From Promethearchaeota archaeon (GTDB lineage: Archaea; Asgardarchaeota; Lokiarchaeia; Sigyniarchaeales; SOKP01): 32,000 bases of DNA. Numbering within the stretch: position 1 is the stretch's first letter; every line of letters starts with the position of its first letter. The notes beneath the pieces were generated by a model. That model was not told the origin of the DNA and did no database searches. It saw nothing but the letters and a program-made list of their open reading frames with translations. Positions 1 through 32,000 of the stretch are shown here, one piece after another. The stretch spans positions 49,317 through 81,316 of the forward strand of contig JAUWGH010000010.1 in NCBI GenBank assembly GCA_030606485.1, in the 5' to 3' direction. Both the position numbers and the translations under genes were made by a program.

Positions 1-223
1 TAACACCAATTTCTTTGGACGACAGGATAGTGTTTCGATAGGACATTTTGATAAATCTAGGCTTATGTTCAGAACCGCATTCGAAGTCGAAATTCCCTTG
101 TTTATTTGAGACGGCAGAACCAAGAAAGGTTCCCTTTTCATCGTACGCTTTTACTTTTAACCCTTCCAATGGTTTATCTTTTTGTCCTAGAATTCTACCT
201 TTAAATCGGTATTTTATATCCAT
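1..223 (-). CDS. Gene running off the left window edge; N-terminal carboxypeptidase-regulatory-like / transthyretin-like beta-sandwich domain
   Basis: Hand translation from ATG at 223: MDIKYRFKGRILGQKDKPLEGLKVKAYDEKGTFLGSAVSNKQGNFDFECG..., open to the edge. SD GGAGG at 236-232. The pattern G-x-V/I...GLxVxAxD...LGxAxT/SxxxGxF matches the N-terminus of the 3672-6281 protein. Confidence 0.85.
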   Translation of the reverse strand, partial: MDIKYRFKGRILGQKDKPLEGLKVKAYDEKGTFLGSAVSNKQGNFDFECGSEHKPRFIKMSYRNTILSSKEIGV

Positions 224-1356
224 TTGGTTTCCCTCCTATAATTTAAATAAGCTTGATTTGTTCGCTCAACGTCATAGAGGTTAATTCCCATCAATTTATA
301 AGTAAGTATATCCAATATTTTTTTGAGTTTCTCGCTCTTTTCAATATGCCATTTCATTTTATTATCAATTTTTTAATATTTTATATATTTAAGTCAAATT
401 TTTTATTATAAAATTTTCAGTTAGCAACTTTCAGTAAATTATTATTTAAATATAACTGACAAGAAATGAATACAACGAATCTGCTATGAGATCTTCACAA
501 AGCAAGATCACAAAATTTTAAATGACTGGGAAATCATAATTAGATGTTTAACTAAATTTAATAATTGAATTATTATAAAAAATTAATGAATAAATATCAG
601 AAAATTTTATTTTTTTGATTTCTGATATGGCAACATTTTAAATGTTTTAGATTGGGTGCATAATTTATCTTCATATTAAAGATTTTATACTCAATATGAA
701 GAATTTATTTAATTAATGAAAAAATTAGAAATTAAATTAAAAGTAAGCTAATCGAGTGAAACTAAAATGTACACTAAATGAATTTTTTAGCTAAGCTAAA
801 TTTGTTAATTAGAAACTCAATAGAGAGAAAATATATAATACATTTCATAATTTAATTCGAAATCTCGATTTTTAGCAATTTCACTGTATCGATATTTTTT
901 CAGTTTGATTTAAATATCATATTATAATTATGGGAGTAATACATCACAAAAAATTTCTATATTTCTCCCATATTATCTCTCTTCTAATTTATTATCTTTC
1001 TTAGTTTCTTGAGAATCTTTTCAAATAAATATCTGAAATTCATTTTTTTTTATGATTATTAATTTCGAGATATAAAAAAAGATGCCATATTATAAATAGA
1101 AAAATAAAAGTTATATGACCATTTCAGCTAAAAATTTTATTATAAATTAATAATAAAACGAGGTTAAAAATTTTAAGACATTTTTAAAATCTTTTAAATT
1201 TGTGAGATTTAATCTTATATAAGGTTTAATTTAGTTTCATTTTGATTAAAAATTGTCATATGTATTTAAAAAGGAAAATGTACCATGCGTTATTATTGAA
1301 AATTTTAAGAAAAAAAATAATTTAATTTATAATTACAAATTAATAGGTTATTAAAT

Positions 1357-1812
1357 ATGGGAGAAATGGAAATGGTGATTGGACGACGGATTAAGATAAC
1401 TTGTATTCTTGGAGATATTCTAATCATAATTGGCTGGTTTACTCCTTATTTCTATGGTTTGATTTTGGAAATTCATACCTACCAATGGATGTGGGGGTTT
1501 AAATCAGCTAATGGTGTTATGGAGATGTTACCATTGGAAGGGGATATTTTAACGTTGTTTATACTGGCTATAATCATTTTGATATTGGTCATTATAAACT
1601 TGATAATTTGTTTCCTTATGAGAAAACTAAAAGATAAAAGGCTAATGGGCATTCTAAAGATAATAATAGGAGTTATTATAATTATTTTAGTAATATTACC
1701 TCTTATAATTACTCCTACGCTATTAACAAACTATACTCTTTTCGTGGGATTCTATCTAATGATAATTGGTGCTATTTTCGTAATCATTGTTGGCGTACGT
1801 GTTATTAGGTAA
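1357..1812 (+). CDS. Hypothetical integral membrane protein (~4 TM helices), 151 aa
   Basis: ORF track; four long hydrophobic stretches separated by a basic loop (MRKLKDKRL). Confidence 0.75.
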   Translation: MGEMEMVIGRRIKITCILGDILIIIGWFTPYFYGLILEIHTYQWMWGFKSANGVMEMLPLEGDILTLFILAIIILILVIINLIICFLMRKLKDKRLMGILKIIIGVIIIILVILPLIITPTLLTNYTLFVGFYLMIIGAIFVIIVGVRVIR

Positions 1813-2164
1813 TGATAAAGAATTTAATATATTAAAACTTAAATCTAAATATTTTTTTTCAATTCTTTTTTTATTAGTTTTTATAAAAAAAGAAAATGAG
1901 TATCGTTTGATTGTTACATTCCCTACGATTGAAATTGATGTTTATTTAATTACACCTCATAACTATGAATTTATCGAAAAAGATATTGATTTAGAAGTCT
2001 TTAATGATGAAGATTGTACAGTAAGAAATTACAAAGAAGAACGGCGTTTAAAAAGAAATCTTTTTAAAATTAAAAGTAACTATATGCTCCGTTTATCTTT
2101 TTTATTTCCTAAAAAAAATCATCATTATAAAATTAAATTTAATACTCAAAAAATAGTGATATAA
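1787..2164 (+). CDS. Doubtful hypothetical ORF or gene remnant (TTG start overlapping the previous gene)
   Basis: The C-terminal two thirds (ENEYRLIVTFPTIEIDVYLITPHNYEF...) look protein-like. The 5' part is low-complexity AT sequence with no SD. Confidence 0.3.
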   Translation: MLAYVLLGNDKEFNILKLKSKYFFSILFLLVFIKKENEYRLIVTFPTIEIDVYLITPHNYEFIEKDIDLEVFNDEDCTVRNYKEERRLKRNLFKIKSNYMLRLSFLFPKKNHHYKIKFNTQKIVI

Positions 2165-2710
2165 AATATTAAAAACATAAAAGTATTTCATAGTAAAATA
2201 TAATAAATGAGTAGAGACATTATATGGAATAAATAATTTCTTTGAGGAATTTCCTTTAATAAGATCTTAAATTTTTATGAGAGGGATTTTACAATCCCCA
2301 TAAATATAGAATAAGGTTATTAAAATGGAAGAAAATTTTATATTCGATATTTTAACTAACGCTTTTTTCTATTCTTTCTTAATATATCTTTCGACCTAAT
2401 CTTTAAGATAAAGAGATATGGAAATATTTTAGGAGGTAGATTATTTCCTAGATAAAATTCTTCTGAATACCATATTATAAATTTTTCAAAAAAATAATGT
2501 CATATTACAACTAAAAAAATAAAGCTTTAAAATATTTATATATTTAATTTTTCCATTTAATTTATTTTTTGAACGTTGTTAAATCTATAAATTTATGAAT
2601 ATATGCTTTTTAAGGCTCATAATATTGAGGTGCAAGGCTTTCATAGTAATTTTATAATATTTTTTTTTTGTCATATATATTTAAATAAAAAAATAAATAA
2701 AAATCAAAAT

Positions 2711-3541
2711 ATGAAATCAAATAAACTTCAAAGAATAGGGAAATATAAATCTGAGAGTGGTGGCGTCATACGCTTTATTATTGACATTGACCACGCTAAA
2801 GAATACGAATTGGATGAAGCCTTGAGTTTTTTTATTTCAGCTACCAATGATTTTGCAAGAGGTAAGGATCATTGGTTTAATGCAGATAAAGCGAAAATGC
2901 TCAAAAAGCCTGAAAAAGAAACAAAATTTAAAAAGCTATTAATGGAAGACAACGCAAAAGGCTTGGAGAAAGTTAAGAAAGCTAAAATGCTGATAAAAAA
3001 GCCACTTGACAATTTTAAAAATATTGAAAAAAAAATGAAAGTATCACATGAAGAATTTAAAAAAAACATGAACAAACGTGAAGCAGAGCTTAAAGAAAAT
3101 TTAATGGTTGCAAATTTATCTCTCGATGAAATAAAAATTATCTTAGAAGAATTTACTAAGAGTAGAAAAATATTTGAAATTGAAGGAAGACAAGGACTTA
3201 TTAAACACCTGAGCAATCAATTCGAAGAATTGGAGGAACTTTGCTCTGACCCTAGTAAAGGTTGGAAACGTGCTAGTGTTACATGTGTTATTTGTATAAT
3301 CATCCTGTTAATTTTAGCCATCGGTTTTATCGTGACAACAATTATTATTATTTCGTATATAGTCAACTGGAATACGAAGGAAATTCATGATCTGAAAAAT
3401 GAATCCCCAGCATGTAAAATCGATGAAATGACACCTGAGGGTAAAGAATATTTTAAAACTTTCGAAGAAGCAGACCATTACTTTAAAAATAAAGGATTTA
3501 ATGGATGTGCGTGGTGTATGCCCCAATATCATACTGATTAA
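2711..3541 (+). CDS. Single-pass membrane protein with a C-terminal Ada-metal-binding-like (His/Cys) domain; probable start ATG 2711 (276 aa)
   Basis: The track ORF starts at 2603, but the first 36 codons are AT-rich low-complexity sequence; MKSNKLQ.. at 2711 is in frame. Charged helical N-terminus, TM segment VICIIILLILAIGFIVTTIIIISY, then YIVNWNTKEIHDL..C..EYFKTFEEA..GFNGCAWCMP, which resembles the Ada_Zn_binding-like pattern (N..H..C..F...EEA..G..C..C.P). Confidence 0.7.
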   Translation: MKSNKLQRIGKYKSESGGVIRFIIDIDHAKEYELDEALSFFISATNDFARGKDHWFNADKAKMLKKPEKETKFKKLLMEDNAKGLEKVKKAKMLIKKPLDNFKNIEKKMKVSHEEFKKNMNKREAELKENLMVANLSLDEIKIILEEFTKSRKIFEIEGRQGLIKHLSNQFEELEELCSDPSKGWKRASVTCVICIIILLILAIGFIVTTIIIISYIVNWNTKEIHDLKNESPACKIDEMTPEGKEYFKTFEEADHYFKNKGFNGCAWCMPQYHTD

Positions 3542-3671
3542 ATTCAACATCAAATTATTTAATGCTGAGTTGAGAAAATAAATTATAAAATATATAGTAC
3601 TATCAAAAAAAAATCGATTTTAATTTATTAAAATATTAAGGAGGGTAAAAAAACATAAAGAGGGATAAAAA

Positions 3672-6281
3672 ATGGATGTAAAAAAGAAAGGATTTATAAT
3701 TTACGGAAAAGTCTTAGGAAAAGTAAGCAAAAAAGGGATTACTAGCTTGACAGTTGAAGCATTGGATAAAGATCTATTATTTGATGATCGTTTGGGCACT
3801 GCAATTACTAATAAAGATGGTAATTTTGAAATTCTGTATGATAAAGAAGATTTTCAAGAACTTTTTCTTGATTTAAAACCAGATATATATTTAAGGGTGA
3901 AAAATCCAAAGGGAGAAATCATATATACCACAGAAGACAAGATCAAATATGGGGTTATAGGGGTAGAAGAGTTTAATATAGTTATTTCAGAAAAATTGAT
4001 CGAAAAAATAGAAGTTGAAAGCGAAAGGCTACAATTTAAGAAATTAACGGATATCAATCCTAATTACTTTGGAAATATAATCGATAAGAAACTCGCAATT
4101 CAATATCTCCCTGTATATGAAATGACAAATAATGTTAAATACGAAGAGTTAGTATGCGTGGGTTCTTATCCTGAAGATAATATACTAATGGCTATTATTG
4201 AAGTAAAATTGCCTTATGGTTATAAGGGATCACTATGTAAAGCAGGTAGCAAGGAATATGTAGGTTTTTATATTGATTACAATGATGGCGTCGGTTTTGT
4301 AAGTGTGGGCGCAATAACAGAGGTAAATGTTCATGATATTTCTTTTGTTGATGGAGGACATCTTTTTTATGCTGTACGCAAATCTTTCATTCCCAAGGAT
4401 TATTTTAAATGCAATAAATCACAAATAGTTAAAGTGAGGGCGATTTTATCTTGGGAACAATTACCAACGGGTCCTAATTTCGAACCAGTATGGGGAAATG
4501 TTGTTGATACATGGATTCAGATTAAACCAATATATCCAATTTTTTATTCTATCCCCCAATTTAAACTTTTACCAGAAGTAGAAATAAAACCTATTGGATT
4601 AATTCCTTCTGTTGAAAAGTTTGTAATTGCAGGGGATAAAGAAGAAATTATAGAATTAATAAATAAATCCATCGAAGCGGAAAAGAGAATAAAAGAAGAA
4701 GGAAAAGTTGAAGTAGAGCGGCTTGAATTTAAGAAGATGATTATGAAAAATCCAAATTACTTCGGCTCGATTACTGAATCTACAGATAAAAATAAGATTT
4801 TCAGAGTGATACGCCATCTTCCCCCAGATACTATCAAAATTTTACTCCCTAAACTTACAATTGATCCTAACATGCTTGTACCAGTAAAATTTTATATTCT
4901 GAAAACAATGTATGAAGAATTAAAATGTATCGGACTCTATCCTAATGGTGATCTTTTGGAAGCAGTTATAGAGATTAAATTGCCGTACGGGTTTAATGGT
5001 GATTTATGTACTCTAGGTAGTAAAGAGTATGTTGCTTTTTATATCGATTGGGGTTCAGGTTATAAGCATGTAGCTACATCGACGGTGGGAGTTCACGACA
5101 TCCCCGTTGTAAATGATAAACATCTTTTCTATGCCGTAAAGGCAAAAATTCCTAATATAAAATCAAAATTGAAAGATTGTCCTATTGAAAATATTGTAAA
5201 AGTCAAGGCAATATTATCTTGGAATGAAGACCCAACCCCCTATGGGCATATTTATAAACCAACATGGGGAAATGTATTAATAAGGAATATCCAGATAAGG
5301 CCAAAAGATGGAGTAAGCGTTAAATGTGATATTGAAATTGTCAATGAAGTGCATATTGATGAAATAAGTCAAAGTGGTATTAATGAAGGGCTTGCCATTA
5401 AGATTGATGCGTCAAACAATGCAGTTCCATTGATATATGATAGACCTTTTGGAGGTATCATTGCATGTTGGGGGAATATAAATGTTTGGGGTGCAGCATA
5501 TTACAGATTTAGATATAGCAATGATGAGGGTATTACTTGGAAAAATATTACGGATGAGAGGAAAGCACGTAATACATTTCCTTTGTTACCTGTTATCACA
5601 AGAACTCCAGATAGTAATGGATGGTTTAGTAAGAGTGAATATGATACTGATATAGATAACTATAGTCTTGCTCCCTTGGTACATTGGAGGAGTTATGGAA
5701 AGGATAATAAATATTTGCTAAAGCTTGAATTAGCAGATGCAGAGAAAAATCCACTTCCTGGACAAACAACTGATGTCTCACTTATACTGGATAATAGAGA
5801 ACCTGAACTTTTTACGTTTGGTGGAACTCCACCCCCAACACTGCCTACTAAAGGTGTTACTGTCAAAGATAGCGAAGGAAATTATAAAAAATGTGATGCA
5901 TTTATCGGAAATAAGGACTGGGAAGTATCTTTAATCTTTATCTATGGTAATTTCAGAGATGACTATTTTAAAAAATTTCGATTAAAAATATTTGGAGGAA
6001 ATATTTCAGAGTCTGGTGAACAAATAGGTGAAGAAGTTCGATATGATGATCCAATTCCAGGTGTTGATGAACAAGGCATTATTGGTGCCATCGATGGAGG
6101 ACTTGGTCAAGAGATTGGAAATTTAAATTTATGTCCTGATAAAATAAAGTGCGCTTACGGTATAGAACTCACGATTTGGGATAGATCGATTGTGGGCTCT
6201 GTTAGAGGATATGAATTTAATACATATAATCACGGAAAAGATGCTTTTGTAACCTTTGATTGGGACCCCAAAGGTTGTTAA
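3672..6281 (+). CDS. 869-aa hypothetical protein: N-terminal transthyretin/carboxypeptidase-regulatory-like domain, two tandem copies of an uncharacterised beta-rich domain, and a C-terminal beta-rich region
   Basis: ORF track; SD GAGGG at 3660-3664. Internal repeat ERLxFKK..NPNYFG..YEELxCxGxYP..LxAxIEx KLPYGxxGxLCxxGSKEYVxFYID..VHDI..HLFYAV..VKVxAILSW..PxWGNV..IQIxP at 4017-4529 and 4710-5303. Confidence 0.9.
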   Translation: MDVKKKGFIIYGKVLGKVSKKGITSLTVEALDKDLLFDDRLGTAITNKDGNFEILYDKEDFQELFLDLKPDIYLRVKNPKGEIIYTTEDKIKYGVIGVEEFNIVISEKLIEKIEVESERLQFKKLTDINPNYFGNIIDKKLAIQYLPVYEMTNNVKYEELVCVGSYPEDNILMAIIEVKLPYGYKGSLCKAGSKEYVGFYIDYNDGVGFVSVGAITEVNVHDISFVDGGHLFYAVRKSFIPKDYFKCNKSQIVKVRAILSWEQLPTGPNFEPVWGNVVDTWIQIKPIYPIFYSIPQFKLLPEVEIKPIGLIPSVEKFVIAGDKEEIIELINKSIEAEKRIKEEGKVEVERLEFKKMIMKNPNYFGSITESTDKNKIFRVIRHLPPDTIKILLPKLTIDPNMLVPVKFYILKTMYEELKCIGLYPNGDLLEAVIEIKLPYGFNGDLCTLGSKEYVAFYIDWGSGYKHVATSTVGVHDIPVVNDKHLFYAVKAKIPNIKSKLKDCPIENIVKVKAILSWNEDPTPYGHIYKPTWGNVLIRNIQIRPKDGVSVKCDIEIVNEVHIDEISQSGINEGLAIKIDASNNAVPLIYDRPFGGIIACWGNINVWGAAYYRFRYSNDEGITWKNITDERKARNTFPLLPVITRTPDSNGWFSKSEYDTDIDNYSLAPLVHWRSYGKDNKYLLKLELADAEKNPLPGQTTDVSLILDNREPELFTFGGTPPPTLPTKGVTVKDSEGNYKKCDAFIGNKDWEVSLIFIYGNFRDDYFKKFRLKIFGGNISESGEQIGEEVRYDDPIPGVDEQGIIGAIDGGLGQEIGNLNLCPDKIKCAYGIELTIWDRSIVGSVRGYEFNTYNHGKDAFVTFDWDPKGC
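4017..5303 (+). repeat. Intragenic tandem domain duplication (copy 1 4017-4529, copy 2 4710-5303)
   Basis: Direct amino-acid comparison of the two halves shows many identical blocks (NPNYFG, YEEL, KLPYG, GSKEYV, FYID, VHDI, HLFYAV, AILSW, WGNV). Confidence 0.95.
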
Positions 6282-6388
6282 AAGGAAGAAGAAATATAAA
6301 AAATATTGTCATAATATAGCAACTAAAAAAATAATGCTTTCATATTTAAGTAAAAAATAGATGACAAAAATGAAGTTCTATTAAATAA

Positions 6389-6532
6389 GGGAGGATAAAG
6401 TCTTTAATGCTTCTCCGCCCATCAATAAATAGGGGGAGGAGGAGGGCGAAAATAAGTGTAGATAAATACTACACCAACCAAAAGACAAAAATCCAGTATG
6501 GGGGGAGATGCAACCTTTGACTTTATCCTTAC
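6389..6532. repeat. Palindrome-ended intergenic element A (MITE-like or structured RNA)
   Basis: Perfect 11-bp inverted repeat AGGATAAAGTC (6392-6402) / GACTTTATCCT (6519-6529); internal hairpin GTGTAG/CTACAC (6456-6474); interior GC-richer than the surroundings; shares four ordered motifs with element B. Confidence 0.6.
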
Positions 6533-6609
6533 CAATATTATCTAAAAATTAACTATAAAAAGATTTCTATTCCTTTTTTTTGTTTAAAAAGGTCCATTGA
6601 AATTATCAT

Positions 6610-6861
6610 TTAAAAACTATCATTTAATACTGAACCTACTTGTATCGCAAGATAATTTAAGATAACATCGTAATCTTCAGGTGTTATTTCCTTGGTCCTA
6701 AGAACAAACTTTTTAATACTATTAATACATGAGAGTTGGTTTCTAATTTTTTCAGATTGGAATTTATTCTGGAGATAAGATTCTTGATTCTTAATTTCAC
6801 ATATTAACTTATCTCTTAATTCCTCAAATTGTGCATTAAATGCAATATTGTCAATTCCCAT
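6610..6861 (-). CDS. Small helical hypothetical protein (probable start MGIDN at 6861; track start 6885)
   Basis: ORF track 6610-6885; plausible composition, no recognisable motif. Confidence 0.6.
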   Translation of the reverse strand: MGIDNIAFNAQFEELRDKLICEIKNQESYLQNKFQSEKIRNQLSCINSIKKFVLRTKEITPEDYDVILNYLAIQVGSVLNDSF

Positions 6862-7012
6862 GTTATTAATTCTAAAATTCATCATTATAATTTCAGATTA
6901 AATTCTAATTATTTAAATAAAAAAGGAGCGGTAAGATACTATTAAAGAAAGAGATATAACTAAATTATTAAGACTATATTTTCATAAAATAAAAAAAAAT
7001 AAGATAATACAC

Positions 7013-7105
7013 TTATCTTGAAAAGAAATATTCTATAAGGGCTTTTGTGAAACCATCCAGCCACTCGTTATTAATCTCGGCCCACTTTATGATTTTTCAC
7101 CTCCT
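7013..7105 (-). pseudogene. Strong SD (AGGAGGTGA) followed by a 25-codon frame beginning with ATA; probable gene remnant or micro-ORF
   Basis: SD at 7105-7097, ATA at 7090, frame (I/M)KWAEINNEWLDGFTKALIEYFFSR, TAA at 7015-7013. Confidence 0.3.
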
Positions 7106-7416
7106 GTAATTTTTTATTCAAAATTTGAAAAAATTGAATTGAATCATATTTTTAATGAAGATATATAAAGAAAAAATGAGAACCAAAAGAGATTAAATTG
7201 AATAAAACTTACTTTCTCTCTAAAAGAATTATTGTTTTATATCAATTGGGACAATATAATCATGAATTATGTAATTTTAGTTTGTTTCCGATATGATTAC
7301 ACTTTAATTCTATATTTAAAGAAAGAAAATAATTGTTGAAAGAATTTTTTCTCTTTAAATAGATTTATTTTAAGAAAAGTATAACCATTAATTTTCTATA
7401 AAAATCGGAATTTATT

Positions 7417-8445
7417 ATGAGTAAAATCAATCGAAGGAAAAAAAATAATAAATGGAATACATCAGAAAATGAAGAAGTAAAAAGATATTATTTATTGGGT
7501 AATAAATTTCTTGAACAAAGAAATTTCCAAGAAGCAATAATCTATTATAAAAAAGCATTAGAAATTGATCCTCAAGATATATTAACACTTTCTAATTTAG
7601 GCCGAGTATACCATCATTCCTATGTTCTGCAATCATCAACTAAAGATCTGAGTTTATTGGACAATTCTGAAGCTTGTTATCTAGAAGCAACAAAAATAGA
7701 TCCCAATTTTTGGTTATCATACTTCACTTTGGGAGTAATTAAAATTGAACGGAAAGAATTTTTGAAAGCACTAACATATCATCTGAAATTTCTTACTGTT
7801 TATGAAAAAGCGAAAGTAAAAAACTTCAAAATGTATAATCATGCAACCAATTATATTGTAGAATCCATTAAAAAAGGAAAAATTTCTGTAGAATCATTCA
7901 AAAAATTATTAAATATCTCAATTTCTAAAGAAATATGGACACTATTGGGATACGGTTTGCTACATAGTCAATTATATGAATCTGCCGAATTATGCTTTCT
8001 TAAAGTAATCGAAAAACACCCGGATTATTCTAGTGGATACATTGATTTGGGAAATGTGTATATTGAGATGATTAAAAATATTCCCGATTATTGTCCTAAT
8101 TTTAATAAAATTAAAAATTATCTTAAAAAAGCCGTCGAGCTTGACACTAACAATGAAATTGCATGGAATAATCTTGGAACATATTACACATTTGTTGATG
8201 ATTTTGAAAAAGCGAAATTTTGTTATAAAACATCAATCAAACTCAAAAATTACTGCATAACTCCATGGTATAGTCTTGCAAGTATTCTGGTCAAGAAGGG
8301 TTTATATAAAGAAGCAATAAAATGCCTAAAAAAAGTCGTTCAAATTGATCCAAATTATACCCCTGCTAAAGAAGCGTTGGACATACTTAAGAATAATACT
8401 AAGGAACAATTATCCAGGAAAAGAATTGAATTAAGAATAAATTAA
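7417..8445 (+). CDS. Tetratricopeptide repeat (TPR) protein, 342 aa
   Basis: Multiple 34-aa TPR units, e.g. YYLLGNKFLEQRNFQEAIIYYKKALEIDP, AWNNLGTYY..FEKAKFCYKTSI, PWYSLASIL..YKEAIKCLKKVVQIDP. Confidence 0.92.
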   Translation: MSKINRRKKNNKWNTSENEEVKRYYLLGNKFLEQRNFQEAIIYYKKALEIDPQDILTLSNLGRVYHHSYVLQSSTKDLSLLDNSEACYLEATKIDPNFWLSYFTLGVIKIERKEFLKALTYHLKFLTVYEKAKVKNFKMYNHATNYIVESIKKGKISVESFKKLLNISISKEIWTLLGYGLLHSQLYESAELCFLKVIEKHPDYSSGYIDLGNVYIEMIKNIPDYCPNFNKIKNYLKKAVELDTNNEIAWNNLGTYYTFVDDFEKAKFCYKTSIKLKNYCITPWYSLASILVKKGLYKEAIKCLKKVVQIDPNYTPAKEALDILKNNTKEQLSRKRIELRIN

Positions 8446-8537
8446 ATCAATCAGTTAAACTAACCAATAACTTACAATTTTTGCAATATATAAAAGGATT
8501 ATGAACCTTTAATTGTAAAGGAGTTTCACATTTGGAA
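8445..8537 (-). repeat. Direct repeat R1: orphan copy of the 3' 93 bp of the Zn-ribbon gene (partner R2 at 10247-10339)
   Basis: Base-by-base comparison: 89/93 identical to 10247-10339. It encodes SKCETPLQLKVHNPFIYCKNCKLLVSLTD* with no in-frame start codon. Confidence 0.95.
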
Positions 8538-8545
8538 GATACTAC

Positions 8546-8566
8546 CTTTAGGACACCCTCCTAAAG
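8546..8566. terminator. Perfect hairpin CTTTAGGA-caccc-TCCTAAAG (possible terminator or recombination signal)
   Basis: 8-bp stem, 5-nt loop; lies 22 nt past the NTase stop and 8 nt from the inner edge of R1. Confidence 0.4.
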
Positions 8567-8588
8567 AGTAATAATAAAGTCTCATAAA

Positions 8589-9269
8589 TTATAATAAAAT
8601 TTTTAATACTTTATCAACACTCGATTTATTTTGCTTTAATCTCCCTGAAAAATAAGTAATTAGGTGATATACACATTCCGAAAGGGTATTGTAATTAAAA
8701 GTAAGGCAGGCAAGCTCAACTTCATAACTTGCGATATGCTTCTGCTTAGCTTTATCAAGAGCGTATTTTGCTAGCTTTATCGTATTTTTATGTAATGGTC
8801 GTAGCTTTTTAATTTGAGCAATTTTCTTTTTCTCCTGTTTAAATTCCTGATTTGTAAGGTATACAACGTCAACATAACATTTGGGATTTAAAAAATCTAT
8901 ATGGACAGCCTTGTCCCCCATATGCACTTTAGAATTCTTCTTAAATCCTTTTTTAGCCCTCTCTAAAAGATCCTTTCGAATAGTATTCTTATTTTGATCT
9001 TTGCCAGTACAAAAAATTATGTCTAAATCGCTCTTCCTAATATCTGTTCGCTTCCCTCGTGATCCACCTTCCTTTATCGCTGCGATTTTAAAACCTGTAG
9101 TCTTTCGTAGGAAGTTCATAACTCGGTTTAATTTCGAATCATATAATGTCTGGGTTTGAGGATCGGTATTAATTTTCTTTAAAAATTCTTTAAGCTTTCT
9201 ATTCTCTAATTTCTTAAGACTACTCGTTTTTTCCACCTTTGTATATTTATTGAAATAGTATTTTAACAA
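8589..9269 (-). CDS. Compact cGAS/DncV/OAS-like (SMODS-type) pol-beta-superfamily nucleotidyltransferase
   Basis: Signature IKEGGSRGKRTDIRKSDLDIIF (hG[G]S..K.T....SDxD, close to the OAS motif VKGGSSGKGT..GRSDAD), third Asp in CYVDVV, C-lobe helices IKLAKYAL and IASYEVELACL. The start is uncertain (TTG 9269 or GTG 9236). Confidence 0.8.
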   Translation of the reverse strand: MLKYYFNKYTKVEKTSSLKKLENRKLKEFLKKINTDPQTQTLYDSKLNRVMNFLRKTTGFKIAAIKEGGSRGKRTDIRKSDLDIIFCTGKDQNKNTIRKDLLERAKKGFKKNSKVHMGDKAVHIDFLNPKCYVDVVYLTNQEFKQEKKKIAQIKKLRPLHKNTIKLAKYALDKAKQKHIASYEVELACLTFNYNTLSECVYHLITYFSGRLKQNKSSVDKVLKILL

Positions 9270-9448
9270 GAAAATTCGACTATTTAAATTTATCTTACTT
9301 TTTAAGGATCCTTGTTATGGATATCCTTTTGATATATATTCTAAAACTAGATTTTTGTTTTTTCTTAATGTTAGATATTTTGATAGTCTGATTTACATGA
9401 AATAGAGACATCGTTATTTTTAATAAATTTCCAAATTTTAATCAAAAA

Positions 9449-9552
9449 AGAAGGATAAAGCCCGTTGGTATTTATTTCCTCTAAAAAACGAGGTTAAGGG
9501 CATTGGCGAAAACATTTCGAATATAAATACCGATTTTTGACTTTATCCTTAC
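9449..9552. repeat. Palindrome-ended intergenic element B (related to element A)
   Basis: Outer IR AAGGATAAAG (9451-9460) / CTTTATCCTT (9541-9550); inner IR GGTATTTAT (9467-9475) / ATAAATACC (9523-9531); right end TTTGACTTTATCCTTAC identical to element A. Confidence 0.6.
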
Positions 9553-9622
9553 AGAAACAATTGATAAATATGTATAAAAAGATCACAATTTTTCTTCGCT
9601 CTCTCAAATTTTTTAAGGGGTA

Positions 9623-10150
9623 TTAAGAAGAAATTTTCATTTCAGCGATTCTTAGCGCAGCCTTTAGAATGGGCATTATTTTTTTTTTAATTTTATGTCG
9701 GGTTAACTTGCTTTTAAGGCATTCAAATTTATCCTCTTTTTCCTCGTTTTCTTCGCAACATTTTCTAGCTTTATCAAAAATGAACAGAAATTGCTCGGAA
9801 TATGGTTTATCTTTCTGAAATTGATAACTAAAAATCTCATCATCATCAAGGGATTTGAAAAACGCTAAACAAGGAATTTTTGTATAACTAATGCCTAACT
9901 CTTTCATTAAACTAAAAATCTTGACTGGGGGATTTGGATCTTTTAAATCGTCTAAAATAAAGACGAATACGTCCTCACCGGACATGTCGTCTAAAATATT
10001 GTAGGATTGGATGACGTAATTTCTTAATTTCTCATGATCCTTATTATATAACAGTAAAGCATATAAATTCCTCCAAGAATTTTTGATTTCCCCCCAATAT
10101 TTGTATAAGTCATTAATGTCCATAGTTGGTTTAACAAATATTGCTGCCAT
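9623..10150 (-). CDS. Hypothetical protein, 175 aa, possible thioredoxin-like alpha/beta fold without CxxC, basic amphipathic C-terminal helix
   Basis: ORF track; strand/helix pattern LYALLLY..helix..LDDMSGEDVFVFIL..LMKELGI..IPCLAFF. The fold call is inference. Confidence 0.7.
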   Translation of the reverse strand: MAAIFVKPTMDINDLYKYWGEIKNSWRNLYALLLYNKDHEKLRNYVIQSYNILDDMSGEDVFVFILDDLKDPNPPVKIFSLMKELGISYTKIPCLAFFKSLDDDEIFSYQFQKDKPYSEQFLFIFDKARKCCEENEEKEDKFECLKSKLTRHKIKKKIMPILKAALRIAEMKISS

Positions 10151-10246
10151 TTAAATCGCTCTATTGTCATGAAATGCTAATAATAAACTATTGTTTTTGA
10201 TCTATTAAAAATATTTTGACACCCAAGTCGACACTTGAAATTAAAG

Positions 10247-10339
10247 AATCAATCAGTTAAACTAACCAAGAACTTACAATTTTTACAATATATAAAAGGA
10301 TTATGAACCTTTAATTGTAAAGGAGTCTCGCATTTGGAA
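10247..10339 (-). repeat. Direct repeat R2 (3' end of the intact Zn-ribbon gene)
   Basis: 89/93 identical to 8445-8537; offset 1802 bp. Confidence 0.95.
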
Positions 10340-10518
10340 CATATAATATTTCTTTCAGGAATAAGACCTACTATAAACTGACATTCACCGCAATAGACAA
10401 AGGGCTTTTGAACCTCTAATTCGAAGGGCTTATCGCAAGCCGGGCATCTAGCACTATGCTCATGAAAAATAGTTTCAATCCCTTCTACATTGTAAATATT
10501 CATTACTTCCGAATACAT
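10249..10518 (-). CDS. Double zinc-ribbon small protein (four CxxC pairs), probable start MYSEV at 10518
   Basis: CPAC..CGEC..CSKC..CKNC; internal duplication CxxC-x-P-x6-PF[VI]YCxxCxF[IL]V. The paralogue at 11912 also starts MYSEV, which supports this start over 10530. Confidence 0.85.
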   Translation of the reverse strand: MYSEVMNIYNVEGIETIFHEHSARCPACDKPFELEVQKPFVYCGECQFIVGLIPERNIICSKCETPLQLKVHNPFIYCKNCKFLVSLTD

Positions 10519-10669
10519 TTTCCATATCATTCTTTTAGTTAATATTCTGTATTAGGGATTTTAAAATACGCATATTTAAAGAAAAAATTTGAAGTGATTT
10601 GAATTGAGAGAATTTTTTTATTTAAATATCATGAGTTAAAATTACCATTAAAACAAAAAATGATGTATC

Positions 10670-10960
10670 GTGAAAAATGAAAAAAAAGAGATCTACACTA
10701 CCACTTGGAGAAATAAATGGATAACGTCTAATGCAGGTACTATTGATGATTTTATTTCGATATTTGAAGAATTGACAGAGATGTTTCGAAGATGGAAGAA
10801 AGCAGGGATTAAGCTCGATTCTAATAGTGGAATTGGGGATGATTATGCTGATTTTTATACTGAGGATAAGGAGGTCGCAATTAGAGAAGATTTTGCGTGC
10901 AAGTATGAAGATGGAAGAGAATTCCTTCCTACTCGATCGGGTAATGAAGTGTTTCTTTGA
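10670..10960 (+). CDS. Hypothetical protein, 96 aa (WRNKW..TIDD..DDYAxFxTxD motif)
   Basis: ORF track; coding-like composition; stop overlaps the next start (operon-like). Confidence 0.75.
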   Translation: MKNEKKEIYTTTWRNKWITSNAGTIDDFISIFEELTEMFRRWKKAGIKLDSNSGIGDDYADFYTEDKEVAIREDFACKYEDGREFLPTRSGNEVFL

Positions 10961-11211
10961 ATATGATGTATGACGCTAGGGACGATATTCAGGAATATAT
11001 CGAGCAGAAAATTAGAGAGCTATTAGAAGAACCGATGAATAAATATCAGGATCCAAACTGGGTACAAGCAGTTACTCTCTTCGAACAATTGATAGTACCA
11101 TTGGACATTTATATAATGGATAAATGCTCCAAGGATTATACCACTAAAATTAGTTTTATCCAAATATCGGAAAAAATTTATGGGCTCAGTATATTTATTA
11201 TATCCATTTGA
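10957..11211 (+). CDS. Hypothetical protein, 84 aa, possibly 3'-truncated
   Basis: ORF track; well-formed helical N-terminus (YDARDDIQEYIEQKIRELL..DPNWVQA), low-information tail. Confidence 0.55.
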   Translation: MNMMYDARDDIQEYIEQKIRELLEEPMNKYQDPNWVQAVTLFEQLIVPLDIYIMDKCSKDYTTKISFIQISEKIYGLSIFIISI

Positions 11212-11350
11212 GAATTTTATAGGGAGTACAATTTTTAACAATTTTAGAGAAATAAAAGGGTACTTCTTTAATCATTAAAAATATTCAATATCTTTTTCTT
11301 TTAAATATGCGCATTTTATAAGATTGCAAATAAAAATCATAGTGATAATT

Positions 11351-11728
11351 ATGAAAAAAAAAGAAGTTAAATTTATACAAGGAAATTATGAACGGATTAA
11401 AGAAATAAGCAATTATTCTGGAGTTTCTTTCGATAAAGTCCTTAACGTCTCGTTGCTATCTGGAATTAAAGAATATTGGGGTAAAATAGTTAAAATCGTA
11501 AATAATTTTCCCGGATGTCTTTTGCCGGAAAATGAGAATTATGAGATAGTGCAGGACCTATTTGTTACACTCGGCAAAAAAATTGAATCTGAATATGAAG
11601 GAATAAAAGAGGTTGAGGCAATGGAAAGAGAATTTGATGAGATATATCCTGTTGGATATTTTGGAGATTTAGAAATAAGACATGAAGAATTCATAAAATT
11701 TTTAGATAGTACCAAAAAACGGTCATAG
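11351..11728 (+). CDS. Hypothetical protein with a possible N-terminal ribbon-helix-helix DNA-binding motif (probable start ATG 11351)
   Basis: EVKFIQGNYERIKEISNYSGVSFDKVLNVSLLSGI fits the RHH strand-helix-G-x-S-helix pattern; acidic C-terminus. Confidence 0.6.
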   Translation: MKKKEVKFIQGNYERIKEISNYSGVSFDKVLNVSLLSGIKEYWGKIVKIVNNFPGCLLPENENYEIVQDLFVTLGKKIESEYEGIKEVEAMEREFDEIYPVGYFGDLEIRHEEFIKFLDSTKKRS

Positions 11729-11912
11729 AGATAATGGTTAATACATATTTAAAATATATATTCTCTTGAAACTTGCATTCGCTACAATAAATAAATGGCT
11801 TCTGAGTCTTTATTTTGAATGGTCTCTCACAAACCGGACATTTAGCCTTATAATCTTCAAAAAGAGAATTAATACTTTCAATACTGCTAATAATCACTAC
11901 TTCTGAATACAT
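11691..11912 (-). pseudogene. Diverged 5'-half copy of the Zn-ribbon gene (single ribbon, unrelated tail)
   Basis: First 48 aa are 24/48 identical to the 10249-10518 product (MYSEV..CPxC..PF..QKPFxYCxECxF); similarity then stops abruptly. The upstream DNA is also similar. Confidence 0.65.
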
Positions 11913-12061
11913 TTTACTTACTCATTTTAGTTGATGTTCTTATTGTTAATAATTTAAAATAGACATTTATAAAGAAATAAATAAAAAAAAAGCCTGAAGT
12001 TGAAATTTTTTCTTTTTTATTTATAAATGTTTAGTTGAAAAATATTTTAAAAAAATAATAT

Positions 12062-13096
12062 TTGGAGATGAAGAATATGGAAATTGTAGAATATGAGTTT
12101 AAAAAATATCATGTAGAAGATTATAGAGATTTCTTACGAGACTTCTGGAACGAATCAGAATTTGAAGGTAATATCTATTACGAGTATGAGAGAAGGAGAT
12201 ATGGTCGAACTGAAGCGTATTGTAAAACCTTTCTTCCTAAAATTGGAAAATTGGAGAAAATAATTCTTCGAAGCTTTCCGGAGATTAACATTCATAATTA
12301 TGGTTTAATTGATCACGATATAGAATTTGTAGGTGATGAGGGAAAAATTCACTGCGGAGAGAATTTTTATTGGGGCTATAAAGGTGGTGGTCCTGGTGAT
12401 TTTCATACCTTATTAGAACTGCTTGGTCTAGATATTACATATGATGAGATCGCAAATATACCACAAGAACTTAAAAAACCTTTTGAAATTCACTTAAAAG
12501 AAAAGAAAAAATACTTTATTGAAGATCCTGATGACCATTGGATCTGGATGTATACGAAAAGTAGTATAAATTATTGCAGGCAGAACCTATCAAAGATCGG
12601 AAAAATTAGTAAAGTTGTCCTTTCGATTCCACCAGATATCACTTGGGGCTATGAAGGTACGAAAATAATCGGAGAGAATGGTATAATTTTTTGTTTCGGT
12701 TTCGGTTGGGGATTGGATTATTTCAAATCAAGGGCTTTACTCTGGCTGCTTAAAACACTAGGTTTGGATGTTGATATGGGTTATATTATCAAGCTTCCTA
12801 AACCAGAAATTGGGGTACCATTTACTCCGATAATCATAGATATACCAGAAGAAACCGTTTTTGAGAAGTTAATTGGTATTCCAGATTGTCCTATTTGCGA
12901 ATCAAGCAGAATTTATTTTCAATCAGCAACTAATAAATGCCGATGCAAAAGGTGTGGGAGCATTTTCTCTAAGAATGGCACATTAATAAATAAGAGAGAA
13001 TTGCCAGCATGCCCTGAATGCTGGAATGTTTATACCGTTTCTTATGATATTTCTAATGGTCGTCATCACTGTTGTTATTGTGATATTAAGTTTTAA
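12062..13096 (+). CDS. Hypothetical protein, 344 aa: two tandem copies of a DUF6166-like (F-x-W-G-Y-x-G-x-G-P) domain plus two C-terminal Zn ribbons
   Basis: Repeats YC..L.KIGK..K..L..P.I..G..G.I.C..F.WG...L..LL..LGLD; C-terminal CPIC..CKRC and CPEC..CCYC. The family name comes from motif memory only. Confidence 0.75.
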   Translation: MEMKNMEIVEYEFKKYHVEDYRDFLRDFWNESEFEGNIYYEYERRRYGRTEAYCKTFLPKIGKLEKIILRSFPEINIHNYGLIDHDIEFVGDEGKIHCGENFYWGYKGGGPGDFHTLLELLGLDITYDEIANIPQELKKPFEIHLKEKKKYFIEDPDDHWIWMYTKSSINYCRQNLSKIGKISKVVLSIPPDITWGYEGTKIIGENGIIFCFGFGWGLDYFKSRALLWLLKTLGLDVDMGYIIKLPKPEIGVPFTPIIIDIPEETVFEKLIGIPDCPICESSRIYFQSATNKCRCKRCGSIFSKNGTLINKRELPACPECWNVYTVSYDISNGRHHCCYCDIKF

Positions 13097-13282
13097 ATAA
13101 AAACATACTTTAGCTGCAGATGAAATGTTGAATAGACAATGTGATTTAAAATAATTAAGGGCTTTTAAATCTTGATTGGGTGTTCATTTGACTAAAAATG
13201 TCTTCTACGCAAATGAAAAACATTAAAAATAGAAATAATCAATCTATTATTATCCTTAATATTTTTTTTAAGAAATCCAAAT

Positions 13283-13987
13283 ATGAATGATAATAAAATG
13301 AAAGAAAGAAATGGGAAAAATCGCAAATATAATCTGCGAAAAAGTAACAAAATGGTAAAAAAAATTATGTCCCTGATTGATAGAAATATTTTAATGGATT
13401 CACATGTATATTATTCTTATGTGATGGTCCCTGAAAGTATGAGAACAGGTGAATCAATGATGATTTATGATGGAGAACCTATTAGTGAGGATGAAAAACG
13501 AAGAATTAAACTTTATATTACTTTTTTATTTACAAAATATGGATATACCGAAGAAGAAAAAAAAATAAACAATAGGCTAATAGCAGCATTTTATCTATTC
13601 GGAGAAAGAATTGGAAAAGAATCAGTAGTAGTAATATTTGCAAATAATTTGAAAGCAGAAGAAATTGATTTTAAAAGGAATTTATATTTAATAAAAAAAC
13701 TTAAATTAAAGCCGGCTGATGCTCCGTATATGATATTCTCTCGAAAACCACTTGATGAAATAATTGACCCCAAAGAAGAGGATATTCTTGAGTTATCGTT
13801 TAATATAAAAGATGAAGAGAAATTTTCCAATTTGATAAAAGAGGTTGAAAATGATGTATTATATGGAGAATATCCTGGAAGATGGATTAAAATAAAAGTG
13901 TGGTTAGAGCAAGATCATCCTTTTCTTGAAAAAATTTGGAAAGGTCTTAAGGAAGCAACAAATTTATTAAAACCTTTCATAAAATAA
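13283..13987 (+). CDS. Hypothetical protein, up to 234 aa (start uncertain); distantly resembles the 9623-10150 product
   Basis: ORF track; shared pattern LY..L..helix..G.[DE]..V.I..L.K.L....P...F and a C-terminal amphipathic helix. Confidence 0.75.
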   Translation: MNDNKMKERNGKNRKYNLRKSNKMVKKIMSLIDRNILMDSHVYYSYVMVPESMRTGESMMIYDGEPISEDEKRRIKLYITFLFTKYGYTEEEKKINNRLIAAFYLFGERIGKESVVVIFANNLKAEEIDFKRNLYLIKKLKLKPADAPYMIFSRKPLDEIIDPKEEDILELSFNIKDEEKFSNLIKEVENDVLYGEYPGRWIKIKVWLEQDHPFLEKIWKGLKEATNLLKPFIK

Positions 13988-14162
13988 ATAATAATTAAGA
14001 TCAATTAAACAATCTTGATCATATAAAATCGAGTATCGCACAAAATTATCCGAGTTAAACTATTATAAAGTAATTTTAGATTAAAATTATAATCAAAGAT
14101 TCTTATTTTTCTTAAGATAATAAAATAACTTGATCTATCAAAAGAAAATTTACTCTCTTAGA

Positions 14163-15815
14163 ATGAGTCAGAGAAAAGTCCTAAAAGGTATAATACAATT
14201 TGGCAAGAGGGAATTCAAGGAAAAAAAACCCCTCTCTGTGGAGATCTTAAGAGTAAAAAGTAAAACGATTCTCACGAGAGGAGTTTTACCATCTCTTTCT
14301 ATAAAACAAATTAAGGGAGCTAAATATTTAGTGGTCACAGATTATAAAGAATTCTTTAGAGTCTATCCATTTTCTTCTTCTGGGGTATTATTAGGCGGAC
14401 AAAATTTAGAAAAGACGGCAAAATTATTGAAAGCATTGAAAAAAGGTACTGCAAAGGAATACACATTACCTAAAGAACTGCCAAAACTAACATTAGGAGA
14501 TCTTTCTGTTCATTATCAGGAACAGTTTTATAAAGCACAACAAAGCCTAAATGATGTATTTGGATTAAATATTAATTACCCACTTTCGATTGCTGCCTTC
14601 AAAAATTCAAAGAAGGTTAATAAAAGAGAATTATGCGTTCAGAGAAATAAAACATTTTTAAAGATTGATATAAAATATTGGAAAACGCCAATATCTGAAG
14701 TAATTACCCATAGAGAGTTAATCTATTATTTTCTTAAGAGAATGGGAATCTTTCCGAAAAATAAAGATTTAATGTTTGATTTTTGTTATTTTTTTACTGC
14801 AATATTATTAAGAGGCGAAAAAGCAGAACAAATATTTGAATTATGGGAAACTGTATCACCAGAATGGAATATAAACGATTATGAACTCAACCTTATGGAA
14901 AATAAGAACCAAATTTTAAAATTAATAAATGAAACATATACAGAAAATGAGTTAAAAACATTCATAGGAAATGTATTTTCCACCATAGAGATATTAAATA
15001 AATATAAGATTTTAATCAATTCTGAAGAATTCCTGTCGCTTTTTAAATATTTTTATCACAGATTTCAGAAATTAAATACTACAATAATCTTTGAAAAAGC
15101 CAAATTGAAAGAAATTATAGTAATTCTTCGAGATTTATTCTTTTCTGCATTATACCAGAAATATTTCTATCCCCAAGATTTTGAAAATCTGTTAAAAATT
15201 AAGGAAAATGCTAATCAATTTAAGAACTTCTTAAAGTTAACTCATTTAACTATTATCTTTTCCATTTTAGGTGGCGAATTTCATTATATCAGAGAACTTA
15301 AATCTAAATATCCTGTTCTTAAGCAAGAAGAATCTCTTGAAATGTTATTTGGACTTCCGGAGTATAAATTATCAAGCGCAATTAGATATTTTAGTGATAA
15401 AACAAACATATCTAACAATATCTCTAATTTTCAAAAATTATTACAAGATATGTTCAAATCCTATATATTCAATTATTGTCTTGAAATAAATTATGATTCT
15501 GCATTCTTCTGTGATACCAAACCTAATGAAACCAAAATATTACATATAGAAGTTTTTAATCACTCAGATATAGTCCTTAAAGATACCACGCTAAATTCTG
15601 TTATGAATCCAAAAAATAGGATGGACTTAAAAATACTTAAAGACTCTAACTATGAGGATTTAGATAAAAAACTGGAGTGGGAATATGAATTGACTGGTAA
15701 GATAGAAGGAAAAGTTAATTTCTCCATTCAATTGGTAATAAAAGACCCTTTTATTGAAAGTAATATATTTAAATATAAGAAAAAGTTAGGCGTTATAATA
15801 ATTAGAGAGAAATAA
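14163..15815 (+). CDS. Large hypothetical protein (~550 aa), helical middle, C-terminal Ig-like beta-sandwich (probable start ATG 14163; track start 14130)
   Basis: Long ORF; the C-terminus has alternating beta-strand patterns (ILHIEVFNHS..LEWEYEL..VNFSIQLVIKDP). No catalytic motif recognised. Confidence 0.8.
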   Translation: MSQRKVLKGIIQFGKREFKEKKPLSVEILRVKSKTILTRGVLPSLSIKQIKGAKYLVVTDYKEFFRVYPFSSSGVLLGGQNLEKTAKLLKALKKGTAKEYTLPKELPKLTLGDLSVHYQEQFYKAQQSLNDVFGLNINYPLSIAAFKNSKKVNKRELCVQRNKTFLKIDIKYWKTPISEVITHRELIYYFLKRMGIFPKNKDLMFDFCYFFTAILLRGEKAEQIFELWETVSPEWNINDYELNLMENKNQILKLINETYTENELKTFIGNVFSTIEILNKYKILINSEEFLSLFKYFYHRFQKLNTTIIFEKAKLKEIIVILRDLFFSALYQKYFYPQDFENLLKIKENANQFKNFLKLTHLTIIFSILGGEFHYIRELKSKYPVLKQEESLEMLFGLPEYKLSSAIRYFSDKTNISNNISNFQKLLQDMFKSYIFNYCLEINYDSAFFCDTKPNETKILHIEVFNHSDIVLKDTTLNSVMNPKNRMDLKILKDSNYEDLDKKLEWEYELTGKIEGKVNFSIQLVIKDPFIESNIFKYKKKLGVIIIREK

Positions 15816-16144
15816 AAGGAATTATTATCTTATATGTAATGATTTATAATAGAGATGTTTTAATTTTAATCTAAAAATACTACAGCAATTCAATGCTACC
15901 TTAGAGACTTTCTATATAATAGACATTTTTTACCTACATTTGAATTAATAATTAATAGAGAAAAAAAAAATAAGTTTCTTAAAAATCCTAATATTGTATA
16001 TATGTATTTAAAATATTCAAGACTTTGATTGATTTATAAAATTTATGGATAATTTGCTTTTTTTTTTATTGTCCAAGATGTTTTAGAAAAAATATTATCA
16101 ATATAAAATCTGTTAATATTAATTAATCTAATGTATTCAATATT

Positions 16145-18706
16145 CTATATTTTTTCTTTAATAAATTCAAGAATAGAATTAAGAACAATATTACCAATGC
16201 TTAAACCGATACCTTTAGGAATGCTCAACCCCAAAGGTATTAATACATACTTAAATATTTTAAATACTGTTCTTCCTACTTTTTTAATCTTACTATCTCT
16301 CTCAATTAAATAAGGACCAACAAAACTCATAAAAGGAAGCCGTTCCTCATTTAACTTAGTTTCTCCATCAATTCTTATATAAAGTTCTTCAATAGTACTT
16401 GGTTCAGGAGCAAAAATATCAAAAGAACAGATAAAGTTTTGACCCACATTAATATTAATTCCATCTGGTGATAAAAATTCATAATAACTATCCTTTTGCT
16501 GCTCAAAATTTACCCTCTTTCCCTTTATTACAGCATCAAGAGGTTGAAGGTTTACGCCCATATTTTTTATTTCAAATGGAATTTTCGAATCAGTTATTAC
16601 AGATACTTTAAATCTTTCTCCAACCATTATTTTTGATTCTGTCTCTCTTGAGTCCTCAAATAATAATATTCCTTGTAATAATTGACCAATTATTATACTT
16701 GCAACCGCATTTAGATTAACTTTAATTCCTTCAATTGTACCAAGTTGTTTTTGGGTTAAATTCGCACTTGTTCTCACCAAATTATAAATATTTTTAGAAA
16801 TCTGTTTATTAATTTCGACCATTTCATTTAGATTATTTAGTTTTGATATTTCTGAGAGGATTTGAGAATATTGATGTATATTTAATTTAGATAATGCTCC
16901 CAGTTCCTTCTGAATAGATTCCCATAGATTTGCCATATTTCCGGTTATTGTATATTTTACATCTTTTATTTCACTAATCAATTCTTGCTTAGTATCATCA
17001 ATTTTCATCGATATTCTATTTGTCTCTAATCCAATTTCTTTTTTCACATCATAATACATACGTTTTAATCCTCTACTTATCTCTAAAGTTTGGTATTGAC
17101 TAACTCTTTCTAACCTTTCAAACATTTCTTCTTTGAAATTTTTCAATTCTTGTTTATATCCAATTTGAATTTTCTTTGTAAAATAACCATCTAAATCTTG
17201 AGTAACTCTTAATATTTGTAATAAAGCTGCTTTTTTTTCTGGAGGTATTACTTCGATAGAATTATATTCTTGTATACTACGAATAAAAGTGTCGAGAGAA
17301 TTTACCACGATAATTAGTTTTTTAAGATCCCATTTTTCAAAAATATTCTTTGTTTCTCCTAATTCTTTCAAATCTACTTTCTCAAATTCTAACGCATTTC
17401 TTAAAGAATTAAAGCATGTTTTTTTAGCTTTTAATAATTTTATTACATCTTCTGGAAATACTTTATTTTCAAACTCTATTAATTTATTATTTATTTGTTC
17501 TGAAATAATTATGGCATTGTCTTGTAATTCAATGAAAGTTTGACTATCTATACATTCTAAAAATTGTGTATCTAAAGGCTCTAATTGATTCATTAATTCT
17601 AAGATATTTTTAGTCCATAATTCATATTTATTTAATTTTTTTATATCATTAACAAATAGATCAGAATCTCTTTTTATAAATTGTTCTCTAGCTTTCCTAA
17701 ATTTAAATAAGGCTTCATTAAACTTGTGTAAATGAATAAATACTACACCTAAATTTCCATAAGCATCTGCACATGTTGGATCGCTCTCTATTGCTCTCTC
17801 ATAGCATTTGATTGCCTTGTCAAAATCACCAAGTTCAGAGAATGCAAGACCTTTATTATTCCACGCACTTGCACATGTTGGATCGATCTCTATTGCTCTC
17901 TCATACCAATTGATTGCCTTGTCAAAATCACCAAGCTCGGCGCATGCAATACCTTTATTATTCCACCCTCTTGCATAATTTGGATCGATCTCTATTGCTC
18001 TCTCATAGCATTTGGTTTCCTTGTCAAAATCCCCAAGCTTAGAGAATGCAATACCTTTATTATTCCAGGCATATGCAAATGTTGACTCGATCTCTATTGC
18101 TCTCTCATAGCAATTGATTGCCTTGTCAAAATCCCCAAGCTTAGAGAATGCATTACCTTTATTAAACCATACCTCTGCATGATTTGGATCGATCTCTATT
18201 ACTCTCTCATAGCATCTGGTTGCCTTGTCAAAATCCCCAAGCTTAGAGAATGCATTACCTTTATTATTCCACGCATCTGTAAATGTTGGATCGATCTCTA
18301 TTGCTCTCTCATAGCAATTGATTGCCTTGTCAAAATCCCCAAGCTTAGCGAGCACATTACCTTTATTATTCCACGCACCTGCATAATTTGGATCGATCTC
18401 TATTGCTCTCTCATAGCAATTGATTGCCTTGTCAAAATCCCCAAGCTCGGCCCATGCAATACCTTTATTATTCCACGCACCTGGAAATGTTGGATCGATC
18501 TCTATTGCTTTCCCATAGCAATTGATTGCCTTGTCAAAATCCCCAAGCTCAGAGAATGCAATACCTTTATTAAACCACGCATCTGCAAATGTTGGATCGA
18601 TCTCTATTGCTTTCCCATAGCATTTGATTTCCTTGTCAAAATCCCCAAGCTCAGAGAATGCAAAACCTTTATTAAACCACACCTTTGCTTTTTTTTGCTT
18701 TTTCAT
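16145..18706 (-). CDS. TPR-array protein, 853 aa: 9 near-identical plus 1 divergent TPR, helical/coiled-coil middle, Ig-like domain, hydrophobic C-terminal tail
   Basis: Consensus AxAWNNKGxAFSxLGDFDKAIxCYERAIEIDPxx repeated from aa 7. Confidence 0.95.
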   Translation of the reverse strand: MKKQKKAKVWFNKGFAFSELGDFDKEIKCYGKAIEIDPTFADAWFNKGIAFSELGDFDKAINCYGKAIEIDPTFPGAWNNKGIAWAELGDFDKAINCYERAIEIDPNYAGAWNNKGNVLAKLGDFDKAINCYERAIEIDPTFTDAWNNKGNAFSKLGDFDKATRCYERVIEIDPNHAEVWFNKGNAFSKLGDFDKAINCYERAIEIESTFAYAWNNKGIAFSKLGDFDKETKCYERAIEIDPNYARGWNNKGIACAELGDFDKAINWYERAIEIDPTCASAWNNKGLAFSELGDFDKAIKCYERAIESDPTCADAYGNLGVVFIHLHKFNEALFKFRKAREQFIKRDSDLFVNDIKKLNKYELWTKNILELMNQLEPLDTQFLECIDSQTFIELQDNAIIISEQINNKLIEFENKVFPEDVIKLLKAKKTCFNSLRNALEFEKVDLKELGETKNIFEKWDLKKLIIVVNSLDTFIRSIQEYNSIEVIPPEKKAALLQILRVTQDLDGYFTKKIQIGYKQELKNFKEEMFERLERVSQYQTLEISRGLKRMYYDVKKEIGLETNRISMKIDDTKQELISEIKDVKYTITGNMANLWESIQKELGALSKLNIHQYSQILSEISKLNNLNEMVEINKQISKNIYNLVRTSANLTQKQLGTIEGIKVNLNAVASIIIGQLLQGILLFEDSRETESKIMVGERFKVSVITDSKIPFEIKNMGVNLQPLDAVIKGKRVNFEQQKDSYYEFLSPDGININVGQNFICSFDIFAPEPSTIEELYIRIDGETKLNEERLPFMSFVGPYLIERDSKIKKVGRTVFKIFKYVLIPLGLSIPKGIGLSIGNIVLNSILEFIKEKI
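17771..18688 (-). repeat. Nine tandem 102-bp coding repeats (TPR units)
   Basis: Recurring DNA blocks such as GCCTTGTCAAAATCCCCAAGC and GGATCGATCTCTATTGC at 102-bp period. Confidence 0.95.
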
Positions 18707-18762
18707 AATTTATTTTGATTGAAAATTTTCAACTATCTCTTTTTTAAAAATATAATAATCAT

Positions 18763-18987
18763 TTACGATAAATAAATGTTTAAAGAAATTCGATCTGTTG
18801 TAAAATCTCTCATTGATTCATGAACATTTTTTAACTCTATTTTATTTTTTAGACTTTTTTCAAGGTAATAAAAACTTCTTGACAAAATATCGTTATAATT
18901 AAACTCAAATTCGTTATGCTCGGGCAACTGGTCCCCATAACTAATTCCGTAAATAATTGCAAAATAATTGCAATTATACATAAACAT
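18763..18987 (-). CDS. Doubtful short ORF or remnant (74 aa)
   Basis: ORF track only; co-oriented with the TPR gene; no motif. Confidence 0.3.
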   Translation of the reverse strand: MFMYNCNYFAIIYGISYGDQLPEHNEFEFNYNDILSRSFYYLEKSLKNKIELKNVHESMRDFTTDRISLNIYLS

Positions 18988-19403
18988 TTCCCTATCTCTT
19001 CTTTATTTCCTTTTTCCCTCTACCCCTTCTCCATTGGCTTCTCATTTTATATATTCTAATTTAATTAATAACAATCCAGATATTTAAATTGAAAAATAAT
19101 AACTTATATGAATTTAAACATTTTTTTTTAATTTCATTGAAGAATTTTTAATAAAATTCAATATCAAGAATTGAGAAATCTTTAATAATCATTTTTATAT
19201 ACTATTTTACGTTACTCTACTGTGAATAAGATTTTAAACATTTAGAAAACAAGGAAATTGTGATAATCTTATCTATATGAAAAAAAATTTTCAAGTATTA
19301 TTAGGTGATAAATATTGGACGTATCTATTTTTTGATGTCAAAAAATTAGAAAAATCTATGAATAATATTTAAAATTTTTTCAATAGATATTCCAAGTTTC
19401 ATG

Positions 19404-19886
19404 TTAACTTTCAGAATTGACTATTATTTGCCCATCTTTATAATATTCAATAATTGGTTTTTTTTGAAAATCCTCATTTACATAAAAATATACAAATAAC
19501 CCAAATTTATAATCATATTTTTTATCAGAAGTAAGAAATTTAAGTCGTATTTTATCAGCTTTGACCTCTATACTTGATAATAAATATTCAGATTTTTTTA
19601 TTTCAACTGCCAAAAGATTTTTTGATGTTATTCTCTTATGGACAATAATATCAGGTAAAAATTTCTTTCTTTTTGATCCACAGCGTAATTTTTTTGGCTG
19701 AACACCATCTCTATTATATTCACAATCAACATTCCATCCTGGAAATTCTTTTTCAATGTATATTGCGAGTCTAAAGGCAATTGATCTTTCGCTAGAATTA
19801 ATCTTCAATAATATTTTATCCTTTTCTAACACGTTATTTATTGCCTTATTTGTTTTCTCTTTAATTATTTCTAAATCATAACTCAT
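19404..19886 (-). CDS. Stand-alone PD-(D/E)XK superfamily nuclease-like protein, 160 aa
   Basis: SERSIAFRLA..VDCEYNR..PDIIVHKR..LLAVEIKK: the E..PD..E-x-K catalytic arrangement of restriction-endonuclease-like folds. Confidence 0.8.
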   Translation of the reverse strand: MSYDLEIIKEKTNKAINNVLEKDKILLKINSSERSIAFRLAIYIEKEFPGWNVDCEYNRDGVQPKKLRCGSKRKKFLPDIIVHKRITSKNLLAVEIKKSEYLLSSIEVKADKIRLKFLTSDKKYDYKFGLFVYFYVNEDFQKKPIIEYYKDGQIIVNSES

Positions 19887-20175
19887 ATTATAATCAACTT
19901 AAAATTCATTTTTAAATTATTGCAAGAAATTTTTTATTATAATGTAAAATTTAATGCTTATATTCTGCTATATCAATGTTTCTACACGAAAACTTCACGT
20001 GGCTTCTGATTTCACTTACTGATGTCTTTTTCAGCATAAAACATATTTATTTAAAATATAGTCAGAGTAAATATTAAAGGAGATTAAAAATATATTCTAT
20101 AGTCTTTAGAAAGGAAAATAAAAATTTGAAGAATAAAAAAAATTGATATAAAAAAAGAGGAAGGTAACAATAGAA

Positions 20176-21060
20176 ATGATTCTAATAATTGGATTTGGAT
20201 CATTGATGAGTTGTTATGGAATTAGCCAACAATCTACTAGAAATATCGAAATCTTTAATCCATTCATTGTTCGATTCAAAGGATGTCGCGGTTTCAATAC
20301 AATTGAATGTCATTATATGGATATAGGGAAATCATTTTACCCTGAAGGAGTTCAAGTTAGCATTGATGAAGTTATTGATAAATCAAGAGATACTATTGAA
20401 TGTCTTGCTTATTATGTCAAAGATAAAACTTTACAAAAGATTGCTAAAAGGGAAGGCTATCCAATCGAACTAATGAAAAGAATAAGAACCTCGTTAAATA
20501 ATTACAACAAAAAAAGCATTGTTCAAGATGGAAAAAGAGAGCTTGCAGAATTTCTCTGGACTTTTTATCCAGAACAAGATATTTCTGCTAATTGTCATAA
20601 AAAAATTCAAAAATATAGAAAAAAATTAGGTGAACAATTTGATACAATTAATGCCAATAGTTATGTTCCTCATCCTGTGAAAGTGATATGTAAACAAAAA
20701 AAAAGGATTGTATTCGGTCTGATCTCAATCCGTACCGATATTGGAGCAAAAAAGGGTTATTATAATGATATTCGCTTGATGACTATACTAGAAGCAATCC
20801 ACTCGGAAAATCCTCCAAGAAGTACCTATTTTTTAGAGTGTATTTTAGGAGGAGTCCACGGAATAAATATAAGGGATTTATTATCAGGGATGGATATTAA
20901 TAATGGAGAAATGAATCGCTATTTAATTAACTTGAAAGAGAATATCAAGGAGGAATGGAACAATACTAAAAATTGGAATTTTCATGGAAATAATTTACGT
21001 GCAAATCTTGAACGATCTGGCTTATTGGAATATTTTCCTGAATTATCTATGGAATTTTAG
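20176..21060 (+). CDS. Gamma-glutamylcyclotransferase (GGCT/ChaC/AIG2)-like fold protein with C-terminal extension, 294 aa
   Basis: N-terminal IIGFGSLM (cf. [FY]GYGSL[MI]) and LQKIAKREGYP (cf. LDxREGY); SD-like GAGGAAGGT upstream. Confidence 0.7.
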   Translation: MILIIGFGSLMSCYGISQQSTRNIEIFNPFIVRFKGCRGFNTIECHYMDIGKSFYPEGVQVSIDEVIDKSRDTIECLAYYVKDKTLQKIAKREGYPIELMKRIRTSLNNYNKKSIVQDGKRELAEFLWTFYPEQDISANCHKKIQKYRKKLGEQFDTINANSYVPHPVKVICKQKKRIVFGLISIRTDIGAKKGYYNDIRLMTILEAIHSENPPRSTYFLECILGGVHGINIRDLLSGMDINNGEMNRYLINLKENIKEEWNNTKNWNFHGNNLRANLERSGLLEYFPELSMEF

Positions 21061-21407
21061 ATTAAGATTAAAAACTAAAAATCTAGTTAGATATAGGAAA
21101 AAATAATTGCATTTTATTTGAGTCTATTTTATAAAAGATAGTCACTTTTTTATAGATAAAAAAATATATATTTTAAATTTCATTATAGTTATATAGGTTA
21201 TTTATAAAACCTATTGCATTGGAATCTCCGTCAGTAAAAGTATTCGCATTTAGTTAATATTTAGCTTTTTTTGAGTAGAGAATAAGTAGATGTAAGTAAA
21301 ATAGTGTTTTACACTTTTTTTAGAGTTTAAGTCGTGAGTGAGTAAGAATTAGTCTTTTATATTTGTATATGGGATTTAGGGCATTTTAGGAATTAAGAGA
21401 TTTTAGT

Positions 21408-21839
21408 TTGGGGTTTCACTGCACTTATCACTCACTCGAGGTGTTAAAATTAAAACCAAAAATAATTATAGATATTTCTAATATCGCCGGTTATTATAAT
21501 GAATTCCCCCCTAAAATAAAAAATATCGACATAATGTATAACACTTTAAAATATAAATATTGGATCATCGGTATAGCTGATTGGCAACTGTATTATTATA
21601 TTGATTATCTTGAGTCTTATAAAAATTACTTAAAACGAAGAATAATTTTGGAAGCTCCTCCAGGTATTAAGGCAGATATTCTTTTAATAATGAAGGCCAT
21701 TCAGGATGATTGTCCAATAATTACAAATGATAATTTAAGAGATCATGAGGATTTAATTCCCTCAATATCTTGGTTAAAAAATCATAGGATTCCATTTGAT
21801 ATAATTAATGGGGAATTTAGGATTTATTTGTCAAAATAA
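21408..21839 (+). CDS. Zc3h12a/Regnase-like NYN (PIN-fold) ribonuclease domain protein (start uncertain; GTG 21441 possible)
   Basis: IIIDISNIA (D-x-S-N), IAD, KADILLI, IITNDNLRDH, WLKNHRIPF: the acidic tetrad and order of the RNase_Zc3h12a-type NYN domain. Confidence 0.8.
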   Translation: MGFHCTYHSLEVLKLKPKIIIDISNIAGYYNEFPPKIKNIDIMYNTLKYKYWIIGIADWQLYYYIDYLESYKNYLKRRIILEAPPGIKADILLIMKAIQDDCPIITNDNLRDHEDLIPSISWLKNHRIPFDIINGEFRIYLSK

Positions 21840-22160
21840 ATAAAATATAGTGAGATTAAATCTCACATTTTTTTTTCTACATTTTTAATCTCTAACAAAT
21901 AAAAAAAATGAGAATTATAATATTAAATTTAATTATTCTGTAAGGAGTAACGGGATTTTATTAGGATTAAAAGTTATTTCTGTTTTATAAGATAAAATAC
22001 TCCAGAGTGGTCCTAATCCTATTGCCTCCGTACTATATCTTTTTTCAATTAAATAAGAGCTATATCTTTTAATTTCAAAATTTTCATTTATTTTTATGAG
22101 ATCATGTTCTATAAAAATATCAGGTAAAAGTATTTCAATAATAATTGGCATTTTAATAAG

Positions 22161-22213
22161 ACAACTTTTTATCGCCACAAATACAACTTTTTAGTACCAC
22201 AAACAACTTTTTA
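22161..22213. repeat. Three direct copies of ACAACTTTTTA at 22- and 20-bp spacing, separated by CCACAAA
   Basis: Copies start at 22161, 22183 and 22203; CCACAAA at 22175 and 22197. Confidence 0.7.
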
Positions 22214-23105
22214 ATACTATTTTTAAGAAACCACTATACTATTATTTAAAACGCATTTTTGATTCTTTTTAAAAAAAGTGGGAATGAATAAATCTGCTGA
22301 AAAAATTTTGACAGCTGTACTAAATTTTCGGATTCTTATGATATTTCATAAGAAAAAGTAAAGCTTTATAAGAGAGATCAAAAGGCTTTTTTTTTAGAAA
22401 TAAAAATTATAATATAAATTATGACAATGGAAAAAAAAAAAATTAAGACGGGAATTTTTATTTACGATTTTCATTGTCATATTACCATACGTTAGTTTTT
22501 TTTTAAAAATTACGATTACATTAACAAGATGGTATTTTATGTATAAAAACTTTTCCATTTTTTAAAATTAATTTAGGAATTTCTTATAATTAATTATTTC
22601 GATAATTTAAGGCTAAATTAAAAATTATAATATAACCTAAAAAATATAAATAGTCTCTCCTCGAAAATAGAAAAAGATGTTAAAAACAATGAGCATAATT
22701 TTTATGGTTTTCAATAATATAATGGCTTCAAGTTTTTAACATCTGTTATAATCATAGTAAATCTAGTATATATTTGAATGTTTTCTAAATTTAATCCTAT
22801 AAATAAAGAGCTTCAAGAGGATCTGATTATTTAGAAGCTATTAAAATATTATAATCATTAAAATATTACCCCTTTTTTATACAAAAGAATATTTTAGGAT
22901 TAATCTTTTTTAAATAGAAATCCCAATGATTTTACAATAGTTAAATGCTTTTATTTAATTGAAAAACGAATAATCGAATGATACATAGCAATTTTTTATA
23001 ATTCTAATTCTATCCTTATAATAATTTCAAATTATTGAGTTGAAAAACAATAATATTTTAAAAAAGCTATGATTTTTATTTTCTTGATATTATTATTTTA
23101 ATATA

Positions 23106-24182
23106 TTAATTTAAAGACATCAAGAACTTCAAAATATTCTTTATCCATCTCTTCCATTGTGGATTTAATATTTTCCATCTTTCTATAGTAATTTTTAGTT
23201 CATTATAAAATGCAGTTCTTTCTTCTTTATTAAACTCTTCTATATCATCCAGAATGATGTTTTTAAATTTTTCAATTTTGATTTTATTGGGATTTTCTAA
23301 GTAGAATGATAATAATACATTTACATAAGATTTAATTCCAATAATCTTATTTTTTTTAATTTCTTTTTTAATTTTCTTTAATTCTTGTAAAATTAATGAT
23401 TCATTTTTCAGTTCATTTAATATCTCGCTGTTAGGTTCTTCTTTCTGAAAATAAAAAATTAATTGTGTTCTATTTTCTTTTAATTTCTTTATTTGTTCAC
23501 GCATTTCTTGGGAATTTAAATCAGGATTGAGCCATGTAGGGAAAAATTTCAAGGGCATTAAAGAAAAATTTTCAAAATAAAATCCTGACGTTGTTATTCG
23601 TGTTGACCAATATCCCAAACCAACCATTACTAACAGTTGTTCGGAATAAGGGAGAGTTAAGCGAGATAAGTGAATCGTAAAATCTTGAGTATCAAACATC
23701 TCATCGAAACGATAGCCAATCTGATAAATCTCTTTATCTAGGTATAGGATACCTTGCAGTTGAGATTTTAAATTCTCATCATTTCTAATCAATTGTTCGT
23801 TAAATATATTTTCTCTCCAAATATTAATATTTGCATATAGAATATTCTTAAGTCTTTCTCGATTAAGATTATATTCATCATAAGGATCTTCGAAATGCTC
23901 CAAGTTTCCTTTTAAAGCGTAAAAATTAAGTATGAATAGCTCTCTAGGTATAGTGTTTTCAATATCTACAAATTGCTTTTTATCAATATCCCAATTTTTA
24001 ATGTTAGTGTGAAGATTCCAAATAGTTTTAAGATTACTTTTATACTTCTCAAACCACCAGCTTATATTATATCCACTTTTATAAGTATCATCAAGACTGA
24101 TTATGTTTAATAAATCCCAAGCAAAATATCCATAATCCTTAATCATTTCACGAAAAAAGTCTTTTAAGATGGCTTCGTCCAT
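23106..24182 (-). CDS. Hypothetical protein, 358 aa, helical with a coiled-coil C-terminal region
   Basis: Long ORF, ATG start with upstream AGGT; no motif recognised. Confidence 0.8.
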   Translation of the reverse strand: MDEAILKDFFREMIKDYGYFAWDLLNIISLDDTYKSGYNISWWFEKYKSNLKTIWNLHTNIKNWDIDKKQFVDIENTIPRELFILNFYALKGNLEHFEDPYDEYNLNRERLKNILYANINIWRENIFNEQLIRNDENLKSQLQGILYLDKEIYQIGYRFDEMFDTQDFTIHLSRLTLPYSEQLLVMVGLGYWSTRITTSGFYFENFSLMPLKFFPTWLNPDLNSQEMREQIKKLKENRTQLIFYFQKEEPNSEILNELKNESLILQELKKIKKEIKKNKIIGIKSYVNVLLSFYLENPNKIKIEKFKNIILDDIEEFNKEERTAFYNELKITIERWKILNPQWKRWIKNILKFLMSLN

Positions 24183-24480
24183 ATTAAATAACCTTTAAAA
24201 ATTTTAATCTATTTTATCTTTTCCTTATTCTGGAAGGTCGTTTCCTAAATTTGTAATTGTATAATAAGAGTGATTTTTATTTTTACTTTTTGCATTTTTA
24301 TTATGTAATTGATATTATTTAATATATCCTTAATATAATTTTCATAATAATATTCCATTGGTTTCAATGAGAATATTTTATTATTTGGAATTAAATACTT
24401 TTGATTAATTAATTCTTGTAAATCTCTAGCCCTATTTACTGTATTTCTTTTTATATCTTATTTCTCAGAATATTCTAACT

Positions 24481-24666
24481 ATGAAAAAAGAAAAGGATAA
24501 AAAGTAAAAATCTCATTTCCAAAATAGGCAAACAGATATAATTACAGAGGATCTGCATAAAAAGGGAACTGTTATAAAAGAAATTGAAAAAAATACGGAA
24601 TTATTAAATGAAATCGAATCAACATATAGTATGCAATTAGATAAAATTCTCTCTAAAAAATTATAA
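24481..24666 (+). pseudogene. Probable decayed gene fragment
   Basis: ATG frame MKKEKDKK*KSHFQNRQTDIITEDLHKKGTVIKEIEKNTELLNEIESTYSMQLDKILSKKL*: protein-like but interrupted by TAA. Confidence 0.3.
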
Positions 24667-24890
24667 ATTATACTTTATCAGTCTTGTTTCTATAAAAATG
24701 ATGGTATCACAACATAAAGATATTATTCTTGAATATTAATCATAAAAGAAGAATGAATGATATCATAAAATAAAAATTTAAATGATCATAAATTGATGAA
24801 TAACGTATAATAAGAAATTCCAGAGAATGGACAAATTTTGTTGAATATACTGATAGAAAAAAATATTATTTATTATTTGGTGATAGATAT

Positions 24891-27800
24891 ATGAGTAATG
24901 ATATTAAAAATAGCAAAGCCTATGAAATTGAAAAGCAAGTAATCATTGATATTGAAGAGGAAATCGGATATAAATTTAATATTCTTGATAAAGAGGAATT
25001 TTTTTATGCATTTCGTCCAATTTTTTATTCATTACTCGATTTAAAAAATGGATGGCCCCCTAATAATGATAAATTGGAAGAGTATCAGGACATAGAAGGT
25101 AAAAGTTTATTAGCAATTGTTATAGAAGCTGATCACATTACTGGACTATCCATTCAAGATGATCCAATAACCCCTATTAAAATCTCACAACTACCTAAAT
25201 CATTTAAGAATTTAAAATTTCTTAAAATTTTGGTTATAGGAAATCGTCATATTATAAATATACATCAATTTTTAGAGCATCTATCGAATTTAGAATTTCT
25301 TTCATTAGCACATACCAGATTGGTGTATGAATCTGGAATTTTTAACAATTTAGAAAACCTTAAAGGTCTAGATCTTGGATATTATTCCAGAAACATTGAT
25401 TTGATTAAGGAAGTTTGTAAAATTACTTCTTTACAAATGTTAGACCTTTCAAGAACAAACTTAAAGGTTATACCAGATTGTTTTCATAATTTATCTAATT
25501 TAAAAATTCTAGATTTGTCAGATAAAAATGATCTTCAATCCTTTCCTAGAAATCTAAAGGAGCTAAATAATTTAGAAATATTAACCTTATATCGAGCAGG
25601 TATTAGTAAAATCCCCGAAGATATTCAATTACCACAAAATCTTAAAGAAATTAACTTTAAACGTAATCCTTTTACAGAATTACCTAACAACTTTGAAGAT
25701 CTGCCAAAATTAGAAAAAATTCAAGTAGATGGTGATGTGATTGCAAACTATATTAGAAAAACCAAAACAGAATTGTATAATGAATTTCAAAAAGATGTTA
25801 AAGATATTAATTTTCACATTCTTTATTCTTTAACTCGAAAGAAGAAAACATTTCTTGATTTATTACTTGAAAATGGGATTAATTATGAAGAAGCTTTACA
25901 TATCTATAAAGACTTACTTCCTCCTATTAAAAAAGGAATTGATCCTTATTTCATAGATTCAGAAGAGGAAAGAGATAGAAAAAAAGCATTTAAAATCCTC
26001 TTAAATAATGATTTAAGATATATTAAATCTTTGCATAATGATTTAAAATGGATTTGTGAAAATCAAATAACTATAAAGAAAGTAGTATTAGAAGAAGATG
26101 ATAAAAAGAGAATAGTTAAGCTAGGCAGATTAAATATTTTTGTTGGAAAGAATAATTCTGGAAAAACTTATACTTTAAAGCAATTGTATGATAAAATTAG
26201 GAAAATAACTCCTGAGGAAGATATGCTTTCTGAAGATGAACCAAGAGATTTTTCTGGTATTGAAGTTGAAAAAAAAGGCGAATATGAACTATTTAAAGAA
26301 GGGGTTGATTGTTTTTACATTCCAAAAAGCAGAATATATAATGATATAGTGACACAAGGTGAGAGAAAGGGTTTTGAAAAATCGTTGAGTGATTTATTAG
26401 ATAATTTTAAGAAATTACAGTCAGAAGCGGATATTTGGTCATTTGATAAAATAATTGAAGTAATTAACTTTTTTAATTCTACTGATGAGGAGATCTCTGA
26501 ATTAGAGTCATCATCAAAAAAATTATTTAATGAGTTCCGTTTAATTTTAAAAAAATGGTTGGATGCACTTCATCTATATTTTCCAGATATCGACCTTAGA
26601 CTTCCAAAGCGTTCTGATTTTAACACAGTATATGAATTTGATTGTAAAGATGCATATATCCCTTCTTTAAGTTATAATTTTAATGAGCTAGGAAGTGGTA
26701 TGCAGGAATTATCTGTATTAATGTTTTTCATAGAACTTTTAAAATACTTGCCACAAATTAGAGCAGGTAAAATAATGGATACGAAAGAATATCATCGTAT
26801 GCTTTTTATTGATGAACCAGATTTAAGTTTACACCCAGAGCTTCAAGAAAAGTTTTTTAATTATCTTATTAATGCATCTCAAAGAATTCAAATTATCTTA
26901 ACAACTCAATCTCCATTTATACCTAAACCAGTTGAGAATCATATTTCTATTAAACTTTTTAGAAAAGACACCACAGGATTTCATTTTGATGAAATAACAA
27001 ATAATAATTTTGTACTTATTCAGGAAGAACTTTTTAGATACCAACCATTAGAAATTGCTTTATATCTCTCAAAAAATAATTATGAATATTTTAAAAAACT
27101 GGATTATAAATCTGAAGAAGTCTCCATGGGATTGTTTACTGAAAAGAGATACTGTAAAGATAAGAACTATTTAGGTCTTTTAAGACTGGGAACCGTAAAT
27201 TGGAATATGGAAGATAGGATATTGCAGAATGCCTACTTTTTAAGTTTTAATCCAAAAACTGTTGATTTAAACGATAGTTTCGATGTAGAACAAAACAATA
27301 AGAAAAGTTTAAGAGTTTTTATTGTTCAGCTTAATAAAATTCCTGATGAAGAAAGAAAGAAACTAATAGATAAATGTAATAAAAACTTAAAAAGTCAAAA
27401 TTCTATTTTAAGATTATTTACTTTATGTACAACAGTATGGGATAAAGAAAAATTAAAAAATTTTATACTTCATTATAATCTGGGACAACAGAATTCTATA
27501 AGTGAAAAAATAAGACAATATCTAAAAGAGATTGAAGAAGATATCATAGAAAATAAAAGTTTAATCCTTTTTTCAGAGAACACTTTACCCTACGCAATTT
27601 TACCATTTTTACTAGACTATTCAAAGAAGAATAAAGTAGTTATTATTGGAGGGATGGAACATTGCACTCTGGGTAATTTTAACAAAATCATAGACAACCT
27701 TAAAAATGAGTTACGAGAAAGATATAAAGATCCAATAAATTACATGGAACTAGAAGTTGACAATCTTATTGACAATGATACTTATCTTAATCAGGCAGTA

Positions 27801-28280
27801 ATAATTAATGCTGATAAATCTTTTACATTTCAGATAAAAAATCTCCCTGTTTATTTTAATTCAATTAAGAGAAGGGAGGGAATTCCAATAATATTAAAAC
27901 CATTATTTAAAAAGATCCAAACTGTTATTGGAAATATTGCAGTATTAATTTGTAAAGATCTTCTTGTAAATTCTGCTGTGATTGACACTTGGATGGATAT
28001 ACACGATATAAAAATACTAGCAACTCCATCTTTCACTAACTTAGTTAATCCTTTTAGAAACAAATTAGGAGAGATTATATCAAATAAAAAGCAAAAAGAT
28101 AAAGTCTTTATTTTTGCAAATATTTCCGAATATGGCGGATCAGGTGCATATAGTTATGTTAATCGGAGAGATTTTGAACCAAATAGAAAGAGTTTATTTC
28201 CATTTTGTTACGAAATTAAAGAAGAAGAATTCCGACATAGTATCGAAAATTGGAGAAAAAAGGATTTTACTTTTCATTAA
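24891..28280 (+). CDS. 1129-aa multidomain protein: N-terminal leucine-rich repeats, ABC-type (AAA_15/AAA_21-like) ATPase, C-terminal carbon-nitrogen hydrolase (nitrilase-fold) domain
   Basis: LRRs LxxLxxLxLxxN at ~25190-25735; Walker A GKNNSGKT (26145-26168); signature LGSGMQEL (26688-); Walker B/D-loop LFIDEPDLSLHP (26802-); switch TTQSP (26901-); nitrilase motifs RVFIVQ (~27312), LFSE896N, QIK983, LIC1021KD, ANISEYGGS. Confidence 0.88.
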   Translation: MSNDIKNSKAYEIEKQVIIDIEEEIGYKFNILDKEEFFYAFRPIFYSLLDLKNGWPPNNDKLEEYQDIEGKSLLAIVIEADHITGLSIQDDPITPIKISQLPKSFKNLKFLKILVIGNRHIINIHQFLEHLSNLEFLSLAHTRLVYESGIFNNLENLKGLDLGYYSRNIDLIKEVCKITSLQMLDLSRTNLKVIPDCFHNLSNLKILDLSDKNDLQSFPRNLKELNNLEILTLYRAGISKIPEDIQLPQNLKEINFKRNPFTELPNNFEDLPKLEKIQVDGDVIANYIRKTKTELYNEFQKDVKDINFHILYSLTRKKKTFLDLLLENGINYEEALHIYKDLLPPIKKGIDPYFIDSEEERDRKKAFKILLNNDLRYIKSLHNDLKWICENQITIKKVVLEEDDKKRIVKLGRLNIFVGKNNSGKTYTLKQLYDKIRKITPEEDMLSEDEPRDFSGIEVEKKGEYELFKEGVDCFYIPKSRIYNDIVTQGERKGFEKSLSDLLDNFKKLQSEADIWSFDKIIEVINFFNSTDEEISELESSSKKLFNEFRLILKKWLDALHLYFPDIDLRLPKRSDFNTVYEFDCKDAYIPSLSYNFNELGSGMQELSVLMFFIELLKYLPQIRAGKIMDTKEYHRMLFIDEPDLSLHPELQEKFFNYLINASQRIQIILTTQSPFIPKPVENHISIKLFRKDTTGFHFDEITNNNFVLIQEELFRYQPLEIALYLSKNNYEYFKKLDYKSEEVSMGLFTEKRYCKDKNYLGLLRLGTVNWNMEDRILQNAYFLSFNPKTVDLNDSFDVEQNNKKSLRVFIVQLNKIPDEERKKLIDKCNKNLKSQNSILRLFTLCTTVWDKEKLKNFILHYNLGQQNSISEKIRQYLKEIEEDIIENKSLILFSENTLPYAILPFLLDYSKKNKVVIIGGMEHCTLGNFNKIIDNLKNELRERYKDPINYMELEVDNLIDNDTYLNQAVIINADKSFTFQIKNLPVYFNSIKRREGIPIILKPLFKKIQTVIGNIAVLICKDLLVNSAVIDTWMDIHDIKILATPSFTNLVNPFRNKLGEIISNKKQKDKVFIFANISEYGGSGAYSYVNRRDFEPNRKSLFPFCYEIKEEEFRHSIENWRKKDFTFH

Positions 28281-28498
28281 TTTTAAACCAGTAATTTTAC
28301 CATAGTTATGGATTTATTGCACAAAACAAATTCAATTAGAAATTATAAGAATCTACTTATTAAGTATAAATTGGTCTTCATAAAGGAAGAGATAATCTCA
28401 TTGAACCTATAGATGAAACTCAATTGTATTAAAACAATTTTCTTATTCTAACATTTGAAATGTGATAACATTTAAAAAAAATCTTAGAATATTTAATT

Positions 28499-28651
28499 TC
28501 AATATTCTTTTTGCTTTAAAAATTCATCAATCGCCCGTTTAGTGACTTCGGTCCTATTTTCAAGGCCCATCCCTCTACCTTTCTCCTCAATGAACTTATC
28601 GATTCGCTCCACCATCTCTTTCGGCAATTTAATGATTTTTTTTTGGCTCAT
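28499..28651 (-). CDS. Ribbon-helix-helix (CopG/NikR-like) transcriptional regulator, 50 aa (absent from the ORF track)
   Basis: Hand translation: MSQKKIIKLPKEMVERIDKFIEEKGRGMGLENRTEVTKRAIDEFLKQKEY*; canonical I-x-L-P..M..ID..G..NRxE...AI..FL pattern. Confidence 0.85.
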   Translation of the reverse strand: MSQKKIIKLPKEMVERIDKFIEEKGRGMGLENRTEVTKRAIDEFLKQKEY

Positions 28652-28697
28652 TGTAAATATTAATTTTTAAAAATAGTTATATTTAGGTCAATTTTGG

Positions 28698-28717
28698 TTT
28701 ATATAAAGATTTATATA
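28698..28717. promoter_or_regulatory. Candidate archaeal TATA boxes for the divergent RHH / 28810 pair
   Basis: Palindromic TTTATATAAA (28698-28707) and a second TTTATATA (28710-28717) between the divergent starts. In AT-rich DNA this is weak evidence. Confidence 0.35.
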
Positions 28718-28809
28718 TAGGTAAAGAGAATATAGCTAATAGATAACTAATGATTACCCGAACCTTTCTTTGTTTAAATCTATCTTTATAATATGCAAAT
28801 TGTAAAAAT

Positions 28810-29088
28810 ATGGAAATTAAAAAATTAAGTGAAATCTTAAAAAATAATAAAGTCTCTGAAATAAGATGGGAATTAAGATATTTTCAAAATGGTCAAATAA
28901 TTATTAAAGAATATATAATTAAAATAAAGGAAATAAGATTTTGGGATGTTAGTTTCAATAAATATCTTTTTTTGCATTATATTGACTCTGAAAACGGATT
29001 TTGTAAAATTATTTTAATTATAGATTTCATTAACGAAATCCTAACAAATGATGTTTCTAATGATAAGTGCAATTATATTCATAGTTAA
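28810..29088 (+). CDS. Hypothetical protein, 92 aa
   Basis: ORF track; ATG start, divergent from the RHH gene; no motif. Confidence 0.5.
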   Translation: MEIKKLSEILKNNKVSEIRWELRYFQNGQIIIKEYIIKIKEIRFWDVSFNKYLFLHYIDSENGFCKIILIIDFINEILTNDVSNDKCNYIHS

Positions 29089-29518
29089 ATTGGAATAAAA
29101 TCATATGAAGGTGTTAAATATCATTACTAATGAATTTTTATATTCATATTTCAAAAAAAAATTATAAAATAAGATCCCTTTTGGTAGGTGATACTTATAA
29201 TAATGTGACTATACTAATATAATACCTCGTAAAGGATTAAACGAAATATTTACTAAATAATATAATTAATATAAAAATCTTTTTCAAGATATTTCCTTTC
29301 TTTAAAATAATTTGTCATCGGAAATTAAGGGGCTTTACTTTAACTTGATTTAAAGATTCTTATTTTAGAAGATCAAGATATAAATAATAATCCGATTATC
29401 TCATCATCACTGAAAATATTTAATCATAAAATACCCAAAATATCTTAGTAAATTAAAGATTTTTTAAAGTTAGATACAAATTTTATTGTAAACCTTTTTA
29501 TCTTAATTTTTTAATCTT

Positions 29519-30973
29519 TTATTTATTTTTTTTTAATATATTCCACTTAAAATTTAAATTAATATTTTTTTTCAAGAAATCCAATTTTTCATTAATACGA
29601 TTTATGAAAAATTCATAATCTTTAAGAGAAAATATATTAGTATCAACCCCATTTAATAAAAATTGAAAAAATTCGTTAATTGATTGATCGTCTTTAATTT
29701 CAAATATCACATCATTTAAAGCTTTTGAGATTATATCTTTTTTATTCCCCTTTTGGGCATTTAATTCTGATTTTATTTCTCTTTCTGTTTCACTTCTTAT
29801 TCTTGCAAATAATTCAATCATTTCTAGTAATTTATTGTGATTTTCCTGGATTCTATTATAATAATCTTCTGATAATATATTATATAATCTTAATTTGCTT
29901 TCTTCAGATAAGTATATAAAAATATTAATAAAAGAATTTAGACACTGGTAAGTTTTGTAAATAAAATAAACGGAATTATTACTAATTCCATCATTATTTT
30001 TATCTAAATCTATAGAAGGAATTTTTTTGATTTTATTAAATTCCGAATTATAATCATTAAATCTAAGATCCTCCTCAAATTTATTAATAAATTTAATTAT
30101 TGATTTTATAATTTCAATATTTTCTCTATATTAACTCTCAGTTTTAACCATAAATATAAAATGTTCATTGAATATTGCTTTAAAACTATATATTGCATCT
30201 TTCCAACGATTATATTCAATTTTACTTATAAAATCCGTAATAATTTCATCTTCATCTTTATGAATGTCCGAATAATGATATTGTGTGAATAATTCCATAA
30301 AATAAATCAATTTAACTTTAACTTCTAATTTTTTCCAATCAAACAATATAGAAGTATTTAAAATTATAATAGGGATTAAAAAAAATAAATTAAGTAGAAG
30401 CAAGATGAAGTTGTTATTTATAATATTATCATAAATAGCACAATTAATTAAAATTAAAATCAGGAGAGTAGATAGTAAAAATTTATTCTCTTTCTTAATG
30501 AATTGTTTTAATAAAAATTTAATCCCTAAAAACAGGAAATTAATTATTAAAAAAAAAAATAACGTTTCAACCCCCCAAAAGATAAAATAAAGGAAAAGTA
30601 AAGAAAGTAAAAACAAAAATTTTGATAAAAATTGATCTCTTTCTTTTAATATAAAGATATGGTTAAAATTCTCTTTAAATTGAGCGTCTTTATAATCTGG
30701 ATATTCTTCTTTATTAAGAAAATTCATCCAATATTTAAATAGGAAACTCTCAATATTTATATAGAATAGAAAAGTAGCGTTTAGAAATGCAATAATAATT
30801 AAAATAAAATATTTTGAAAAAATATCATCTAAATTGGAAGGGACTTCTAAAGAAATTAATCCAATCTTAGTAAAAATAAAAAACAATAATGAAAATGAGA
30901 AAAAAAGATAAATAGCTTTAAGGGTGGTTTTGGATTGAAGATTTTTAAATTGATCTAAAATGATTGTAGACAT
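29519..30973 (-). pseudogene. Membrane-protein gene split by one in-frame TAA (30133-30131): N-terminal multi-TM part (track 30131-30973) and soluble helical part (track 29519-29821)
   Basis: Hand translation: after ..VKTES* the same frame stays open for 103 codons (YRENIEIIKS..NKLLE) directly into the ATG at 29821; 30130-29821 = 309 nt. Confidence 0.75.
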
Positions 30974-31231
30974 TTTTTTATTCTGATATTATTAAAAATT
31001 AATAGTATTTGGAATATTTAAGGTGAATGGAGTTTAAATTTATTAAATCATCAAATTTAAGATTTTTATCCTTACAATATCAACTTTCAATTGGATAATC
31101 TTGTGTTAAATTATAAGATTCTTTGATATACAGATTTTATATATTCTCCAAAAATTTCATTCTTCAACTAAAAGATAAATTATAATTCCAATAAAACATT
31201 ATTATTTACTACTAAAACAAAAAGAAAGAAA

Positions 31232-31396
31232 ATGAAATTTAAGAAGAACAACTTAAGTTTAAAATGGAATAACAAAAAATTAAGTTGGAAAATAAATACC
31301 CCGAAAGAATTAGAGAAAAATAAGGTATTTTTTCAATGTCCAAATTGTGTAAAAGGAATTGTAAGTAACTTTGAAAAATTAATAGGAATTTTGTAA
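31232..31396 (+). CDS. Short ORF (54 aa) with one CxxC; possible Zn-ribbon remnant
   Basis: Hand translation MKFKKNNLSLKWNNKKLSWKINTPKELEKNKVFFQCPNCVKGIVSNFEKLIGIL*. Confidence 0.3.
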   Translation: MKFKKNNLSLKWNNKKLSWKINTPKELEKNKVFFQCPNCVKGIVSNFEKLIGIL

Positions 31397-31424
31397 AATT
31401 AATTGGAATATCTGATCTTCTATT

Positions 31425-32000
31425 ATGAACAAAAATCAAAATGATAAAGATCCAAAAGAAATGTTTGAATCTTTAGTATTCGAACATAAAAGAAAACTTA
31501 GTAATAGATTACAAAATTATATTACTTATGGGGTTAGTAGAGTAGATCATTATGAAAATCAGAAAAAAATATTTCTTGAAATGAATTTCACGATAATGAT
31601 TATTTTAGGTGCTATTTTGTCTGTATTTTTTGGTTTTTTGGATGATAAAGGAAAATGGATTATCTTTATCATATTAATCGCTTATTCTGTGCTTACCATT
31701 TTAAATATATTATTTAATTTAGAAGAACATTCAACCAAGTCCTTCAGAATAATGACTCGATATGATAAAGTTATTAAATTTATATTTAGATGTAAGGATA
31801 TCGAAGATGTGTTAAAAGAAGATGAAGGTTGGAATTCCTTATGGTTTTATAGAGGTAATATTTTAAGTAAAATGGATTTTGAAAGCTTATATAATTTTGC
31901 TACGGAGAGATTTAAAGGTAAAGTGAATCGAAATAACAACAAGAATATAATAGATTTATCAAATCAATTAATTAGAGATGATATTAAAGAGTTATATAAA
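31425..32000 (+). CDS. Gene running off the right edge; two-TM hairpin followed by a soluble domain
   Basis: Hand translation open for 192 codons from ATG 31425; TM1 MNFTIMIILGAILSVFFGFL, TM2 WIIFIILIAYSVLTILNILF. Confidence 0.8.
   Translation, partial: MNKNQNDKDPKEMFESLVFEHKRKLSNRLQNYITYGVSRVDHYENQKKIFLEMNFTIMIILGAILSVFFGFLDDKGKWIIFIILIAYSVLTILNILFNLEEHSTKSFRIMTRYDKVIKFIFRCKDIEDVLKEDEGWNSLWFYRGNILSKMDFESLYNFATERFKGKVNRNNNKNIIDLSNQLIRDDIKELYK

Follow-up and report, generated by a model that had tools for sequence, protein, structure and literature searches.

Insertion behind a zinc-ribbon gene in a Lokiarchaeial genome, with duplication of the gene's 3' end and no recognisable integrase

The window, a stretch of 32,000 nucleotides of a Lokiarchaeial genome, contains about 1.7 kb of DNA enclosed by two copies of the 3' end of a small double zinc-ribbon (Zn-ribbon) gene, one of which still belongs to the intact gene. 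How did this DNA come to lie behind the gene while leaving it whole, and was it brought there by a dedicated mobile element or by general recombination? The features of the locus are as follows.

7417 to 8445, plus strand: TPR protein gene of 342 aa (Pfam TPR_1, E 2e-29; a paralog of 92% identity lies on C10), convergent with the Zn-ribbon gene and its native downstream neighbour
8445 to 8541, minus strand: orphan Zn-ribbon 3' end (last 31 codons and stop), read as the native 3' end remaining beside the TPR gene
8542 to 8588, no strand: junction spacer between the orphan and the NTase stop, with a perfect hairpin at 8546-8566
8589 to 9302, minus strand: NTase module, made up of the gene for a minimal pol-beta-type nucleotidyltransferase and the ~66 nt upstream of it
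9303 to 9622, no strand: intergenic stretch with the palindrome-ended element B (9451-9550)
9623 to 10150, minus strand: 175-aa orphan-family gene (module about 9627-10166)
10247 to 10343, minus strand: right repeat copy, the 3' end of the intact Zn-ribbon gene, from repeat search and pairwise alignment
10249 to 10530, minus strand: intact 93-aa double zinc-ribbon gene (B type), the insertion target, with two CxxC...CxxC ribbons and weak DZR matches in Pfam
11691 to 11912, minus strand: 5' orphan of a second (A-type) Zn-ribbon paralog, with homology over 11769-11980 and an unrelated C-terminal extension

The repeat search and the pairwise alignment revealed one direct-repeat family, in which 8445-8541 matched 10247-10343 over 97 nt with 95% identity (5 mismatches) and a start-to-start spacing of 1802 nt. 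A sequence-only reading of this DNA had described a 93-bp duplication with 4 mismatches and no start codon; this duplication is real, and the fifth mismatch, at 8539, lies outside the shorter version. BLAST lengthened the match to 8439-8541 versus 10238-10343, with a 3-nt gap included, and about 8 nt past the Zn-ribbon stop (10238-10246 versus 8439-8444) were possibly duplicated too. The left copy starts on the final base of the TPR stop codon (8443-8445). It has no start codon and no ORF of at least 30 aa, and an in-frame TAG lies just upstream. The right copy spans the final 31 codons and the stop of the 93-aa gene and 2 nt. The NTase gene, a 353-nt intergenic stretch with element B, the 175-aa gene and the hairpin lie between the repeats. 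The attL/attR-like topology claimed earlier was borne out by the 97-nt repeats, the intact 93-aa gene and the orphan copy. At least 8 derived positions were common to both repeat copies when compared with a paralog on contig C10 and a homolog in G002; the repeat is therefore a true duplication and not the conservation of a gene family. No significant similarity to the Zn-ribbon gene was found past 8541. HMMER had aligned residues 50-61 there, with stops, and a match had been seen by eye; this extension was ruled out by Smith-Waterman comparison with 3000 random genomic 59-mers (p about 0.7). Searches for tRNAs and Rfam families found nothing in the window.

A Logan contig from the probable source run spanned 8495-10315 with 0 differences and joined the cargo to copy-specific variants at both sides. 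The depth of the cargo in this run was 61.6, compared with 60-63 in the flanks. Contigs of another study (X6) bridged the TPR gene, the orphan and the NTase gene, and the ENA contig L050 covered 9462-10307 at 98%. Furthermore, the junction at 8541/8542 was identical across independent samples. The reproduction of the occupied structure in assemblies of other studies and the even depth therefore exclude an assembly artefact, an outcome that the sequence-only reading had named as fatal to its proposal.

In two metagenome contigs (L060 and L061), the B-type Zn-ribbon gene runs uninterrupted into the TPR gene, with a single copy of the 97 nt. The gene shows 90-92% nucleotide identity to 10238-10590 and the TPR gene 94%; in L060 the Zn-ribbon ortholog is 92% identical, and its stop lies 1 nt from the TPR stop. 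The window exceeds these contigs by exactly 1802 bp, that is, the cargo and one repeat. L060 and L061 are a true empty site, such as the earlier reading had proposed to look for. The junction between the TPR and Zn-ribbon genes is kept in C10, L060, L061, L063, L064 and L068. The orphan agreed with all three empty-site alleles at two of the five differing sites (TGT and GAA codons), where the intact copy did not, and with L060 and L061 at a third; one nonsynonymous change and one change at the boundary were private to the orphan. The right copy carried two to three synonymous variants missing from the orphan and most empty-site alleles. The same 3' end was also found beside other DNA in L062, L066, L067 and L068, as had been suggested as a check. 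The orphans of this 3' end varied among strains, with different cargo and breakpoints at 97, about 82 (L068, behind a 181-aa gene), about 81 (L067) and about 60 nt (C3:33.2 kb).

The A-type 5' orphan shares 86-90% identity with the C10 and G002 genes over their 5' halves. The orphan at 8445-8541 and the 5' fragment at 11769-11912 were considered as the two halves of one gene carrying a 3.2-kb insert, an arrangement that fitted C10 and G002; this candidate was rejected. Because the B-type gene is contiguous with the TPR gene in L060 and L061, and because L063 carries a clean recombinant between the A-type 5' part and the B-type gene, the 97-nt event is separate from the truncation of the A-type gene, which is an older rearrangement. 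The L063 recombinant also indicates that homologous recombination between diverged paralogs occurs at this locus.

Among assembled contigs, no listed joint skips 1802 nt and none closes a circle; these are contigs only and are not evidence of absence. Other joints were seen at 6539/9420, 7177/10558, 7133/12006, 6881/10670, 8609/10612 and 12067/7313, with short sides or low depth, and they probably reflect paralogs or other strains.

The two cargo genes have separate histories. The NTase gene (8589-9269, minus strand, likely start 9236) gave weak matches to SMODS and a CBASS cyclase, under the family cut-offs (NF041116, 34.9 bits versus 200; SMODS, 25.5 versus 26.5). The module recurs at 85-89% nucleotide identity in at least 5 other contexts. 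In L016 and L052-L059 the homology covers exactly the span 8589-9302 with different flanks, and across other contigs it ends at 8583-8595 and at 9302. The neighbour of the NTase in several other genomes is a 257-aa HEPN-like gene, an Rx4H, RiboL-PSP-like partner that adjoins it in L016, L052 and L055; no such partner gene was found in the window. A CBASS pair of CD-NTase and effector was rejected on account of the cyclase score below the family threshold and of the 175-aa gene, which never adjoins NTase homologs elsewhere. A HEPN-NTase pair of the MNT/HEPN-like kind was likewise rejected, the partner being missing from the window and the homology stopping at 9302. The NTase at this locus does not belong to a new two-gene defence system; it is a piece of a HEPN-NTase module left stranded. 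Direct repeats around the NTase homologs in other contigs were absent except for a 160-nt pair in L057, and viral contigs contained no close relative of the NTase or of the 175-aa protein.

The 175-aa protein had no match in Pfam, PADLOC or NCBIfam and only 3 relatives among 5.8 billion proteins. An Atlas model suggests a thioredoxin-like alpha/beta fold; AlphaFold without an alignment gave a pLDDT of 46. The gene is found elsewhere alone, without the NTase, and in L049 it occurs at 83% nucleotide identity between unrelated flanks. In one strain of run X5 it adjoins the Zn-ribbon gene, and the left flank differs from about 9417. Breakpoints between strains fall in the intergenic stretch at 9351 and 9417-9420 (runs X2 and X5). 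In the cargo, two unrelated single-gene modules have been brought together by accretion, and they do not form a functional system. The sequence-only reading had the NTase and its partner arrive together as a recent unit. The joint arrival is contradicted by the separate occurrence of the modules, the X5 strain and the frequent HEPN-like neighbour; the recent date is not supported, given the 5% divergence of the repeats and the occupied form, which is common to populations from several studies.

Element B is related to element A (6392-6529): both have the termini AAGGATAAAG...CTTTATCCTT, and their right ends are identical over 17 nt. Neither stretch matched Rfam. Terminus pairs of this type number only 3 in the genome, which ruled them out as cassette boundaries. 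The hairpin at 8546-8566 has an 8-bp stem and a 5-nt loop, and the spacer sequence around it is unique in the genome and among all loci compared. A role for the hairpin as a special signal was dismissed, since perfect hairpins of this sort abound (the 81-kb contig has 44).

In a Pfam scan, neither the cargo genes nor the further ORFs of the window that were covered matched an integrase, and none was found on the 81-kb contig. Across the whole genome, the tyrosine-recombinase family PF00589 matched only twice, each time on contig C1, and one of these two sequences is broken by an internal stop; PF00239 gave 0 matches, hence no serine recombinase. These negatives cover recognised families only. 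The Pfam scan detected no transposase domain in the cargo, and a transposon or insertion sequence was excluded, given also that the cargo ends are not inverted repeats and that the duplication is 97 nt long.

The arrangement of an intact gene 3' end, cargo and a downstream orphan was found genome-wide in 14 repeat pairs at about 10 loci, and its mirror image at gene 5' ends in 3 pairs. Among the targets, which are unrelated to one another, are Ldh_2, GH3, helicase, flippase-like, TPR and NYN-like genes; the repeats measure 56-611 nt with sharp boundaries, and the cargo lacks an integrase. No common motif was found at the boundaries of 12 analogous loci. At a comparable TPR duplication on C10, the intact gene is of a diverged type over its final ~100 nt and the orphan matches the window (17/17 informative sites; p = 0.0002 in a max-chi-square permutation test); further upstream the mosaicism is patchy. 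Such a pattern would be expected if the intact gene had received an imported 3' end, followed by heteroduplex repair. When the Ldh_2 and GH3 loci were examined for an imported 3' end with outgroups, their relatives were uninformative or absent. This signature is weak at the Zn-ribbon locus because only 5 sites differ between the repeats; they are compatible with a mosaic of donor and recipient, and are not decisive.

A homology-driven, Campbell-type insertion-duplication, polymorphic among populations and set in a hypervariable, orphan-gene-rich island, is the best reading of the locus, held with middling confidence. The ancestral state would have been an intact Zn-ribbon gene whose stop lay 1 nt from that of the convergent TPR gene. 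Incoming DNA carrying a 97-nt copy of the Zn-ribbon 3' end and about 1.7 kb of cargo would then have recombined with the chromosomal 3' end. We infer that this molecule was circular, or had been circularised, and that it entered through one homologous crossover, a natural 'pop-in' carried out by the general recombination machinery of the host and not by an integrase. The product would be the intact gene, the cargo and an orphan 3' end still joined to the TPR gene. Within the cargo, the NTase would have been cut off from the HEPN-like gene that adjoins it elsewhere and joined to the 175-aa gene. Recombination between the repeats could excise the cargo as a circle of 1802 bp, which could then insert again at any empty site. 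In favour of this reading, the repeat is single in the empty allele and the insert equals the cargo plus one repeat; moreover, many targets with varied anchor lengths are used in the same genome without sequence specificity. Against it, the 97-nt anchor is short, the model gives no origin for the first circular molecule, and the possible extension of about 8 nt may point to a copy templated at the same junction. Pure homologous recombination alone also does not predict an excess of 3' over 5' ends, for which selection against promoter-bearing 5' stumps is a candidate explanation.

It is possible, if doubtful, that the duplication arose locally and then decayed. Unequal crossing-over or template switching would have produced a longer copy of the Zn-ribbon gene, or of the gene and its neighbours. 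After loss of the 5' part of this copy, or its replacement by incoming genes, the 97 nt would remain as a deletion scar, possibly homogenised by gene conversion. The island is indeed rich in paralog fragments, including the A-type 5' orphan, at another locus of the genome, on C10, the orphan survives as two collinear pieces of a longer copy (459949-460076 and 463882-464061), and the possible 8-nt extension into the TPR end suggests a copy made at this junction. However, a longer second copy, which the earlier reading had said would refute its proposal, was seen at the locus in no contig of any run or collection. The constancy of the 8541/8542 junction among independent samples and the insignificant similarity beyond 8541 also speak against decay, and an initial insertion-duplication event would still be needed.

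The 3'-end bias and the sharp boundaries might instead reflect an undescribed recombination system, distinct from ordinary homologous recombination, which would be the main route by which Lokiarchaeia gain accessory genes; this we consider rather unlikely. Modules of one or a few genes would go in behind resident genes, the 3' end being regenerated and the orphan stump left as a scar, and a host- or vesicle-borne activity could circularise and re-insert the DNA.

A site-specific, integrase-less element that targets the Zn-ribbon 3' end, brings a replacement for it and is moved by an integrase encoded elsewhere is unlikely. It would account for the classical topology with a restored target gene and an orphan 3' end at the far side, the end of identity right after the stop codon, the empty site and the repeated use of the same gene end in different strains. 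On the other hand, the cargo and its contig lack an integrase and the genome offers only the two PF00589 matches, one of them broken; the orphan breakpoints vary, a dozen analogous loci share no core, and the cargo modules occur separately elsewhere. The route named in the sequence-only reading was mobilisation in trans or homologous recombination: the latter is the better supported, and site-specific integration is disfavoured by the missing integrase, the variable breakpoints and the lack of a motif. A chimeric join, or a repeat collapsed or expanded in this metagenome-assembled genome, is extremely improbable: the assembly is in 13 contigs with an estimated contamination of 4.65% and de Bruijn contigs end within the 41-nt identical core of the repeat, but the junctions recur in X6, X2 and L050, and the source run ties copy-specific variants to evenly covered cargo.

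Eukaryotes have no closer known relatives than the Asgard archaea, whose mobile elements described so far use tRNA genes or short att motifs, mostly with integrases. The clean polymorphism of occupied and empty sites and the roughly ten look-alike loci of this one genome show that small modules are repeatedly inserted behind resident genes, with the gene end duplicated and without a recognisable integrase. With uninterrupted sites in other populations and the same integrase-free pattern at about ten other loci of the genome, insertion by ordinary homologous recombination fits better than a dedicated mobile element. If this is general, host recombination alone could drive modular gene flow in these organisms, and the orphan 3' stump would provide a simple genomic signature with which to date and count acquisitions.

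Known integrated elements of Asgard archaea include the Heimdallarchaeial aloposons, which integrate at tRNA sites, and the HeimM/HeimV elements (PMC8813620). Like several other Atabeyarchaeia elements, Yucahu-i encodes a tyrosine integrase; it inserts at a short att motif of 11 bp (PMC11529989). The locus described here resembles these elements in being accessory DNA that is polymorphic in an Asgard chromosome, but its insert measures 1.7 kb and lacks an integrase, and the 97 nt duplicated come from a protein gene. Integron cassettes are likewise single-gene modules, each followed by an imperfect palindrome, as element B lies ~70 nt downstream of the 175-aa gene; however, there is no IntI or canonical attC core here, the termini are non-canonical, the genome holds only 3 such palindromes, and the limits of the modules fall elsewhere. 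With the CIMEs (cis-mobilisable elements of streptococcal ICE families) and other elements that target 3' ends, the locus shares repeats derived from the target 3' end, a restored gene, an integrase-less element and an empty site in relatives; it differs from them in that no cognate integrase or fixed core was found and in that breakpoints, targets and repeat length vary. Campbell-type insertion-duplication, the single-crossover 'pop-in' of circular DNA, serves to knock in genes in Haloferax, Thermococcus and bacteria. As in such knock-ins, the segment is single in the empty allele, direct repeats surround the inserted DNA, no dedicated recombinase takes part, and reversal through recombination of the repeats gives a circle; since the homologous segment extends to the end of the target gene, the gene remains whole. 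Unlike the knock-ins, the insertion here would have happened naturally, and repeatedly at many loci of a single genome, with short anchors of 56-611 nt.

The genome under study (G000) comprised 3.75 Mb in 13 contigs, and the window was the end of contig C3 (81 kb, 26.9% G+C). A repeat search and pairwise alignment revealed a single direct repeat, 8445-8541 versus 10247-10343 (97 nt, 5 mismatches, spacing 1802), which BLAST lengthened to 8439-8541 versus 10238-10343 including a 3-nt gap. The features of the locus were as follows.

Features of the locus (window positions)
7417-8445, plus strand: TPR gene, convergent
8445-8541: left repeat copy (orphan), no start codon and no ORF; its first base is the last base of the TPR stop codon
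Spacer of 47 nt with an 8-bp hairpin (8546-8566), adjoining the orphan inside the repeats
8589-9269, minus strand: nucleotidyltransferase (NTase) gene, 215/226 aa
Intergenic DNA of 353 nt between the NTase and 175-aa genes, with palindrome-ended 'element B' (9451-9550)
9623-10150, minus strand: 175-aa gene
Spacer of 96 nt between the 175-aa gene and the right repeat
10247-10343: right repeat copy, the last 31 codons, stop codon and 2 nt of the intact Zn-ribbon gene
10249-10530, minus strand: intact 93-aa Zn-ribbon gene, two CxxC...CxxC zinc ribbons

Relative to the paralog from contig C10 and the homolog from another genome, G002, the two repeat copies had at least 8 derived positions in common. 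Therefore, they represent a genuine duplication and not mere gene-family conservation, and the duplicated Zn-ribbon 3' end bracketing two genes, proposed in the sequence-only reading, was confirmed as one intact gene and one orphan.

Element B and element A (6392-6529, core 6424-6496) are both palindrome-ended and have the termini AAGGATAAAG...CTTTATCCTT in common. The G-rich element A core (~73 nt) had 5 matches in the genome and was conserved in 24 of 24 other same-family genomes searched (96% within the genus); it gave no tRNA and no Rfam match, and the fold z of its minus strand was −2.3. Homology to C10 and to a strain in sequencing run X6 begins exactly at the left arm of element A (6397). 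The last 118 nt of C3 (31883-32000) recur at 100% identity as the first 118 nt of both C1 and C2, and 31053-32000 and the start of C5 share 91% identity; contig ends thus carry a repeat here, and C3 probably joins the chromosome there. C3 also bears a RadA-like fragment. Within an 853-aa TPR protein gene (16145-18706, minus strand), ~102-nt units of one TPR each, 84-88% identical, form a tandem array at 17763-18688. A 1129-aa protein (24891-28280) has a defence-like architecture, with leucine-rich repeats and an AAA_21/AAA_15 (AbiEii/OLD-like) ATPase in one chain. Most other window genes had no Pfam match.

Ten loci emerged when metagenome contigs were scanned with the Zn-ribbon protein as a query. 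In L060 and L061, a gene of the window type (B-type), 90-92% identical to window 10238-10590, ran straight into a TPR gene 94% identical to window 8549-7907; the 97 nt were present in single copy, and in L060 the two stop codons were 1 nt apart. The window differed from these alleles by exactly 1802 bp. Junctions of the Zn-ribbon and TPR genes without cargo were also found at the paralogous C10 locus, L063, and L064. These cargo-free junctions indicate that the attL/attR-like topology previously proposed is correct: the native gene end is the orphan adjoining the TPR gene, and the cargo separates it from the regenerated gene. The Zn-ribbon 3' end also flanked other DNA. L068 carries an ~82-nt orphan adjoining TPR with an unrelated 181-aa gene before it, and ~81-nt and ~60-nt orphans lie beside a 130-aa membrane-protein gene in L067 and at C3:33.2 kb of G000, respectively. 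In L062, the intact Zn-ribbon gene forms the junction with the 130-aa membrane-protein gene, and another neighbour again lies behind the Zn end in L066. The gene end is thus a recurrent junction with varying breakpoints. Upstream of TPR in L068 (1943-3424) is a 493-aa zinc-ribbon protein, transposase-like by eye, which is absent from the window.

DNA homology of the NTase elsewhere covered exactly 8589-9302 (85-89% identity), and this module occurred in at least five differing contexts (L016, L052/53, L055/56, L057/58, and L059). In three of them, on contigs that are also Lokiarchaeial, its divergent partner was a conserved 257-aa protein (L016:582-1355, L052:4046-4819, and L055:4046-4819) with an Rx4H motif and a weak match to RiboL-PSP HEPN; this protein is absent from the window. 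The pair is possibly a HEPN-NTase module, from which the NTase alone remains in the window. SMODS and CBASS cyclase models matched the NTase below their thresholds only. Metagenomes of marine sediments and cold seeps, among them the LCGC14 data set, were the source of its relatives. L057 has a ~90-nt G-rich intergenic element (GGGGCACCACGGGGGAGGGAGA core; 43-131, 2700-2798, 3633-3679) between gene modules, adjoining the NTase homolog, and a 160-nt direct repeat pair (911-1070/3380-3539) starting directly 3' of the NTase stop codon. The 175-aa protein had three relatives among 5.8 billion proteins. Its gene alone was conserved in L049 (window 9627-10166), with unrelated flanks, and no case beside an NTase homolog was found elsewhere. 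In run X5, a contig carrying the 175-aa gene and the Zn-ribbon gene end diverged from the window at ~9417, and NTase pieces were present at lower depth. The cargo is two unrelated modules and not a system; because these occur separately, joint arrival as a functional pair is not supported.

Genome self-BLAST, in which direct-repeat pairs 200-15000 nt apart were classified, revealed 14 pairs (~10 loci) with an intact gene 3' end, cargo, and a downstream orphan copy, and 3 pairs of the mirror-image 5' type.

Loci with 3'-end duplications in G000, all without an integrase
C1: 7667-8008/9263-9604; 279737-280002/285261-285526; 395951-396115/397683-397847
C10: 309375/311738; 438579/439852; 459949/465362
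C8: 320341/322793
C13: 46490/48277
C4: 211480-224374, several NYN-like gene 3'-end orphans in series

The C4 series looks as if produced by repeated insertions. The targets were unrelated (Ldh_2, GH3 hydrolase, MrfA-like helicase, flippase-like protein, glycosyltransferase, NYN-like protein, TPR, and others), the repeats were 56-611 nt long, and the cargo varied (ABC transporter plus PadR; nitroreductase; BNR protein plus epimerase; unknowns). All boundaries were sharp.

At C10:80029-83827 (L039:2029-5827), two unknown genes of 260 and 165 aa separate a TPR paralog from a 611-nt orphan copy of that paralog's 3' part. When the window TPR gene served as the reference, the intact C10 gene was of a diverged type over its last ~100 nt and the orphan matched the window (17 of 17 informative sites; max-chi-square permutation p = 0.0002). 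Further upstream, runs of sites switched between both types. This is the trace that would be expected of a crossover with exogenous diverged DNA and patchy mismatch repair. Of the five differing sites in the Zn-ribbon repeats, the orphan equalled every one of the three empty alleles at two and most of them at one more; the intact copy had synonymous variants at these sites. The orphan was private at the remaining two, one a nonsynonymous change and one at the repeat boundary. This pattern, comprising five sites only, is a weak signal, compatible with an imported 3' end.

The window Zn-ribbon gene is itself a mosaic: in its 5' part, identity to the C10 and G002 genes (A-type) is only 70-74%. 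An A-type copy, the second Zn-ribbon paralog, survives as a 5' orphan (11691-11912, with the A-type sequence at 11769-11912) that retains the promoter region, has a new 25-aa tail, and overlaps the end of a convergent 134-aa gene. L063 (1180-1600) is a clean recombinant, A-type to ~codon 37 and B-type beyond, which demonstrates homologous exchange between these diverged paralogs. The homologous Zn-ribbon locus of G002 adjoins genes whose translations, read by eye, resemble eIF6 and the ribosomal proteins L31e, L39e, and S19e. The organism is probably a Lokiarchaeial (Asgard) archaeon.

The best explanation appears to be a Campbell-type single crossover, in which a chromosomal gene end would have recombined with a circular or circularised DNA molecule that bore the cargo together with its own copy of the gene end; our confidence in it is evenly balanced. 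It draws on the one homologous segment in the empty allele and direct repeats in the occupied one, the many unrelated targets, the variable anchor length, the lack of an integrase, and the homologous exchange in the region. The same repeats would permit 'pop-out' of a 1802-bp circle able to re-enter empty sites, and thus the structure could spread without an enzyme of its own. A longer local duplication, since decayed, is a rather unlikely origin of the repeats. Plain homologous recombination does not account for the excess of 3'-end over 5'-end pairs, which therefore leaves room for a possible but improbable reading, an undescribed insertion mechanism regenerating gene ends. A site-specific element mobilised in trans is very doubtful: Pfam found no recombinase in the cargo, other scanned window ORFs (sole near-match, a sub-threshold SAM-like gene product at 23106-24182), or scanned cargo proteins of the other loci, breakpoints vary, and the boundaries of these loci have no common motif. 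Genome-wide, PF00589 had two matches, both on C1 and one with an internal stop, and no serine recombinase was found.

An assembly artefact can practically be dismissed, since one Logan contig of the probable source run spanned 8495-10315 with 0 differences and with copy-specific variants joined to the cargo at both ends, its depth (61.6) equalled that of the flanks (60-63), and X6 contigs from an unrelated study connected TPR, orphan, and NTase. The cargo was also present in run X2, and ENA contig L050 covered 9462-10307 at 98%. The even depth and the contigs from other studies indicate a single-copy insert that occurs in several sediments and is apparently fixed in the source population. With 5% divergence between the repeats and the insert shared by several populations, the event was not very recent. 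The sequence-only reading is thus partly supported: its topology stands and an empty site exists, but recency and paired arrival are not supported.

These results indicate that the locus is a natural insertion-duplication of a kind that lacks an integrase and recurs in this Asgard genome. Published accounts of integrated elements in Asgard archaea do not describe this insertion pattern; they report integration at short att motifs or tRNA genes, and most of the elements encode an integrase (PMC8813620, PMC11529989).

Follow-up and report, generated by a model that had tools for sequence, protein, structure and literature searches.

A compact, stand-alone nucleotidyltransferase of an Asgard archaeon related to CD-NTases and OAS, with family members encoded beside a probable HEPN protein

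The window (the whole stretch of 32,000 nucleotides analysed, from contig JAUWGH010000010.1 of a Promethearchaeota archaeon) carries on its reverse strand a small gene encoding a nucleotidyltransferase (NTase). The open reading frame covers positions 8589..9269 (-), with 226 aa when it is read from a TTG at 9269 (ORF list and translation), and the motifs that the first-pass annotation had reported there (KEGGSRGKRTDIRKSDLDIIF, YVDVV, IKLAKYAL and ASYEVEL) are all present. The coding sequence is 8589..9236 (-), with 215 aa between a GTG at 9236-9234, likely to be the start codon, and the stop codon at 8591-8589; the database gene call (P0002) also has 215 aa. In an alignment of 5' regions, five close homologues start at an ATG three codons inside this GTG, at a position where the window has ACG, and in one homologue the ATG coincides with the GTG. 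Without counting P0002, 38 homologues of 51-87% identity were found, and dN/dS was 0.08-0.27 in 15 pairwise comparisons within the clade of solo genes to which this one belongs (dS up to 1.8), values that point to purifying selection. The existence of homologues, the low dN/dS and the conserved catalytic residues together mean that the reading frame is not a product of chance.

A conserved TATA-like, A/T-rich box, ATAAATTTAAATA, lies at 9281..9293 (-), about 45 nt before the GTG, and may function as a promoter element. The same 5' alignment places it in a leader of about 70 nt that travels with the gene. The nucleotide homology to six other loci extends from about position 9304 to the stop codon, and the flanks are unrelated.

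The Pol-beta catalytic set, composed of G58-S59, D70, D72 and D123, is intact in the encoded protein. The catalytic loop and strand of the N-lobe are encoded at 9021..9065 (-), with G58-S59 at 9065-9060, D70 at 9029-9027 and D72 at 9023-9021, and this region matches the SMODS and CBASS cyclase profiles. The GS...DxD motif had been claimed as characteristic of OAS and CD-NTases, a claim that did not hold, the motif being generic to Pol-beta NTases, MntA included. The third catalytic carboxylate, D123 (8868..8870 (-), assigned from sequence and model), belongs to the strand CYVDVVY, placed at E119-126 in the predicted model, and is invariant in an alignment of 21 sequences. In the C-lobe, K157 (8766..8768 (-)) was located by sequence and profile matches in the helix IKLAKYAL, which corresponds to the helix L-[VA]-K-[HY]-W in CdnC and OAS and aligns with 'RLAKYW' of CdnC and 'RLVKHW' of OAS2; by analogy with these families it may take part in NTP binding. 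G58, D70, D72, D123 and K157 are each conserved in at least 90% of a 45-member family alignment, and the enzyme is apparently catalytically active.

The AF2 model of the NTase (pLDDT 82.5, built on a shallow alignment of 21 rows) has a bilobed fold of the cGAS/OAS type, in which a helical C-lobe of six short helices is formed by approximately residues 127-215 (8592..8858 (-)). This lobe contains the motif F196-x-G198-R199, whose three named residues are invariant in the 21-sequence alignment; the motif is specific to the clade and is missing from the partnered and clade-I members in the displayed alignment rows. Structure prediction had been proposed in the first-pass annotation as a check, and the whole model was found to align with CdnB (Z 13.4, rmsd 3.6, 202 residues), CdnG (Z 13.3), CdnC (Z 12.9, rmsd 3.4, 202 residues, 18% identity), DncV (Z 12.8) and OAS1 (Z 12.6, rmsd 3.5, 205 residues) using VIA-align. 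The CD-NTase and OAS matches cover 200-206 residues, and when DZF proteins are included more than 200 residues are aligned at Z 12.6-13.7. The best Foldseek match was CdnC (2.4e-6). Sequence identities to the CD-NTases of clades A-H stay below 20%. Folds of ANT, Lnu, KNTase, MNT, AbiEii and HalB were not among the best 50 structural matches, which does not exclude them.

At the sequence level, searches of PDB sequences with the single protein or with a 21-sequence profile gave no useful match, and only the wider 45-member family profile recovered CdnC (2.2e-9), OAS2 (3.8e-7), CdnD (4.6e-7) and OAS1 (8e-4), followed by MntA (0.038) and KNTase (0.83). The protein of the window matches NCBIfam CBASS_cyclase_a (8.9e-9, 34.9 bits), a second CBASS cyclase model (18.4 bits) and the PADLOC Cyclase model (6.9e-8), but it stays below every curated family cut-off checked for SMODS and the CBASS cyclases: it is missed by Pfam SMODS PF18144 with 25.5-25.9 bits against a cut-off of 26.5 bits, and the curated cut-off of NF041116/NF041117 (CBASS cyclase) is 200 bits. 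Among the 45 family members, CBASS_cyclase_a matches 31 and CBASS_cyclase_b 16, and one partnered member, P0088, gives matches in both lobes to 16 PADLOC cyclase models. No match to OAS1_C (PF10421) was obtained for the NTase of the window at E<=1 in Pfam. The initial identification of a compact CD-NTase/OAS-like NTase is thus upheld, CdnC, OAS2 and CdnD being its closest detectable relatives in the profile searches, in agreement with the fold alignments. The further proposal of a minimal signal synthase stands only in part: the protein is a compact Pol-beta NTase near CD-NTases and OAS, but all curated cut-offs are missed and compactness alone is not unique to it, since bacteria also have SMODS-like clusters as short as 212-264 aa.

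The family is small, with 73 clusters among 1.84 billion representatives, and every named genome record in it is from an Asgard archaeon (Promethearchaeota). The host of the window is Asgard too, as the first-pass annotation had considered. The sequencing runs containing this DNA are cold-seep, marine-sediment and subsurface metagenomes, and no RNA run is listed. The gene is accessory and patchily distributed: searches of 301 Asgard genomes recovered it from 24, among 41 related genomes three have intact copies and others decayed ones, and decay or truncation of the copies is frequent in relatives. It sits in variable regions, several of them with defence-type genes; a pattern scan for relatives in viral contigs found none. 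The region of the window is not syntenic with four congeneric genomes, in which the matches are limited to fragments and a multi-copy repeat.

Pfam and PADLOC scans found no effector domains in the neighbours of the gene, in agreement with the earlier remark that no CBASS effector lies beside it. A search for SAVED (PF18145) gave no match in the genome of the window, nor in the control genomes, so that this negative carries no weight. Moreover, no conserved neighbour was found when the window and seven other loci were compared all-against-all, nor in a second comparison with 15 loci. The NTase of this clade travels alone with its own conserved leader. An upstream ORF of 175 aa (9623..10150), whose Atlas model is thioredoxin-like, was considered as a conserved partner and rejected: it has only three homologues, adjoins no other family member and is unrelated to the neighbour at locus L033.

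The survey of homologues, also proposed at the outset, gave a different picture for the other clades. There the NTase adjoins a protein of 285-337 aa composed of an N-domain and, probably, a HEPN domain. This partner is present at seven metagenome loci (L034, L035, L033, L066, L071, L073 and L072, with hhalign values of 91.7%, 94.6% and 99.75% for the last three) and in all seven assessable Asgard genomes (G118, G257, G036, G294, G246, G201 and G106); its profile has no match in the genome of the window, which is 100% complete. The NTase gene comes first and the HEPN gene second, with gaps of 4-25 nt or overlaps in most loci. In three of the genomes (G246, G201 and G106) the same partner is paired with minimal NTase relatives of 108-114 aa that consist of the N-lobe only. 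This occurrence beside the N-domain-HEPN protein, of either the NTase or its minimal version, is new here. Minimal relatives with this partner follow the pattern of MntA-HepT and not that of CD-NTases, an observation that speaks against signalling.

The C-terminal part of the partner is probably a HEPN domain of the RNase type, as judged from a helical-bundle fold match at borderline Z: the best nine matches, led by AF_0298 (Z 13.0), are HEPN-type or hypothetical proteins with no other named fold, and Foldseek gave E 0.39 for this part. No HEPN match was found at the sequence level, either in Pfam, in PADLOC or with the partner profile against PDB sequences, and the protein as a whole has no Pfam or PADLOC match. 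The N-domain, an extra 175 aa relative to HepT, has no convincing fold match. The HEPN motif of the partner reads [RN]xxYxxx[KR]H, compared with the usual Rx4-6H, and in the motif helix an invariant Y257 lies five residues before an invariant H262; from its position this tyrosine is a plausible nucleotidylylation site. Two loci show decay on opposite sides, with an intact partner ORF beside an NTase interrupted by four stops in G036, and an intact NTase beside a partner that lacks the HEPN part in L033.

Several known systems can be compared with this family. With the CD-NTases of CBASS (CdnC of E. coli MS115-1, CdnD of P. aeruginosa; SMODS PF18144) it shares the GS...DxD...D set, N-terminal helices, a helical C-lobe with the L-x-K-[YH]-[AW] helix, and a patchy, accessory distribution often among defence-type genes. 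However, those enzymes have about 300-320 aa against about 215 aa here, HORMA, Trip13, Cap2, Cap3 and any known Cap effector are missing from the locus of the window, and the family's own partner is the N-domain-HEPN protein, which is absent from PADLOC and Pfam. OAS1/2/3 have the same bilobed fold, although the NTase of the window is a third shorter and lacks the OAS1_C domain. Phylogenetically, the OAS superfamily falls inside bacterial clade C, and OAS-type enzymes are the most widespread eukaryotic CD-NTases and may date to LECA (PMC10732462). In RNase L the RNase domain, KEN, is one of the HEPN domains (PMC3710099), so that the pairing seen in the relatives is formally analogous to OAS-RNase L, but the partner has neither ankyrin nor pseudokinase parts, and the copy in the window has no partner at all.

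In the HepT/MntA type VII systems (PMC7641770, PMC11586414), a Pol-beta NTase gene lies directly upstream of a HEPN gene, as in the relatives, and the minimal NTases of the family and the conserved tyrosine near the motif histidine of the partner are further points in common. MntA, however, lacks a C-lobe and has about 100-140 aa, whereas the NTase of the window is bilobed and about double that size; HepT likewise is about half as large as the partner and lacks the additional N-domain, and in the window no HEPN gene adjoins the NTase. The Hailong system also employs a small enzyme, the 217-aa NTase HalB, whose oligodeoxyadenylate holds the HalA channel closed (PMC13434031, PDB 9dbh). It is a two-gene defence module working via an oligonucleotide product, and HalB has about the same length as the NTase of the window. 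HalB is, however, absent from the profile matches, and the partner found in the relatives is not a membrane protein. The helical part of HalB gave a weak match (Z 6.9) to the HEPN-like part of the partner model, which suggests a KNTase/HEPN-like architecture for HalB. Finally, archaeal class I CCA-adding enzymes have about 450 aa with body and tail domains and are housekeeping proteins present once per genome, unlike the short and patchy NTase described here.

Considering these data, the descriptive part of our interpretation can be held with good confidence: the gene encodes a miniaturised enzyme distantly related to CD-NTases and OAS, belonging to a family so far without a name, with its catalytic residues in place and a fold of this class, which is solo and patchy in the clade of the window and has a partner in relatives. 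The two-gene module of NTase and N-domain-HEPN protein is common in the family and probably ancestral to it. We tentatively favour, at slightly less than an even chance, an active stand-alone enzyme derived from that module which makes a nucleotide signal, the signalling step taken by itself being somewhat more doubtful. The clade of the window would have lost the HEPN partner, leaving the NTase as a single-gene unit. NTP-Mg2+ would be bound between the lobes by the GS loop, D70/D72/D123 and K157, and NMP transferred to the 2'- or 3'-OH of a second nucleotide to give a short linear or cyclic oligonucleotide. The target of this product would be the N-domain-HEPN protein in paired relatives and an unlinked receptor in the genome of the window. 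The sensor-like combination of an N-domain with HEPN, and the intact partner beside a decayed NTase in G036, favour signalling over a toxin-antitoxin role. On the opposite side, decay would be the expected fate of a synthase without effector, yet purifying selection acts on the solo clade, and so the solo enzyme must be useful without its cognate partner.

A protein-modifying role similar to that of MntA/HepT is nevertheless as plausible as signalling, because the gene beside the NTases of the family usually encodes a probable HEPN protein and relatives of MNT size share this partner. The NTase would then NMPylate the HEPN protein, perhaps at the invariant tyrosine beside the invariant histidine, and so hold it off, and the gene of the window would be an orphan 'antitoxin', kept because it neutralises related HEPN proteins from viruses or mobile elements or re-aimed at another protein. 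Orphan antitoxins under selection are common. The order and close spacing of the two genes agree with such a role, as does the loss of the HEPN part at L033 with the NTase intact, a decay in which the toxin goes first; the MntA_antitoxin model matches eight of the 45 members, although weakly (best 4.8e-5), and MntA itself appears in the PDB profile search. In contrast, the NTase of the window has no match to the MntA model (NF047752) at E<=1, it has the full OAS-type C-lobe that MntA lacks, and its CBASS and OAS profile scores are better by orders of magnitude. The N-domain has no equivalent in HepT, no homologue of the partner was found in this genome, and the intact partner beside a decayed NTase in G036 would be unexpected for a toxin. 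Taken as a whole, we regard this explanation as a serious possibility, though one we would rather doubt than accept.

It is improbable, in our judgement, that the enzyme is a template-independent RNA 3'-terminal NTase (TUTase/PAP/CCA-like) that tails or repairs host or viral RNA and needs no partner. The solo state would agree with an activity of this self-sufficient kind, and the bilobed fold is common to TUT4 (Z 11.7), PAP (Z 11.6) and AfCCA (Z 11.3), with MTPAP-like_central matching 18 of the 21 close members (best 9.6e-6) and cca_archaeal (TIGR03671) only six of 45 (best 1.4e-5). These Z scores and E-values are, however, consistently weaker than those for CD-NTases and OAS, and there is no RNA-binding extension since the whole 215 aa make up the catalytic core. 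In addition, the patchy distribution with decayed copies means that the NTase is not a housekeeping enzyme, and the HEPN association of the family would be left without an explanation.

A mobile, self-sufficient, single-gene resistance determinant of the ANT/Lnu type, acting on small-molecule antibiotics, would agree with one gene having its own putative promoter in changing contexts and with a size near that of KNTase or ANT(2''). This we consider very improbable, as no NCBIfam resistance NTase model matches the 45 members at E<=0.01, the PDB profile search gave KNTase no better than 0.83, and the C-domains of ANT are HEPN-like whereas the C-lobe of the window aligns with OAS and CD-NTases; the lack of ANT, Lnu and KNTase folds among the best 50 structural matches is a weak argument in the same direction. 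That the gene is a relic without function, left by the decay of a two-gene system, as the decayed and truncated copies in related genomes and the ACG at the canonical ATG start might suggest, can hardly be believed given the low dN/dS throughout the solo clade, where dS reaches 1.8, the intact catalytic residues, the in-frame GTG where one homologue has ATG, and the conserved leader.

Asgard archaea are the closest archaeal relatives of eukaryotes, and the best matches of the family, which in many lineages is paired with a probable HEPN protein, are CdnC, OAS and CdnD. A bolder extension of the signalling interpretation, which we think unlikely, is an Asgard pathway resembling OAS-RNase L in miniature, in which the signal of a synthase of about 210 aa would be read by the N-domain of the adjoining HEPN RNase and the solo clade would have been rewired to an unlinked receptor; if true, it would be a prokaryotic, Asgard-side precedent for the eukaryotic OAS logic. 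Current defence-finder tools would miss the two-gene module, because its NTases have known matches only among CBASS-cyclase models, and these below all curated cut-offs, and the partner has no Pfam or PADLOC match. The gene of the window itself is of more modest value, as a clean, short and soluble-looking representative for expression and assay. The family raises the questions of what is the minimum size of a working synthase of the cGAS/OAS type, and of whether NTase and HEPN protein are coupled in Asgard archaea by signalling, as in OAS-RNase L, or by covalent silencing, as in MntA-HepT.

The minus-strand reading frame at 8589..9269, which the first-pass annotation had described as an OAS/CD-NTase-like nucleotidyltransferase (NTase) without an adjoining CBASS effector, is real and identical in sequence to what was quoted. 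It is open from a TTG at 9269, which would give 226 aa, but translation probably begins at an internal in-frame GTG (9236-9234). The aligned 5' ends of six close homologues share a conserved TATA-like A/T-rich box (9293-9281 in the window), and the ATG of the homologues follows about 55 nt after it; this codon is ACG in the window (9227-9225). The GTG lies three codons upstream of the ACG, and because the homologue at L022 has an ATG at the same position and the database gene call P0002 starts there, the product was taken as 215 aa. Between pairs of six orthologues dN/dS was 0.08-0.27, with dS reaching 1.8. On this substitution pattern the gene encodes a protein under purifying selection, and is neither a chance frame nor a dead remnant.

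The protein falls below the membership threshold of every curated family. The matches to Pfam SMODS (25.5 bits; gathering score 26.5), PADLOC 'Cyclase' (6.9e-8) and NCBIfam CBASS_cyclase_a (8.9e-9, 34.9 bits; cut-off 200) are weak but in agreement. When 1.84 billion representatives were searched exhaustively with phmmer (E<=1e-3), only 73 clusters were returned, nearly all of 200-220 aa. In the 45-member family alignment five residues are at least 90% conserved: G58 in the GS loop, D70 and D72 as metal carboxylates, D123 as the third carboxylate, and K157, the lysine of the helix IKLAKYAL. The best PDB sequences against the profile of this alignment were CdnC (2.2e-9), OAS2 (3.8e-7), CdnD (4.6e-7) and OAS1 (8e-4), with MntA (0.038), Tailor (0.25) and KNTase (0.83) weaker, and the K157 helix aligned to 'RLAKYW' of CdnC and 'RLVKHW' of OAS2. 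Two CBASS cyclase models match 31 and 16 of the 45 members, the MntA model eight and the archaeal CCA model six. A further motif, F196-x-G198-R199, is invariant in the 21-sequence clade of the window; among the alignment rows shown, it is also present in several clade-II members and missing from the partnered and clade-I members.

The AlphaFold model, a check proposed by the first-pass annotation, is bilobed (pLDDT 82.5), with two N-terminal helices, a five-stranded core whose GS loop is flexible, and a C-lobe of six helices. CdnC was the top Foldseek match (2.4e-6). A search independent of Foldseek ranked NF90/NF45 (Z 13.7), CdnB (13.4), CdnG (13.3), CdnC (12.9), DncV (12.8) and OAS1 (12.6), aligned over 200-209 of the 215 residues. 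On its sequence and predicted fold, the protein is a miniaturised bilobed member of the cGAS/OAS/CD-NTase/TUTase class, leaning to CD-NTase and OAS. The earlier OAS/CD-NTase reading thus keeps its profile and fold affinity, whereas curated membership does not follow and small size alone is not unique, since bacteria also have short SMODS-like clusters of 212-264 aa.

In more distant members of the family a gene encoding a partner of 285-337 aa comes directly after the NTase gene, either overlapping it or separated from it by 4-25 nt. The partners at L034 and L035 are 49% identical to each other; those at L071 (91.7%, E 7.8e-7) and L073 (94.6%, E 6.9e-8) match the partner profile in hhalign, as does that at L072 (99.75%, E 2e-27), which lies divergently upstream, and that at L033 is truncated to 188 aa. 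Strong partner matches were found in eight genomes of a 301-genome Asgard sample. In G118, G257, G036, G294, G246, G201 and G106 the partner has an NTase-family ORF no more than about 400 nt away; the two copies of G193 begin at contig ends and were left out of this count. In G036 the partner ORF is intact and adjoins an NTase interrupted by four stops. The partner is preceded by two or three tandem NTase paralogues in G257 (L078, G257:C28:13500-18000) and at L035 4371-6501, two of those in G257 sharing one 441-aa frame. The NTases adjoining the partner in G246, G201 and G106 consist of an N-lobe only (108-114 aa). Minimal NTases of 108-114 aa, homologous to the family N-lobe, precede the partner at L074 1772-2107, L076 924-1250 and L080 2580-2924, the distance being 13-46 nt at L080 and L074 and about 340 nt at L076; the L080 protein seems to have another residue in place of the third acidic one (KVSLAL). 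A canonical SMODS gene (306-aa frame, 51.6 bits against a cut-off of 26.5) is divergent from, and adjoins, the compact pair on contig 13 of G118 (L077 1358-1891, minus strand).

The partner had no match in Pfam, PADLOC or PDB sequences. In its model (pLDDT 79.9) the C-terminal 105 residues resemble the HEPN domains of AF_0298 (Z 13.0), TT1696 (11.1), sacsin (10.7) and HepT (9.6); as Foldseek ranks AF_0298 first at an E-value of only 0.39, we consider the HEPN assignment probable. The N-terminal 175 residues gave no convincing structural match. Seven residues are invariant among 11 sequences (R27, Y65, S90, G209, E213, Y257 and H262), and the HEPN motif takes the form [RN]xxYxxx[KR]H instead of Rx4-6H. 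This two-gene module of an NTase and an N-domain-HEPN protein is previously undescribed.

The partner profile found nothing in the window's own genome. Partnered NTases stand on both sides of the deepest split of the family tree, and the window's NTase belongs to a well-supported clade of 12 rows in which all six of known context are solo. With the tree sparsely sampled and rooted at its midpoint, this suggests that pairing came first and that the solo state arose from it. In the neighbourhood survey of homologues suggested by the first-pass annotation, all-against-all BLASTP of every ORF found only the NTase in common between the window and seven loci carrying members of 34-87% identity, and the wider locus set likewise had no conserved NTase neighbour. 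Nucleotide similarity (77-89%) is confined to the stretch from about 9304 to the stop codon, so that the conserved unit is the gene with its leader. Neighbours at other loci include SLFN_AlbA_2, HEPN_RiboL-PSP, DUF4238, DUF6602, helicases and plain metabolic genes. DUF4238 proteins, which PADLOC did not match, lie within about 1 kb downstream of NTases of different clades (L020 1644-2489, L033 6605-7612).

Direct repeats of 97 nt (8445-8541 and 10247-10343, 95% identical) bracket the NTase and a 175-aa ORF upstream of it (9623-10150, minus strand). Their topology is attL/attR-like, no integrase lies between them, and the lower copy is a duplicate of the 3' end (~32 codons plus the stop) of the minus-strand zinc-ribbon gene 10249..10530. 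The 175-aa ORF has three homologues in 5.8 billion clusters and a thioredoxin-like Atlas model, a fold found in bacterial proteins in fusion with TIR domains; as it is not conserved beside other family members, it was rejected as a companion. Two related intergenic elements (~9440-9570 and ~6390-6560), each downstream of a minus-strand gene, share inverted ends (AAGGATAAAGTC ... GACTTTATCCTT) around variable interiors. A piece of ~75-115 nt from ~6380-6500, possibly a structured RNA or a MITE-like element, recurs many times in each of the four congeneric genomes (86-96% identity). The plus-strand gene 24891-28280 is of defence type, encoding 1129 aa in which leucine-rich repeats at the N-terminus are combined with an ATPase of OLD/ABC type (AAA_21/AAA_15; PADLOC AriA 9.7e-19, Old, GajA, PtuA); a homologue adjoins the decayed NTase of G036 (L066 8492-9661). 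The window also encodes a protein of 143 aa that has a Zc3h12a-like NYN ribonuclease domain (21408-21839, plus strand; 6.5e-5, 23.1 bits, cut-off 23), two small double zinc-ribbon paralogues (10249-10530 and 11691-11912, both minus strand; 50% identical over 48 aa, with a 152-nt DNA repeat of 71%) and a 344-aa protein with C-terminal zinc ribbons (12062..13096).

The active site is intact and the C-lobe carries the conserved lysine. The paired family is compatible with two mechanisms. In one, the NTase would make a nucleotide signal which the N-domain of the partner would read, switching on the HEPN domain. This is favoured by a CD-NTase/OAS affinity that covers both lobes, by the intact partner beside a dead NTase in G036, and by the sensor-plus-HEPN architecture of the partner, which typifies HEPN RNases gated by a ligand; in RNase L, the KEN domain is itself a HEPN domain (PMC3710099). 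In the other, by analogy with MntA-HepT (PMC7641770, PMC11586414), the NTase would silence the partner covalently; the NTase-partner gene order, the minimal MNT-sized variants, the invariant Tyr beside the His and the toxin-first decay at L033 are all consistent with it. Since its cognate partner is missing, the window's NTase would act independently of a partner or in trans, and as it retains a complete two-lobed OAS-type pocket, we lean slightly to oligonucleotide synthesis over the reading of it as an MntA-like orphan, which we consider almost as likely. RNA tailing (TUTases, PAP and CCA rank lower in the structural search, Z 11.3-11.7), small-molecule modification (resistance NTase models match none of the 45 members) and decay of this selected gene are minor alternatives.

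An Asgard host, which the first-pass annotation had only supposed, is borne out by the genome records with relatives, titled Promethearchaeia or Promethearchaeota; one homologue comes from the LCGC14 marine-sediment metagenome, and the DNA is present in metagenomes from cold seeps, marine sediments and the subsurface. The window's genome, which is 100% complete at 3.75 Mb, has a single copy and no further SMODS-like genes were found in it. Only three of 41 related genomes have an intact full-length NTase, several others having fragments or stop-bearing copies; it was not found in one 100%-complete congener, and 24 of the 301 Asgard genomes have a match (E<=1e-8). This distribution is that of an accessory gene. 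The SMODS model also matches frames of 460-500 aa (25-38 bits) in almost all genomes of certain Asgard families (f31, f20, f7). These frames are presumably the archaeal CCA-adding enzyme, a housekeeping protein, and automated counts of 'CBASS in Asgard' need to be read with this in mind. What the first-pass annotation observed is confirmed and its interpretation upheld in part: in this Asgard archaeon the gene encodes a new relative of OAS and the CD-NTases that scores below threshold, and it is a solo derivative of the NTase and N-domain-HEPN module.

Follow-up and report, generated by a model that had tools for sequence, protein, structure and literature searches.

A gene from an Asgard archaeon encodes, in a single chain, a leucine-rich repeat (LRR) array, an ABC-type ATPase and a divergent nitrilase-superfamily domain, and its product is a credible candidate immune receptor of a new, single-protein kind. 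The gene lies at positions 24891–28280 (forward strand, as for all features below) of a 32,000-nucleotide stretch, hereafter the window, from Promethearchaeota archaeon (Sigyniarchaeales; SOKP01; GCA_030606485.1, contig JAUWGH010000010.1, 49,317–81,316). We judge the product to be probably a cytoplasmic single-chain sensor–switch–effector protein, most likely acting in biological conflict, that is, in antiviral or anti-mobile-element defence. We infer the immune function from modularity, patchy distribution and neighbouring genes only. The first-pass annotation, made from the sequence alone, knew of no described system with this domain order, and we likewise found no account of an LRR–ABC-ATPase–nitrilase architecture in the searchable literature.

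The open reading frame (ORF) translates into 1129 amino acids plus a stop codon without an internal stop, in agreement with the uninterrupted frame read at first pass. Chimeric assembly, raised there as a risk, is ruled out by the ATPase plus C-terminal arrangement common to more than 30 independent homolog clusters and by metagenome contigs from other studies that span, with no joints reported, both the LRR-to-ATPase junction (X3 record 12, 25496–26780) and the ATPase-to-nitrilase junction (X4 record 22, 26915–27845). A full-length copy on an independent contig (P0002) is 96.6% identical. With these three lines against it and nothing found in its favour, we rejected an assembly or gene-calling artefact fusing separate genes, the chance of which we consider negligible.

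The region preceding the repeats (residues 1–95; 24891–25175) matched no Pfam family and probably caps the LRR solenoid; at 19–64% identity among homologs it is, with the linker, among the least conserved segments. The LRR array itself (residues 96–285; 25176–25745), the proposed sensor, was recognized by Pfam as the first-pass annotation had read it: LRR_14 (61 bits, 1.1e-16), LRR_8 (50.4 bits, 1.9e-13) and LRR_4 (45.4 bits, 8.5e-12) matched residues 96–281 above their curated cut-offs of 40, 27 and 27 bits, respectively. The NCBIfam models XopAC/XopL were matched in their LRR parts only. A linker of unknown family (residues 286–405; 25746–26105) is weakly conserved (15–68% identity among homologs) and had no match among Pfam or PADLOC models. 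Compared with the more distant homologs P0006 and P0022, the LRR is 32 and 29% identical and the nitrilase 63 and 48%, so that here the sensor part has changed faster than the enzyme part.

Residues 406–700 (26106–26990) form an ABC-type ATPase head with a helical insertion, belonging to the OLD/PtuA/AriA/GajA clade. Within residues 414–677, Pfam matched AAA_21 (58.8 bits, 1.2e-15; cut-off 27 bits) and AAA_15 (53.7 bits, 3.3e-14; cut-off 32.1 bits), and the PADLOC models matched were AriA (the best, 9.7e-19), Old, GajA and PtuA. Compared with the PDB, the ATPase profile ranked defence ATPases (PtuA, OLD, AriA and GajA) above a few weak ABC transporters, and the Foldseek neighbours nearest to the predicted structure (pLDDT 78) were retron/Septu PtuA, then SMC/Rad50. 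The earlier grouping with GajA/OLD, PtuA and AriA was therefore borne out by Pfam, PADLOC, PDB profile and fold alike. The three motifs noted at first pass are all present: Walker A (GKNNSGKT, 419–426; 26145–26168), an ABC signature-like motif (LGSGMQ, 600–605; 26688–26705) and Walker B with the His switch (FIDEPDLSLHP, 639–649; 26805–26837; D641, E642 and H648). Walker A K425 is kept in 30/30 ATPase-bearing homologs, and the G, N, G and K of this motif are invariant in alignment A4. The signature has the family consensus GSGTQEL, in which the first G is invariant and the S, G and Q nearly so, and the Walker B D and E and the His-switch H are invariant across the 30 ATPase-bearing members. Judged by sequence, every nucleotide-binding and hydrolysis motif is intact. 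Pfam and PADLOC detected no Toprim, HNH or DUF4435 nuclease in the protein or its neighbours, which places it outside the Gabija, Septu, PARIS and OLD systems and inside their ATPase clade only. Pfam matched no NACHT/NB-ARC (STAND) domain in the protein; its sole NTPase matches are ABC-type, and the fold is that of an ABC head.

The C-terminal part begins with a conserved helical subdomain (residues 701–800; 26991–27290), helical in the predicted structure and the constant companion of the nitrilase domain, in which G767, T768 and Q779 are invariant. It is also found in LRR–nitrilase proteins, where profile coverage starts at positions ~3–49 (mostly 5–20), and it lies (model residues 1–100) outside the part alignable to solved nitrilases. 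Residues 801–1129 (27291–28277), the proposed effector, were assigned by fold and profile comparison to a divergent nitrilase-superfamily (C–N hydrolase) domain. In the C-terminal model (pLDDT 84, pTM 0.88), low confidence is found in the last ~33 residues. The best 24 chains by VIA-align all belonged to the nitrilase superfamily (Z 15.2–18.6, rmsd ~3 Å, ~220 residues aligned), with the next fold at Z 6.3, and so did the Foldseek top 50, at probability 1.00. Protein-modifying Nta1 (5b62, Z 16.9) and Lnt (8aq2, Z 16.7) matched about as well as small-molecule amidases. Profile comparisons agreed: hhalign gave a probability of 88.7% (E 2.5e-6) against canonical Asgard CN_hydrolases, and the PDB match was vanin-1 (E 0.004). 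Pfam CN_hydrolase (PF00795) scored residues 860–1129 of the protein (P0001) at 11.2 bits (E 0.23), below the gathering cut-off of 23.2 bits; relative P0034 scored 23.0 bits and a paralog in this genome 25.3 bits, indicating a branch too divergent for the present Pfam model to capture. On its predicted structure, the domain belongs to the nitrilase superfamily, with the alpha–beta–beta–alpha four-layer sandwich fold, and the first-pass call of a nitrilase, which with the ordered triad was the most difficult to read from sequence, stands. The accompanying link to defence-associated nitrilases held in part: the match is real but weak, the best PADLOC defence model being RT_UG5-nitrilase (E 1.5e-5; profile 664–740 of 907). 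Structural neighbours among metagenomic models include proteins with a fused reverse transcriptase or a fused nSTAND3.

The ordered E896–K983–C1021 triad proposed at first pass was found exactly as stated, and a probable fourth residue, E996, could be added. We assessed conservation in 34 sequences, down to 23% identity and including members without the ATPase. E896 (LILFSEN, family consensus FPEN; 27576–27578) is invariant (34/34), and hhalign puts it in exactly the same column as E38 of the canonical LPE motif. K983 (FQIKNLP; 27837–27839) is kept in 33 of the 34 and shares its column with the Lys of the Pfam-positive paralog; the direct hhalign against canonical CN_hydrolases shifts it by one column, amid gaps, and its spacing from N967 (16) is the same as in canonical N92–K108. 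E996 (REGIP; 27876–27878), probably the second Glu of an E–K–E–C tetrad, is invariant and aligns with KEGI of the paralog; the loop is longer by 5–6 residues, so we only infer that it corresponds to canonical E115. The predicted nucleophile C1021 (LICKD; 27951–27953) is invariant, aligns exactly with canonical C141 (ICxD) and with the catalytic-site TCFD of vanin-1, and sits between strand and helix in the model, resembling a nucleophile elbow. The alignments thus place Glu, Lys, second Glu and Cys in the canonical order and as putative equivalents of the canonical residues.

The family is rare (1.84 billion proteins yielded 69 representatives) and nearly restricted to Asgard archaea. Its constant unit is the helical plus nitrilase module. 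The architectures counted were ABC–nitrilase (30), LRR–nitrilase (30) and LRR–ABC–nitrilase (14); N-termini are swapped among LRR, Roc-GTPase with LRR, CDC48-N, an unknown region of ~590 residues, or none, P0033 being an ATPase–nitrilase member without an N-terminal module. Such swapping on a constant module is typical of conflict proteins; Asgard proteins of signalling and proteostasis, too, typically carry LRR, Roc and CDC48-N domains. LRR–nitrilase proteins without the ATPase are at least as common as the tripartite form, making the ATPase an optional regulator rather than the chassis. The tripartite reading of the first-pass annotation is thus right in that all three domains share one chain, but the arrangement is a minority one and is not built on the ATPase. 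Among 301 Asgard genomes, full-length matches came to ~3 intact copies and another 3 that are broken (pseudogenized) or split, and the DNA of the gene had no match in four genomes of the same genus. Asgard repeat–nitrilase proteins, by contrast, are found widely across the phylum, with a match to the core in 77 of the 301 genomes. One metagenome-assembled genome carries two copies within a segmental duplication; no viral or plasmid copies were found.

Within the window, a PD-Lambda-3_A homolog (E 1e-30) lies 5 kb upstream of the gene. Homolog loci are often near TIR, HEPN, Schlafen, SIR2, PLD or restriction genes. Neighbours included Schlafen-AlbA_2 (twice); Ras-TIR_2; SIR2_2; Schlafen-NB-ARC; HEPN_Swt1 with CAP12-PCTIR_TIR and PD-(D/E)xK-HTH; PLDc_2 with MNT/HEPN; and a MmeI-type restriction–modification gene with an SMC-like ATPase. 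This is a raw, uncontrolled list, and genes of these kinds abound across Asgard genomes. At two or three loci (P0009, P0037 and P0083), no neighbour was defence-like. An ABC ATPase adjoined the LRR–nitrilase gene at only one of five informative loci. Beside the gene we recognized no integrase, transposase or viral protein, and around it no mobile-element border; no antitoxin-like partner gene was conserved across loci. The surroundings of the gene are AT-rich and hold unknown ORFs. Just upstream, short repeats (24327–24658) recur elsewhere in the genome and in relatives, and the window also holds two large tetratricopeptide repeat (TPR) proteins.

The closest known ATPase, both by PDB profile (E ~1e-10 to 1e-7) and by fold, is PtuA of Septu and of type I-A retrons (Ec78/Eco7, Ec83). 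In both proteins an ABC head with a helical insertion would regulate an effector; PtuA, however, pairs with the separate HNH nuclease PtuB, whereas the Asgard protein lacks an HNH domain and carries a nitrilase-fold enzyme and an LRR array in the same chain. OLD and GajA share its AAA_15/AAA_21 ATPase clade and the position of the effector, C-terminal to the ATPase in the same polypeptide, but their effector is a Toprim nuclease, in place of which the Asgard protein has the helical plus nitrilase module, with no Toprim detected, and they lack LRRs. AriA of PARIS, the best PADLOC model for the Asgard ATPase, is likewise of ABC type; it recognizes a phage protein and has an effector under its control (PMC11464382). 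Unlike the Asgard protein it has no repeat sensor, and it releases a separate Toprim protein, AriB (DUF4435), which is absent at the Asgard locus. On the enzyme side, in DRT1 and UG5/DRT11, too, a regulatory enzyme is fused to a C-terminal effector of the nitrilase superfamily whose catalytic site is intact. DRT1 sets the precedent for a nitrilase effector, its nitrilase domains forming the core of the assembly (PMC13275509), and the nitrilase Cys-to-Ala mutant of UG5/DRT11 loses defence (PMC13436386). These are bacterial systems regulated by protein-primed DNA synthesis, whereas in the Asgard protein regulation would fall to the ABC ATPase and LRRs; we found no RVT match in it, RT_UG5-nitrilase being matched in its nitrilase part only.

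The first-pass annotation had called the protein NLR-like, built on a non-STAND NTPase. The three-part logic of NLRs and Avs proteins, a repeat sensor, an NTPase switch and an enzymatic effector in one chain, is indeed present, and the NTPase is ABC-type rather than STAND. However, the order is sensor–NTPase–effector instead of effector–NTPase–sensor, and the likeness is therefore one of analogy, not membership. The assembly is likely to be a head-to-head dimer rather than the ring of NLRs and Avs. Also related are the Asgard LRR–nitrilase (~550–880 residues) and TPR–nitrilase (~1280 residues) proteins, the latter including the C8 paralog of this genome, which share the nitrilase subtype but have no ABC ATPase. 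In hhalign, the C8 nitrilase matched with a probability of 98.8% (E 1e-16) and all four catalytic residues aligned. The TPR–nitrilase form scores above the Pfam CN_hydrolase cut-off and is also recognized by the PADLOC models CARF_nitrilase and RTasNitrilase.

As a working mechanism, the LRRs would bind a trigger, probably a foreign protein, and binding would alter how the ABC domains, depending on nucleotide, engage one another head to head. The changed oligomeric state may then assemble or unlock the nitrilase domains; to our knowledge, nitrilase-superfamily domains must oligomerize to be active. The thiol enzyme would cleave (or form) a non-peptide C–N bond in an essential metabolite or protein, stopping growth of the infected cell. 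Destruction of a metabolite is one option, and a protein substrate is equally open. GajA has been reported to read the nucleotide pool, and in a variant of the scheme the ATPase might itself do so. Half of the family lacks the ATPase in cis and an ABC neighbour was seen at one in five LRR–nitrilase loci, indicating that ATPase gating is not general. More tentatively, the protein may be the founding case of a class of innate immune receptors peculiar to Asgard archaea. In this class, sensors of LRR (or TPR, Roc-LRR or CDC48-N) type would act on a dedicated nitrilase-fold effector, either straight away or by way of an OLD/PtuA-type ABC ATPase, and the effector would cleave an amide-containing metabolite or protein essential to the infected cell, which would thereby be killed or arrested.

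Some features would also suit a normal Asgard regulatory or signalling enzyme, in which the LRR (or Roc-LRR or CDC48-N) part recruits a cellular protein, the nitrilase-fold domain deamidates, deacylates or acylates that target in the manner of the N-terminal amidase Nta1 or of Lnt, and the ATPase serves as clamp or timer. Signalling proteins with LRR, Roc or TPR parts abound in Asgard genomes, two large TPR proteins being encoded in the window alone; the N-terminal variants include the protein-binding Roc GTPase and CDC48-N; Nta1 and Lnt fit the fold about as well as small-molecule amidases do; and some loci have ordinary neighbours. We nevertheless consider this unlikely, given a distribution that is extremely patchy even inside the genus, the pseudogenized or split copies, the recurrence of defence-type neighbours, and an ATPase clade otherwise drawn, in the PDB, from defence systems only.

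An accessory gene with no same-genus match, set in AT-rich surroundings next to recurring repeats and duplicated in one genome, might also belong to a selfish addiction or toxin module of an unrecognized Asgard mobile element, whose nitrilase toxin is restrained by the ATPase to the benefit of the element rather than the host. The lack of recognizable integrase, transposase or viral genes beside it, of viral or plasmid homologs, and of a conserved antitoxin-like partner across loci makes such a module decidedly improbable. Least plausible of the three is a catalytically dead nitrilase fold acting only as an oligomerization scaffold, with ATP hydrolysis or a partner encoded elsewhere as the output. 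The domain is too divergent for Pfam, and nitrilase domains do form the assembly core in DRT1 (PMC13275509); yet all four catalytic positions persist down to 23% identity, ATPase-less members included, and an invariant Cys nucleophile with a Lys and two Glu is abnormal for a scaffold, leaving this reading very little room.

If the protein acts in defence, ABC-ATPase defence systems would not be bound to nuclease effectors, and nitrilase effectors would gain a context beyond reverse transcriptases, which have been studied experimentally, and CARF proteins, represented by a PADLOC model only. In Asgard archaea, the prokaryotes most closely related to eukaryotes, a single chain would then link an LRR sensor with an enzymatic effector, which would bear on the origin of LRR-based intracellular immunity. 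The modularity of the family, with and without the ATPase, with different sensors, and with no N-terminal module in P0033, offers natural comparisons of the role of each part, and points to a much larger uncharacterized set of Asgard repeat–nitrilase proteins. Were the receptor-class reading true, the ABC ATPase would be a third NTPase chassis of NLR-like receptors, beside STAND and the known ABC–nuclease systems, and LRR-based intracellular sensing would be placed in the archaeal lineage closest to eukaryotes.

The gene occupies window positions 24891-28280 (+) as one open reading frame of 1129 codons with zero internal stops, in surroundings of ~26% G+C that are as AT-rich as the rest of the window. 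All three ABC-type ATPase motifs reported by the first-pass annotation were recovered in the translation (GKNNSGKT, residues 419-426; LGSGMQ, 600-605; FIDEPDLSLHP, 639-649), as were its proposed nitrilase triad residues, E896, K983 and C1021. That annotation had raised the possibility of a chimeric assembly. A second 1129-aa copy, 96.6% identical, lies on another contig, and dozens of homologues have the same domain arrangement. Metagenome contigs from other studies cross both junctions: one (X3 record 12, 25496-26780) runs from the LRR through the linker into the ATPase, and another (X4 record 22, 26915-27845) from the ATPase through the helical segment into the nitrilase, with no joints reported in either. 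Given this independent copy, the many similarly arranged homologues and the contigs from unrelated studies, a chimeric assembly is rejected.

Judged by sequence alone, the case for a C-terminal nitrilase would be weak. In a whole-protein Pfam scan this domain had no match, and the isolated segment gave a sub-threshold alignment to CN_hydrolase (11.2 bits, E = 0.23), the sole hint from Pfam at E up to 10. A phmmer search of the C terminus against PDB returned coronavirus 3CL proteases with no E value better than 0.25, which we treated as noise. An AF2 model of the domain built from 29 homologues had a pLDDT of 84 and a pTM of 0.88. In an exhaustive structural search with this model, the top 24 chains belonged to the nitrilase superfamily (Z 15.2-18.6, rmsd ~3 Å over ~220 aligned residues), the next-best fold being metallophosphoesterase at Z 6.3; all of the top 50 Foldseek matches were likewise nitrilase-superfamily enzymes (50/50). 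A profile of the family matched vanin-1 pantetheinase in PDB (E = 0.004), setting the ICKD Cys on the TCFD motif of vanin. Aligned by hhalign with a canonical set of nine CN_hydrolases from related Asgard genomes, the domain scored a probability of 88.7% (E = 2.5e-6), E896 pairing with the Glu of the LPE motif and C1021 with the Cys of ICxD. Relatives bridge the remaining distance: P0034, which lacks the ATPase, reached 23.0 bits on PF00795, and a 1277-aa paralogue in the host genome aligned with the family (probability 98.8%, E = 1e-16) with matching positions for all four catalytic residues (Glu, Lys, Glu, Cys). These four independent lines (fold, PDB profile, canonical-enzyme profile and bridging relatives) establish that the C-terminal domain, in its fold as in its catalytic residues, belongs to the nitrilase superfamily, in agreement with the original reading, and that it forms a divergent branch outside the Pfam model.

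In the direct hhalign comparison K983 fell one column off the catalytic Lys, within a gapped stretch; counted without gaps, the Asn-to-Lys spacing is equal (N967+16 here versus N92+16 in the canonical enzymes). Across 34 sequences reaching as low as 23% identity, E896, E996 and C1021 never vary and K983 is retained in 33. In alignments with homologues, canonical enzymes and the paralogue, the ordered Glu-Lys-Cys triad that had been proposed is present and conserved. A conserved helical subdomain spans residues 701-800, with G767, T768 and Q779 invariant; it is constantly paired with the nitrilase fold but is not part of the segment that superposes on solved enzymes. A homodimer prediction for the C-terminal module gave a median of 0.27 against a mark of 0.42, a value that speaks neither for nor against dimerization.

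Upstream of this module, LRR_14, LRR_8 and LRR_4 scored above Pfam cut-offs across residues 96-281; NCBIfam offered the LRR parts of Xanthomonas effectors only, with scores far under their cut-offs, and no family was found for residues 1-95 and 286-405. The ATPase (residues 414-677) matched AAA_21 (58.8 bits) and AAA_15 (53.7 bits), both above the Pfam cut-off. Its top PADLOC models were AriA, Old, GajA and PtuA, and a profile of the ATPase region of the family retrieved PtuA, OLD, AriA, the retron Eco8 OLD nuclease and GajA from PDB, along with two ABC transporters that ranked among or directly after the weakest GajA matches. Nearest to its AF2 model (pLDDT 78) were the retron and Septu PtuA folds, followed by SMC/Rad50 heads. 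The Walker A Lys, the Walker B Asp-Glu and the LHP His are conserved in 30 of 30 ATPase-bearing homologues. The ATPase thus belongs to the PtuA/OLD/AriA/GajA clade, the class first proposed for it, as Pfam, PADLOC, the PDB profile and the fold all indicate.

An exhaustive HMMER search of 1.84 billion representative proteins found 69 relatives of the C-terminal module (36 clusters in a word-indexed search). Almost every genome record carrying the module is a MAG from Promethearchaeota or Helarchaeota, with Odinarchaeota also represented, and at source the members are named 'AAA family ATPase', 'leucine-rich repeat protein' or 'hypothetical protein'; one fragment carries the name 'CN hydrolase domain-containing protein'. 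Every match in an ESM Atlas feature search fell below 0.9, and these were kept as leads only. In an architecture census of proteins of at least 500 aa, using HMMs from our own alignments, 30 proteins joined the ATPase to the helical-nitrilase module, 30 joined LRRs to it, 14 carried all three parts and 4 had other architectures. Ahead of the ATPase, the N terminus can be an LRR, a Roc GTPase with LRR (P0038), CDC48-N (P0032), an uncharacterized region of ~590 aa or nothing (P0033). Since N termini vary and the census shows LRR and ATPase each to be absent from some members, the helical subdomain and nitrilase are the invariant unit, to which LRR and ATPase can be added singly or together as regulators; tripartite proteins are in the minority. 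Conservation is higher on the enzyme side than on the sensor side in the more distant homologues P0006 and P0022; identity to P0006 is 63% in the nitrilase, 38% in the ATPase, 32% in the LRR and 15% in the linker.

Several relatives have features of their own. The 1277-aa paralogue (G000:C8:398841-402674, +; L028:2342-6175) consists of ~950 aa of TPR-like helical repeats, in which no P-loop motif was found, and a C-terminal nitrilase that passes Pfam CN_hydrolase (25.3 bits); in PADLOC it matched CARF_nitrilase (2.9e-15) and RTasNitrilase (5e-12). A search of 301 Asgard genomes matched its nitrilase core in 77, in proteins of ~880 aa and ~1280 aa that are often multicopy within a genome, and the type constitutes a large uncharacterized repeat-nitrilase family. 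The MAG GCA_019058395.1 encodes two tripartite paralogues, P0008 and P0009 (L013:8588-13339 and L042:8586-13336), apparently as part of a segmental duplication. The duplicated block also takes in helicase genes on the downstream side and two genes on the upstream side, one for 300 aa and one for 121 aa; the 121-aa product gave a weak match to Pol-beta nucleotidyltransferases (E = 0.009). P0033 (806 aa; L016:4454-12421) begins 24 bp past an uncharacterized 699-aa gene, which in turn overlaps by 1 bp the stop codon of a gene for a 1140-aa Pkinase+AAA_11/AAA_12 helicase; this may be a three-gene operon with a separately encoded sensor.

Full-length matches among the 301 Asgard genomes were confined to the source genome and two others, with three more copies split or bearing stop codons. 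Within the genus, no match to the module was found in G001 (100% complete), and G002 and G003 matched only through the TPR-nitrilase type of the paralogue; none of the four same-genus genomes (G001-G004) had a DNA match to the gene, though they match the window in other parts. Recent transfer between genera was rejected, the strong other-genus match (L030) being just 35% identical. No viral or plasmid homologues were found in IMG/VR, INPHARED or PLSDB, sets that contain few Asgard viruses.

Most other ORFs in the window have no family. A 160-aa PD-Lambda-3_A homologue (19404-19886, -; PADLOC E = 1e-30, 104.8 bits) lies 5 kb upstream of the gene; it had no Pfam or PHROGs match, and no PD-Lambda-3_B partner was recognized among the ORFs scanned. 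The window also encodes a weak SMODS-like nucleotidyltransferase match just below cut-off (226 aa, 8589-9269, -; E = 1.7e-5), a borderline Zc3h12a-like NYN ribonuclease (143 aa, 21408-21839, +; 23.1 bits versus a cut-off of 23), and two TPR-rich proteins, of 853 aa (16145-18706, -), which also matches the TPR-S 'sensor' model, and 342 aa (7417-8445, +). A 561-aa ORF without a family (14130-15815, +) is a multi-copy gene of uncharacterized nature, its DNA recurring at 82-87% identity at two or more same-genus places (G003 C231 and C430; G002 C132). Integrase identity of the divergent upstream gene (23106-24182) was rejected: Phage_int_SAM_6 was below cut-off (E = 4e-4), and PDB, PHROGs and PADLOC were unsupportive. 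In the 708-bp upstream gap, short AT-rich stretches at 24327-24658 recur in the host genome (C10 and C13; 85%, ~70 bp) and at several same-genus sites (78-85% identity), and look like a small dispersed repeat; one metagenome has a depth spike of 143x at 24544-24687. Promoter and terminator scans, using bacterial-type models, were at chance level. No RNA data set was among the sequencing runs listed as containing this DNA, a result that is neutral as to expression.

Around homologues, defence-type neighbours included two Schlafen-AlbA_2 genes; Ras-TIR_2 and DUF6602; HEPN_Swt1, CAP12-PCTIR_TIR and PD-(D/E)xK-HTH; PLDc_2, an MNT/HEPN pair and a kinase-helicase; SIR2_2; and an MmeI-type R-M enzyme with an SMC-like ATPase, each set at a separate locus. 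The locus of P0060, an LRR-nitrilase protein, has an Avs-like Schlafen-AlbA_2 + NB-ARC/nSTAND3 + TPR protein and a PNP_UDP_1 + UQ_con fusion (L044:816-2837, 8714-10594). Nothing defence-like was found at three homologue loci, and the tally, made without a background control, is suggestive rather than statistical. The LRR-nitrilase gene P0035 is followed by a gene for a 767-aa AAA_15/21 ATPase, whose extra ~360 aa matched no family. This adjacency is a weak hint of a split system with the ATPase in the neighbouring gene, a reading we rejected as general: an ATPase neighbour occurs in only one of five informative LRR-nitrilase loci.

The protein shares its ATPase clade with Septu, Gabija, PARIS and OLD, but lacks the nuclease that defines them and is not a member. 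The description 'NLR-like' holds as an analogy, for the union of repeat sensor, NTPase and effector in one chain; membership among NLR or Avs proteins does not, as the STAND NTPase is absent and the domain order is reversed. Nor is it a DRT, having no RT, although its nitrilase shows weak similarity to UG5-type nitrilases. Among metagenomic models, the structural neighbours included Promethearchaeota TPR proteins, bacterial RT-fused proteins and nSTAND3-fused proteins, with CN_hydrolase annotated in only 2 of the 10 clusters listed; on these models, the neighbours would fit a domain reused as an effector. In the literature searched, to which the ABC-ATPase classification of Krishnan et al. 2020 did not belong, we found no published description of a protein that joins an ABC ATPase or LRRs to a nitrilase, in conflict systems or otherwise.

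A single chain unites repeats, an ABC ATPase of the defence clade and a nitrilase-fold enzyme, the last two with complete motif sets. Two ABC heads clasp ATP jointly, one contributing Walker A and its partner the signature motif, so that nucleotide state controls dimerization, and the active form of nitrilase-superfamily enzymes is an oligomer. Ligand binding to the LRR could change ATP-dependent engagement of the heads; altered engagement would assemble or unlock the nitrilase active sites, and the enzyme would then remove or make a C-N bond in an essential molecule. Alternatively, the ATPase may read nucleotide levels, by analogy with GajA, which reportedly does so. In DRT1 the nitrilase is activated, then locked, by assembly state (PMC13275509), and in UG5/DRT11 the nitrilase Cys is essential for a defence that behaves as abortive infection (PMC13436386). 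The fold does not single out a substrate: its matches to small-molecule amidases and to protein modifiers (Nta1, Lnt) are of about the same quality.

Because LRR-nitrilase proteins exist without an ATPase, usually with none next door either, the ATPase is a regulatory add-on and not an obligatory relay. The architecture is real and well supported, a new combination built from known kinds of parts, and the fusion protein is a plausible candidate for an immune role.
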